Shown: positions 1 through 47,810 of the stretch, one piece after another
Layout of the letters: each line of letters begins with the position of its first letter
How positions within the stretch are numbered: the first letter of the stretch is position 1
Assembly (NCBI GenBank): GCA_037443065.1
Contig: JBBIPB010000004.1
Location: forward strand, 1-47,810
Source: Acidobacteriota bacterium
Lineage (GTDB): Bacteria; Acidobacteriota; Thermoanaerobaculia; UBA5066
Length of the DNA: 47,810 nt
Direction: 5' to 3'
Made by a program: the position numbers and the translations under genes
The notes under the pieces: generated by a model
Told to the model about the DNA's origin: nothing
The model's database searches: none
Seen by the model: the letters and a program-made list of their open reading frames with translations, nothing else

Positions 1-1
1 G

Positions 2-601
2 CCCGATGCTCCGCGGGCTGCCGCGGTGGAGCGCCTCGGCCACCAGCTCCTTTCCGGTGCCGCTCTCTCCCTGCAGCAGGACCGTGACGTCCGTGCCGGC
101 CACCTTCCCGATCTTCGCGAAAAGGGCAAGCATCGGGGCGCTCGCCCCGACGATTCTGTCGAACGAGCGGCGGTGAAGCATCTCCTCCCTCAGGACCTCG
201 TTCTCGGCCAGGATGCGGCTCCGCTCGAGGGCCCTCCGAAGGACGAGGAGCAGCTCGGCCTTGTCCACCGGCTTCCGGAAGAAGTCGTAGGCCCCGAGCT
301 CGACGGCCTTGAGGGCGTGCTTCCGGTCGGTCTCCCCCGTCATCACGACGATGGCCGCCTCGGGGCGCTTCTTTCGAATGGCAGAGAGCAGGCGGAGCCC
401 CTCCTCGGCCTCGTTCGACGGGGGGAGACGGAGATCCAGGAGGAAGAGATCGAACGGCTCGTCCGCGAGGGCAAGTCCCGTCACCGCGTCCGACGCCTTC
501 GCGACTCCGAACGTCCCCTTCAGGCTCCAGGTGAGCTGGTCGAGCAGCCCGGCGTCGTCCTCGACGATGGCGAGGCGCCCCTCGGGTGCCCGCGTGCTCA
601 C
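2..601 (-). CDS. Sigma54-dependent NtrC-family response regulator (PrsR-like), 3' end outside the window
   Basis: Not in the ORF track. Manual translation from GTG at 601 (GTGA overlap with the kinase stop) gives a receiver domain (LAIVEDD...FLLDLRLP...VVMTG...GAYDFFRKP), then an AAA+ start (IVGASAPM...TVLLQGESGTGKELVAEALH). Confidence 0.88.
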   Translation of the reverse strand, partial: MSTRAPEGRLAIVEDDAGLLDQLTWSLKGTFGVAKASDAVTGLALADEPFDLFLLDLRLPPSNEAEEGLRLLSAIRKKRPEAAIVVMTGETDRKHALKAVELGAYDFFRKPVDKAELLLVLRRALERSRILAENEVLREEMLHRRSFDRIVGASAPMLALFAKIGKVAGTDVTVLLQGESGTGKELVAEALHRGSPRSIG

Positions 602-1308
602 GCTTCTCGCTCCGCCGGCAGGGTGATGCGGACGAGCGTCCCGGCCCCCGGCCGGCTTGTCACGACGAGATCCCCCTTGTGGAAGAGGAGGATCTGACTG
701 CTCGTGTAGAGACCCAGCCCGACCCCGTCCGGCTTCGTCGTCTGGAAGGGGCGGAAGAGCCGCGTCTCGACGAACTCCTCGGCAATCCCCGGGCCGTTGT
801 CCTCGATCTCGACGACGGCCCAGCATCGCCGGCCGCGCGTCTCGACGAAGGAGCGGACCTCCACGCGGCCTCCCGCGGGGGCCACGGCCTCGAGCGCGTT
901 CTGGACGAGCGCCAGGATCGCGTCCTTGAGAAAGTGGGGATCGCCCCAGACGCGTGGAACGGGGGTGAGGCTGGTGGTGACCGACGTTCCCCGCACGGCC
1001 TCGCCCGAGCGTGACCGCACGCGCGCCTGGCGCAGGGCCTCCCGGACGACGTCGTTCAGGTCCACCTCGACCTTGATCAGGACGGAGTCCGCGTGCGCCG
1101 TCCACCGGGCGACCATCGTGTCCAGCTTCTCGCGTGTCCCTTCGAGCAGCTCCAGGACGCCGCGCTTGAACTCGGGGTCCCCGAAGTGCTCCTCGAGATT
1201 CTCGAGAAGGAGCCCCAGCTGGAACCCCATGTTCTTCATGTCGTGGATCAGGACGGAGTCCATCGTGGAGCGGAGACGTCGCTTGGACGGTCGCGGGCGG
1301 ACCGGCAT
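598..1308 (-). CDS. Histidine kinase (HisKA + HATPase_c only), PrsK-like, no sensor or TM region
   Basis: H-box LIHDMKN, N-box LVQNALEA, G1 IEDNGPGI, F-box LFRPFQTTK, G2 GVGLGLY. Translationally coupled to the response regulator. Confidence 0.85.
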   Translation of the reverse strand: MPVRPRPSKRRLRSTMDSVLIHDMKNMGFQLGLLLENLEEHFGDPEFKRGVLELLEGTREKLDTMVARWTAHADSVLIKVEVDLNDVVREALRQARVRSRSGEAVRGTSVTTSLTPVPRVWGDPHFLKDAILALVQNALEAVAPAGGRVEVRSFVETRGRRCWAVVEIEDNGPGIAEEFVETRLFRPFQTTKPDGVGLGLYTSSQILLFHKGDLVVTSRPGAGTLVRITLPAEREA

Positions 1309-1321
1309 GTCGGCGGCTCCT

Positions 1322-2140
1322 TCAGCGGGCCGGTGCGGAGGGAGCCGCCACGATCGCCGCCGTCTCGAATGTCAGCTTCACGGCGAGACCCGGCCGCATT
1401 ATCTTCCGGGCGTCCCGCTGGACCTTCACGATCACCTGGACCGTCCCGCTCGCCGGGTCGACGACCGGGCTGACGAACGTCACGCGCCCCGACGAACGGG
1501 ACTCCGGGAAGTCCGTAGCCGCGACGGCGACTTCGTCGCCCGCCTTCACCGACCCGAGCGTCGCGGAGGGGAGATACGCCCGCGCAAGCAGGGGCTCGAG
1601 GGCCATGACCTTGAATAGCGGCTTGTGCTCGTCGAGCAGCACCTTCTCGCCCACCCGGACGAAGCGGTCCGCAACGACGCCGTCGAACGGAGCCCGGACG
1701 ACCGAGCGGTCGATGACGAGCCGGGCGCGTTCGAGCTCCACGCGGGCCAGCTCGTTTCGCGCCCTCTTTTGCTCCAGCTCGGCCTGGCTGCAGAGTCTCT
1801 GGCGGAACAGTTCCTCGTACCGCTTCAGGTCGGAGGCCGCCACGTTGAAGGTCTCCTCGGCGGCCCGGAAGTCAAGGCGGAACTCCCGCTGGTCGAGCGT
1901 CGCGAGGGGCTGCCCCTTCTTCACGATCTCGCCACGGTCCGCCTCGATCGAATCGACCACGCCGCTCACCCGCGTCGTGACGGAGACCTCCTGCTCGACC
2001 ATCAGGTTCGAGGAGACCGTGAGCGGGCTCTTCGGCCCGCCCTGCGCCTCGCCCGGGACGACAGCGGCGGCGAGAAAGAGGACGGCGACGACCCTGTGAG
2101 CGTTCGTCAGGACCCCCTTCGGTTGGACTCCCGGGATCAT
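1322..2140 (-). CDS. Efflux RND/ABC periplasmic adaptor (membrane fusion protein)
   Basis: C-terminal part of ORF 1322..3154 from ATG 2140: signal-like N-terminus, lipoyl halves (RVSGVV...GEIVKKGQPLATLD; VRAPFDGVV), coiled coil, SPVVDPASGTV...MRPGL. Confidence 0.85.
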   Translation of the reverse strand: MIPGVQPKGVLTNAHRVVAVLFLAAAVVPGEAQGGPKSPLTVSSNLMVEQEVSVTTRVSGVVDSIEADRGEIVKKGQPLATLDQREFRLDFRAAEETFNVAASDLKRYEELFRQRLCSQAELEQKRARNELARVELERARLVIDRSVVRAPFDGVVADRFVRVGEKVLLDEHKPLFKVMALEPLLARAYLPSATLGSVKAGDEVAVAATDFPESRSSGRVTFVSPVVDPASGTVQVIVKVQRDARKIMRPGLAVKLTFETAAIVAAPSAPAR

Positions 2141-2154
2141 ACCGGAGCGCGCCC

Positions 2155-3291
2155 CTAGACCTTCCAGTACCAGCCTTTTCGCTCGAAGACGAGGAGAATC
2201 CCCCACCAGACGAGGATGGTCACGAGGGCGTATGCATGGGAGCGGAGGGTCGGATCGGCGATCCAGGAGAAGCCTCCGTCGTAGAGGACCCTCTGAAGGC
2301 TCACGGCCTTCCCGTCCGGCCCCGCGAGCTTCACGAGGCCGAGAGTCTTCGCGAGAAGGCCCGAGCCGACGAAGACGACGAGGGGGTTCCGGCCGAAGGT
2401 GAAGAAGATCCCGCGGGGACGAAGCCATCCCTTGAGGTCGACCACGAGGATCGACAGCGCGAGCGCCACGCAGGCGCAGCCGGAGGTGAAGACCACGTAC
2501 GAGCCGGTCCAGAGGTTCTTGTTGATCGGGAGTCGGAGGTTCCAGGCGAGACCCACGGCCATTCCGGCCGCGCCCCAGAGCGTGAGAGCGCCCGCCGCCC
2601 GGCGGAAACGGGAGTTTTCGCCGCCGCCTTTCCGGACGAGGACGAAGCCGGCGAGCGTCCCGGTCAGCATCGTGGCGATGGACGTCAGCGTCGAGACGAT
2701 TCCTTCCGGGTCCCATTCCTTCTTCCAGAGGTGCCCTTTGAGGAGGGCGAGGTCCACCGCCCGCTGGATGTTCCCCGAAGGCGTCAGATCGAAGCCGAGG
2801 CCGAGGAGAAGGTAGGTGTGGAGGGCGACGAGGAGTGCCGCCGCCACGGCGGTCCCGACGGCCCGGCGCCGCCAGACCGTAAGGACGATGAGCGTCCCGA
2901 GGACGTAGACGACGCCGATTCGCGGCAGGACGCCGGGAATCCTCAGGCGAAAGAGACGCTCCAGCGTGAAGGGGAACCAGGACAGCGCCCAGCCGACGAG
3001 GACGATCGTCATCCCCCGCGTAAACGCGTGGCGCGCGAGGGCCGCGCGAGAGTCGCCGCGCTCCATCCGCTTCGTCAGCGAGAAGACCCCGGCCGTCCCG
3101 ACGATGAAGAGAAAGAAGGGGAAGATGAGGTCCGTCGGCGTCCACCCGTGCCACTCCGCGTGGTCGAAGGGCCAGTAGAGATGTCCCCAGTCCCCCGGGT
3201 TGTTGACGAAGATCATTGCCGCGATCGTCACCCCCCGGAAGAAGTCGAGGGAGGCGAAGCGGCCGGCGGGCGGGGCGGGAGAAGTCGTCAC
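2155..3291 (-). CDS. Heparan-alpha-glucosaminide N-acetyltransferase-like (NagX/DUF5009-type) membrane protein
   Basis: RFASLDFFRG...MIFVN, HAEWHGWTPTDLIFPFFLFIVG, IPGVLPRIG, DPEG, PINKNLWT motifs. GTG start at 3291 is inferred. Confidence 0.85.
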   Translation of the reverse strand: MTTSPAPPAGRFASLDFFRGVTIAAMIFVNNPGDWGHLYWPFDHAEWHGWTPTDLIFPFFLFIVGTAGVFSLTKRMERGDSRAALARHAFTRGMTIVLVGWALSWFPFTLERLFRLRIPGVLPRIGVVYVLGTLIVLTVWRRRAVGTAVAAALLVALHTYLLLGLGFDLTPSGNIQRAVDLALLKGHLWKKEWDPEGIVSTLTSIATMLTGTLAGFVLVRKGGGENSRFRRAAGALTLWGAAGMAVGLAWNLRLPINKNLWTGSYVVFTSGCACVALALSILVVDLKGWLRPRGIFFTFGRNPLVVFVGSGLLAKTLGLVKLAGPDGKAVSLQRVLYDGGFSWIADPTLRSHAYALVTILVWWGILLVFERKGWYWKV

Positions 3292-3349
3292 TTGGGGGAC
3301 ATCATCGTACCAGCGCGAGACGGAGCCCCGTGGTGGCAAGATCGGGGCG

Positions 3350-4309
3350 ATGAGGCCAAAAAAAACCGGACTTCCTCTCGCGGCTCTAGGCACACTCGCT
3401 TCGCTCGCCCTCCTCTCCGCCTGCACGACGATTCCGAAGGGGCTGGTCGTCACGCCGCCGGACGGCGCCGTCGCCCGGGAGGTCGCGGCGATTGCCGAGA
3501 AGACCCCCGCCCGGCTCGGGATCGTCGCGATTCACGTCGAGAGCGGGCGACGCCTCGCGTGGAACGACACCGAGAGCTTCGAGGCCGCGAGCGTCGTGAA
3601 GATGGCCCTTCTCGCCGAGGCGGCCGCCGAGTGGCGGGAGGCGCGCTTCGACCCGAACGACCGCTGGACGATGATGAAGGCGGCCGTCGCCGCGGGGTCG
3701 GGGATCCTGGACGAGTTCGAGCCGGGGCTCATGCCGACGAACCGGGACCTGCTTCGGATCATGATCTCCCTCTCGGACAACACGGCGACGAACAGCTTCA
3801 TCGACCGGTTCGGGGCCTTCGCGGTGAACTGCCGGATGGAGGAGCTGGGCCTTCCGGGCCTCCGCCTCGTGGGCCGGATCCCCGACCTGGGACAGGAGCC
3901 CGAGCGGTGGGGGCCGCTCGGCCGGTTCACGCCGCACGACACGGCCGAGTACTTCCGGCGCGTCTCTGCCGGGACGCTGATCGACGAGCAGGCCGACCTC
4001 TTCATGCGGGAGATCTACCGGACGCAGCGGACGAAGAACCGGATCCCGCGCCTCCTGCTCGAGCCGAAGGAGAACGGCTGGGCCGGGAAGACAGGCTCGA
4101 TGCACGGCGTGAGGAACGACGCCGGGGTCCTGACGACGAAGAAAGGACGTTTCGTCCTCGTCGTCTTCGCCGACCGGATCGATGACGACGATAAGGACGG
4201 CCCCGTCGTCACGCGGGCGATGGGAGAGATCGGGAAGGCAATCGTGGACGGCTGGTCGGCGACGCTCCCCGACGTGGCGGTCCCTCCCGACCCGAATCCG
4301 CCGCGATAG
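3350..4309 (+). CDS. Class A beta-lactamase-like serine hydrolase / PBP, lipoprotein
   Basis: Lipobox LLSAC; SxxK (SVVK), SDN and KTG motifs; no canonical omega-loop ExxLN. Confidence 0.85.
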   Translation: MRPKKTGLPLAALGTLASLALLSACTTIPKGLVVTPPDGAVAREVAAIAEKTPARLGIVAIHVESGRRLAWNDTESFEAASVVKMALLAEAAAEWREARFDPNDRWTMMKAAVAAGSGILDEFEPGLMPTNRDLLRIMISLSDNTATNSFIDRFGAFAVNCRMEELGLPGLRLVGRIPDLGQEPERWGPLGRFTPHDTAEYFRRVSAGTLIDEQADLFMREIYRTQRTKNRIPRLLLEPKENGWAGKTGSMHGVRNDAGVLTTKKGRFVLVVFADRIDDDDKDGPVVTRAMGEIGKAIVDGWSATLPDVAVPPDPNPPR

Positions 4310-4360
4310 CCCGACCCCACGTTCCCGCATGCGACGTCACTGCGCTACGATGAGCGTCCG

Positions 4361-5230
4361 ATGCTCGAAGGCCTGAGACGCCTCGACGAGCCGGGCACGG
4401 CCCGGCACCTTCTCGAGAAGATGCGGGAGGGGGCGTACATCTCGACACCTGCGGGCGAGATCCTCGACGCGAACCCTGCGTTTCTGGCGATCCTCGGGGC
4501 GCGTAGTCTCGAAGACCTCCGCGCCGCAACGGCCGCCGACTACCTTGCCGAGCCGGCCCAGCGGGAGGTGTGGAAGGAAGCCCTCGACAAGTTCGGTTCG
4601 GTCGTCGATTTCGAGTTGAAGGTCCGGCGCCGCGACGGCGAGATCCGGACCGTCCTCGACACCGCCTGGGTCCGCGTCGATCCCGAGTCGGGAGACGTCT
4701 ACTATCACGGCGTTCTCACGGACGTGACCGAGCGGAAGGAGCTGGAGACGGCGCTCGACGAGCAGGCCCTTCGCGACCCGATCACCGGCTGCTACAACCT
4801 CCGCTACCTCGCGCAGGCTTCCCGGACCGCCGGAGCGGAAGAGAAGCCGAAGGGCTGCGTCGTCGTCGAGCTGGACCGCGCCGGCGCCTCCGGCGTGCCG
4901 GACGACGGGACACCCGATCCCGTCGCGAACCGGATCAGCCGCTTCCTGATGCGGCAGTCGCGGGCCGAGACGGCGGTCATCCGGATGCACTCGAACGAGT
5001 TTCTGCTCCTCCTGCGCGAAGCCGACGAAAAGATGGTCGGAACGGTCCTCGAGCGGATCGTCTTCGCGGCCTCGCGAGAGCTGCTCCCGCCCTTCCGCGT
5101 CGGGGCGGGGGTTTGCGCAGCCGAGGAGCCCCTCGCCGAAGCGATCCGGAAAGCCCGGGAGAACCGGACTCCCGTCCGGACGATCGGGAGCTCCGGGGAC
5201 GAGGCCCCGGGAATCTATCCACTCCCTTGA
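4361..5230 (+). CDS. PAS domain + degenerate GGDEF domain protein
   Basis: PAS (ILDANPAF...VRRRDGE...DVTERK), then RDPITGCYNLRYL. The active site reads RMHSNEF instead of RxGG(D/E)EF. Confidence 0.8.
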   Translation: MLEGLRRLDEPGTARHLLEKMREGAYISTPAGEILDANPAFLAILGARSLEDLRAATAADYLAEPAQREVWKEALDKFGSVVDFELKVRRRDGEIRTVLDTAWVRVDPESGDVYYHGVLTDVTERKELETALDEQALRDPITGCYNLRYLAQASRTAGAEEKPKGCVVVELDRAGASGVPDDGTPDPVANRISRFLMRQSRAETAVIRMHSNEFLLLLREADEKMVGTVLERIVFAASRELLPPFRVGAGVCAAEEPLAEAIRKARENRTPVRTIGSSGDEAPGIYPLP

Positions 5231-5231
5231 C

Positions 5232-7541
5232 GTGACCCGTCCTTCGAGCCTCCACGACGCCGATGCTCCGTCGATCGAGAAGCCGTTCTTCGCGGTCCGG
5301 CTGACCCTCGGCCTCACGTCCTTCGCGCTCGCCGCCTATCAGATCGCTCTCACCCGGGTCTCGTCCGTCCTCGTCTACACGCAGACGACCTTCCTCGTCC
5401 TCTCCGTCTGCATCGCCGCGATCGGGATCGGCGCTGCCGCGGTCCACTGGCGGAAGGCGCGGCGGGGACGGGAGGTCACACGGGGCCAGATCCGGCTCCT
5501 CGCCCTCCTGACCGGTCTTTCGGCGAGCGTCGCCTGGGTGCTCGTCGTCCGGTTGAAGCTCGCCTTCGAATCCGGCCTGTTCGCCCTCCCCTTTCTCTTC
5601 GCCGGAGCCTGCTTTGCGACCGCCTACGTCCTGATCGGCGCGCGCGCCTCGCTGACCTACGCTTTCGAGCTGATCGGGGGGGCGGCCGGCGTTCTGGCCG
5701 CGATCGTGCTCCTCCCCCGCATCGGGGACGTCAACACGGGGCTCGTCGCGGCAGGTCTCGCCGGCCTCGCCGCGCTTCCGCTCTCGGCCGCGGCCGCGCG
5801 CATGGCACCCGTCCTCGCCGCGGCGGCGCCGGCCGCTCTTCTGGCCGTGAACCTCGCCGTTCCCGGCGGTTTCCTCGTCGTCGACCCGTACGCCGTCGTG
5901 ACGTTCGAGCCCCACCTCGTCTGGGAGACGAAGCCTCACCACGGCCGCGTCACGGCCACGGCGTACGACGATTTCGCCCGAACGGACCTCGTGGAGACCG
6001 ACGAGCCCTGGTCCCGGTATCTCTACACGGACCGGATGTACGGCGCCCGGGTGGTCCGCTGGGACGGACGCTCCCCGCGCTTCGACGACCCCGCCGCGGA
6101 GAAGCGCGCGACCCTCAAAGCGCTCCCGTTCCGGAACGGAAATCCGAAGAAGGTGCTGATTCTCGGCGCCGGCGGCGGCTTCGACGTCGCGCTCGCCCTG
6201 CAGGGAGGAGCGACGGACGTGACGGCCGTCGAGATCAACGGCGCCTCGATCCGCTTCACGCGCGCTCTCGGAGAGTTCTCCGGCCGCGTCTACGACCGTC
6301 CCGAGGTCCGCGTGGTTCGCGCGGATGCGCGACGCTTCCTCCGCGACTCCGCCGACCGGTACGATCTGATCCAGCTTTCCCTCTTGCAGAACGACCCTTC
6401 GGAAGGGCGGAGCACCGTCGCCCGCCAGAATTGGGTCTTCACCGTGGAGGCGATCGAGGCCTACCTCGCGCACCTCGCGCCGGGCGGGGTGATCGCCGTC
6501 GTCCAGAACATGGTCGAACTCGCCGACAAGACCGTCGCGACGGCGCTCGAGTCCTTCCGGCACCTCGGCATTGCTGGACCCGGGGCCATGAGCCGGATCG
6601 TCGTCCTCGCCCTGAACTCCGAAGGAAACCCCTTTTCCGAGCTCGTCATGATCTACCGCGACCCCCCTGCGCCGTCGCAGGTGTCGCAGCTCCTGGAGGG
6701 GGCCGGGAGAGTCGTCCGGGTCCGCTTCGCACCCGGAATGCCCGCCGTCGAGCCGTTCGCGGGCCTCTCGTCCGGCAAGACGACGCCCGCCCGCTGGCTG
6801 GAAAGGAGCGAGCCGGACCTGACGCCTGTGACGGACGAATCACCCTTCTTCTTCAACCTCGACCGGAACGCCGGCTCCACGTGGGTGGGACTCGGCGCGG
6901 CCTGCCTCGCCCTCGTCGCCCTCCTCGCGACGGCCGACGCGGTCCGGGGCCGGGAGGCGCCCGGACGGCTCCCCCTTCCGGGCTGGGGGGCCGCCGCCGC
7001 GCTCGGCGTCGGCTTTCTCTTCCTTCAGGCCGGTCTCATCCACCGCGCCCAGTTCCTCCTCGGCAATCCGACGCTCGCCGTGGCGCTCGGCGTCGGCGGA
7101 ATGTTCGTCTTCGGGAGCCTTGGCTGCCTGCTTGCCGTCCGGCTTCGGGGCGGCTCCCCGTCGGCGCGGCTCGCACTCGCGGCCGGCGCGACGGCCGCGG
7201 CTCTCGCAGGGGCCGCCGCGCTCTGGCCACGCGTGGTCGAGACGGCCGCCGGAAAGGGAAACCCTCTCCTTCTCCTCGTCCTCGCCGGCGTCTTCGGCCC
7301 GGCCGCGATCGCCGCCGGGGCCTGCTTTCCGGCCGTGATCGAGCGCTGGGCCGGCGTGAAGCAGAGGGCCGCGGCGGCCGTCTACGCGGCAGACGGGATC
7401 GCCTCGGTGGCGGGGGGCGCGCTCGCGGCGGTCACGGCGCTCCACTTCGGCATCCGCGCACTCTTCGTCGCGGCGACGTTCTGCTACGCCCTCTGCGCCC
7501 TTTTCGCACTCTTCCCGGTGCGCCGGGCCGTCACGCCCTGA
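5232..7541 (+). CDS. Membrane-embedded spermidine synthase-like / SAM-dependent methyltransferase-fold protein
   Basis: N- and C-terminal TM bundles around a Rossmann fold: KVLILGAGGGFDV, VTAVEIN, DARRFL, YDLIQL, FTVEA, PVTDESPFF. Confidence 0.8.
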   Translation: MTRPSSLHDADAPSIEKPFFAVRLTLGLTSFALAAYQIALTRVSSVLVYTQTTFLVLSVCIAAIGIGAAAVHWRKARRGREVTRGQIRLLALLTGLSASVAWVLVVRLKLAFESGLFALPFLFAGACFATAYVLIGARASLTYAFELIGGAAGVLAAIVLLPRIGDVNTGLVAAGLAGLAALPLSAAAARMAPVLAAAAPAALLAVNLAVPGGFLVVDPYAVVTFEPHLVWETKPHHGRVTATAYDDFARTDLVETDEPWSRYLYTDRMYGARVVRWDGRSPRFDDPAAEKRATLKALPFRNGNPKKVLILGAGGGFDVALALQGGATDVTAVEINGASIRFTRALGEFSGRVYDRPEVRVVRADARRFLRDSADRYDLIQLSLLQNDPSEGRSTVARQNWVFTVEAIEAYLAHLAPGGVIAVVQNMVELADKTVATALESFRHLGIAGPGAMSRIVVLALNSEGNPFSELVMIYRDPPAPSQVSQLLEGAGRVVRVRFAPGMPAVEPFAGLSSGKTTPARWLERSEPDLTPVTDESPFFFNLDRNAGSTWVGLGAACLALVALLATADAVRGREAPGRLPLPGWGAAAALGVGFLFLQAGLIHRAQFLLGNPTLAVALGVGGMFVFGSLGCLLAVRLRGGSPSARLALAAGATAAALAGAAALWPRVVETAAGKGNPLLLLVLAGVFGPAAIAAGACFPAVIERWAGVKQRAAAAVYAADGIASVAGGALAAVTALHFGIRALFVAATFCYALCALFALFPVRRAVTP

Positions 7542-8670
7542 CGACTCCGAGCCCCGGCCCCATCGGCTCCCGCCATCTCCCGTCGACGATCGTCAGCCCC
7601 TTGAACGGGTCGTTCGAAATGAGGAGGTTTCCGTCGAGGTCGAGCCAGTCGAAGAGGGGCGCCACGGCGACACCGGCCGCGATGCCGAGCGACGACTCGA
7701 TCATGCAGCCGAGCATCAGCTTGAAGCCGAGAGCCCGGCCGATGGCCGCCATCTCCCAGGCGCGCGTGATTCCGCCGCACTTGGCGAGCTTCACGTTGAT
7801 GCCGTCGAACAGGCCGACGAGCGCCGGGATGTCTTGCGGGTGGAGGACCGACTCGTCCCCTACGAGCGGGAGCGGTGACGCGGCCTTCACGGACTTCATC
7901 GCTGCGTTTTTCGACGAGGGCATCGGCTGCTCGACGAACTCGATCCCCATCGTCGCGAGCCACTTGATCCTCGCGATCGCCTCCTCGGGCGTCTGCCACC
8001 CTTCGTTCGCGTCGACGCGGATCGGCTTTTTCGTCACGGCGCGGATTGCCGAGACGTTCGCCTCATCGGTCGGAAGCCCGACCTTCACCTTGAGCGAGGG
8101 GTATTTTTCCCCTTCCTTCACCTTCTGCCGCATGACCTCGGGGGTGTCGATGCCGATCGTGAAGGTCGTCACCGCCATCCGGTCCTCCGGCATGCCGAGG
8201 ATGCGGTGGACCGGGGCGGAGAGCTTTTTCCCCTTCCAGTCCCAGAGCGCCATGTCCAGCGCCGCGACGATCTGCGAGTCGCCGCCGGCTTCTTTCTCGG
8301 CGCGTTCGAGCCAGACGAGGTGCTCCCAGGGCGAGAGCCCCTCGACCGCCTTCTTCACGCGCGCGAAGGCCGCCTCACCCGAGTCCCAGCTCTGTCCGTA
8401 CCGGACGTTCGCCGCGGCCTCGCCGAAGCCCGTGACCCCGTCGGCGGCGAGCGTCACGAGGCCGTTCTTCTTCTCCGTCGAGGAGTTACGCGAGATCGTC
8501 CAGGTGTGCGTCAGCTTCAGCTCGAGGGGGGCGAGCGTGAGGGCCGCTTTTCCGGAAGACGGCGCCACGGCGGCCGCCTGCGACGCGCGGGCTGCCTCGG
8601 GGAGGAAGGCCGAGCCCGCGAGCGCCGCGGAGCCGGCGAGGAGGGAGCGGCGGGAGAGTTCGTTCGTCAT
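7531..8670 (-). CDS. Dipeptide (L-Ala-D/L-Glu) epimerase, enolase superfamily, with Tat signal peptide
   Basis: KVK motif, DANEG, EQP, GDES, NVKLAKCGG, GCMIES, DLDG. N-terminus SRRSLL plus hydrophobic region. Confidence 0.9.
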   Translation of the reverse strand: MTNELSRRSLLAGSAALAGSAFLPEAARASQAAAVAPSSGKAALTLAPLELKLTHTWTISRNSSTEKKNGLVTLAADGVTGFGEAAANVRYGQSWDSGEAAFARVKKAVEGLSPWEHLVWLERAEKEAGGDSQIVAALDMALWDWKGKKLSAPVHRILGMPEDRMAVTTFTIGIDTPEVMRQKVKEGEKYPSLKVKVGLPTDEANVSAIRAVTKKPIRVDANEGWQTPEEAIARIKWLATMGIEFVEQPMPSSKNAAMKSVKAASPLPLVGDESVLHPQDIPALVGLFDGINVKLAKCGGITRAWEMAAIGRALGFKLMLGCMIESSLGIAAGVAVAPLFDWLDLDGNLLISNDPFKGLTIVDGRWREPMGPGLGVVRA

Positions 8671-8713
8671 GGGCCCATTATGCCCGCCGAAATAGAGGGG
8701 GCAGAATCGCGCC

Positions 8714-10495
8714 ATGCGTGCCTCCCGCCTTCCGCTCGCTCTCCTCGCCGCCTCTCTCCTCGCGGGAGCAGGATCCCTCGCTGCGCCTCCCGAATCTGCC
8801 GTCGTCACGGCAGCCACCGAGAACCTCTACTCCCGGCCCGACGAGACGAGCCCCGTGGACGACCAGGTCATCCTCGGCGAGCGGCTGACGGTGCTGGAGG
8901 ACGCCGCCGGTTTCGCGAAGGTGCAGACGGCCGCAGGAGGGATCGCGTGGATCCCCGAGCGCGCGCTCCGCCGCGGCGAGCCCGCGGCGCCGCCGACGGG
9001 AAAGGTCGCGCGCGTCACGTCCAACTTCGCGCACATCTACGCGACCCCCTCGTTCACGAAGCAGAAGCCGCTTCTCACGGCGCCGGTCGGGGCCAGGATG
9101 GCATTTTCGGATTTCTTTGAAGATAAGAAAGGCGAGGTCTATCCGTGGGTCCGGGTCCTTCTGCCCGACGGGCGCATCGGTTTCGTCGGGCGGGCGGACG
9201 TCGCCCTCCTACCCATCGAAGAGAATCCCCCTCTTCGTTCTCCATCCTCATGGATCGCCTTCGGCAGACGCTTCCTCGGCGCGACGTACACGTGGGGCGG
9301 AACGACCCCCGCCGGCTTCGACTGCTCGGGCCTGATCCAGCGGATCTTCTCGGAGCACGGCGTGACACTGAAGCGCAACAGCTACGAGCAGGCTTTTCAG
9401 GACCCGCAGCTCGTCCCAGTCTCCTTCGAGGCCATTCGACCCGGTGACCTTCTCTTCTTCGGAACTGAGAACAAGATCGACCACGAAGCGATCTGGATCG
9501 GGGACGGGACGGTCCTCCAGGCCACCCGCCACAACGTGCCGGGCGTGCAGATCACTCCCTTTGACAGCCCGTTCTTGAAACCGGTCTTCCGTTACGCCCG
9601 GAGATTGAAGAGTTCTTCGAATGAGAAAGAAGGGCCGGCGCTGACCGAGGCGAAGGTTCGCGCCCTGCAGCGCACCCTCGACGGCATCGTCGGCGTCAGC
9701 GGAGCGCGCTTCGGAATCGTCTTCAAGGACCTTTCCAGCGGTCTTTCCCTTTCGAAGAATCCTTCTCTCTCCATGCACGCCGCGAGCACGATGAAGACCC
9801 CCGTGATGCTCCAGGTCCTTCGGCGGGTCGACGAGGGATCCCTGAAGCTCACGGACGAGCTGCCAGTGAAGAACGAGTTCCGGTCGGCCGTCGACGGGTC
9901 GGCCTTCTCGATCGGCCTCGACCCGGAGACGGACGGCCCGACGATGGCCTTCCTCGGGAAGAGTGCGCCGCTCGGGTTCCTCGTCAGGGAGATGATCGTC
10001 CGCTCCTCGAACCTCGCGACGAACGTCGTCCTTTCGCATGTCGGCCCCGAGGCGGTCCAGACGTTCACGGACGCGCTGGGGGCCCCCTCCGTGAAGGTCC
10101 GGCGGTGCGTGGAAGACTCGAAGGCCTACGAGAAGGGGCTCAACAACGAGACTGACGCGGCCGGGATGGCCGTGATCATGGAGGCGGCTGTCCGGACGCC
10201 GAGACTGTCGGCCTCTTCGAGAGCGAAGGCGTGGGAGATCCTGACGGGGCAGACCTTCAACGACCAGATTCCGGCCGGGCTGCACCCGCAGTCGGGGGCC
10301 GTCGTCGGACACAAGACGGGGGACATCTCTTCCGTTCAGCACGACGCGGCCGTCGTCCGGCTCCCGGACGGGCGGGAGTACGTGCTGGTCATCCTCGCGA
10401 ACGACTTCGGGGCGAACGACGACGGCCGGAAGCGGGTCAAGGAGGCGTCGCGGAAGATGTCCCGGGCCGTCTGGGAGGCGATGATCACCCCCTGA
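8714..10495 (+). CDS. Secreted SH3(x2)-NlpC/P60 endopeptidase fused to a beta-lactamase-like serine hydrolase
   Basis: Signal peptide; two SH3b-like repeats; YTWGG...GFDCSG...PGDLLFF...DHEAIW (NlpC/P60); then ASTMK, SSN, HKTG. Confidence 0.85.
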   Translation: MRASRLPLALLAASLLAGAGSLAAPPESAVVTAATENLYSRPDETSPVDDQVILGERLTVLEDAAGFAKVQTAAGGIAWIPERALRRGEPAAPPTGKVARVTSNFAHIYATPSFTKQKPLLTAPVGARMAFSDFFEDKKGEVYPWVRVLLPDGRIGFVGRADVALLPIEENPPLRSPSSWIAFGRRFLGATYTWGGTTPAGFDCSGLIQRIFSEHGVTLKRNSYEQAFQDPQLVPVSFEAIRPGDLLFFGTENKIDHEAIWIGDGTVLQATRHNVPGVQITPFDSPFLKPVFRYARRLKSSSNEKEGPALTEAKVRALQRTLDGIVGVSGARFGIVFKDLSSGLSLSKNPSLSMHAASTMKTPVMLQVLRRVDEGSLKLTDELPVKNEFRSAVDGSAFSIGLDPETDGPTMAFLGKSAPLGFLVREMIVRSSNLATNVVLSHVGPEAVQTFTDALGAPSVKVRRCVEDSKAYEKGLNNETDAAGMAVIMEAAVRTPRLSASSRAKAWEILTGQTFNDQIPAGLHPQSGAVVGHKTGDISSVQHDAAVVRLPDGREYVLVILANDFGANDDGRKRVKEASRKMSRAVWEAMITP

Positions 10496-10501
10496 GGGTC
10501 T

Positions 10502-11074
10502 CTACTCGATCGTCGCGCCGCCGCGGGCCTGGTCGATCCGGGAGGAGGCCTCGAGTGCCCAGTTCGCGGGGCCCCGCGACTGCGAGGCGAGCTTTCCCTC
10601 GGGGTTGAAGAACATCGTATCGAGAGGCCGTTTGCAGTTGAGTTTCTTCGTCGTGTCCCCGCCCGCGTCGACGTAGAGGCTCTCGGGAACCGTCGGGACG
10701 AGCTTCTTCTCCCCCAGCCAGCGGTCGAGCGAGACGAAGTCCGTGTCCCGCGCCAGGAGTACCCAGTCCACTCCGTGGTCCGCCTTCAGCGTCTCCTGTG
10801 TTGCGAAGAGCGCCGCGAGCTCCCCGGCCGCCTCCGGAGCGGAGAGGGAGAAAAAGTGGACGACGAGGACCTTCCCGGGACGTCCGACGAGGTTCCGCTC
10901 CGAGCCGTCGCGGCGAACGATCATGAGCCGGCCACCGGCATCGAGGTTCAGGATTCCGTGGTCGTGGTCGGGATGGGTCGCCGGCACGAGAGAGGCGCGC
11001 CACGCGAAGACGAAGAGGAGGGCGGCAGCGGCGAAGCCTCCCCCGAGGGCGAGGCGGCGTTGTGTGGGCGTCAT
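10502..11074 (-). CDS. Membrane-anchored TlpA/thioredoxin-fold protein lacking CxxC
   Basis: N-terminal TM; GKVLVVHFFSLSAPEA aligns by eye to GKVVLLNFWAxWCxxC; FFNPEGK...GPANW C-terminus. Confidence 0.65.
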   Translation of the reverse strand: MTPTQRRLALGGGFAAAALLFVFAWRASLVPATHPDHDHGILNLDAGGRLMIVRRDGSERNLVGRPGKVLVVHFFSLSAPEAAGELAALFATQETLKADHGVDWVLLARDTDFVSLDRWLGEKKLVPTVPESLYVDAGGDTTKKLNCKRPLDTMFFNPEGKLASQSRGPANWALEASSRIDQARGGATIE

Positions 11075-11098
11075 TGCTGCGATTCTACGAGGGGAACG

Positions 11099-12010
11099 TC
11101 AGCGCGGCTCGGCCGGTGGGACGACCGGCTCGCCGACGACCGCTTCCTCCTCGACGCCGAAGGTCTTCGGGACCCCGAAGTCGAACCGGAATCCGGAGGC
11201 GATCCGGAAGAAGAGGATCGCCTTTCCGGAGACGTCCAGGTCGACGCGGCACGGGAACCACGAACCGGGTCCGAGCCGGACGGCGCGATAGACCATCCGC
11301 GCCTCTTTCACGTTCGCCGCAAGGCCGCCGGCGATCTTGAGGTTCTTTACGAGGTGCGCCTCGAGGGAGCGGATCTGGAGGTCGGACGCATCGATGACCA
11401 CCCGCCCCGCCATCGAGGCGAAGGCCCGCTCCATGATGGAGCGGACCGGGAGCCCGGGCCGTGGAAAGAAGTCGAGGACGTAGGCGGGCCGTCCGTCCGC
11501 GACGGTCTCCTCGACGAAGCGAAGCTCGTAGCGGCCGAGAACTTCCGAGAGGCGGCGGTCCTCGAACATCGGGTCGTCGTCGTCCGAGATGTTCGGGGGT
11601 GAGGAGACGCGCCGCGCGGCCCGCTCATCGACCCGCCGGCGATGCTTCGCGTCGTCCTCGGCGGCCTCCCGGATCTCGTCCGCCGTGGGGGGGCGCCCAT
11701 CCACCTCCACGAGATCGCGTGAATCCGGGTGGCCCCCTTCCCCGGCGAGGACGTAATAGAGGCGGCGGTGGATCTCTTTCGGTCGCCCCTCCTTGTCGTA
11801 GGTCGTCCGGACGTCGACGACGTCGTATGTCGAGCCGCTCCACCGCTTCTCCATCGACCGCTGGTTGCGGGTGACGCGGCGGGCGATCTCCTCCGGATCG
11901 ACGAAGGGTGTGTCCGAGGCGGCACCTGTCCCGGCCGCGGCGAGACTCGAAGCGAAAAAGAGAGCCGCCATCGCGAGGAGCTCTTGCCGACGGCGGAAGA
12001 CGTTTCGCAC
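11099..12010 (-). CDS. Hypothetical secreted protein (beta-rich, possibly LolA-like)
   Basis: Signal-like N-terminus; GRPAYVLDFFP...GRVVIDASD segment; TATAGT lies 6 nt upstream of GTG 12010. Confidence 0.6.
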   Translation of the reverse strand: MRNVFRRRQELLAMAALFFASSLAAAGTGAASDTPFVDPEEIARRVTRNQRSMEKRWSGSTYDVVDVRTTYDKEGRPKEIHRRLYYVLAGEGGHPDSRDLVEVDGRPPTADEIREAAEDDAKHRRRVDERAARRVSSPPNISDDDDPMFEDRRLSEVLGRYELRFVEETVADGRPAYVLDFFPRPGLPVRSIMERAFASMAGRVVIDASDLQIRSLEAHLVKNLKIAGGLAANVKEARMVYRAVRLGPGSWFPCRVDLDVSGKAILFFRIASGFRFDFGVPKTFGVEEEAVVGEPVVPPAEPR

Positions 12011-12058
12011 CCGTTCACTATACGGCGCCCCGCGGATACCATGCGGCGGGAGGCGCCG

Positions 12059-12922
12059 ATGCGGATCGTCGTCACGGGAGGAACCGGCTTCGTCGGACGG
12101 GCGCTCGTCGCCCGTCTGCACGCCGAGGGACACGACGTCGTCGTGCCGGGGCGCGGTGACCTCTCGGCCATCGACGGCGCCGCCGCCGTCGTGAACCTCG
12201 CGGGCGAGCCGATCGCCCAGCGCTGGACCAACGAGGCGCGGCGCCGGATCGAGGAGAGCCGCGCGGAGGGGACGAAACGTCTCGTTTCGGCGATCGCCGC
12301 TGCGAAGGCGGGACCTTCCGTCCTCGTCTCCTCCTCGGCCGTCGGCTATTACGGGGCCCGCGGCGATGGGGAGTTGGACGAGGACGCACTACCGGGCGAC
12401 GACTTCCTCGCCCGGCTCTGCGTCCGGTGGGAGGAGGCCGCTTCCGCAGCCGCGGCGTTCGGCGTCCGCGTGGTCCGGATCCGGACCGGTCTCGTCCTCG
12501 CGGCAGATGGTGGCGCGCTCGCGAAGATGCTCCCGGCCTTCCGGGCTTTCGCGGGAGGGCCCGTCGGGACCGGCAGGCAGTGGATGTCGTGGATCGGCCG
12601 GTACGACCTCGTCTCTCTCGTGCTCTTCGCCCTCGGGAACCCCGAGGTCGCAGGGGCCCTGAACGGGACGGCTCCCGCGCCCGTCCGGAACGGCGAGTTC
12701 GCGAGCGCCCTCGGGCTGGCACTGCACCGCCCGGCGGTTGTCCCGGCCCCGGCCGCGGTTCTTCGCCTCGTCTTCGGCGAGATGGCGACGATCCTTCTCG
12801 ACGGCCAGAGAGCCGTTCCGAAGCGGGCTCTCGCGCTCGGCTTCTCGTTCCGCCATCCGGATCTCCCCTCCGCGCTCGCCGCCGCTCTCGGCCGGCGGGG
12901 AGATGGCCCTACTCCGGCGTGA
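12059..12922 (+). CDS. TIGR01777-family NAD-dependent epimerase (YfcH/SDR39U1-like)
   Basis: MRIVVTGGTGFVG, VNLAGEPI...RW, SSSAVGYYG, GRQWMSWI, GQRAVP; GGGAGG Shine-Dalgarno. Confidence 0.92.
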   Translation: MRIVVTGGTGFVGRALVARLHAEGHDVVVPGRGDLSAIDGAAAVVNLAGEPIAQRWTNEARRRIEESRAEGTKRLVSAIAAAKAGPSVLVSSSAVGYYGARGDGELDEDALPGDDFLARLCVRWEEAASAAAAFGVRVVRIRTGLVLAADGGALAKMLPAFRAFAGGPVGTGRQWMSWIGRYDLVSLVLFALGNPEVAGALNGTAPAPVRNGEFASALGLALHRPAVVPAPAAVLRLVFGEMATILLDGQRAVPKRALALGFSFRHPDLPSALAAALGRRGDGPTPA

Positions 12923-15900
12923 CGGGTCCCTGCGACCGGACCAGCCGCAGACCTTGCAGGCCGGCGTCGTCTGCAGGCTGGCGGATCGCAGCCAGCATCT
13001 CCTCGACGCTCATGGACTCCTCCCTCGGGAGGAATCCGACGGACTGGTGGCGCCCCGATCGCTTCGAGAGAAGGAGAGCCCGGTCAGCGAGCCGCAGGAT
13101 GTCTTCGTAGCTCACGGCCTCGGAAGCCTCGGGGAGCCACGGGAAGACCGCCCAGCCGACGGAGCAGGTCCGCCAGAGCTTTCGTCCCTTTCCGAGATCG
13201 AAGGGCTCGCGAGAAATGGCCGAGAGGATCCGCTCCGCCAGGAAGTGCGCCTGGCTCCGGACTCCTTCGCGAACGACGATCAGGAACTCCTCGCCCCCCC
13301 AGCGAATCAGCCAGTCCGCCTTACGGACGACCCGCGAGAGCCGCGCGGCGACTTCGACGAGGAACGCGTCCCCGACGTCGTGCCCGAAGAGGTCGTTGAT
13401 CTCCTTGAAATGGTCGAGGTCGGCCAGGTAGAAGACGATGTCACGCCCCTCCGGCGGTCCGCTCCCGGTCGCCGGATAGAAGGCGCGGAGGACCTGTGCG
13501 ATCTCGCGGCCGATCTCCGCCGAGAAGAAGCGCCGGTTGCGGAGGCCGGTGAGCGGATCCGTGAGGGAGGCTTCCTGAAGCTCACGGTTCATCGCGGCGA
13601 GGGTGGCGCTCCTCTCGGCGACCGCCTTTTCGAGCCGCTGGCGCTCGGCCTCCAGCGCCCGCGTCCGCCACATCGTGATTCCCGCCACGCCGAGGCCGAG
13701 GACGAGCGCGCCCAGGATCCAGGACCAGCTTTCCTCCCACCAGGCCGGGGCCACCGAGACGACGAGCACGGCCGGCGCCTCGCCCGGGACGCCGGATGCC
13801 GTCACGGCCGAGACCTCGAAACGGTAGTGGCCGGACGGAAGGGCCGAGTACCTCACCTGCGCGAGCGTCGTCTCCACCGGAGAATCCTCGAGGCCGGCGA
13901 GCCGGTAGAAGTAGCGGACGCGGCGCGGCTCGATGAAGGTGAGCGCCGCCCAGGACAGGGAGAGGTCCCGCTCGTCCCGGGAGAGGTGTACGGCCGACCC
14001 CGGGTCGAGCGAGCGCCCGCCCGCGGACACGTCGAGGAGGACGACCCGCGGCGGCCATCTCCGCCGGGGGGCTTCCCCCGGCCGGTAACAGACGAGACCG
14101 CGGCTCGTCCCGATCCAGATCGTCCCGTCCGGCTCCGGGAGGAATGCGCCCTGGTTCATGTCGTCCGTCAGCAGCCCGTCCGAGCGGCCGTGGTGGATCG
14201 CCGCTCCCTTCGGCGAGTAGACGTCGATGCCGATCTGGGTCCCGGACCAGATCGCCCCCGCGGCGTCGCGGCCGAGGAAGACCGTCTTCCCGGGAGGCGC
14301 GCCGGCCGGCGAGGCCATCGGAGTCACCGTCAGCTTCTCGCCGTGGACCACGACGCGGTCGACACCGGGAACGTCGCGATGCCCGACCGCGAAGCTCCCG
14401 TCCGGAAGGACGACGAGACCCGACAGGTTGCGGGAGCGAAGGCCGTCCTTCGCGCCGAAGCGCCTCGGGGACGGACCGTTCACGCGATACAACCCGCCTT
14501 CGCCTGCCGCCCAGACGTCTCCCGCCGCATCCTCGGCGAACGCAAAGATCCTCCACCCGGCGGTGATGTCCGGCATGGCGACCGGCAGAAACCGGTCCCG
14601 GCCGCCGGCGGGAAGGCGGAAGACTCCCCGGTCGGTGCCGGCGAGAAGCTCTCCCCCACGCGTCCGGTAGAGCGTGACGACCCGAAGTCCCGACGGTTCG
14701 ATCCCTTCGAACGTGGCATGCGCAAAGACGTTTCGGCCGGGCCCGATCCGCGTGATCCCTCCCGGCCAATGGCCGGCATAGAGCCGGCCGTCCGGGAAGA
14801 CCGCGAGCGCCTGAACAGCGTCTCCGCCAAGCCCGTCCTTCCGGCGGAAGGTCGCGATCGCTCCGTCCCGCGGGTCGATCCGGTTCAATCCCTCTTCCGT
14901 CCCGACCCAGAGCGCGCCGCGGACACCGCCCTTTTCCTCCCGCGCGATGGCCCAGACGAGGTTGTGTGCGAGCCCCTCGTCTTCTCCACCTCCGGTGAAA
15001 GCCCCCTGGCCCAGCCGCCGCGCGAGCCCCTCGCCGGAGAGGCCGATCCAGAGCGAGCCCTCGCGGTCGACCAGGGCGGCGCTGGCCGCCGGACCGGGGA
15101 GCCCTTCCCGCTTTCCGATCACCTTCCATGCGCCGTCCGTCTTCCGCGCGAGGCCGCGGATCGTCGGGACGAGAATCTCGCCGCTGCCGCCGAGCGCGAG
15201 ACGACCGAACGCACTCGACGCGGGGAGCCCGTCGTCGTCCCGGACGAACGACGCCGCTCCGGGCTCGCGCACACAGAGCGTCCGGATCGTGCGGACGAAA
15301 ACGCGCCCCGCGCCGTCTGTCAGGATCCGGTCGATCTGCTCTCCCGCCGGAAGCGGGAGGCTTCCGGAAAGCTCACGCCATCCGTCCTTGTCGGTCACGA
15401 TGAGCGATTGCCCGCGCGCCGTCCAGACGGCTCCGGAGGGATCGACATGGAGGGCCGTGATCCGGCTCTCCGGGCCCCCGTCGGGACGGGGAACCGGCAC
15501 GAACCGCCCGCCTTCTCCTTCGAAGAGACCCTGTCGCGTCCCGACGAGAAGCTTCCCGTCGGGCCCCGTCCCGATCAGCCCCTCGGGAATCTCCGACGCC
15601 GGAAGCCCGGACTCGCTGCCAAGAGCGACAAATCGTCCTCTCTCCCGCCGGGCCAGCCCGACGCTCGTGCCGACGTAGAGCACGCCGTCCGGCGCCTCAT
15701 AGAGGGCCGCGACATGTGTGTCGAGCGCCGCGAGCTCCGTCCCCAGCCTCACGAAGCGGCGGCCGTCGAACCGGTAGAGGCCATTGTCCGTTCCGACCCA
15801 GAGAAAGCCCGTCCGGTCCTGGAGGAGCGCCTCGACGTTCAGGTCCTCGAGTCCGTCGTCCCGTCCGTACGTCGCGAAGACGAGGCGCCCCTCGAAGAGT

Positions 15901-15995
15901 CGGCCGGGCCCAGGCGGGTCGTGGGCGAGAACGCCGCGGGCAGACAGGAGTATCAGCGCCCCCACGGCCAAGGCTCCGCGGACTCCACGGCTCAT
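12909..15995 (-). CDS. Ligand-binding beta-propeller (Reg_prop)/Y_Y_Y sensor diguanylate cyclase
   Basis: Signal peptide, repeated D-x-x-G-x-L/I-W-x-G-T propeller units, Y_Y_Y region, one TM, TDPLTGLRNRR, DLDHFKEIND, RWGGEEF. Confidence 0.92.
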   Translation of the reverse strand: MSRGVRGALAVGALILLSARGVLAHDPPGPGRLFEGRLVFATYGRDDGLEDLNVEALLQDRTGFLWVGTDNGLYRFDGRRFVRLGTELAALDTHVAALYEAPDGVLYVGTSVGLARRERGRFVALGSESGLPASEIPEGLIGTGPDGKLLVGTRQGLFEGEGGRFVPVPRPDGGPESRITALHVDPSGAVWTARGQSLIVTDKDGWRELSGSLPLPAGEQIDRILTDGAGRVFVRTIRTLCVREPGAASFVRDDDGLPASSAFGRLALGGSGEILVPTIRGLARKTDGAWKVIGKREGLPGPAASAALVDREGSLWIGLSGEGLARRLGQGAFTGGGEDEGLAHNLVWAIAREEKGGVRGALWVGTEEGLNRIDPRDGAIATFRRKDGLGGDAVQALAVFPDGRLYAGHWPGGITRIGPGRNVFAHATFEGIEPSGLRVVTLYRTRGGELLAGTDRGVFRLPAGGRDRFLPVAMPDITAGWRIFAFAEDAAGDVWAAGEGGLYRVNGPSPRRFGAKDGLRSRNLSGLVVLPDGSFAVGHRDVPGVDRVVVHGEKLTVTPMASPAGAPPGKTVFLGRDAAGAIWSGTQIGIDVYSPKGAAIHHGRSDGLLTDDMNQGAFLPEPDGTIWIGTSRGLVCYRPGEAPRRRWPPRVVLLDVSAGGRSLDPGSAVHLSRDERDLSLSWAALTFIEPRRVRYFYRLAGLEDSPVETTLAQVRYSALPSGHYRFEVSAVTASGVPGEAPAVLVVSVAPAWWEESWSWILGALVLGLGVAGITMWRTRALEAERQRLEKAVAERSATLAAMNRELQEASLTDPLTGLRNRRFFSAEIGREIAQVLRAFYPATGSGPPEGRDIVFYLADLDHFKEINDLFGHDVGDAFLVEVAARLSRVVRKADWLIRWGGEEFLIVVREGVRSQAHFLAERILSAISREPFDLGKGRKLWRTCSVGWAVFPWLPEASEAVSYEDILRLADRALLLSKRSGRHQSVGFLPREESMSVEEMLAAIRQPADDAGLQGLRLVRSQGPVTPE

Positions 15996-16030
15996 GTGGG
16001 GAGTCTACCGAGTGGCCGTGCCGCGAGACG

Positions 16031-17710
16031 TCAGCCTGCGAGCTTCCGGTACCGGATCCGGTGCGGCATGTCGGCCGCGGCGCCGAGGCGCCGGTGCCGG
16101 TCGGCCTCGTAGTCCTGGTAGTTGCCCTCGTACCAGACGACCTTCGAGTCCCCTTCGAATGCGAGGATGTGCGTGGCGACCCGGTCCAGGAACCACCGGT
16201 CGTGCGAGATGACGACTGCGCAGCCGCCGAAGGCGAGGAGCGCCTCCTCGAGCGCCCGCAGTGTGTCGACGTCGAGGTCGTTGGTCGGCTCGTCGAGGAG
16301 GAGGAGGTTGCCTCCCTTCTTCAACGTCCGGGCGAGATGGAGGCGGTTCATCTCGCCCCCCGAGAGGTCCTTCACGAGCTTCTGCTGGTCCGCCCCCTTG
16401 AAGTTGTACATCGCGCAGAAGGCGCGGCTCGGGATCTCGCGCTTGCCGAGCATCACGAGGTCCTGTCCCCCGGACAGCTCGTCGTGCACCGTCTTCTTTT
16501 CGTCGGGGCGCTCGCGGTTCTGATCGACGTAGCCGGGCACCACGGTCTCTCCGACCTTGAGAGTCCCTCCATCCGGCTTCTCGAGCCCCATGATCATCCG
16601 GAAGAGCGTCGTCTTCCCCGCCCCGTTCGGCCCGATGACGCCGACGATGCCGCCGCGCGGCAGGTCGAAGTTCAGGTCGTCGAAGAGGAGCCGGTCCTCG
16701 TAGCCTTTCCGGACTCTTTCCGCTCGGACGACGATGTCGCCGAGGCGCGGCCCGGGCGGGACGTAGATCTCGTTCGTCTCGCCCCGCGCCTCGACGCCCG
16801 AATCCGAGAGAAGCTGCTCATACGCTTGGAGCCGCGCCTTGCTCTTGGCCTGCCGGGCACGGGGCGCCATCCGGACCCACTCCAGTTCGTGCTTCAGGGT
16901 CCGCTGGCGTGCCGTCTCGGCCTTCTCCTCCTGGGCGAGCCGGGCCTGCTTCTGCTCGAGCCAGGACGAGTAGTTCCCTTTCCACGGGATCCCGGCGCCG
17001 CGGTCCAGCTCGAGAATCCAGCCGGCGACGTTGTCGAGGAAGTACCGGTCGTGCGTGACCGCGACGACCGTTCCGGGGTACTCCTTGAGGTGCTGCTCCA
17101 GCCACGCCACGGACTCGGCGTCGAGATGGTTCGTCGGCTCGTCGAGGAGAAGGAGATCCGGCCGCTGGAGCAGGATCCGGCAGAGGGCGACGCGCCGCTT
17201 CTCGCCACCGGAGATCTTCGTGACGTCTGCGTCCGGAGGCGGACAGCGAAGGGCGTCCAGCGCGGCCTCGAGCGTCCGGTCGAGCTCCCAGCCGTTCGCC
17301 GCCTCGATGGCGTCCTGGACGCGGCCGTACTCGGCCATCACCTTCTCCATCTCGTCGTCCGGAAGGGTCTCCCCCAACTTCTCGGAAAGTTCGTCGAACC
17401 GTTTCAGGAGTGCCTTGACGGGAGCGACGCCTTCCTCGACGTTCTCGAGGACGTTCTTCTTCGGGTCGAGCTGCGGGTCCTGCGAGAGGAAGCCGATCCG
17501 CGTCCCCTCGGCGGGATACGCCTCGCCCGTGAACTCCTTCTCGACGCCGGCCATGATCCGGAGGACCGTCGACTTCCCCGCGCCGTTCAGACCGAGGATC
17601 CCGATCTTGGCGCCGGGGAAGAACGAAAGGTAGATGCCCCGGAGGATCTCCCGCTGGGGCGGGACGACCTTCCGGAGATTCTGCATCGTGAAGATGTATT
17701 GCTGGGCCAT
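16031..17710 (-). CDS. ettA: Energy-dependent translational throttle ABC-F ATPase EttA
   Basis: MAQQYIFTM...[21 protein letters not shown], two ABC domains, ELEWVR...[10 protein letters not shown] linker, RIRYRKL C-terminus. Confidence 0.95.
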
Positions 17711-17747
17711 GGGACGCGGAATGTAGCAGGAGGTAATCTCAGGGACC

Positions 17748-19871
17748 ATGCGACGGCTCCACTGCGGTCTCCTCTCGCTCCTCCTCGCGGCTCTCCCCGC
17801 TCTCGCCCAGAAGACGGAAAAGCGTCCCTTCACGCTCCCCGACTTCTACCGGATCGCCACGGTCGCCGAGCCGGCCCTCTCTCCCGATGGAAAGACGGTC
17901 GTCTACTCCGTCATGGCAGGCGACGTGAAGGCCGGCAAGAGGACGACCGCCCTCTGGCGCGTCGGTGCGGACGGGACGGGCGCGCGGCGCCTGACGTGGT
18001 CCGACGCCCGCGACACGTCGCCCGCCTTCTCACCCGACGGCAAGACGCTCGCCTTCCTCTCGACCCGGACGGGCGACCCCCAGCTCTTCTTCCTGCCGCT
18101 CTCCGGCGGCGAGGCCGAGAAGAAGACTGATTTCCCGGGCGGCATCTCCGATCCACTCTTCTCGGCCGACGGGACGAAGGTCGTCTTCTCAGCAGACGTC
18201 GATCCCGTCTGTGGCGTGGACGCCACGTGCAACAAGGCTTCGCTCGAGGAGCGCGAGAAGACGAAGCTGAAGGCCTGGGTCGAAGACGCCCTTCTCTACC
18301 GGCACTGGAACTCCTGGAAGGAGGGAAGGCGGACGCATCTGCTTCTCCTCGACCTCGCGACAGGCGCTCTCACGGACCTGACGCCCGGAGATTTCGACTC
18401 ACCGGTCTTCTCCCTCGGCGGTCCGCGCGACTTCGACTTCTCGCCTGACGGAAAGGAGCTGGCATTCGCCTCGAACCGGACGCCCGACCCGGCCACGAAC
18501 ACCAACGCCGACCTCTTCGTCGCCCGTCTCGACGGTGGACCTGAGACGCTGAAGGCCCCGAAGAACCTGACGCTCGGGAACCACGGCTGGGACGGGACGC
18601 CGCGCTACTCCCCGAACGGGAAGTGGCTCGCTTTCCGGCGGCAGGTGACGCCGCGGTACGAGGCGGACAGGTTCCGGATCGTCCTCCTCGACCGGGCGAC
18701 CGGAACCGGGAAGAGCCTGACCGACGCCTTCGACGACACGATCGGCGACATCGCGTGGTCCGCCGACTCGAAGAAGATCCTCTTCACGGCCGACGTGAAG
18801 GGGCGGACACCTCTCCACGAACTCGAGATCGCGACGGGAAAGATCCGTGTCCTGACGGACGTCGGCACCCTCGACGCGTTCCGCATTGCCCGCGACGGCT
18901 CCTTCGCCATCGTGGCGCGCCGGCGCATCGGTCAGCCAACCGAACTCTGGCGGATCGACGTAGCGCCGAAGGCGAATCCGGAAGGGACGCGCCTGACGAC
19001 GCACAACGCGCCCCTCGAGGCCGAGGTGGACATCCGGCCCGCGGAGGAACGCTTCCTTCCCGGCGCGGACGGAAAACCGGTCCAGACGTGGATCGTCACG
19101 CCCCACGGCTTCGACCCCGCGAAGAAGTACCCGCTGATCCTGAACGTCCACGGCGGCCCGCAGTCACAGTGGGCCGACTCGTTCCGCGGCGACTGGCAGG
19201 TCTACCCCGGCGCCGGGTACATCGAGGCCTTCCCGAACCCGCACGGCTCGACCGGTTTCGGTCAGGCTTACACCTCCGCCATCTCCGGCGACTGGGACGG
19301 AAAGGTGATGGAGGACGTTGCGAAGGTGACCGACGCCCTCGAGAGGCTTCCGTACGTCGACAAGGAGCGGATCGGTGTCATGGGATGGTCGTGGGGCGGC
19401 TATGCCGTCATGTGGCTCGTCGGGCACACGACGCGCTACAAGGCCGCGGCCTCGATGATGGGCGTCTACGACCTCCGGTCGATGCACAGCGCCACCGAGG
19501 AGCTCTGGTTCCCCGAGTGGGACCTCAAGGGGGCGCCCTGGGAGAACCCGGAGGGGTACCGGAAGCAGTCGCCGTCGGAGTACGTGAAGAACTTCAGGAC
19601 GCCGACGCTCGTCCTGACGGGAGAGCGCGACTTCCGCGTTCCATACACCCAGTCGCTCATGTTCTTCACCGACCTCCAGAAGATGAAGGTTCCGTCGCGC
19701 CTCGTCGTCTTCGAGAAGGCGGGGCACTGGCCCTCGTGGCAGGAGATGGCCCTCTACTACGCGGCCCACCTCGACTGGTTCCACCGCTGGCTCGGAGGCG
19801 AGACCTCGCCGTGGGACCCGAAGGCGATGGCCGCCGGGAAGGTCTGGGACGCGCCGCCCCCGAAGAAGTAG
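17748..19871 (+). CDS. S9 family (dipeptidyl/acylaminoacyl) peptidase, secreted
   Basis: Signal peptide, PD40/propeller repeats (FSPDGK), HGGPQ, GWSWGG nucleophile elbow, DFRVP, GHW. Confidence 0.92.
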
Positions 19872-19875
19872 CGCC

Positions 19876-21060
19876 ATGTTCTCCGGGCGGACGCCGCGGG
19901 TCCACGCCACGAACCGCCTGACGCAGGCCCTCTCGGCGAGGAGCGTGCCGCCGCTCGACCTGACGGTCACGAACCCGACGGATGTCGATCTCGATATTCT
20001 CGGCGACCCACTCGCGATGCTCGCGAGGGCTGAAGCTCGCCTCTACACGCCGGACCCGAAGGGAATGAAGACGGCCCGCGAGGCCGTCGCCCGCTACTAC
20101 GAAAAACGAGGCGCCAAGGCCGATCCCGAACGGCTGGTCCTCTCTGCTTCCTCCAGCGAAGCCTACGGCTGGCTCTTCAAGCTCTTCTGCGACGCCGGCG
20201 ACGCCGTCCTGGTTCCCGCCCCGAGCTATCCCCTTCTCGATGCGCTCGCCGGGCTTGAGAGCATCTGCGTCGCGCACTACCCGCTCGATCCGGCGGGCGG
20301 TTGGACCTTTCACGCCGCAAGCATGGAGCGCGAGGTCCGGCGCCTTGCGGCGGAAGGGACGCGCGTCGGCGCCGTCGTTCTCGTGAGCCCGAACAACCCG
20401 ACCGGCTCGGGCGTTGCGGAGGGCGAGCTTTCCGCGCTCTTTTCCCTCGCGCGGGAGCACCGATTCGCGATCGTCTCTGACGAGGTCTTCCTCGACTACC
20501 GCTTCGCCCCTGGGCCGGACGACGTCCCCGTCACCGCGGCCCGCGCGGAAGCGGGCGGCGTACTGGTCCTGTCGCTCGGAGGCCTTTCGAAATCGGCGGC
20601 GCTTCCGCAACTCAAGCTCGGATGGATGCTCGTCGGAGGACCGGACGATCTGGTACGAGAAGCGCTCTCCCGTCTCGAGTGGATCGCCGATGCGTATCTC
20701 TCCGTCTCGACTCCCGTTCAGCTCGCCCTCCCGGAGCTGCTGGCGTGGGGCGAAACCGCGGCAGGCGCCGTCCGCGACCGCATCCGAATGAACTACGCCG
20801 CGCTCGCCACTGCCTTTCCGTCGGGAGCCACCGCCGCGGCCGAGCCGCTCCGGGGAGGGTGGTCGGCCGTTCTCCGGGTCCCCGCCGTCGAGAGCGAGGA
20901 AGACCTTGTCCTCCGGCTCCTCGAAGAGCACGACCTCCTCGTCCACCCCGGCTACTTCTTCGACTTCCCTTCGGAGAGTTTTCTCGTCCTCAGCCTTCTG
21001 CCGCAGCCGGGCCTCTTCGCTGAGGGCGTCGCCCGGCTCTCCCGCGCGCTCGGGTCCTGA
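19876..21060 (+). CDS. PLP-dependent aminotransferase class I/II
   Basis: PSYP, SPNNPTG, SDEVF, GGLSKS...KLGW, VHPGYFF. Confidence 0.9.
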   Translation: MFSGRTPRVHATNRLTQALSARSVPPLDLTVTNPTDVDLDILGDPLAMLARAEARLYTPDPKGMKTAREAVARYYEKRGAKADPERLVLSASSSEAYGWLFKLFCDAGDAVLVPAPSYPLLDALAGLESICVAHYPLDPAGGWTFHAASMEREVRRLAAEGTRVGAVVLVSPNNPTGSGVAEGELSALFSLAREHRFAIVSDEVFLDYRFAPGPDDVPVTAARAEAGGVLVLSLGGLSKSAALPQLKLGWMLVGGPDDLVREALSRLEWIADAYLSVSTPVQLALPELLAWGETAAGAVRDRIRMNYAALATAFPSGATAAAEPLRGGWSAVLRVPAVESEEDLVLRLLEEHDLLVHPGYFFDFPSESFLVLSLLPQPGLFAEGVARLSRALGS

Positions 21061-21123
21061 GGCTCACCTCGCCGAGCGTCCCGCCGTCCGCGAAGCGGAA
21101 GTCCCGTGCGCTCGCTCTGAGCC
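21061..21123. repeat. Nested inverted repeat between convergent genes (REP-like or bidirectional terminator)
   Basis: ggctca/tgagcc outer stem, cgagcg/cgctcg middle stem, tccgc-gaa-gcgga inner hairpin. Confidence 0.4.
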
Positions 21124-21131
21124 GTTCCTCG

Positions 21132-21824
21132 TCAGCGCTTGTTCCGGTAGGGTCCCTCAGGCTCCAGATCCGACGAGCCGACGAGCCCCGAGAGGTAGAG
21201 GCGCGTGTCGACGCGGCAGAGGCCGCCTACCTGGGCACGGGTCAGGAGCGGGTGAAAGGGCCGCGTCGCGATCCAGTCGGCGACGCCGCAGATGTTCCCC
21301 TCCGCCGTCTCCCACCCCTCCGCATCGAAACGGGAGAGGTTCACGGGCCGCGTGAACGTACGGAGGGTCCGCTCGCCGGACGGGCTGTAGTAGTCCTCGA
21401 AGTAGCTCAAGACGAGGTCGCGAACGGTGCGGTAGACGGCGGACCGGTAGCGGAGCCCGGCGTAGTTCGACTTCGCGACGGCCCCCCACGACCGCCCGCC
21501 CCGGCCGTCGGGCGCCGTGAAGAGGGCGAGGACGTGATCCGTGTCCCGGACCGCCCGCAGCTGGATCACGAGGGGCGCGCGTCCGTGGAAGCGGAGGGCG
21601 GCGGCCGCGAAAATGGAGCCCTCGCCGCAGTGGGCGATCCGGTCGCGCAGGACGGCACGCGGCGACCGGCAGGTCTCGCCGTCCCTCTCGTGGTTGTAAC
21701 CGACCTCCTCGTCGAGGAACCGCTGGATCGCGTCGGGCGACGACAGCTTCGCGAGGATCTTCCGTTCCCCGGGAGACCAGCCGCCCGGGGCGCCGCCTCT
21801 TCGACTGGTTTTCGGCGATGACAT
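21132..21824 (-). CDS. Hypothetical protein, possible transglutaminase/papain-like Cys-His fold
   Basis: C-terminal part of ORF 21132..22652 from ATG 21824; AHCGEG...AAAAL, DHVLALF, WGAVAKSNY motifs. Confidence 0.65.
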   Translation of the reverse strand: MSSPKTSRRGGAPGGWSPGERKILAKLSSPDAIQRFLDEEVGYNHERDGETCRSPRAVLRDRIAHCGEGSIFAAAALRFHGRAPLVIQLRAVRDTDHVLALFTAPDGRGGRSWGAVAKSNYAGLRYRSAVYRTVRDLVLSYFEDYYSPSGERTLRTFTRPVNLSRFDAEGWETAEGNICGVADWIATRPFHPLLTRAQVGGLCRVDTRLYLSGLVGSSDLEPEGPYRNKR

Positions 21825-21863
21825 GAACGATGGGATTCTAGATGTCTCCCTAGAATGGTGCCC

Positions 21864-22628
21864 GTGGAGCGCAGGGAAGGCTGCTTTCTCTTCGAAGGAG
21901 AATACGGGCTCTTCACGGGACTTCCCGAGGGCGTCTCGGCCGGCTTCACGACCGGGGTCGGCGGCGGGCGCGAGGCGGCGCCCCGACTGGCCCGGGGGCT
22001 CGGGCGGGCTCTGGGTGCGCCGGATGCGCGGGTCGCCCTCGCGCGCCAGGTTCACGGCCGGCACGTTCTTGTCGTGAATGCCGAGACGAGAATTCCCGGG
22101 GACGGCGTCGTGGGGAGCGGCGACGGTCTCGTCACGCGCGAGGCCGGAATTCTCCTGGGAATCCAGTCGGCCGACTGCGTCCCGATCCTCCTCGCCGACA
22201 CCGCCGGCCCCTGGATCGCGGCCGTTCACGCCGGCTGGCGCGGCACGGCGGCCCGGATCCTCGACGCCGTCCTCGACCGGCTCGAGTCGGAGGGAGTCCC
22301 GCCTTCGCGGCTCGTCGCGGCGGTCGGTCCGTGCATCTCGCAGGCCCGCTACGAGGTCGGGCCCGAGGTCGTCGCGGCGCTCGCCCGGGCACACACCGAC
22401 GTTCCCGTGCCCCCCGGCGCGGTCAGGCCCGGACGCGGCGACCGGTCGCATCTCGACGTTGCGGCATTCAACCGCACCCTGCTCCTCCGGCGCGGCATCC
22501 CGCCGGAGCGGATCCTCGATGCCGCCCTCTGCACGGCGGAGCGCGCGGACCTCTTCCCTTCCTATCGCCGCGACGGGAAGGGGACGGGGAGGATCGTGAC
22601 GGGAATCGTCCGCCACAAAGACGGGTAA
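21864..22628 (+). CDS. pgeF: PgeF/YfiH family peptidoglycan editing factor / purine nucleoside enzyme
   Basis: QVHG, DGLVT, ADCVP, HAGWRG, GPCI, CT...F-PSYRR. GTG 21864 preferred (7 nt after TAGAAT); ATG 21855 is the alternative. Confidence 0.9.
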   Translation: MERREGCFLFEGEYGLFTGLPEGVSAGFTTGVGGGREAAPRLARGLGRALGAPDARVALARQVHGRHVLVVNAETRIPGDGVVGSGDGLVTREAGILLGIQSADCVPILLADTAGPWIAAVHAGWRGTAARILDAVLDRLESEGVPPSRLVAAVGPCISQARYEVGPEVVAALARAHTDVPVPPGAVRPGRGDRSHLDVAAFNRTLLLRRGIPPERILDAALCTAERADLFPSYRRDGKGTGRIVTGIVRHKDG

Positions 22629-22654
22629 TCTTCCAACATAAGCCGACGGCATCG

Positions 22655-24370
22655 ATGATCCAGCCCCTCGTCCGTCCCGCGCGCCTCCTGCGGGCGGGGG
22701 TCCCGGCCCTCCTCGCCGTCCTTGCGGCCTCCGTCGTTTCTTCCTTCGTCGTCTACGTCCGGGTGATCGCCCCGGCCGGACCCCTCAACTGGGACGAGGG
22801 GTTCCACGCCCTTCACGGCCTCCGGGCGGCGACGGAGATTCGCGAAGGAGAGATGTCCCGTCTCGCCTACGACGTCTACCGGTCGGTCTACTGGCCACCG
22901 CTTCACGCGCTCTACGCCGCCGTTTTCTTCCTGTCGTTCGGCGCCACGGCCGAGGTCGCGCGTGCGAGCAGCCTCGCCGCGTACGTCGCGGCCGCAGCCC
23001 TTCTCGCGCTCGCGGCGCTCCGCACCCGGGGAGCGGTTGCCGCGCTCGTCGCGGGCTTCGGATTCGTCCTCTCGCCCCTCGCCGCCAGGCTCGCCGGACA
23101 GGCGCTTCTCGAGATCCCTGCCCTCGCCCTCTTTTCGCTCGCGATTTTCCTTTACGTCGACGGCCGGCGGCCCGTCCTCCTCGGCCTCGCCGTCTTCGCG
23201 ACGTGCCTCACCCGGACGAACTACGGCGTCCTACTCGCGCTCGGGCTCACGGGGGCCTTCGCGATCGACGGAGGTCTCGGGAAGAGACTCCCCGAGGACG
23301 ACCCACGGAGAGGCGCACGCAGAAACGCATATCGCGCACTCCTGGCCCTCGGCATCCCGCTCCTCCTCTGGTTCGCCTACCTGCCGAAGATCGGCCACAC
23401 TCTCGCGGCACTCGTGAACCTCCCCACAGGCCCGCCGCGGTTCTCCGCCGAGGGGCTCCTCTACTATCCGCGCGCGGCCGTCACGCTCGCCGGGACGCTT
23501 CCGCTCCTGCTCCTCTACGTCGCAGCCCTCCTCCTCGCGCTTCGCCCGAAGGCGCTCTCGGACCGGAGCGTCCGGTTCGTCGTCATTCTTGCCTTCCTCC
23601 AGATCACTTTCGCCGAGATCTCTCACACGAAGCTGGACCGGCACATCCTTCCGCTCGCCGTTCTCCTCCCGTTTCTTCTCGGCGTTCTCGCGGACGACCT
23701 TCGGGCCCGGGGAGGCGTGGCCGTCGAGGCGTCGATGGCCGGCCTTTTCGCCGTCCTCCTCGCGCTGCAGGCGCCGGCACTCGCCGCCTTCCTCACGCCG
23801 GCGACGCCGGGTGAAGGGGAGGCTGTTCGCGTCGCCACCGTCGAGGAGATGAGCCGCGCCGGCCGGTCGGCGTTCGTCGCCTCCGAGAACGCGCTCGTTC
23901 CTCCCGCCACATGCGACTTCGCCCTCGTCGCGGCCGGAGCGATCCCCCTCGATGGCGCCGGGGCTCTACGGACGGCGAGTGAGCTGCGGCTCGCGGAGTC
24001 CTCGGCGTCACATCCGGGACCGCTCGCCCGCAGGCTCCGCACCGAGGCGGATCGCTGGCCGGGCCCGGGCTCGTATTCCGTCTACATCGGCCTGCCGCGG
24101 GGAGACGCCGCATTCCGGTGGACGGCGGAGAATCTCTCGTCCCGTCTCGCCGCGCTCCTCGCGCGATCGCCGGTCGAACGCGTCGTCGCCCTCGCGGATC
24201 CCGAGGAAACCTCGTTTCCCGTAACGGCGGAATTTCTCGAACGGGCGATCGTCCCTCTCGGTTTCGTCGCGGAAGCGCCGCTCCGCCCGGCCCCGGGCAC
24301 GGTTCTCCTCAGTTTCCGGAGACCGGGTGGTCCACCACACGCTTCCCGCGAGGAATCTCCCGCCCCTTGA
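22655..24370 (+). CDS. ArnT/PMT (GT-C, GT39/GT83-like) membrane glycosyltransferase
   Basis: WDEGFH acidic motif after TM1, WPPLH, multiple TM segments, KLDRHILP, C-terminal soluble domain. Confidence 0.75.
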   Translation: MIQPLVRPARLLRAGVPALLAVLAASVVSSFVVYVRVIAPAGPLNWDEGFHALHGLRAATEIREGEMSRLAYDVYRSVYWPPLHALYAAVFFLSFGATAEVARASSLAAYVAAAALLALAALRTRGAVAALVAGFGFVLSPLAARLAGQALLEIPALALFSLAIFLYVDGRRPVLLGLAVFATCLTRTNYGVLLALGLTGAFAIDGGLGKRLPEDDPRRGARRNAYRALLALGIPLLLWFAYLPKIGHTLAALVNLPTGPPRFSAEGLLYYPRAAVTLAGTLPLLLLYVAALLLALRPKALSDRSVRFVVILAFLQITFAEISHTKLDRHILPLAVLLPFLLGVLADDLRARGGVAVEASMAGLFAVLLALQAPALAAFLTPATPGEGEAVRVATVEEMSRAGRSAFVASENALVPPATCDFALVAAGAIPLDGAGALRTASELRLAESSASHPGPLARRLRTEADRWPGPGSYSVYIGLPRGDAAFRWTAENLSSRLAALLARSPVERVVALADPEETSFPVTAEFLERAIVPLGFVAEAPLRPAPGTVLLSFRRPGGPPHASREESPAP

Positions 24371-25409
24371 GCTGCCCGCAGGCCGCGTCGGCCTGAAGCC
24401 CCTTCGACCAGCGGACCGTCACGTCCACCTTCGCTCCGGCGAGGCCGCGCGCGAAGGCGTCGACGACATCCGGCGCGGGGCGCTTCAGCTGGGGCAGCCA
24501 CTTTGCGGACTCGTTCAGCGGGATCAGGTTCACTTTCGACGGGAGCTGCCGCGCGAGCGCCACGAGCCGCCGCGCCATCTCGGGAGAGTCGTTCACGCCT
24601 TCGATGAGGACCCACTCGAAGGTGATTCGCCGCCCTTTCTCGAGAGGCCACTTCTTCAGGGCGGAAAAGAGCTGCGCGAGGGGCCAGGTCCGGTTGACCG
24701 GCATCAGCCGGCTCCGCGTCGTGTCGTCGGCGGCACAGAGGGAGACGGCGAGGTTCGGCCGGTGCTCGCGAAGGGCGAGTGTCTCGATCCCGGGGACGAT
24801 GCCGGCCGTCGAGAGCGTCGTCCGTCGGGGCGAGACCTCGCGCGAGAGGAGGTCGAGGGCCACCGACACGTTCGCCACGTTCAGGAGCGGTTCCCCCATT
24901 CCCATGAAGACGACGTTCGCCTCGCGGGGGCCGAAGCGCTTCTCGCGCGCGAGGACGAGGTACTGTCCGACGATCTCTCCCGCCGTGAGGTTGCGTCCCG
25001 CCCCGAGCCGCCCCGTCACGCAGAACGCGCAGTCGACGGCGCAGCCCGCCTGCGAGGAGAGGCAGACGGTGATCCGCGTTCCCGGAGCGGTCTCGGATGC
25101 CTCGGCCGCCGGATGGCGCTTCGAATCGATCATGAAGACCGCCTCGACGCGGATGCCGTCCGGAAGCTCGAGGAGGAACTTCTCCGCTCCGTCGGCAGCC
25201 GGCGACCGGGAAACGACCTCGGGCAGTCCGAGCGTGAACCGCTCCGCGAGCGCCGCGCGCATCTCCTTCGGGAGGTCCGTCATCCCGGCGAACGACGTCG
25301 CGCGGCGCTCCCAGAGCCAGCGCTGGATCTGGGCGGCCCGGTACGGCTGGGGCGCCACGTCCCGGATGGCGCGCGCGAGGTCGGCAACCGGAAGGCCGAG
25401 GAGGTCCAT
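24309..25409 (-). CDS. rlmN: Dual-specificity RNA methyltransferase RlmN (radical SAM)
   Basis: CLSSQAGCAVDCAFCVTG, NVVFMGMGEPL, NLIPLN, AACGQL. Confidence 0.95.
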   Translation of the reverse strand: MDLLGLPVADLARAIRDVAPQPYRAAQIQRWLWERRATSFAGMTDLPKEMRAALAERFTLGLPEVVSRSPAADGAEKFLLELPDGIRVEAVFMIDSKRHPAAEASETAPGTRITVCLSSQAGCAVDCAFCVTGRLGAGRNLTAGEIVGQYLVLAREKRFGPREANVVFMGMGEPLLNVANVSVALDLLSREVSPRRTTLSTAGIVPGIETLALREHRPNLAVSLCAADDTTRSRLMPVNRTWPLAQLFSALKKWPLEKGRRITFEWVLIEGVNDSPEMARRLVALARQLPSKVNLIPLNESAKWLPQLKRPAPDVVDAFARGLAGAKVDVTVRWSKGLQADAACGQLKGREIPRGKRVVDHPVSGN

Positions 25410-25436
25410 CGACGTCGGGCCCGGCGCGCGGAGCCG

Positions 25437-25805
25437 TCAGCCCTTGCGCGAGACCGTGGATCGCATCGTGACAGCGCCCGCAGCGCGGCGCCGCGCACGG
25501 GCCGGGCGCGTCGGGTCGATGCCGAGCGCGCGGAGGAGGTTCAGGTCCTTGACGTTGATCTGGAAGGTCGCCCCGTCGCCGTCGCCACGCGTGGGTGTGC
25601 CGCGCCGGATGGAGGGGAGAGAGGCCGACGACCGGTGGCCGCGCCGGTCAAGCGCGATCGTCGCGTCGAGGATAAGGTACGGCTCGTACCCTTCGGCCTT
25701 CACTCTCCCGAGGATCTCGTGGACGCGGGCCGACGCCGAGACCGCCTCGTTCAGGGCGGAGCCGAGATCCTTCAGGTGCGAGCGAACCTTGTCGTCGAGG
25801 GCCAT
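25437..25805 (-). CDS. Small hypothetical protein
   Basis: MALDDKVRSHLKDLG...FQINVKDLNLLRALGI; good promoter immediately upstream; co-oriented with rlmN. Confidence 0.65.
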   Translation of the reverse strand: MALDDKVRSHLKDLGSALNEAVSASARVHEILGRVKAEGYEPYLILDATIALDRRGHRSSASLPSIRRGTPTRGDGDGATFQINVKDLNLLRALGIDPTRPARARRRAAGAVTMRSTVSRKG

Positions 25806-25814
25806 GTTCGAGGC

Positions 25815-25844
25815 ACTGTAGGACCGTCCGCGCGACCGAGTCAA
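25815..25844 (-). promoter_or_regulatory. Sigma70-type promoter for the hypothetical-rlmN unit
   Basis: TTGACT-N18-TACAGT on the minus strand, ending 9 nt before ATG 25805. Confidence 0.5.
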
Positions 25845-25929
25845 TCGGCCGGTCCCATTCCTCCAGACAACGCACGCCGACGAGGCGCAAGCGGCGTAGA
25901 ATCCGCCCCTTTCCACGAGGAGGCCGCTC

Positions 25930-27764
25930 ATGCCCGTCTCCGCTCTTCTCGCGCTCGCTCTCGCCGTCTCTCCGGGAGCACCGGACGTGCCGGGGATGGA
26001 ACGGATCGTCGGGACGGCCGTTCCCTTCTACCTGCTCCACGGCGGGCTCCACTCCACGGAGACCGGAAGCCCCGAGATGCTCATGGAGCTCGCCTACCGG
26101 CTCGACGTGTCGAATGCGCCGCACGTCGTCGAGATCCGCGAGAAGCTCGTCGTCCTGATCAACCCGGTCGCCGAACCGGACGGGCGGGACCGCGATGTGG
26201 ACTGGTTCTACCGTTTCCTCAAAGGGAAAACCGATTACGACCGGCTCCCCCCTCTCTCTCCGCCCTACTGGGGCCATTACGTGAGGCATGACAACAACCG
26301 GGACGGCATTCAGCGCAAGCTCGCCTTGACGCGCGCCACGCAGGACGCCTTTCTCGCCTGGCATCCCGCCGTGGTCCACGACCTGCACGAGTCGATTCCG
26401 CTCCTGACGATCTGGACCGGCACCGGTCCCTTCAACGCGAATGTCGACCCGATCACCGCCGTCGAGATCCAGGCCTTCGCGCTGAACGAGGTGACGGCAC
26501 TCACCGCCTTCGGGATGCCGGGGGTCTGGACGTGGGGCTTCACCGAGGGGTGGTCGCAGTTCTACGCCGACTCCGTCGCGACGAACCACAACGCGATCGG
26601 GCGCGGCTACGAGACCTTCGGCAACGCGACGGCGGAAACGGTCGAGCGCTGGATCGACCCGGAACGAAACAAGTTCGCCGGCAGGCCGGTCACGGAAACC
26701 GACTGGTACCGCTCGCTCCCGGCACCGAAGCGTCCGTTGCGGAAGCGGCGTTTTCCTCGGGTGGCGCGAGCTACCCGCCCGGCTCGTGGATTCTCCCGGC
26801 GCAGAACGGGCTCGCCGGAGCTCTTGGCGAGGTCGCGAAGGAGCTCGGTCTCGACTTCGTCTCCTCGCCGTCCCTCCCCGACGGGAAACGGCACTCGCTC
26901 GATCTCCCCCGCCTCGGCGTCCTCCAGACATGGGCCGACACGCAGTCTCCCGGCTGGGTCCGGATGCTCCTCGACGAGGAGCGGATTCCTTACGCCCTCG
27001 TCATGGACGAGGACGTCCGCGCCGGAAAGCTGAAGGCCCTCTTCGACGTCCTCCTCGTGCCGCACACGCATCTCGACCTGAAGGGGCTCGTCTCTGGATT
27101 CGACCCGAAGTTCTCGCCCCTTCTCTATACCCGGACCCCCGACTTCCCCTCGCACGGCACCCCCACATCCTCGCCCGACATCACGGGGGGCCTGACCTGG
27201 AAGGGGATCGGAAACATCGAAGAGTTCGTCCGGGCGGGAGGCCTTCTCGTCACCCTCGGAGGCGCCTCGACGCTCCCCCTCGACGGCGGGATCGCCCGGG
27301 ACGTCCGGCGGGCACGCGTGAAGGACCTCGACACCCCCGGGAGCCATCTCCGGGCCCGTTTTTCGCGTCCGGATCATCCGCTCGGCTGGGGTTACCGGGA
27401 GACGACGGTCGTCTTCCGGGAAAAGCTCCCCGTCTACGATGTGAGAAGGTCCGACCGCGGGCGGATCCTGCTTCACTACGGGACGAAGCCCCTCCAGGAC
27501 CCCGCCTTCGAAGGCGACGACGAGCCGAAGGACGACGGGGGGGCGAAGGAAAAGAAACCCGAAGACCCGCCGCTCGTCGTGAGCGGCGGGATCAAGGGGG
27601 AAAAGGACCTCGTCGGCAAGCCGGCGATCCTCGAGATCCCGACGGGCCGGGGGCGGGTCCTCGCGTTCGACTTCGACCCGATCCACCGGTACCAGACCCC
27701 GGCCGCCTTCCGCCTCGTCTGGAACGCCCTCCTGAACTGGAACCACCTGCCGGCGGTTCCCTGA
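25930..27764 (+). pseudogene. M14 zinc carboxypeptidase family protein, internally deleted and frameshifted
   Basis: ORF 25930 has a signal peptide, HxxE (GLHSTE), NPDG-like EPDG, HDNNRD and HDLHE. The coding signal switches frame near 26730 into ORF 26532..27764 (GWVRMLLD, FDVLLVP, FVRAGGLLV, HPLGWGY, FRLVWNALLNW). Confidence 0.75.
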
Positions 27765-27817
27765 GGAGCGCCGGGCTCCCTGGTCCGCCGCTGAGAACGA
27801 GTCTAGACTAGTTAGCC

Positions 27818-30421
27818 GTGCCCGCCGCCATGCGCTACGCCTCCCTCCGCCCCCGGTTCGAGCCGTTCCTCCTCTCGGTGGAGCGTCCGGGGCGCTATCT
27901 CGGCCTCGAGCGGAACGTGACACGGAAGGAGCTCGCGACCCGCGCCGTCACCGTCTGCATCGCCTTCCCCGACACCTACGAGATCGGGATGAGCCACACG
28001 GGGACGAAGATCCTCTACGAGATCGTGAACCGGCGGGAGACGTGGGCCTGCGAGCGGACGTACGCCCCGTGGGTCGACTTCGAGGCCGTGATGCGGCGGG
28101 AGAGGATTCCCCTCTTCACGGCCGAGTCGTTCGCCCCCGTCCGCGACTTCGACGTCCTCGGCATCTCGCTCCAGAGCGAGCTGAACTACACGAACGTCCC
28201 GAATCTCCTCGACCTCTCGGGAATTCCGGTCCTCGCGTCGGACCGGGAGGACGGCGACCCACTCGTCGTCGGCGGGGGGCCGTGCGTCGCGAATCCCGAG
28301 CCGGTGGCCGATTTCTTCGACCTCTTCCTGATCGGAGACGGCGAGGAGGCCTTCCCGAGCCTTCTCGACGAGGTGGAGCGGACGAAGGGCCTCCCGCGCC
28401 GGGAGCGCCTCCTCCGTTTCGCCGCGATCCCGGGGATCTACGTCCCCTCCTACTACGACGTCGAATACGACGGCGACCGGGTCGTCTCGTACCGTCCGAA
28501 CGCTCCCGGCGTCCCGGAGCGCGCCGCGCGCGTCTGGGTCGAGAAGCTCTCGGCGGAGGTCTACGCCGCGAAGCCGATGGTCCCCTCCGTCGAGATCGTC
28601 CAGGACCGGCTCGGCCTCGAGATCATGCGGGGCTGCACGCAGGGGTGCCGCTTCTGCCAGGCCGGCTACTGGTACCGCCCCGTCCGCGAGCTGGACCCGG
28701 CCGACGTGGCTCGCGCCACGAAGGCGTTCCTCGACGAGGCGGGGTGGAGCGAGGTCGGGCTCCTCTCGCTCTCGTCGGCCGACTATTCCCAGATCGAGCC
28801 GCTCGTCGCCTGCCTCGCACCGGAGCTCGCGAAGACCAAGGTGTCGATCTCGCTCCCGTCGCTCCGGGCCGAAGCGTTCTCGGTTGCGCTTGCGGATGCC
28901 GTCTCGGAGGTGAGGAAGTCGGGCTTCACCTTCGCCCCCGAGACCGGCTCCGATCGTCTCCGGCGCGTGATCAACAAGACCTTCACGAACGCCGACATGG
29001 TGCAGGCCGCCGACGTCGCCTTCGGGCGCGGGTGGGACCTGATCAAGGTCTACACGATGATCGGACTCCCGACGGAGAGCGACGCGGACCTCGACGCGCT
29101 CCTGACCCTCGTCCGGGAGATCCTCGGTCAGGGGCGGAAGCACGGGATCCGCCCCACCGTCCACGTCTCGATCGGCTCCTTCGTCCCGAAGAGCTTCACG
29201 CCGTTCCAGTGGTCGCCGTTCGACGGCGTCGAGAGGCTGGAGAGGAAGCTCGCCTTTCTGAAGGAGAGGTTCCGGACGGTCAAGGGGGCGAAGCTGAAGT
29301 GGCACGCGCCGAAGGAGGCCGAGATCGAGGCGCTCCTCTCGCTCGGTGACCGCCGGATGTCGAAGGCTCTCCTCGAGGTCTGGAGGCGGGGCGGCCGGTT
29401 CGATGGCTGGTCCGAACATTTCTCGTGGGAGAGATGGAACGAGGCTCTCGAAGCTGCCGGGATCCCGAAGGAGCGTCACCTCCGCCAGAAGGATCTCAAG
29501 GAAACCCTACCGTGGGACGTCGTCGACGCCTCCATCCGGAAGCCTTTCCTCGTCGTCGAGTGGAAGAAATCACTCCAGGAAGGCGAGACGGAAGACTGCA
29601 AGTGGGGGCACTGCTACGCCTGCGGCGTCCCCGGCGACGGCGAGGATACCGTCCTCGCAGCTCCGTTGCCCGCGAGCTTCTCGTTCGATTCGACGTCTTT
29701 ACTACCTAGCGCTCCGCCGGCCGGTGTCAAGGGTCCGGGACCGCAAAGCGGCGCGCAAGGCGCGCCCTTGACACCGGCCGCCGGAGCGACAGATTCGCTT
29801 CTATCGGCGGCTGCACCTGCAGCCGCCGCATATAGGAAAAAACCCCTACCAGACCTTCCTTCTCTGTCGTCGCGCCGAAAAATCGGGGATGGCCGTGCGG
29901 CGCCCGTACCCGCGACCGCCCGGACGTACCGCATCTCGTTCGAGAAGGTCGGGGACGCGCGGTATCTCTCGCACCGGAACGTCATGGACCTCCTCGAGCG
30001 CGCCTTCCGGGCCGCGCGCGTTCCCGTCCGCTACACAGAGGGGTACAACCCGCACATCCGGATGTCGATGGGGCCGGCGCTTCCGCTCGGGCAGGAGTCG
30101 AGACACGAGCTTTTCGATGTCGACACTCTCGACGTCCTCACGGACGAGCACCTCGCCGCCCTGAATGCCCGCTTGCCCGAAGGCGTCCGGGTCACCGGCT
30201 GGGCCGAGCTTCCAAAGGGTGCCCTCTCGCTCGGCAAGGCGGCGACCGAGGCCGTCTACCGCTTCGTCCTCCCGGACGGCGAGACCCGCGTCGAGCGGCT
30301 CCGGATCGCCGGCGAGGGCGCGACGACGCCGAAGAGATTCCTCGAGTCGACCTACGGCCTCGCCCCCGAGGACCAGCACGGCATCCGGGTCGTTCGGGAA
30401 GAGACCGTCCTGATCGCCTAG
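27818..30421 (+). CDS. TIGR03960-type B12-binding radical SAM fused to TIGR03936 (DUF2344) domain
   Basis: VERPGRYLGLERN, AFPDTYEIGMSH, RGCTQGCRFCQAG, FAPETGSDRLR, FVPKSFTPFQW, C-terminal YLSHRN...YTEGYNPH...GPALPLG. Start could be ATG 27830. Confidence 0.9.
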   Translation: MPAAMRYASLRPRFEPFLLSVERPGRYLGLERNVTRKELATRAVTVCIAFPDTYEIGMSHTGTKILYEIVNRRETWACERTYAPWVDFEAVMRRERIPLFTAESFAPVRDFDVLGISLQSELNYTNVPNLLDLSGIPVLASDREDGDPLVVGGGPCVANPEPVADFFDLFLIGDGEEAFPSLLDEVERTKGLPRRERLLRFAAIPGIYVPSYYDVEYDGDRVVSYRPNAPGVPERAARVWVEKLSAEVYAAKPMVPSVEIVQDRLGLEIMRGCTQGCRFCQAGYWYRPVRELDPADVARATKAFLDEAGWSEVGLLSLSSADYSQIEPLVACLAPELAKTKVSISLPSLRAEAFSVALADAVSEVRKSGFTFAPETGSDRLRRVINKTFTNADMVQAADVAFGRGWDLIKVYTMIGLPTESDADLDALLTLVREILGQGRKHGIRPTVHVSIGSFVPKSFTPFQWSPFDGVERLERKLAFLKERFRTVKGAKLKWHAPKEAEIEALLSLGDRRMSKALLEVWRRGGRFDGWSEHFSWERWNEALEAAGIPKERHLRQKDLKETLPWDVVDASIRKPFLVVEWKKSLQEGETEDCKWGHCYACGVPGDGEDTVLAAPLPASFSFDSTSLLPSAPPAGVKGPGPQSGAQGAPLTPAAGATDSLLSAAAPAAAAYRKKPLPDLPSLSSRRKIGDGRAAPVPATARTYRISFEKVGDARYLSHRNVMDLLERAFRAARVPVRYTEGYNPHIRMSMGPALPLGQESRHELFDVDTLDVLTDEHLAALNARLPEGVRVTGWAELPKGALSLGKAATEAVYRFVLPDGETRVERLRIAGEGATTPKRFLESTYGLAPEDQHGIRVVREETVLIA
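29710..29788. repeat. 79-bp palindromic element within a coding linker
   Basis: 24-bp inverted repeats cgctccgccggccggtgtcaaggg / cccttgacaccggccgccggagcg (1 mismatch), enclosing hairpins ccgc-aaa-gcgg and cgcgc-aag-gcgcg. Confidence 0.85.
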
Positions 30422-30430
30422 ACTCGGCTC

Positions 30431-30805
30431 ATGCCCTGGACCGTCCGCTGCCACGCGACCTTCGAGGCGGCGCACCACCTCGTCGACTACGTCGGCGGAC
30501 CGGAGCCGGTCCACGGGCATTCGTGGAAGATCGAGATCGCCCTCGGCGTCGAGTCTCTCGACGCCTACGACCTCTCCGTCGACTTCGTCCCGACGGAAGC
30601 GTTCGTGAAGGGGCTCGCCTCGCGCCTTCACAACCGTGACCTCAACACCGTTCCCCCCTTCGACCGGAAGAACCCGAGCGCCGAGAACGTCGCCCTCTGG
30701 CTGGCGGACGAGATCCGAAAGGCCGGGCTCCTCACGGACGGCGTCCGTCTGGAGGAGGTCACGGTGTGGGAAGGGCCGAGAAACTCGGTGACATACAGAC
30801 CATGA
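30431..30805 (+). CDS. 6-pyruvoyl-tetrahydropterin synthase/QueD family protein, PTPS-III-type motif
   Basis: FEAAH, EPVHGHSW (ExxHGH, no catalytic Cys), VDF, LHNRDLN, NPSAENVA, VWE. Confidence 0.88.
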   Translation: MPWTVRCHATFEAAHHLVDYVGGPEPVHGHSWKIEIALGVESLDAYDLSVDFVPTEAFVKGLASRLHNRDLNTVPPFDRKNPSAENVALWLADEIRKAGLLTDGVRLEEVTVWEGPRNSVTYRP

Positions 30806-31575
30806 GCGAACTCTTCCTTCTCTGCGTTCACGGATATCCCCTCGACCGGCGGATGTGGGGGCCGCTCGCCGAGCGGCTGGAACATGGCGGCGCGCTCCGC
30901 GTCGCCGCTCCCGACCTTCGCGGTCGCGGGTCATCGACGCGTTCCGCCGCCGACATTCACGGCATGTCGCTCTTTGCCGACGACCTCGCGGCCGATCTTC
31001 CCGCGCTCGTCCCGGGCAAGGCTCCGTTTCTTCTCTGCGGCTTCTCGATGGGGGGCTATGTCTCGTTCGAGTTCCTCCGTCGCCACGGCGCGCGGCTGCG
31101 CGGCCGTCTGAAGGGGCTCGTCCTCTGCGACACGAAAGCGACGGCAGACGACGCGGCGGGACGGACGAAGCGAAAGGAAGCGATCGAGGCGATCCGGAAA
31201 ACCGGGATCGGCGCGGCACTCGAAGCGATGGCTCCGAAGCTCCTCTCACCGAAGTCGAAGGGGACGCCGGCCGAGGCGCTCGTCCGCGACATGATTTCGT
31301 CCACTCCTCCTGCGACGGCCGTGGCCGACCTCGCGGGCCTCGCCCTCCGGAGCGACGCCTTCGACGTTCTCGGCGCGTTCGACCGCCCCGTCCTCGTCGT
31401 CTGCGGCGAGGACGACGCGATCACGCCGGCCTCCGACGCCGAGGCGATGACGGCGGAGTGCACGAGCGCGCCGTTCGTTCGGCTCTTCACCGTGCCGAAA
31501 GCGGGGCATATGGCGCCGCTCGAGCGGCCGGGCGAAGTCGCCTCCGCGATCGCGGACCTCGCGAAGCGGGTCTGA
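30802..31575 (+). CDS. Alpha/beta hydrolase (PcaD-like)
   Basis: HGYP, APDLRGRG, GFSMGG, GEDDAITP, AGHMAPLE; ATGA overlap with the PTPS gene. Confidence 0.9.
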   Translation: MSELFLLCVHGYPLDRRMWGPLAERLEHGGALRVAAPDLRGRGSSTRSAADIHGMSLFADDLAADLPALVPGKAPFLLCGFSMGGYVSFEFLRRHGARLRGRLKGLVLCDTKATADDAAGRTKRKEAIEAIRKTGIGAALEAMAPKLLSPKSKGTPAEALVRDMISSTPPATAVADLAGLALRSDAFDVLGAFDRPVLVVCGEDDAITPASDAEAMTAECTSAPFVRLFTVPKAGHMAPLERPGEVASAIADLAKRV

Positions 31576-31608
31576 AATCCAGGGGTGTCTCTTCGTCCGT
31601 CGGCCGCG

Positions 31609-32004
31609 TCACAGAACGCGGAAGAACTCGTTCTTCCCGAGACTCCGATCGAACGTCGCGGTATCCGAGCATCCCGCCGAACGGTTCCGGACGCCGATCA
31701 GACAGTCGGAGAAGTCTCCCCGCCCCTCCCGAAACTGAGCGAGCGCCTGCCGGACCAGCTCCCGGTCCTCAAGGACGAGCCTCGGCGTCGCGAGCATCCT
31801 GTCGAGCACCGTGACGAGCGCCTCCTTCCCGAAGCCGTAGGCGCTTCGGAGCACCCAGGTGATCTCGCAGAGAACGATGACGCTGACGAAGGCCCGCTCC
31901 CCTTCCGCGACGATCGTCGTCACGAGCCGGTCGACCTTCCGGGCCTGGGCCGCGTCGTCCTGCGTCAGGTAGCGGATCAGGACGTTCGTGTCGAGCCCCT
32001 TCAT
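31609..32004 (-). CDS. vapC: VapC-family PIN-domain toxin
   Basis: LDTNVLIRYL, E-x-x-WVL, DFSDCLI, TFD. Confidence 0.9.
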   Translation of the reverse strand: MKGLDTNVLIRYLTQDDAAQARKVDRLVTTIVAEGERAFVSVIVLCEITWVLRSAYGFGKEALVTVLDRMLATPRLVLEDRELVRQALAQFREGRGDFSDCLIGVRNRSAGCSDTATFDRSLGKNEFFRVL

Positions 32005-32270
32005 CGCCGGCCCTTCACCGAAGGCCGCCTCCGACCGACGAGGTGCCGCGCAATGGCCGCATCCATCTCCGCGAGCCCCACGGGGGCTCTTCCCTCCCGC
32101 CTCAGCATTCCCTTGAGGTCAGTCAGGTCCGAGACCCCCGGCTGCAGGACGATCCGCCCCGCCTCGTCGGTCACGAAGTCGATGAGGTCGCCGGCCTTCA
32201 CCTTCAGGTACTCCCGGACCGGCTTCGGAACCGTGATCTGGCCTTTCGACGTGACGGTGGCGGTTGGCAT
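32001..32270 (-). CDS. vapB: AbrB/MazE/SpoVT-family antitoxin (VapB)
   Basis: TATVTSKGQITVPKPVREYL...GDLIDF; ATGA overlap with vapC. Confidence 0.9.
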   Translation of the reverse strand: MPTATVTSKGQITVPKPVREYLKVKAGDLIDFVTDEAGRIVLQPGVSDLTDLKGMLRREGRAPVGLAEMDAAIARHLVGRRRPSVKGRR

Positions 32271-32314
32271 TTCCTTACCTCGCTGGGAATTCCTTACCTG
32301 AGGAAGGAATCATA
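32271..32314 (-). promoter_or_regulatory. vapBC promoter and probable autoregulatory operator
   Basis: TATGAT -10 (32309-32314), direct repeats ttccttacct (32271-32280 and 32290-32299), inverted partial copy aggaaggaat (32301-32310). Confidence 0.6.
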
Positions 32315-32347
32315 TCGCGATTGCGGAGCTCACGAAGGGCTCTTAGG

Positions 32348-32369
32348 CCGGGGGGCTTCAGCCCCCCGG
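32348..32369 (-). terminator. GC hairpin downstream of the radical SAM gene (terminator or REP-like)
   Basis: ccggggggc-ttca-gccccccgg, a 9-bp stem just after the stop at 32377; no U-tract. Confidence 0.45.
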
Positions 32370-32376
32370 GCCCCCC

Positions 32377-34251
32377 TCACTTCCCCGTCGCCGGCGTGAG
32401 GGTCGGGAGCATCGTCGGCGGCGCGGGTGTCGCCGTGCGCGCGGCGACGGGAAGCTCCACGGGGGGCGCCGACGGGGTGTAGGCCGGGAGCGGGATCCGC
32501 GCACCCCCGGCGTAGACCGGGTGGCGTCCCTTTTCCTTGTACCACTGGGCCAGCGTCGCGCTCTGGTGCATCTCCTCGACGATCTTCCGCCACCCGGCTC
32601 CCGTGTTGTAGGCGCAGAAGGAGATCTCGCCGAGCTGCGTGCCGTACGGAATGATGCACATCTCCGTCCGCCGGAAGTCGTAGTTGAAGAGGTCCTGAAA
32701 CCACATTCCCGCGACGAGAAGGACGCGCCACGGATGCCGGCCCGACTTCGAGATCCCCATCGACTTCCCCGTGTGGCCGTCGAGGACCTTGAGCGTCTCG
32801 AGGAGACCGAGGTTCTCCGGCACGCCGTCCGGGCGGATGTTCCGGGCAACGGCGAGAGCCGTCTGGAGAATCGTCAGGAACCTTTCCCGCGCCGAGTCGG
32901 TGATGGCGGTCAGGTCTCGCAGGAGCCGGTCGGCGTCGAGGACCTGCGTCACGGGGATCGCCTGCCCCGTCTCGGGCCGGACGAGGACCATCGTCGCGAT
33001 GCCGCAGTTCGGGTGGCAGCCGCACTTGAGCGAGCCCCAGTCGGCCTCGAGCCCTCCGAGGAGGTCGCGAAGGTCGCTGAAGGGGCCCGAGGCCGAAAGG
33101 GGGAACCAGTCGCGCATCGGCTCGCCCACCCCGGCCTGGTTCTTCACGTCGTGGGCGAGGTGGGAGAGGGTGTAGCGCTGCTTCTTCCGGGTCTCGTCGT
33201 CGATCTCCTCGTCCCGCCCCGTGAAGGAGACCGGCTGGAAGGAGAGGGCGTTGATCTTGTCGACGTTCTTGACGGCGAACCGGATGATCTCGCCCACCTG
33301 GTCGTCGTTCACGCCGTTGACGATGGTGATGACCAGGGTCGCGTCGATCCCGGCCGCCTTGAGCGTGTCGAGGGCGGCCAGCTTCACGTCGTAGAGGTTC
33401 GAGACGCCCCGGTGGTCGTTGTGCTCGTTCCCGATACCGTCGAACTGGAGGTACGCGAGGCGGAGGCCCGCCTCGGCCGCGGCCTTCGCGAAGCCGGGCT
33501 CCTGGGCGAACCGGACGCCGTTCGTCGCGCACTGGACCGAGAAGTACCCCAGCTCGCGCGCGTACCGGATCGCCGGAAGGAAATGCGGGGACAGCGTCGG
33601 CTCGCCGCCGGAGAACTGGACGGACATCTGCCGGCGCGGCTTGATGGAGGCCGCGTTGTCCAGGATCTCCTTGATGTCCTCCCACGTCAGCTCGTGGACG
33701 TATCCCACCTGGTTCGCGTCCATGAAGCAGGGGTTGCACATCATGTTGCAGCGGTTCGTCAGGTCGACGGTGAGGACGGCCCCGCGGCCGTGGCGAATCG
33801 ACGACGAGCCGTGGTCGTGCAGGGTGTCCTTCGCGATCTTCACGTCGCGGCCGAAGAAGTTCTCCTCCAGCCGGGCGAAGAAGGCGGCGTCGGTCGACAT
33901 CAGGTCCTCGAACGTGCCGTGCTTCGGGCACGTCTTGACCATCCAGATCTCGTTTCCCTTCTGGACGATGTCGGCGGGGATCTCGCCGGGTCGCCCGTCG
34001 ACGAGGTCCCGAAGCTCGCGCTTTCCGCGGAGGATGTCGTCGCGGACTTCCTTCGTGCATGTGGGACAGAGGGAGTCGGTCCGCCGGGGAAAGCCGAGGG
34101 GGGGCTTCGTCCGCTCCCAGCTCTTCGGAAGCGGTTCCGGCGACCACGCCGGCTGGAACGAGCGGGCCGGTACACGCCGGTTCACCCACTGGAACCCGTT
34201 CCACGCCGCGTTTGCCGCCGTCCGGACCGCCCGATAGACCGTTTTCCTCAT
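32377..34251 (-). CDS. tes: MJ0619-family radical SAM; tetraether lipid synthase (Tes/GDGT-MAS) homolog
   Basis: SLCPTC...KTCPKHG rubredoxin-like N-terminus, DLTNRCNMMCNPCF, QFSGGEPT, YLQFDG, FQPVSFTGR, CHPNCG, FQDLFNYDFRR...CIIPY...ISFCAYN; AGGAG SD before ATG 34251. Confidence 0.8.
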   Translation of the reverse strand: MRKTVYRAVRTAANAAWNGFQWVNRRVPARSFQPAWSPEPLPKSWERTKPPLGFPRRTDSLCPTCTKEVRDDILRGKRELRDLVDGRPGEIPADIVQKGNEIWMVKTCPKHGTFEDLMSTDAAFFARLEENFFGRDVKIAKDTLHDHGSSSIRHGRGAVLTVDLTNRCNMMCNPCFMDANQVGYVHELTWEDIKEILDNAASIKPRRQMSVQFSGGEPTLSPHFLPAIRYARELGYFSVQCATNGVRFAQEPGFAKAAAEAGLRLAYLQFDGIGNEHNDHRGVSNLYDVKLAALDTLKAAGIDATLVITIVNGVNDDQVGEIIRFAVKNVDKINALSFQPVSFTGRDEEIDDETRKKQRYTLSHLAHDVKNQAGVGEPMRDWFPLSASGPFSDLRDLLGGLEADWGSLKCGCHPNCGIATMVLVRPETGQAIPVTQVLDADRLLRDLTAITDSARERFLTILQTALAVARNIRPDGVPENLGLLETLKVLDGHTGKSMGISKSGRHPWRVLLVAGMWFQDLFNYDFRRTEMCIIPYGTQLGEISFCAYNTGAGWRKIVEEMHQSATLAQWYKEKGRHPVYAGGARIPLPAYTPSAPPVELPVAARTATPAPPTMLPTLTPATGK

Positions 34252-34377
34252 GCCCCCACTCCTGAAATCTCTCCGAGAAGCTCTTCCCAAAAGCGCCTTT
34301 TCTGTCCGTCGAACGGCTGCGGGAAGACGCTGACATTAGCATGGGCGACGCGTGGTTCCTTCGCCGGACTGCGGATT

Positions 34378-35526
34378 CTAGAGACCGAATCTCGCCGGGG
34401 AGAACGGCGCGGGCGGCAGCGGCGGCGTCCGCCCCGTCAGGAGGTCGGCGAGCAGGAGAGCGAACGCCGGGGCGAGGAGGAGTGCGGCCGCGCCATCCCC
34501 CGCCGCCACGAAAAGCCCAGGGAGGGCCGTCTCGCCGAGGATCGGCCTTCCGTCCGGCGAGGCGGAGGCGAGCGACGTCCACGAGTCGAGGAGCGGGTAG
34601 GCAACCACCGCCGGGATGAGGGTCGCCGCCGCCGCCACGAGATCGGCCGCCTCTCCGGCCGAGACGTGCGGCGCGAGCCCGTCGTCCGCCGCTCCCGCGA
34701 CGACGAGCGTCCCGTCCCGGCGCGGGACGAGAAGAACGCGCGTCCCGTGGACGAACCGCGTCAGCCGGTCGGCGTCAGCCGAGGCGTCGAGAAGGAGGTG
34801 CGGCGTCCGGACCGCTCCGGCCGGAAGCGCCGGAAGAGCGGCGACGCGAGACGTCGCCGCGCCGGCTGCGACGACGACGGCGTCGGAGCGGAGGAGCCCC
34901 TGCGGTGTTTCGACCCCCGCGATGCAGCCGGCCTCGATGTGGAGAGTCGGGACGGCCACGGGACCGGACACAAGCGCGCCCGCCCGGCGGGCCGCGAGAA
35001 GGAGGGCCCGCGCAAGTCGCGCCGGCGCGAGCTGGCCGTCCCCTGGAAAGGAGAACGCCGCGCGGACGGCGACAGACAGAGACGGTTCCCGCGAGCGCGC
35101 CTCCTCGGCCGGGAGGACCTCGAATGGCAGTGCGCGCGCCCGCTGCCAGTCGAGCGCCCGGTCGAAGAGGACTTCCTCCGCCTCGGTCATCGCTGCGGCC
35201 AGGCCGCCGCGCACGTCGTACTCGCACGCGAGACCCGTCTCCTCCTCGAGCGCCTCGACCCAGTCGCCGAAGAGATGTCGCGAGAGGAGGGAGAGGTCCC
35301 GGAGCAGCTCCGGAGCGGGGCCTGGACGAGACTGCGCGTCGACGGCGCCGGATGGAAGGGCGGGTGACCGGGCGGAGAACCCTTCCGCGTCGCCGAGGTC
35401 GAGGACGACCGTTTCGACACCCCGCCGGGCGAGGGTGAGGCCGAGAGAGAGGCCCGTAAGGCCGGCTCCGAGGACGACGACGTCGGCGCGTCCCGGCCCG
35501 GGCGCGGGTTTTCCGGCGAGGCTCAG
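34378..35526 (-). CDS. FAD-dependent oxidoreductase, glycine oxidase ThiO/DAO family
   Basis: DVVVLGAGLTG, DAVVVAAGA, LVPRRDG, ASPDGRPILG, LLLAP, PFSPARF. Start inferred at CTG 35526. Confidence 0.8.
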   Translation of the reverse strand: MSLAGKPAPGPGRADVVVLGAGLTGLSLGLTLARRGVETVVLDLGDAEGFSARSPALPSGAVDAQSRPGPAPELLRDLSLLSRHLFGDWVEALEEETGLACEYDVRGGLAAAMTEAEEVLFDRALDWQRARALPFEVLPAEEARSREPSLSVAVRAAFSFPGDGQLAPARLARALLLAARRAGALVSGPVAVPTLHIEAGCIAGVETPQGLLRSDAVVVAAGAATSRVAALPALPAGAVRTPHLLLDASADADRLTRFVHGTRVLLVPRRDGTLVVAGAADDGLAPHVSAGEAADLVAAAATLIPAVVAYPLLDSWTSLASASPDGRPILGETALPGLFVAAGDGAAALLLAPAFALLLADLLTGRTPPLPPAPFSPARFGL

Positions 35527-36119
35527 GTGATTTCCCCCTTCGCCTCGAGGACCGGGCCGTTTCCGGGAACTTCGGGCGGGCCGTAGAGCCGCGCGACATG
35601 GGCGAGCGCGGCCCGTCCAACGGCGCGGACCGCAGCGTAGTTCAGCGCGGCGGAGGCGACCACGCCCGCGAGCGGGACGAGATGCGCCGCCTCGCGCCCC
35701 GCGATCCGGATTGCGAGGCGTCCCGCGACCTCTTCGGCGGCCCGCGCCGTGAGCCGCCGGGAGACGTTCAGGCCCGCGCCGGCCGCGATGCCGGCCAGCA
35801 CCTCGAGCGCCCGCTCCTCGGGCTCCGGAGTTCCTCCGTAGAGGACGTGGAGGCCGACGATGAGCCGGCTCTGGAGAATGATGAGGGCGGAGAGCTCGGG
35901 CGCCACCGCCGCCAGCGAGGCCCAGCCCGGCGGAAGGCTCGCGAGGGCGCCGACCGCGGCGGCCCGGCGCGCGGTACGGCGGATCATCTGCTCCCCTCTC
36001 TGCCGGGTCGTGAGGTCGGGGTGGCGCACTGAGAAAGCGTGCACATCGGCCCGGATGTCCTCGAGGTCCAGCTCGTGCGTCGCCTTCTTCACCAGCGTCA
36101 GAAACGTCTCGGCCAGCAT
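35523..36119 (-). CDS. EcsC-like hypothetical protein
   Basis: GGAGG SD then MLAETF; Gly/Ala-rich helices (AAAVGALASLPPG; LVPLAGVVASAALN). Confidence 0.6.
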   Translation of the reverse strand: MLAETFLTLVKKATHELDLEDIRADVHAFSVRHPDLTTRQRGEQMIRRTARRAAAVGALASLPPGWASLAAVAPELSALIILQSRLIVGLHVLYGGTPEPEERALEVLAGIAAGAGLNVSRRLTARAAEEVAGRLAIRIAGREAAHLVPLAGVVASAALNYAAVRAVGRAALAHVARLYGPPEVPGNGPVLEAKGEIT

Positions 36120-36213
36120 GGTCCGCCCTCCGGTCGGCGTTCGGTCTATCATCCGTCGGCGCCGCCGGCCCGACAAGGCGCCGGGGCAATCCCGCCCTCC
36201 AAAGGAGGTTCCT

Positions 36214-36897
36214 GTGAACTCTATCCCGCGCGTTCTCGGACGGCTTGTCGCCGTGGCAGCCCTTCTCCTCGCGTTTCCGCTGGCCGCCAAGAGCCCCGCC
36301 TCGAACACCCGGAAGAAGGAGACGAAGGTGAGCAAGACCCGCGACTACGCCCACACGCTCGCGGTCCTCAAGACCTCGCAGGGGGACGTGACGCTCCGGT
36401 TCTTCTACGACAAGGCGCCGAACCACGTGAAGAACTTCATCGACCTCGCGGCGAAGGGGTTCTACGACGGCACGCTGTTCCACCGCGTCATCCCCGCGTT
36501 CATGATCCAGGGGGGCGACCCGAACACGAAGAAGCCCGAGACGCCGGAGAATCGTTACGGGACCGGGGGAAACATGGACGAGACGGGCAAGCCCGTCTAC
36601 GTGAAGGCCGAGTTCAACGATACGGCCCACCGCCGCGGGATCCTCTCGATGGCTCGTTCTTCGAACCCCGACTCGGCTTCCTCGCAGTTCTTCATCTGCG
36701 TCAAGGACTCCCCTTTCCTCGACCGCCAGTACACGGCGTTCGGCGAGGTCGCGAGCGGCATTGACGTCGTGGACAAGATCGTCGCCGCGTCAGAGTACGA
36801 CCCCGCGAGCGGCGGGGCCGGAAAGCCGCGCAGCCCGCAGAAGCTCCTGAAGGTGGAGCTCGTGGACGAGGCCGCGGCGGCCCCCGCCAAGAACTGA
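36214..36897 (+). CDS. Cyclophilin-type peptidyl-prolyl cis-trans isomerase, exported
   Basis: AAGGAGG SD, signal peptide, APNHVKNF, FYDGTLFHRVIPAFMIQGGDP, LSMAR, SQFFI, YTAFG. Confidence 0.93.
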   Translation: MNSIPRVLGRLVAVAALLLAFPLAAKSPASNTRKKETKVSKTRDYAHTLAVLKTSQGDVTLRFFYDKAPNHVKNFIDLAAKGFYDGTLFHRVIPAFMIQGGDPNTKKPETPENRYGTGGNMDETGKPVYVKAEFNDTAHRRGILSMARSSNPDSASSQFFICVKDSPFLDRQYTAFGEVASGIDVVDKIVAASEYDPASGGAGKPRSPQKLLKVELVDEAAAAPAKN

Positions 36898-36904
36898 CCG
36901 CCGC

Positions 36905-37867
36905 GTGACGCCGCCCCCCGTCGCGCCGCCGCTGGCGCCCGAGGAAGAAACGCGTCTCGCCGCGTCCGCACGGCGCTTCTCTCTGGCGCCGGGAGGGGCC
37001 GACGTGCCGCTCGCCGGCGACGCCGGCGCTCGCCGCTACTTCCGGAGGACGACGCCCGGACGGGCGAACGTCCTCGTCGTCCTCTACCCGGAGCCCGCGT
37101 CGGCCGCCCAGGCCAACTGGGCGATGATCGGCGCCGCACTGGCCGCCGCCGGTCTCCGCGTTCCCGGCCTTCTCGACGACGCGCCCGACCTCGGAAGCGC
37201 ACTCGTCGAGGACCTCGGCGACCGCGACCTCGCGGCGGAGATCGAGGACACCAGACCGGGGGATCGCCCGCGCCTCCTCGACGAGGCCGAGGACCTTCTC
37301 TCCGCCCTCCGGACGCTGAACCGGGACGACGCACGCCGCAATCCTCCGTTCGACGCCGCGTTCTTCCTTCGCGAGCTTTCCCAGACGCGACACTGGGCGC
37401 TCGAACGCGGGGGGAGGGAACCGCTTTCGGCAGAAGACGGCGAGACGTGGGACCGGCTTGCCGGCGCCCTCGCCCGCGCCGCCACGGACCCGGCCGCCAC
37501 GGGAGACCCCGTTCCGACCCACCGCGACTTCCACGCGAACAACCTGATGCGCGCGCCCGACGGGAGGCTGGCCCTGATCGATTTTCAGGACCTCCGCTTC
37601 GGGCCGCCGGACTATGACCCGGTCTCCCTCCGTTTCGAACGGGCCGGGGAGAGCGTCCCGTCCGACCCGGCCGCCTACGCCGAGGCGGTCCTCCTCCAGC
37701 GGGCGTGGAAAGTGCTCGGGACGTTCGAGAAGATGCTCGCCCTCGGCCGGCCGATCTACCGGCCCCACCGGGACCGCGCGCGCCGCGTCCTCCGGACGCG
37801 GACGGCACCCGGCGGGCCCTGGGCCGGGCTCCTCCGGTTCCTCGACACCTCCGTCGGGAGGGTATGA
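36905..37867 (+). CDS. APH/ChoK-family kinase, AmgK-like (MurNAc/GlcNAc kinase)
   Basis: LAGDAGARRYFR, LVEDLGD, HRDFHANNLM, IDFQD...GPPDYD, LQRAWKVLGTF. Confidence 0.75.
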   Translation: MTPPPVAPPLAPEEETRLAASARRFSLAPGGADVPLAGDAGARRYFRRTTPGRANVLVVLYPEPASAAQANWAMIGAALAAAGLRVPGLLDDAPDLGSALVEDLGDRDLAAEIEDTRPGDRPRLLDEAEDLLSALRTLNRDDARRNPPFDAAFFLRELSQTRHWALERGGREPLSAEDGETWDRLAGALARAATDPAATGDPVPTHRDFHANNLMRAPDGRLALIDFQDLRFGPPDYDPVSLRFERAGESVPSDPAAYAEAVLLQRAWKVLGTFEKMLALGRPIYRPHRDRARRVLRTRTAPGGPWAGLLRFLDTSVGRV

Positions 37868-37891
37868 TCACGCCTCGTCAAGGAGGCGCGC

Positions 37892-38074
37892 GTGGGTAAC
37901 CTCGGACTCCCGGAACTACTCGTCATCCTCGTCATCGTCGTCCTGATCTTCGGGGCGGGAAAGCTGCCCCAGCTCGGCAAAGGTCTGGGCGAGGGGATCA
38001 AGAACTTCAGGGACTCGATGAAGGAAGGGCAGAAGGGCGACGAGAAGAAGGAAGAGCCGAAGAAGCCGTCGTGA
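37892..38074 (+). CDS. tatA: Twin-arginine translocase subunit TatA
   Basis: [36 protein letters not shown]; AAGGAGG SD. Confidence 0.95.
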
Positions 38075-38117
38075 ACCGGCGCCGATCCCCGTCCGCTCCG
38101 GAGGGGGTCACGTAGTG

Positions 38118-38145
38118 AGGGGGAACCCGAAGCCGGGTTCCCCCT
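38118..38145. terminator. Hairpin between convergent tatA and fis-like genes
   Basis: agggggaacccg-aagc-cgggttccccct, a 12-bp perfect stem with a short T run on the + strand. Confidence 0.6.
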
Positions 38146-38151
38146 TTCCAC

Positions 38152-38385
38152 TTACGAATTGTCGGCGTGGCGCCGCGAGGTCCGGACGGAGAGGAGCGAG
38201 ATCTTCGCGCGGAGCGTGTTGCGGTGGATCCCGAGGGACTTGGCTGCGCGGCCCATGTTGCCGTCGGCCCTCGTGACGGCGGCCGCCACGTACTTCCTCT
38301 CGAATTCCTTCTTCGCCGCCTCGAGGGGAATTCCCTTGGAAACGAGTTCGTCGATGATCCGCTGCAGTTGTCCGTCGATCGTCAC
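38152..38385 (-). CDS. Fis-family small HTH DNA-binding protein
   Basis: FERKYV...GNMGRAAKSLGIHRNTL (HTH_8 signature). Confidence 0.85.
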   Translation of the reverse strand: MTIDGQLQRIIDELVSKGIPLEAAKKEFERKYVAAAVTRADGNMGRAAKSLGIHRNTLRAKISLLSVRTSRRHADNS

Positions 38386-38516
38386 GGGAAGCCTCTCCTA
38401 CTCGACGCCGGTATCTCGACCGCGTTTTCCCTCGAGGCCAACGACGCTATCACGGAGGGAGACGGGCGGGAAGAGTCCGCTTGAATCTCCCAGGAGGCGC
38501 CGGGAAGGAGGCGCGG

Positions 38517-39320
38517 CTACTTCATCTCGACGTGGTCGCCGACATACATCGTGTCCCGCATCGAGGTGATGATCGCCACCGACGTCTTCCTCTTCGTCGT
38601 CAGGATCGAGGCCTCGCCGAGCAGGATCCGGACCGAATACTCGCTGGAGGGAATCCGGTAGACGGAAAAGAAGTCTCCCGGTGCCACACCATCCTCGTCG
38701 CCGACGTCGAGGAAAACGACGCTGTCCTTCGCGATCGGAGTGATCTGATCGACGTCGTCCACGATGTAGCCCGTCACCTTGCCCGTCGTCGGGTCGCACG
38801 AGGAGAGAGGCGCCGTCCGTCTCGCGAGCGGTACCGGGACCGGCTCGAAGGGGAGCAGCGAGTCGCCGACGTTGACGTCGGAGCAGGAGAGGACGATCTC
38901 GGCGATCGCCGAATCGTCCTGCGCGCAGAGGACCCGGACCCGGCCCGGCGTCAGATAGACGCGACCAAGGACGTCGAGGACCGAGCCGTGCTTGTAGACG
39001 GTCCGGGCAGGCCGGACGACCCAGTATTCCTGACCGGCCGAGACGCCCTGCTTCGTCCCGGCGCTGACGTAGACGACGTCTCCCTCGATGAGGCCTTGTT
39101 TGGAGTCGATCCGCTCGGCGCTGAAGATCGAGGCCGGGAAGACGGCCTCTGCGTCGTCGACCCAGCCTGTGCAGTAGACGTCCGCCTCGACCCCGATCGG
39201 CAGCGGGGGCGAGATGGCCGTGGAGGCCGGCGGCGCCGGGGGCTTGTCCGCGGCCACACCGGGGCGGCCCGGCCCCGCGAGGGCCGCGGCAAAAAGGAGA
39301 ACCGAAAGGGGCTTGCGCAC
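38517..39320 (-). CDS. Hypothetical secreted beta-rich protein (FlgT-C-like repeats)
   Basis: Signal peptide; two repeats, VVYVSAGTKQGVSAGQ and VVFLDVGDEDGVAPGD. Confidence 0.6.
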   Translation of the reverse strand: MRKPLSVLLFAAALAGPGRPGVAADKPPAPPASTAISPPLPIGVEADVYCTGWVDDAEAVFPASIFSAERIDSKQGLIEGDVVYVSAGTKQGVSAGQEYWVVRPARTVYKHGSVLDVLGRVYLTPGRVRVLCAQDDSAIAEIVLSCSDVNVGDSLLPFEPVPVPLARRTAPLSSCDPTTGKVTGYIVDDVDQITPIAKDSVVFLDVGDEDGVAPGDFFSVYRIPSSEYSVRILLGEASILTTKRKTSVAIITSMRDTMYVGDHVEMK

Positions 39321-39398
39321 CGGCGACCTCCCGCCGTTTCCCGGCATTTCGACCCTGAACCGGAACCTCAGGGGCGCTGACGTTCGAAGCGCACCAAG

Positions 39399-40232
39399 TT
39401 ACCGCATCCGGGGCGCCGGGTCAAAGCCCAGAGCCGCGGTCTTCTGGGCCGGCTTCGGCTCACCGCGCGGCTGCGGGATCTTCCTGGCGTACTTGCTCCC
39501 GGGAAAATCCTTCGCGAGGCGCTGCCAGCTCTCGCGGGCCTTGGTCTCGTTCCCGAGCTTCCGCTCCACGAAACCGATCTCGTACAGGACCCGATCCAGA
39601 ACTCCATAGTCCGGGTATGCGGTGAGGATCGTCTCGAAGCGTCCCCGGGCCGCCGTCCACCCCTTCCGGTGGTAGTAGTACTGCCCGACGAGGTACTCGT
39701 GCTCGGCGAGGAGGTTCCGGATCCGCTTGAGGCGGACGCGCGCCTCGGTGAGGTACGGCGAGTCCGGGTAGCCGACGATCAGCTCGCGGTAGCTCGAGGC
39801 CGCCAGCCGCGTGTTCGTCTGCTCGCGGTCGGGTTTCTCGGCCTCCTTGTCGGCACACTGGGCGAGGCGAAAGAGCGCATAGTCGGTGCGGGGGCTCGAG
39901 GGATACCGGTTCCGGAAGTCCTTGTACCGGGCCTGCGCTTCGAGGTATCCGAGGGTGGTCCCCTCGGCGAAATAGGAGTCTGCAAGCTTCAGGGCGGCCT
40001 GCCGGCCGATCGGGTCGTTCGCATAGTTCTCGGCCACGAAACGGAGATACTGACGGCCGAGATCCCATTTCTTCTTCGCGATCAGCTCCTCGCCGCGGGC
40101 GTAGGCCTCCTCCTTGGGCATTGTCAGGAGCTCGCGCGTCAGCTTCGCGGACGAGTCTCCCGACGAACAGGCCGACAGCGCGGCCACGAGGAGGAGGAGG
40201 GCGACAGCGGGGCCAAGGGAGCCGGGACGCAT
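39399..40232 (-). CDS. bamD: Outer membrane protein assembly factor BamD
   Basis: Lipobox LSAC, TPR repeats, DREQTNT, YPDSPY, LAEHEYLVGQYY. Confidence 0.9.
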   Translation of the reverse strand: MRPGSLGPAVALLLLVAALSACSSGDSSAKLTRELLTMPKEEAYARGEELIAKKKWDLGRQYLRFVAENYANDPIGRQAALKLADSYFAEGTTLGYLEAQARYKDFRNRYPSSPRTDYALFRLAQCADKEAEKPDREQTNTRLAASSYRELIVGYPDSPYLTEARVRLKRIRNLLAEHEYLVGQYYYHRKGWTAARGRFETILTAYPDYGVLDRVLYEIGFVERKLGNETKARESWQRLAKDFPGSKYARKIPQPRGEPKPAQKTAALGFDPAPRMR

Positions 40233-40249
40233 CGGGACCGGGGAGATTA

Positions 40250-40927
40250 CTACGCCCGGGATTCCCCGGCCGCATTCCGGAGCGCCGCGACGGCGGCGAC
40301 GACGTCTCCTCGTCCGAAGATCGAGGAACCCGCGACGAGGTGCCCGGCCCCGGCTTCCACCAGGGCCCCCGCGTTCCCGGCCGTGACTCCGCCGTCCACG
40401 GCGATCTCGCATACGGCGCCGCGCGACAGGATCAGGTCCGAAAGCTCCCGGACGCGTCCGACCGACCCGGGGAGGAATGACTGCCCTCCCCACCCGGGGT
40501 CGACCGTCATGACGAGGATGAAGTCGACGAAGCGGACCGCCTCGTCGAGAAGGACGAGGGACGTCCCGGGATTGATGGCCACTCCCGGCGAGGCACCGCG
40601 GGCGCGCACATGCTGGGCGAACCGGTGGAGATGGGGCTCCGCTTCCACGTGGACGGCCAGCCGCGCCGCCCCGGCGTCGAGGTACTGCTCGAAGGTACGG
40701 AGCGGCTCCTCGATCATCAGGTGGACGTCGAACGGCAGCCTCGTCGCCCCGCGAAGCGCCTTGAGAACGACGGGGCCGACCGTCAGATTCGGGACGAACC
40801 GGCCGTCCATCACGTCGAAGTGGATCGCGTCGGCGCCCGCCCTTTCGCAGGTGGCGACGGCCTCCGCCAGCCGCCCGAAATCGGCCGAGAGGAGGGACGG
40901 GGCGATCCGCACGCGGGAGTTCGTCAC
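40250..40927 (-). CDS. rpe: Ribulose-phosphate 3-epimerase
   Basis: IAPSLLSADF, HFDVMDGRFVPNLTVG, DVHLMI, MTVDPGWGGQ, VDGG, AGSSIF. Confidence 0.95.
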   Translation of the reverse strand: MTNSRVRIAPSLLSADFGRLAEAVATCERAGADAIHFDVMDGRFVPNLTVGPVVLKALRGATRLPFDVHLMIEEPLRTFEQYLDAGAARLAVHVEAEPHLHRFAQHVRARGASPGVAINPGTSLVLLDEAVRFVDFILVMTVDPGWGGQSFLPGSVGRVRELSDLILSRGAVCEIAVDGGVTAGNAGALVEAGAGHLVAGSSIFGRGDVVAAVAALRNAAGESRA

Positions 40928-41649
40928 GAGGTTCCTTCTCCCGAGGCGACGACGAAGGAGAGGACGTCCTTGCGTGAGACCGGAGCGCCGGCCTGAGGGA
41001 ACTGCCGGAGGATCGTCCCTCGGGCCGTTCCTTCGTACGCCTGCCTCCGGACGCTGCCGACGCGGAAGCCCCGCGCCTCGAAAGCGGTGCGCACCCCCTC
41101 GACGTCGCGGCCGATCAGGTCGGGCATGATCCAGGCCGCCTCCGGGAGTCCTCTGTTCACGAGAAGGCCTTCGTGCCCTCCCGGCGGGACGACGCCTCCG
41201 GGTGACAGGCTCTGGGCGACGACGCCGGTCGGCCCGGAGAGCCGGACCGTGGCGAGGACCGGTTCGGAGAATCCCTGACGGGTGAGCGCGGCCGTGGCGG
41301 CGCGCGGCGACTGGCCGGTGAGGTCGGGCATCCGGAGGAGCTTCGGCCCGAGCGAGAGGAAGAGCCGGACCGTCTGCCCTTCCTTGACGGCCATGTCGGC
41401 AGCGGGCTCCTGGGCGCGGACCCGCCCCGGCGGGACCTTGTCGTCCCAGTCGTCCCGCCCGGGATCCACCTCCGCGGCGAGGCCCAACTCGGTCGCACGC
41501 GCCGTGGCCCCCTCGACCGACAGGTCCCGGAGATCCGGCACGAGCGTCGATTTGCCGGTGACGAAGCGTGAGAACGAGAGCCACGCCGCGACGGCGAGGA
41601 CTCCGGCGAGGAAGAGCGCGTAGAGCACGCGGACGAGGACGCCTCCCAT
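40924..41649 (-). CDS. Membrane-anchored PASTA domain protein (three PASTA repeats)
   Basis: TM followed by VPDLRD, MPDLTG, MPDLIG repeats. Confidence 0.85.
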   Translation of the reverse strand: MGGVLVRVLYALFLAGVLAVAAWLSFSRFVTGKSTLVPDLRDLSVEGATARATELGLAAEVDPGRDDWDDKVPPGRVRAQEPAADMAVKEGQTVRLFLSLGPKLLRMPDLTGQSPRAATAALTRQGFSEPVLATVRLSGPTGVVAQSLSPGGVVPPGGHEGLLVNRGLPEAAWIMPDLIGRDVEGVRTAFEARGFRVGSVRRQAYEGTARGTILRQFPQAGAPVSRKDVLSFVVASGEGTS

Positions 41650-41727
41650 CGCTCTCCGACTTTACCAGCCCTTCCCGAAGATGAGTCATTTGACTCGCAC
41701 CTCCCCGAGACCGAGACTCCTCCTCCC

Positions 41728-42708
41728 GTGACCGGATCCCGCCCTGTGCGCCACGTGCCCGCACTCTCCTCCGCCGAGTTGCCGCTCTCGCGGGCCGATC
41801 TCCATCTCCACACGGACGCCTCGATCTTCAAGTACTTCCGGGCGGGGAACTCCCGCGACTCGTACAACGACCCGGACGAGGCCTACCGTCTCGCGAAGGC
41901 CCGGGGGATGGACTTCGTCACCTTCACGGACCACGACACGGTGGACGGCTGCCTGAAGTTCCTCGACCGCCATCCGGACCGGAACGACTTCTTCGTCTCC
42001 GAGGAGGTCGAAACCTTCTTTCCGAAGAACGGGCAGCGGGCCCACGTGAACGTCTTCGACCTGACGCTGGCCCAGCACCAGGTCATCTCGAAGAAGCGCC
42101 GGAACATCTTCGACCTCGTCGACTACCTCCGCTCCGAACGGCTCCTCTACTCGGCCAACCACCTCTTCCAGTCGTACCGGGTGCGGCAGGCCCCTGAGGA
42201 CTTCGTCACGACCATGCTGACGCTTTTCGACGTCTTCGAGGTGAAGAACGGTTCGATGGCCTACCAGCACAACGCCCTCGTGGCCGACCTTCTCGGCGTC
42301 GCGCGGCAGAAGCACGGGTCGCTCGCGCTCGTGGGCGGGTCCGACGCGCACACGTACCCTCCAATCGCGTCCGTCTTCACGCTCGCGCCGGGGAAGACGT
42401 GGAAGGAGTTCCTCGCGGCGGTCCGGCAGGGACGCTGCCTCGCGTGGGGGACGGAGATGGGGTTCCGGAGCGTCCTCGGGGACGTCTACGAGAACCTCGG
42501 CAAGTACTACAAGTCCGTCACGCGATTCCGGAACCCGGAGTACACAGCGGCCGAGAAGGCACGGCACTTCGTCATCGCGGCGGCCTCGATCCCCTTCAAC
42601 GTGGCCGGAGTCCCGGCGGCCATCTACTCGCTCAACTACGCCAAGCAGCTCGCCGTGACGCGACGCCTGAAGTCCCGCTTCCGGCGGCGCGGCGTCCCGG
42701 ACGCGTGA
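41728..42708 (+). CDS. PHP-domain metal-dependent phosphoesterase
   Basis: ADLHLHT, FVTFTDHD, SEEVE, NH, EVKNG, GGSDAH. Confidence 0.85.
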   Translation: MTGSRPVRHVPALSSAELPLSRADLHLHTDASIFKYFRAGNSRDSYNDPDEAYRLAKARGMDFVTFTDHDTVDGCLKFLDRHPDRNDFFVSEEVETFFPKNGQRAHVNVFDLTLAQHQVISKKRRNIFDLVDYLRSERLLYSANHLFQSYRVRQAPEDFVTTMLTLFDVFEVKNGSMAYQHNALVADLLGVARQKHGSLALVGGSDAHTYPPIASVFTLAPGKTWKEFLAAVRQGRCLAWGTEMGFRSVLGDVYENLGKYYKSVTRFRNPEYTAAEKARHFVIAAASIPFNVAGVPAAIYSLNYAKQLAVTRRLKSRFRRRGVPDA

Positions 42709-43610
42709 CGCCCTTGCGGCGCCCGGAGGTGCCCCTTGTCGGGGCGCACATGAGCGCGGCGGGGGGCCTCGCGAAGGCCGTCGAGCGGGCGGTCGGCGTC
42801 TCCTGCCGCACCCTCCAGGTCTTCACGAAGAACGCAAGCCAGTGGGCCGGCAAGGCGCTGGACCGCCAGGACTCCGCCGCCTTCCGCGCGGCGGCAAACG
42901 CCGCCGGGATCAAGCCTCTCGTCTCGCACGCGGCCTATCTCATCAACCTCGCGTCCCCGGACGGCGTCACGCGGAACCGCTCCCTCTCGGCCCTCCTGGA
43001 CGAGATCCGGAGGTGCGACGTGGCGGGGATCCCGTATCTCGTCCTCCACCCGGGTTCGCACGGCGGAGACGGCGAGGAGATCGGCCTCGACCGGATCGCC
43101 CGGGGGCTCGACGAGGCGGCGAAGAAGACGCCGGGCTCGAAGACGACGATCCTCCTCGAGACGGCCGCCGGGCAGGGGGCCTGCCTCGGGCACACGTTCC
43201 ACCAGCTCGCGGAGATCCGGCGGCGCGCCTCGGCGAAGGTCCGCATCGCCTTTTGCCTCGACACCTGCCACGTCTGGGCCGCCGGGTACGACGTCGTGAC
43301 GAAGGACGGCTGGCGGGCGATGCTGGAGGAGGCAGAGCGGACGATCGGTCTTCCGCGGATCCGGGTCGTCCACGCGAACGACTCGAAGAAGGGGCGCGGA
43401 TGCCGCGTCGACCGCCACGAGCGGATCGGCCTCGGCACGATCGGTGAGGCGGGTTTCGCGAACCTCATGACCGAGCCCGCGTTCACGAAAATCCCGAAGA
43501 TCCTCGAGACGCCGAAGGACGAGACCGGCGACTGGGACCGCGAGGGCCTCGCCGCCCTCCGTCGGCTGGCCCGGGTTCACGGCGCGCTGAGCGATGGAAT
43601 TCAGCCATGA
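42705..43610 (+). CDS. nfo: Endonuclease IV (AP endonuclease)
   Basis: GAHMS, HAAYLINL, HPGS, LETAAGQG, CLDTCH, HANDSK, DRHE, ILETP; GTGA overlap with the PHP gene. Confidence 0.93.
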   Translation: MTPLRRPEVPLVGAHMSAAGGLAKAVERAVGVSCRTLQVFTKNASQWAGKALDRQDSAAFRAAANAAGIKPLVSHAAYLINLASPDGVTRNRSLSALLDEIRRCDVAGIPYLVLHPGSHGGDGEEIGLDRIARGLDEAAKKTPGSKTTILLETAAGQGACLGHTFHQLAEIRRRASAKVRIAFCLDTCHVWAAGYDVVTKDGWRAMLEEAERTIGLPRIRVVHANDSKKGRGCRVDRHERIGLGTIGEAGFANLMTEPAFTKIPKILETPKDETGDWDREGLAALRRLARVHGALSDGIQP

Positions 43611-43828
43611 GCGCCATCCCGCCTGACGCCTCGGAGAAGCTCCGGACGACCTTCGACCTCTTCGAAGCGGGACGGGATCTTATGCGCCAGAACCTCCGGC
43701 GCGCCTACTCCGAAGCCTCGGAGGCCGAGATCACGCGGCGGCTGAACGCGTGGCTGCGCGAGCGCCCCGGGGCCGAGGATGGGGATGCCGCAGGGCGCCG
43801 CGTCCCCTGGCCTCGTCCCGGCCCGTGA
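43607..43828 (+). CDS. MenA1 (Rv0078B)-like small antitoxin
   Basis: KLRTTFDLFEAG...AWLRERPGAEDGDAAG matches the MenA1 pattern as I recall it; coupled to the downstream NTase. Confidence 0.75.
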   Translation: MSAIPPDASEKLRTTFDLFEAGRDLMRQNLRRAYSEASEAEITRRLNAWLRERPGAEDGDAAGRRVPWPRPGP

Positions 43829-44231
43829 GCCGGCTTCAGGAGGTCCTGAGAGACATCCTCGCCGCCCTCGAAGGGCTTGACCGGAGATCGGCCATCGTCG
43901 GTGGCATCGCCGTGTCAGTCCAGGCCGAGCCTCGTTTCACGCGCGACATCGATCTCGCTGTTTCCGTTTCGGACGACGTGGAGGCTGAACGTCTCGTTCG
44001 GCAGCTTCAAGAGCGAGGCTATCGACCTCTCGTCGTCGTGGAGCAGACCGCCATGCGACGGCTCGCCACCGTCCGATGGACCGGGCCGATCTCATCGCGC
44101 TGCTCCGGACCGCCTCGAATGCGGACCTCGACGAGGCGCGGGAAGCGCTTCACCTGATCTCGGAGCGCGGCTACGCCCGCGACAAGAACCTTCTCGGCGA
44201 TCTCGAGATATTGCTCACGAGCCCCGGCTGA
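43825..44231 (+). pseudogene. MenT1 (Rv0078A)-like nucleotidyltransferase toxin, internal deletion and frameshift
   Basis: AIVGGIAVS...EPRFTRDID...RRLATVR in one frame; RPMDRADLIALL...ERGYARD in another frame from about 44070 to TGA 44231. Confidence 0.8.
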
Positions 44232-44261
44232 ACGTACGCGCGGCCCTCGCCACCGGGGCCT

Positions 44262-45518
44262 TCAGGCCGTGGTGGACTCCTTCTTCGGGTCCTTCCGCGG
44301 GTACTTCGTCGCGACGTAGTCGTCGATGAGGGCCCGGAAGGCGGTCGAAAGCTCGTCGTAGTTCCCCTTGAGCGTCGTGAACTTCTGGCCATCGACGTAG
44401 ACGGGGCAGCTCGGGGCCTCGCCGGTGCCCGGGAGGCTGATGCCGATGTTCGCGACCTTCGACTCCCCCGGCCCGTTCACGATGCATCCCATGACGGCGA
44501 GGGTCATCGTCTCGACGCCGTCGTACGTCCGCTTCCACTCGGGCATCTTGTCGCGGACGTAGCCCTCTATCCGCTCGGCCAGCTCCTGGAACGTCGAAGA
44601 CGTCGTCCGGCCGCACCCCGGACAGGCCGTGACGGACGGGGCGAACGACCGGAGGCCGAGCGACTGGAGGAGCTCGCACGCGGCGTAGACCTCCTCCCGC
44701 CGGTCGCCGCCGGGGCGCGGCGTGAGAGAGACGCGGATCGTGTCGCCGATTCCCTCCCCGAGGAGGATCCCCATCGCGGCCGCCGACCAGACGAGCCCCT
44801 TCGTCCCCATCCCGGCTTCCGTGAGGCCGAGGTGGAGCGGCTGATCCGTCCGGCGGGCGAGGTCGCGATAGACGGCGACGAGGTCCCGGGGCTTCGAGAG
44901 CTTGCAGGAGACGATGATCTGGCTCTTCGTCAGGCCGCACTCGAGGGCGAGATCGGTCGACTCGAGGGCCGAGAGGACCATGCACTCGCCCACGATCTCC
45001 TCGGACGTCTTCCCGAGGTCGCGGTCCGTGTTCTCCTGCATCTTCCGCATCACGAGCTCCTGGTTCAGCGAGCCGCCGTTGACACCGATGCGGACCGGCT
45101 TTCCGTGGTCCACGGCCACCTTGCAGATCGTCGCGAACTGCTCGTCGCGGAGTCGCCCCGTGCCGACGTTTCCGGGATTGATCCGGTACTTCGCGAGGAC
45201 CTCGGCGCAGGCGGGGTACCTCGTCAGGAGGATGTGCCCGTTGTAGTGGAAATCGCCGATGAGGGGGACGTCGCACCCGGCGCCGTGGAGGCGCCTCGCG
45301 ATCTCCGGCACCGCCGCGGCCGCCTCCGGGACGTTCACGGTGACCCGGACCAGCTCGGAGCCCGCCCGCCAGAGCTCGAGGCACTGCGTCGCCGTCGCCG
45401 CCGCGTCCGCGGTGTCGGTCATCGTCATCGACTGGACGACGATGGGCGCGCCACCGCCGACCGCGACCGTCCCGACCTTCACGGGGACGGTGGCGCGGCG
45501 GGAGGAAGGAGACGTCAT
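44262..45518 (-). CDS. ispG: 4-hydroxy-3-methylbut-2-en-1-yl diphosphate synthase
   Basis: [55 protein letters not shown]. Confidence 0.96.
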
Positions 45519-45522
45519 CGGG

Positions 45523-46854
45523 TCAGAAGCTGACGTTCTTGAGGACGTCGAAGTAGAGGACCGTGACCATCACGAGGACGAGAAAGACGAAGCCGGCCTG
45601 GAGGAGACGCTCCTTCAGCTTCAGGGGGAAGTCACGGCGGACGATCGCCTCGAGAAGCGTGACGAAGATCTGTCCGCCGTCGAGGAGCGGGATCGGGAGG
45701 AGGTTCAGGAGGCCGAGCTGCAGGGAGAGCATCCCCATCAAGCCGATCAGGGCCGCCGGGCCGCTCCGCGCCGCTTCGCCCGAGAACTTCGCGATGTCGA
45801 TCGGCCCGGAGAGCTGCCGCATCGAGCTGGTGCCGCGGAAGAGCCGGGCGACCGTAACGCCCGTCATCTGCGTCTGCCGGACGAGCTCCTGCCCGGCTGA
45901 GGCGAACGCTTCGACGAGGCCGAGACGCTTCACCACCGTCTCGTACCTCGGCGCGAATCCGATCCGCCAGGTCCCCGCTTCCGCGCGCGGCGTGATCGGG
46001 ATCGTGAGGCGCTGGCCGTCCCGCTCGACGACGAACGCGATGGGCTTCGGCCCGTCTTCGGCGCCCGCCGCCGCAGCCTCGCGGATCCGGCGAACGACCT
46101 CGTAGTACCCCGTCACGTCGGCACCGCCGACCGAGACGATCCGGTCTCCCGGCTTCAGCCCCGCCTTCTCGGCCGGGTAGTTCTTCACGAGGGCGCCGAC
46201 GACGGGAGCGAGGTACGGGTTCAGCCCCGTGTAGCCGATGTCGTACTTCTTGTCCGGCTCGGGACGGAGTGTCACGTGGACCGTCCCGGCACCCCGCTTC
46301 AGCTCGACCGGGATGTTCTCCCGGGGAGCGAGGCCGAGGTCCATCTCCACCTCGCGCCACGTCGAGACCGGCTTCCCACCGATTGCGACGACGAGGTCGT
46401 CCGCCTTCACTCCCGCCACCTCGGCCGGGCTCCGCGCTTCGACGTGCTTCACGACCGGCGGCTCGTCCTGGTACTTCAGAACCTCCACCCCGATGACGAA
46501 GGCCGCCGCCGTCAGGCAGAGCGCGAGGAGGAAGTTCATCCCGGGGCCGGCGACGAGGACGAGAAGGCGCTGCCACCGCGGCCCGAGGGGCGCGGCGGGC
46601 TCCTGTCCCAGGGCGACGTCGCTTTCGTCGGGGCCGAGCCCGACGACCTTGACGTATCCGCCGAGAGGGATCAGGGAGACGCGGTAGTCCGTCTCCTTCC
46701 TCTTCCACCCGAAAAGCCGCTTTCCGAACCCCAGTGAGAAGACTTCGACGGGGAACCGGAAACCCTTCGCCACGGCGTAGTGCCCGAACTCGTGGACCAC
46801 GATCAGGACGGAGAGGACGAAGACGAGGGCGAGGACATTGATCGGGATGTTCAT
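45523..46854 (-). CDS. rseP: RIP metalloprotease RseP with two PDZ domains
   Basis: HEFGH, PLGGYV, AGPGMN, PDZ x2, [11 protein letters not shown]. Confidence 0.95.
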
Positions 46855-46875
46855 GCCGGTGGAGGCCCCTTCTTT

Positions 46876-47808
46876 CTACGCTCGGGAGGCGCCCGCGGTT
46901 CCCGCCGCGGAAGGTCTCTCGAGGGCGGGAAGGATCTCACGAGCGGCTCGCCGCGCCCAGCCGTCCACCTCGAGCGCCTCCTCGACGCTTCCGAGCGGTC
47001 CGGCGGCGTGGCGCGCGAGGACCCGCGCCGTGGTCTCGACGACCGCCGGAAACGGGATCCGTCCTTCGAGGAAGGCCTCGACGGCGATCTCGTTGGCTGC
47101 GTTCAGGGCGGCCGGCGCCGAGCCCCCCGCCTCGAGGGCCTCGTACGCGAGGGCGAGCGCCGGATAGCGCTCCATCTCCACGCGGTGGAACTCGAGAGTT
47201 CGAAGCGCCGGGAGGTCCAGCTTCGGGAGGGGCGTCGGGATCCGGTCGGGAAAGGTCAGGGCGTAAAGGACGGGGAAGCGCATGTCGTTCGGCGACATCT
47301 GCGCGACGAGCGATCCGTCCACGTACTCGACGAGCGAGTGGACGATCGACTGAGGGTGGAGTAGCACCTCGATCCGCTCTCCCGGGACGTCGAAGAGCCA
47401 GCGCGCCTCGATCACCTCGAGCCCCTTGTTCATCATCGTGGCCGAGTCGATCGTGATCTTCGGCCCCATCTTCCAGGTCGGGTGAGCGAGCGCGTCCGCC
47501 ACGGTGATGGCGGAGAAGGTTCCGAGCGGCCGCGTTCGGAAGGGCCCGCCGGAGGCCGTCAGGACCAGCTTCGAGACCTCGGACGGGGCGCCGCACCGGA
47601 GCGCCTGATGAAGGGCGCAGTGCTCCGAGTCGACGGGGATCACCTCACCCCCCGAGGCGCGGGCGGCCGCCATGACGAGCTCTCCCGCCACGACGAGCGT
47701 CTCCTTGTTCGCGAGAGCGAGGCGCTTGCCGAGCCTCGCGGCCGCGTATGACGACGCGAGGCCGACCGAGCCGACGAGGGCGCCGAGGACGATGTCGGCC
47801 TCCGGGTG
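46876..47808 (-). CDS. dxr: 1-deoxy-D-xylulose-5-phosphate reductoisomerase (5' end outside the window)
   Basis: LALANKETLV, PVDSEH, TASGGPF, HPTWKMGPKITIDSATMMNKGLE, NAANE. Confidence 0.96.
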   Translation of the reverse strand, partial: HPEADIVLGALVGSVGLASSYAAARLGKRLALANKETLVVAGELVMAAARASGGEVIPVDSEHCALHQALRCGAPSEVSKLVLTASGGPFRTRPLGTFSAITVADALAHPTWKMGPKITIDSATMMNKGLEVIEARWLFDVPGERIEVLLHPQSIVHSLVEYVDGSLVAQMSPNDMRFPVLYALTFPDRIPTPLPKLDLPALRTLEFHRVEMERYPALALAYEALEAGGSAPAALNAANEIAVEAFLEGRIPFPAVVETTARVLARHAAGPLGSVEEALEVDGWARRAAREILPALERPSAAGTAGASRA

Positions 47809-47810
47809 CG

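What the first reader, a model, noticed from the sequence alone, without database searches (positions are those of the whole stretch)
32377..34251. Bacterial tetraether lipid synthase (Tes/GDGT-MAS) homolog
Seen: CxxC...CxxH rubredoxin-like site, CxxxCxxC, CHPNCG and the C-terminal D...R...C...FCAYN block. Known: archaeal MJ0619/Tes couples lipid tails to form membrane-spanning GDGTs, and Acidobacteria homologs are candidates for branched GDGT synthesis. The Cys-rich N-terminal auxiliary-cluster motif I recall from archaeal enzymes is absent; a His-rich stretch (LHDHG...RHG) occupies that position. There is also an amphipathic N-terminal extension. Inference: this organism may make membrane-spanning lipids using a variant cofactor arrangement.
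Basis: partly seen in the sequence, partly recalled or inferred. Interest (0 to 1): 0.72.

Follow-up and report, generated by a model that had tools for sequence, protein, structure and literature searches.

The report
Candidate acidobacterial membrane-spanning lipid synthase
This intact gene of an uncultured acidobacterium encodes a relative of the archaeal enzyme that welds two membrane-lipid tails together; it keeps the catalytic residues, has lost the binding motif of one iron-sulfur cluster, and likely (untested) makes the membrane-spanning lipids from which a widely used palaeoclimate marker is thought to derive.

Summary
The ORF (32377-34251, minus strand, 624 aa) is real. Its best match is archaeal Tes/GDGT-MAS: 7TOM Z 45, rmsd 2.5 Å over 482 residues. 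It scores 336 bits on NF045702, below the 450 cut-off.

Kept: the rubredoxin site, the radical-SAM cluster motif, SAM contacts, and the C-terminal cluster ligands with the labile Met. Lost: the N-terminal [4Fe-4S] motif, replaced by HxHG. The 'RHG' His is not conserved.

It belongs to a monophyletic Tes-derived clade ('class B'). The clade is near-core in groups whose cultured members make iso-diabolic acid without Mss: Terriglobia 190/201, Blastocatellia 68/71, Vicinamibacteria 36/71. It was not found in Holophagae (0/99), which are non-producers. It occurs in all 49 other sampled genomes of this order. Named Luteitalea, Chloracidobacterium and Edaphobacter proteins are class B.

Best reading (0.55): the tail-coupling enzyme for iso-diabolic-acid lipids, probably ester-linked here, since no ger was found. 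The correlation is confounded by kinship and no activity is shown. Bacterial Tes as a brGDGT candidate is already published, and the scan found this clade before on other DNA.

The parts
32377..34251 (-). Class-B Tes-like radical SAM gene, 624 aa (P0001)
34259..34263 (-). Shine-Dalgarno-like AGGAG
   Evidence: read from the sequence
34174..34248 (-). N-terminal extension helix (residues 2-26), basic and modestly amphipathic; likely membrane or lipid contact (inferred)
   Evidence: lies outside the range aligned to 7TOM (53-577)
33919..34068 (-). Rubredoxin-like site C62/C65/C108/H111 with a 22-residue helical insertion
   Evidence: matches Mj C9/C12/C33/H36 (PMC9433317 text); PF23545
33790..33825 (-). 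Former [4Fe-4S]N segment, now with HxHG (H145, H147) and no Cys
33727..33750 (-). Radical SAM CxxxCxxC (C168/C172/C175)
33004..33024 (-). CxCHxxC loop: C416 is an inferred C-cluster ligand; C410 is class-B specific
32605..32706 (-). C-terminal cluster block: M516 (= labile Met439), C532, Y536 (= Tyr459), C546
32380..32499 (-). Pro/Ala/Thr-rich variable tail (residues 585-624), left out of the fold

Best explanation
The gene encodes a radical SAM enzyme with the GDGT-MAS fold that likely joins the terminal carbons of two iso-branched lipid tails, which would give iso-diabolic-acid-type membrane-spanning lipids, probably ester-linked in this organism. Shown: the fold, the retained ligand residues, the loss of the N-cluster motif, and the distribution. 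Inferred by analogy to GDGT-MAS: a SAM-derived 5'-deoxyadenosyl radical removes H from one tail end, and the C-terminal [4Fe-4S] cluster stores that radical as a C-S adduct. A second SAM then makes the second radical and the C-C bond closes. The surface N-cluster, whose role is unknown even in the archaeal enzyme, has been dispensed with. Electrons would pass through the rubredoxin site or an external carrier. The N-terminal helix would dock the enzyme on the membrane.
For: (1) Model pLDDT 93.4. It matches 7TOM at Z 45.0, rmsd 2.5 Å over 482 of 498 residues; the best match to another protein is MoaA at Z 20.8. Foldseek target TM-score 0.89. (2) C416, M516, C532, Y536 and C546 are present in 458 of 458 proteins at least 50% identical. 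The 11 SAM/5'-dA contact residues named in PMC9433317 map to identical residues in P0001; R281 needs a one-residue shift. (3) The clade is monophyletic, 100/100, and nested among N-cluster-bearing bacterial Tes. (4) Distribution with P0001 as query: Acidobacteriaceae 137/151, their class 190/201, Blastocatellia 68/71, Vicinamibacteria 36/71, Holophagae 0/99, own order 49/49, other Thermoanaerobaculia 0/151 for class B. Table S21 of PMC13159169 lists 14 iso-DA producers in SD1/3/4/6 with no mss, and non-producers in SD8/10/23. (5) The Luteitalea pratensis protein listed in that table (WP_237050610.1) falls in a class-B cluster, as does Chloracidobacterium thermophilum WP_014100521.1. Edaphobacter, Tunturibacter and Silvibacterium proteins are class B. 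(6) GDGT-MAS binds bacterial phospholipids (PMC9433317). (7) Some class-B loci lie beside lipid genes: a B12 radical SAM family in 7 of 83 loci, PlsC-type acyltransferase, AMP-binding enzyme, lpxB/lpxD, PEMT.
Against: My searches found no bacterial Tes homologue shown to be active (PMC11868695 says it is unconfirmed). The producer lineages are kin, so the correlation is only one or two independent contrasts. The window's protein sits in a different sub-branch from the producers' proteins, about 59-61% identical, and no lipid data for its order were found. Solibacter has a probable class-B copy (Acid_2410, assigned by length and E-value only) yet no detectable iso-DA, although it makes brGDGTs. 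The score is 336 bits, below the 450 cut-off. The window's neighbours are housekeeping genes. The lipid cavity could not be measured because coordinates are not returned. Table S21 lists 'Tes homologs' in several non-producers, class unknown. Degenerate offshoots lack the C-cluster Cys (e.g. T. roseus AFL89353.1), so function can drift in this clade. Heterologous archaeal Tes was run anaerobically, whereas most of these hosts are aerobes.
Confidence: 0.55

Rival explanations
1. It acts on lipid tails but does other chemistry: desaturation, ring closure, sulfur insertion, or coupling of outer-membrane acyl chains. Iso-DA would then be made by an unrelated enzyme.
For: Class-specific changes near the active site: W517 for His, extra C410, loss of the N-cluster motif. 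Pyrinomonadaceae keep two class-B paralogues, and some Terriglobia keep class A and class B side by side. One paralogue lies by lpxB/lpxD.
Against: The C-cluster ligands, Met439 and Tyr459 equivalents are invariant. The distribution tracks iso-DA producers that lack mss.
Confidence: 0.22
2. It is a true tetraether synthase that couples iso-C15 diethers straight into brGDGTs, as proposed for Solibacter.
For: Halamka et al. propose this for one or both Solibacter Tes homologues (PMC10087280). The fold matches GDGT-MAS. The genome is only 75% complete.
Against: PF09989 (Ger/PlsA) was found in 4 of 61 genomes of the order and in none of the 3 of this genus. The NAD_binding_4 proteins examined in one same-genus genome carry that domain alone, not the four-domain ElbD layout. 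AgpS was not searched.
Confidence: 0.1
3. It is not a lipid enzyme; it modifies a cofactor or peptide, as the old 'pterin dimethyltransferase' or TrsS labels suggest.
For: Database names on relatives. TrsS model score 214 bits. No lipid genes next to it in the window.
Against: The TrsS match covers only residues 90-374 and is far below its 490 cut-off. The pterin-methylase annotation was not corroborated for MJ0619. The fold covers the whole lipid-binding C-terminal domain. TrsS-like proteins form a distant outgroup.
Confidence: 0.07
4. It modifies hopanoids; the genome has shc, hpnH and hpnJ.
For: Searches show hopanoid genes in G000.
Against: The distribution is uncoupled from shc. Pyrinomonadaceae: class B 17/17, shc 0/17. 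Own family: 19/19 against 1/9. Family f9: 0/29 against 13/15.
Confidence: 0.02

Closest known systems
GDGT-MAS / Tes of Methanocaldococcus jannaschii (MJ0619; PDB 7TOL, 7TOM; NF045702)
   Same: Whole fold (Z 45, rmsd 2.5 Å), rubredoxin 3Cys-1His site, radical SAM motif, SAM contacts, C-cluster Cys plus labile Met, Tyr459 equivalent; 30-33% identity
   Different: No [4Fe-4S]N motif (HxHG instead), about 50-residue N-terminal extension, 22-residue rubredoxin insertion, CxCHxxC loop, W for H after the Met; 336 bits against a 450 cut-off; host would supply acyl, not phytanyl, chains
Canonical bacterial Tes homologues ('class A'; Solibacter Acid_5929 probably belongs here, judged by length and identity)
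   Same: Parent group in the tree; 32-40% identity; same catalytic ligands
   Different: Class A keeps CxxxCxxCxxH, passes the NF045702 cut-off and is rarer (43 of 401 Acidobacteriota genomes)
Published acidobacterial Tes homologues that are class B: L. pratensis WP_237050610.1 and C. thermophilum WP_014100521.1 (by cluster); Solibacter Acid_2410 and the E. aggregans homologue (by length or E-value only)
   Same: Same clade, HxHG, about 60% identity, all ligands kept
   Different: Separate sub-branch; those proteins are about 70-90 residues longer; none tested biochemically in the papers I saw
Mss of Thermoanaerobacter ethanolicus and Thermotoga maritima
   Same: Radical SAM enzyme that makes (iso-)diabolic acids, the reaction proposed here
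   Different: Not detected as a Tes homologue and not found in the acidobacterial producers (PMC13159169); not compared by sequence here

Membership tests
Tes/GDGT-MAS (NF045702) | Score above the curated cut-off of 450 bits | tested here: not met
   336.3 bits over profile 2-483 of 486; named class-B proteins score 311-329
Tes/GDGT-MAS (NF045702) | Rubredoxin-like CxxC...CxxH | tested here: met
   C62/C65/C108/H111
Tes/GDGT-MAS (NF045702) | N-terminal auxiliary [4Fe-4S] motif CxxxCxxCxxH | tested here: not met
   T143/H147/S150/R153; 0 of 458 close relatives
Tes/GDGT-MAS (NF045702) | Radical SAM motif and SAM/5'-dA contacts | tested here: met
   C168/172/175; F176, G216, Y267, D271, R281, V307, T309, Q339, S342, T344, R346
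Tes/GDGT-MAS (NF045702) | C-terminal cluster with 3 Cys plus labile Met, and conserved Tyr | tested here: met
   C416, C532, C546, M516, Y536 in 458/458. Which Cys are ligands is inferred from invariance; the text I read names only Met439 and Tyr459.
Tes/GDGT-MAS (NF045702) | Four-domain fold | tested here: met
   Z 45.0, rmsd 2.5 Å, 482 aligned
Tes/GDGT-MAS (NF045702) | Two hydrophobic lipid pockets leading to 5'-dA | tested here: inconclusive
   The helical domain aligns, but coordinates are not returned, so no cavity was measured
Tes/GDGT-MAS (NF045702) | Phylogenetic position within Tes | tested here: met
   Nested among over-cut-off bacterial Tes. MJ0619 and MA1486 were not in the tree; only one named archaeal row (Thorarchaeota).
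Tes/GDGT-MAS (NF045702) | C(sp3)-C(sp3) coupling of lipid tails | not testable with these tools
   Needs an assay
TrsS (NF045646) | Score above 490 bits over the whole profile | tested here: not met
   214 bits, profile 13-296 of 441
Mss (bacterial MSL synthase) | Homology to WP_129545148.1 / Tmari_0825 | not tested

The most novel reading that the evidence does not exclude
Class B is the long-sought, Mss-independent iso-diabolic acid synthase of aerobic Acidobacteriota. It is a Tes offshoot that dropped its surface [4Fe-4S]N cluster, perhaps for oxygen tolerance, and may use a new His2/Cys2 metal site (H145, H147, C410, C412). The published negative ('Tes in 3 of 14 producers') would come from a 30% identity filter that class B straddles. 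The gene would then mark brGDGT-precursor producers in genomes and would add this uncultured Thermoanaerobaculia order to them.
Probability: 0.45. Interest if true: 0.8.

Novelty: new variant of a known kind. Interest (0 to 1): 0.55.

Why it matters
brGDGTs are used widely to reconstruct past land temperature and soil pH, but the enzyme that joins the tails in their main suspected source, the Acidobacteriota, is unknown. Splitting bacterial 'Tes homologues' into classes yields one near-core, single-gene candidate that is present in the producer lineages and not found in the non-producer lineages. Named proteins from cultured strains are ready to test. A working enzyme without the N-cluster would also define the minimal cofactor set for radical C(sp3)-C(sp3) coupling. 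The window's gene is one ordinary member of this clade, so the value lies in the clade.

Tried and rejected
- Mean-field DCA on 659 sequences (Neff about 112) for contacts between the HxHG segment and the CxC loop: noisy, no verdict. H147 persists in 91 of 100 degenerate relatives that have mostly lost C410/C412, which weakens the His2/Cys2 idea.
- Hopanoid role: rejected by distribution.
- A conserved lipid operon: not found; neighbours change by lineage.
- T. roseus AFL89353.1 looked at first like the SD1 orthologue, but it is a degenerate offshoot.
- Acidobacteriota hits at about 1e-65 to NF045702 that I checked are TrsS-like outgroup proteins.
- Promoter scan: 0 sites. A GC hairpin after the stop is marginal (z -2.2, no U tract).
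- No complex prediction was sent; there is no binding claim.
- Not obtained: MJ0619, MA1486, Mss and Solibacter sequences.
- T. aquaticum was not searched directly; placing it outside the window's order is recalled.

Full report
Observation. The reported ORF is a 624-aa protein, P0001, on the minus strand at 32377-34251. It has an AGGAG site upstream and full-length relatives at 92-96% identity. It is the only Tes-like gene found in the assembly, which is 75% complete. The nearest named relatives are Thermoanaerobaculia (Acidobacteriota) bins.

Family. Pfam gives Radical_SAM and the HMPTM zinc ribbon. NCBIfam's best model is Tes, NF045702, at 336 bits over the whole profile, below the 450 cut-off. 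TrsS follows at 214 bits over part of its profile. The best solved relative is GDGT-MAS 7TOL, E 2e-70. An AlphaFold2 model of residues 1-584, built on a 117-row alignment, has pLDDT 93.4 and pTM 0.92; the 40-residue tail was left out. It matches 7TOM at Z 45.0, rmsd 2.5 Å over 482 of 498 residues; the best match to another protein, MoaA, gives Z 20.8. Foldseek agrees.

Cofactor anatomy. I read parts 1-4 of 9 of Lloyd et al. (PMC9433317) and further passages. The chain numbering is offset by 20. The rubredoxin site, the radical SAM motif, Met439 (M516), Tyr459 (Y536) and 11 named SAM contacts map to identical residues; R281 needs a one-residue shift. C416, C532 and C546 are taken as the C-cluster ligands by invariance. 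The [4Fe-4S]N ligands map to T143, H147, S150 and R153. That paper places the N-cluster on the surface, assigns the chemistry to the RS and C clusters, and says the role of the other cofactors is unclear.

Conservation. Among 458 full-length proteins at least 50% identical to P0001, chosen by identity and not by motif, none has the N motif. H147, C410, C412, H413, C416, M516, W517, C532, Y536 and C546 are present in all 458, and H145 in 454. Position 154 is H, Y, F or W. These rows come largely from top-hit lists and are not independent. The N-terminal helix is modestly amphipathic. Whether HxHG and CxC form a new metal site is unresolved.

Two classes. NF045702 over 401 Acidobacteriota genomes matched 245, of which 43 pass the cut-off; most of the rest cluster near 320-350 bits. 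All 30 top-scoring loci fetched carry CxxxCxxCxxH (class A), and the loci fetched with P0001 carry HxHG (class B). Three genomes hold both about 5-6 kb apart. In a careful tree of 49 rows (9 long-branch or degenerate rows dropped from 58) class B is monophyletic at 100/100. An intermediate, P0123, is its sister (100/100), and both are nested among class-A bacterial proteins. The quick tree with all 58 rows agrees. The only named archaeal row was a Thorarchaeota protein; MJ0619 and MA1486 were not available. The window's protein lies outside the strongly supported sub-branch that holds the proteins of the cultured producers. The N motif is also missing in unrelated rows (P0195, L165), and some class-B offshoots have lost the C-cluster cysteines.

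Distribution against lipid data. With P0001 as query, class B was found in 137 of 151 Acidobacteriaceae and 190 of 201 genomes of their class. That class includes a family whose nearest named relatives are Bryobacteraceae, 29 of 32. It was found in 68 of 71 Blastocatellia and 36 of 71 Vicinamibacteria; four families there mostly lack it, 2 of 36. It was found in 0 of 99 Holophagae. In the window's class it is in 49 of 49 other genomes of its order and 0 of 151 others; three of those have weak matches, and the one I checked carries the class-A motif. Family and class names are inferred from named cluster members. Unpublished genomes G023, G402 and G417 are among those counted; no conclusion depends on them.

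The published record. Table S21 of PMC13159169 (I read the table and text passages) lists 14 acidobacterial iso-DA producers in SD1/3/4/6, none with mss. It lists non-producers in SD8, SD10 and SD23, plus Solibacter. It found Tes in only 3 of the 14, using at least 30% identity. Class B lies at about 30-33% to archaeal Tes, so that negative is probably a threshold effect (inference). The L. pratensis entry in the table is class B, and so is a C. thermophilum protein although the table lists no Tes homologue for that strain. Against this reading: the producer lineages are relatives, Solibacter lacks detectable iso-DA (PMC10087280, passages and supplement passages), and I found no lipid data for the window's order.

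Context. The window's neighbours are a ThiO-like oxidase, an EcsC-like gene, a cyclophilin, an AmgK-like kinase, a vapBC pair and a hydrolase. In other lineages class B sometimes lies next to B12 radical SAM, acyltransferase, AMP-binding or lipid A genes. The Ger domain was not found in G000 and occurs in 4 of 61 genomes of the order. No ElbD-type protein was seen among the hits examined. Of the genome's 18 radical SAM matches, 13 were scanned against NCBIfam; they include HpnH, HpnJ and unassigned B12 enzymes. Mss could not be searched by sequence. A hopanoid role is excluded by the uncoupled distribution of shc.

What is known. Zeng et al. (PMC8941075; passages, supplement 2 in part, file 1 unreadable) already propose bacterial Tes homologues as brGDGT enzymes. 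So do Chen et al. (10.1101/2022.04.07.487437; passages, supplements not seen) and Halamka et al. Passages of PMC11868695, PMC13274423, PMC13459092 and PMC12042123 report no test of one. Searches found no paper on loss of the N-cluster or on the class split. The geochemistry papers cited there in Organic Geochemistry and GCA were not seen and may cover this. The scan's own notes describe the same clade on other genomes; I had reached the reading before that call.

Verdict. The gene is real and intact and works most plausibly like Tes, but it is not a member of the curated Tes family: two defining features were tested and not met. It is a new variant of a known kind and the leading untested candidate for the acidobacterial iso-diabolic acid synthase (0.55). 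Interest 0.55.

Noticed in passing
window 31609-32270 (-): AbrB-type antitoxin (32001-32270) overlapping a PIN/VapC gene (31609-32004) by ATGA, just downstream of the Tes-like gene. Not found in any of 80 related loci, so probably a recent insertion.
   Followed up: partly
window 25930-27764 (+): An M14 peptidase-like gene lies in two overlapping frames (25930-27033 and 26532-27764), suggesting a frameshift or assembly error.
   Followed up: partly
window 27818-30421 (+): Fused TIGR03960/TIGR03936 B12 radical SAM protein of unknown function, also in 13 of 80 related loci; a second, weaker copy lies on contig C2.
   Followed up: no
P0127 and relatives: A family of class-B offshoots keeps the rubredoxin and radical SAM motifs but has replaced C-cluster Cys with Ser and the Tyr with Val; it must do different chemistry or none.
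   Followed up: partly
L114, L115, L117: Class A and class B genes lie about 5-6 kb apart, flanking a roughly 1,060-aa BNR/sortilin-repeat gene, in three genomes of one genus.
   Followed up: partly
L054:4741-12743: In a Gemmatimonadales bin, class B lies in a lipid-like cluster: AMP-binding enzyme, B12 radical SAM, a second radical SAM and an acyltransferase.
   Followed up: partly
P0195 and L165:3048-4586: Other Tes-like proteins, including one clustered with Parcubacteria proteins and above the Tes cut-off, also lack the N-cluster Cys, suggesting repeated loss.
   Followed up: partly
G000 contig C10, 21510-25048: Two neighbouring unassigned B12 radical SAM genes (L123, L130); possible lipid methylases or ring synthases, untested.
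   Followed up: no
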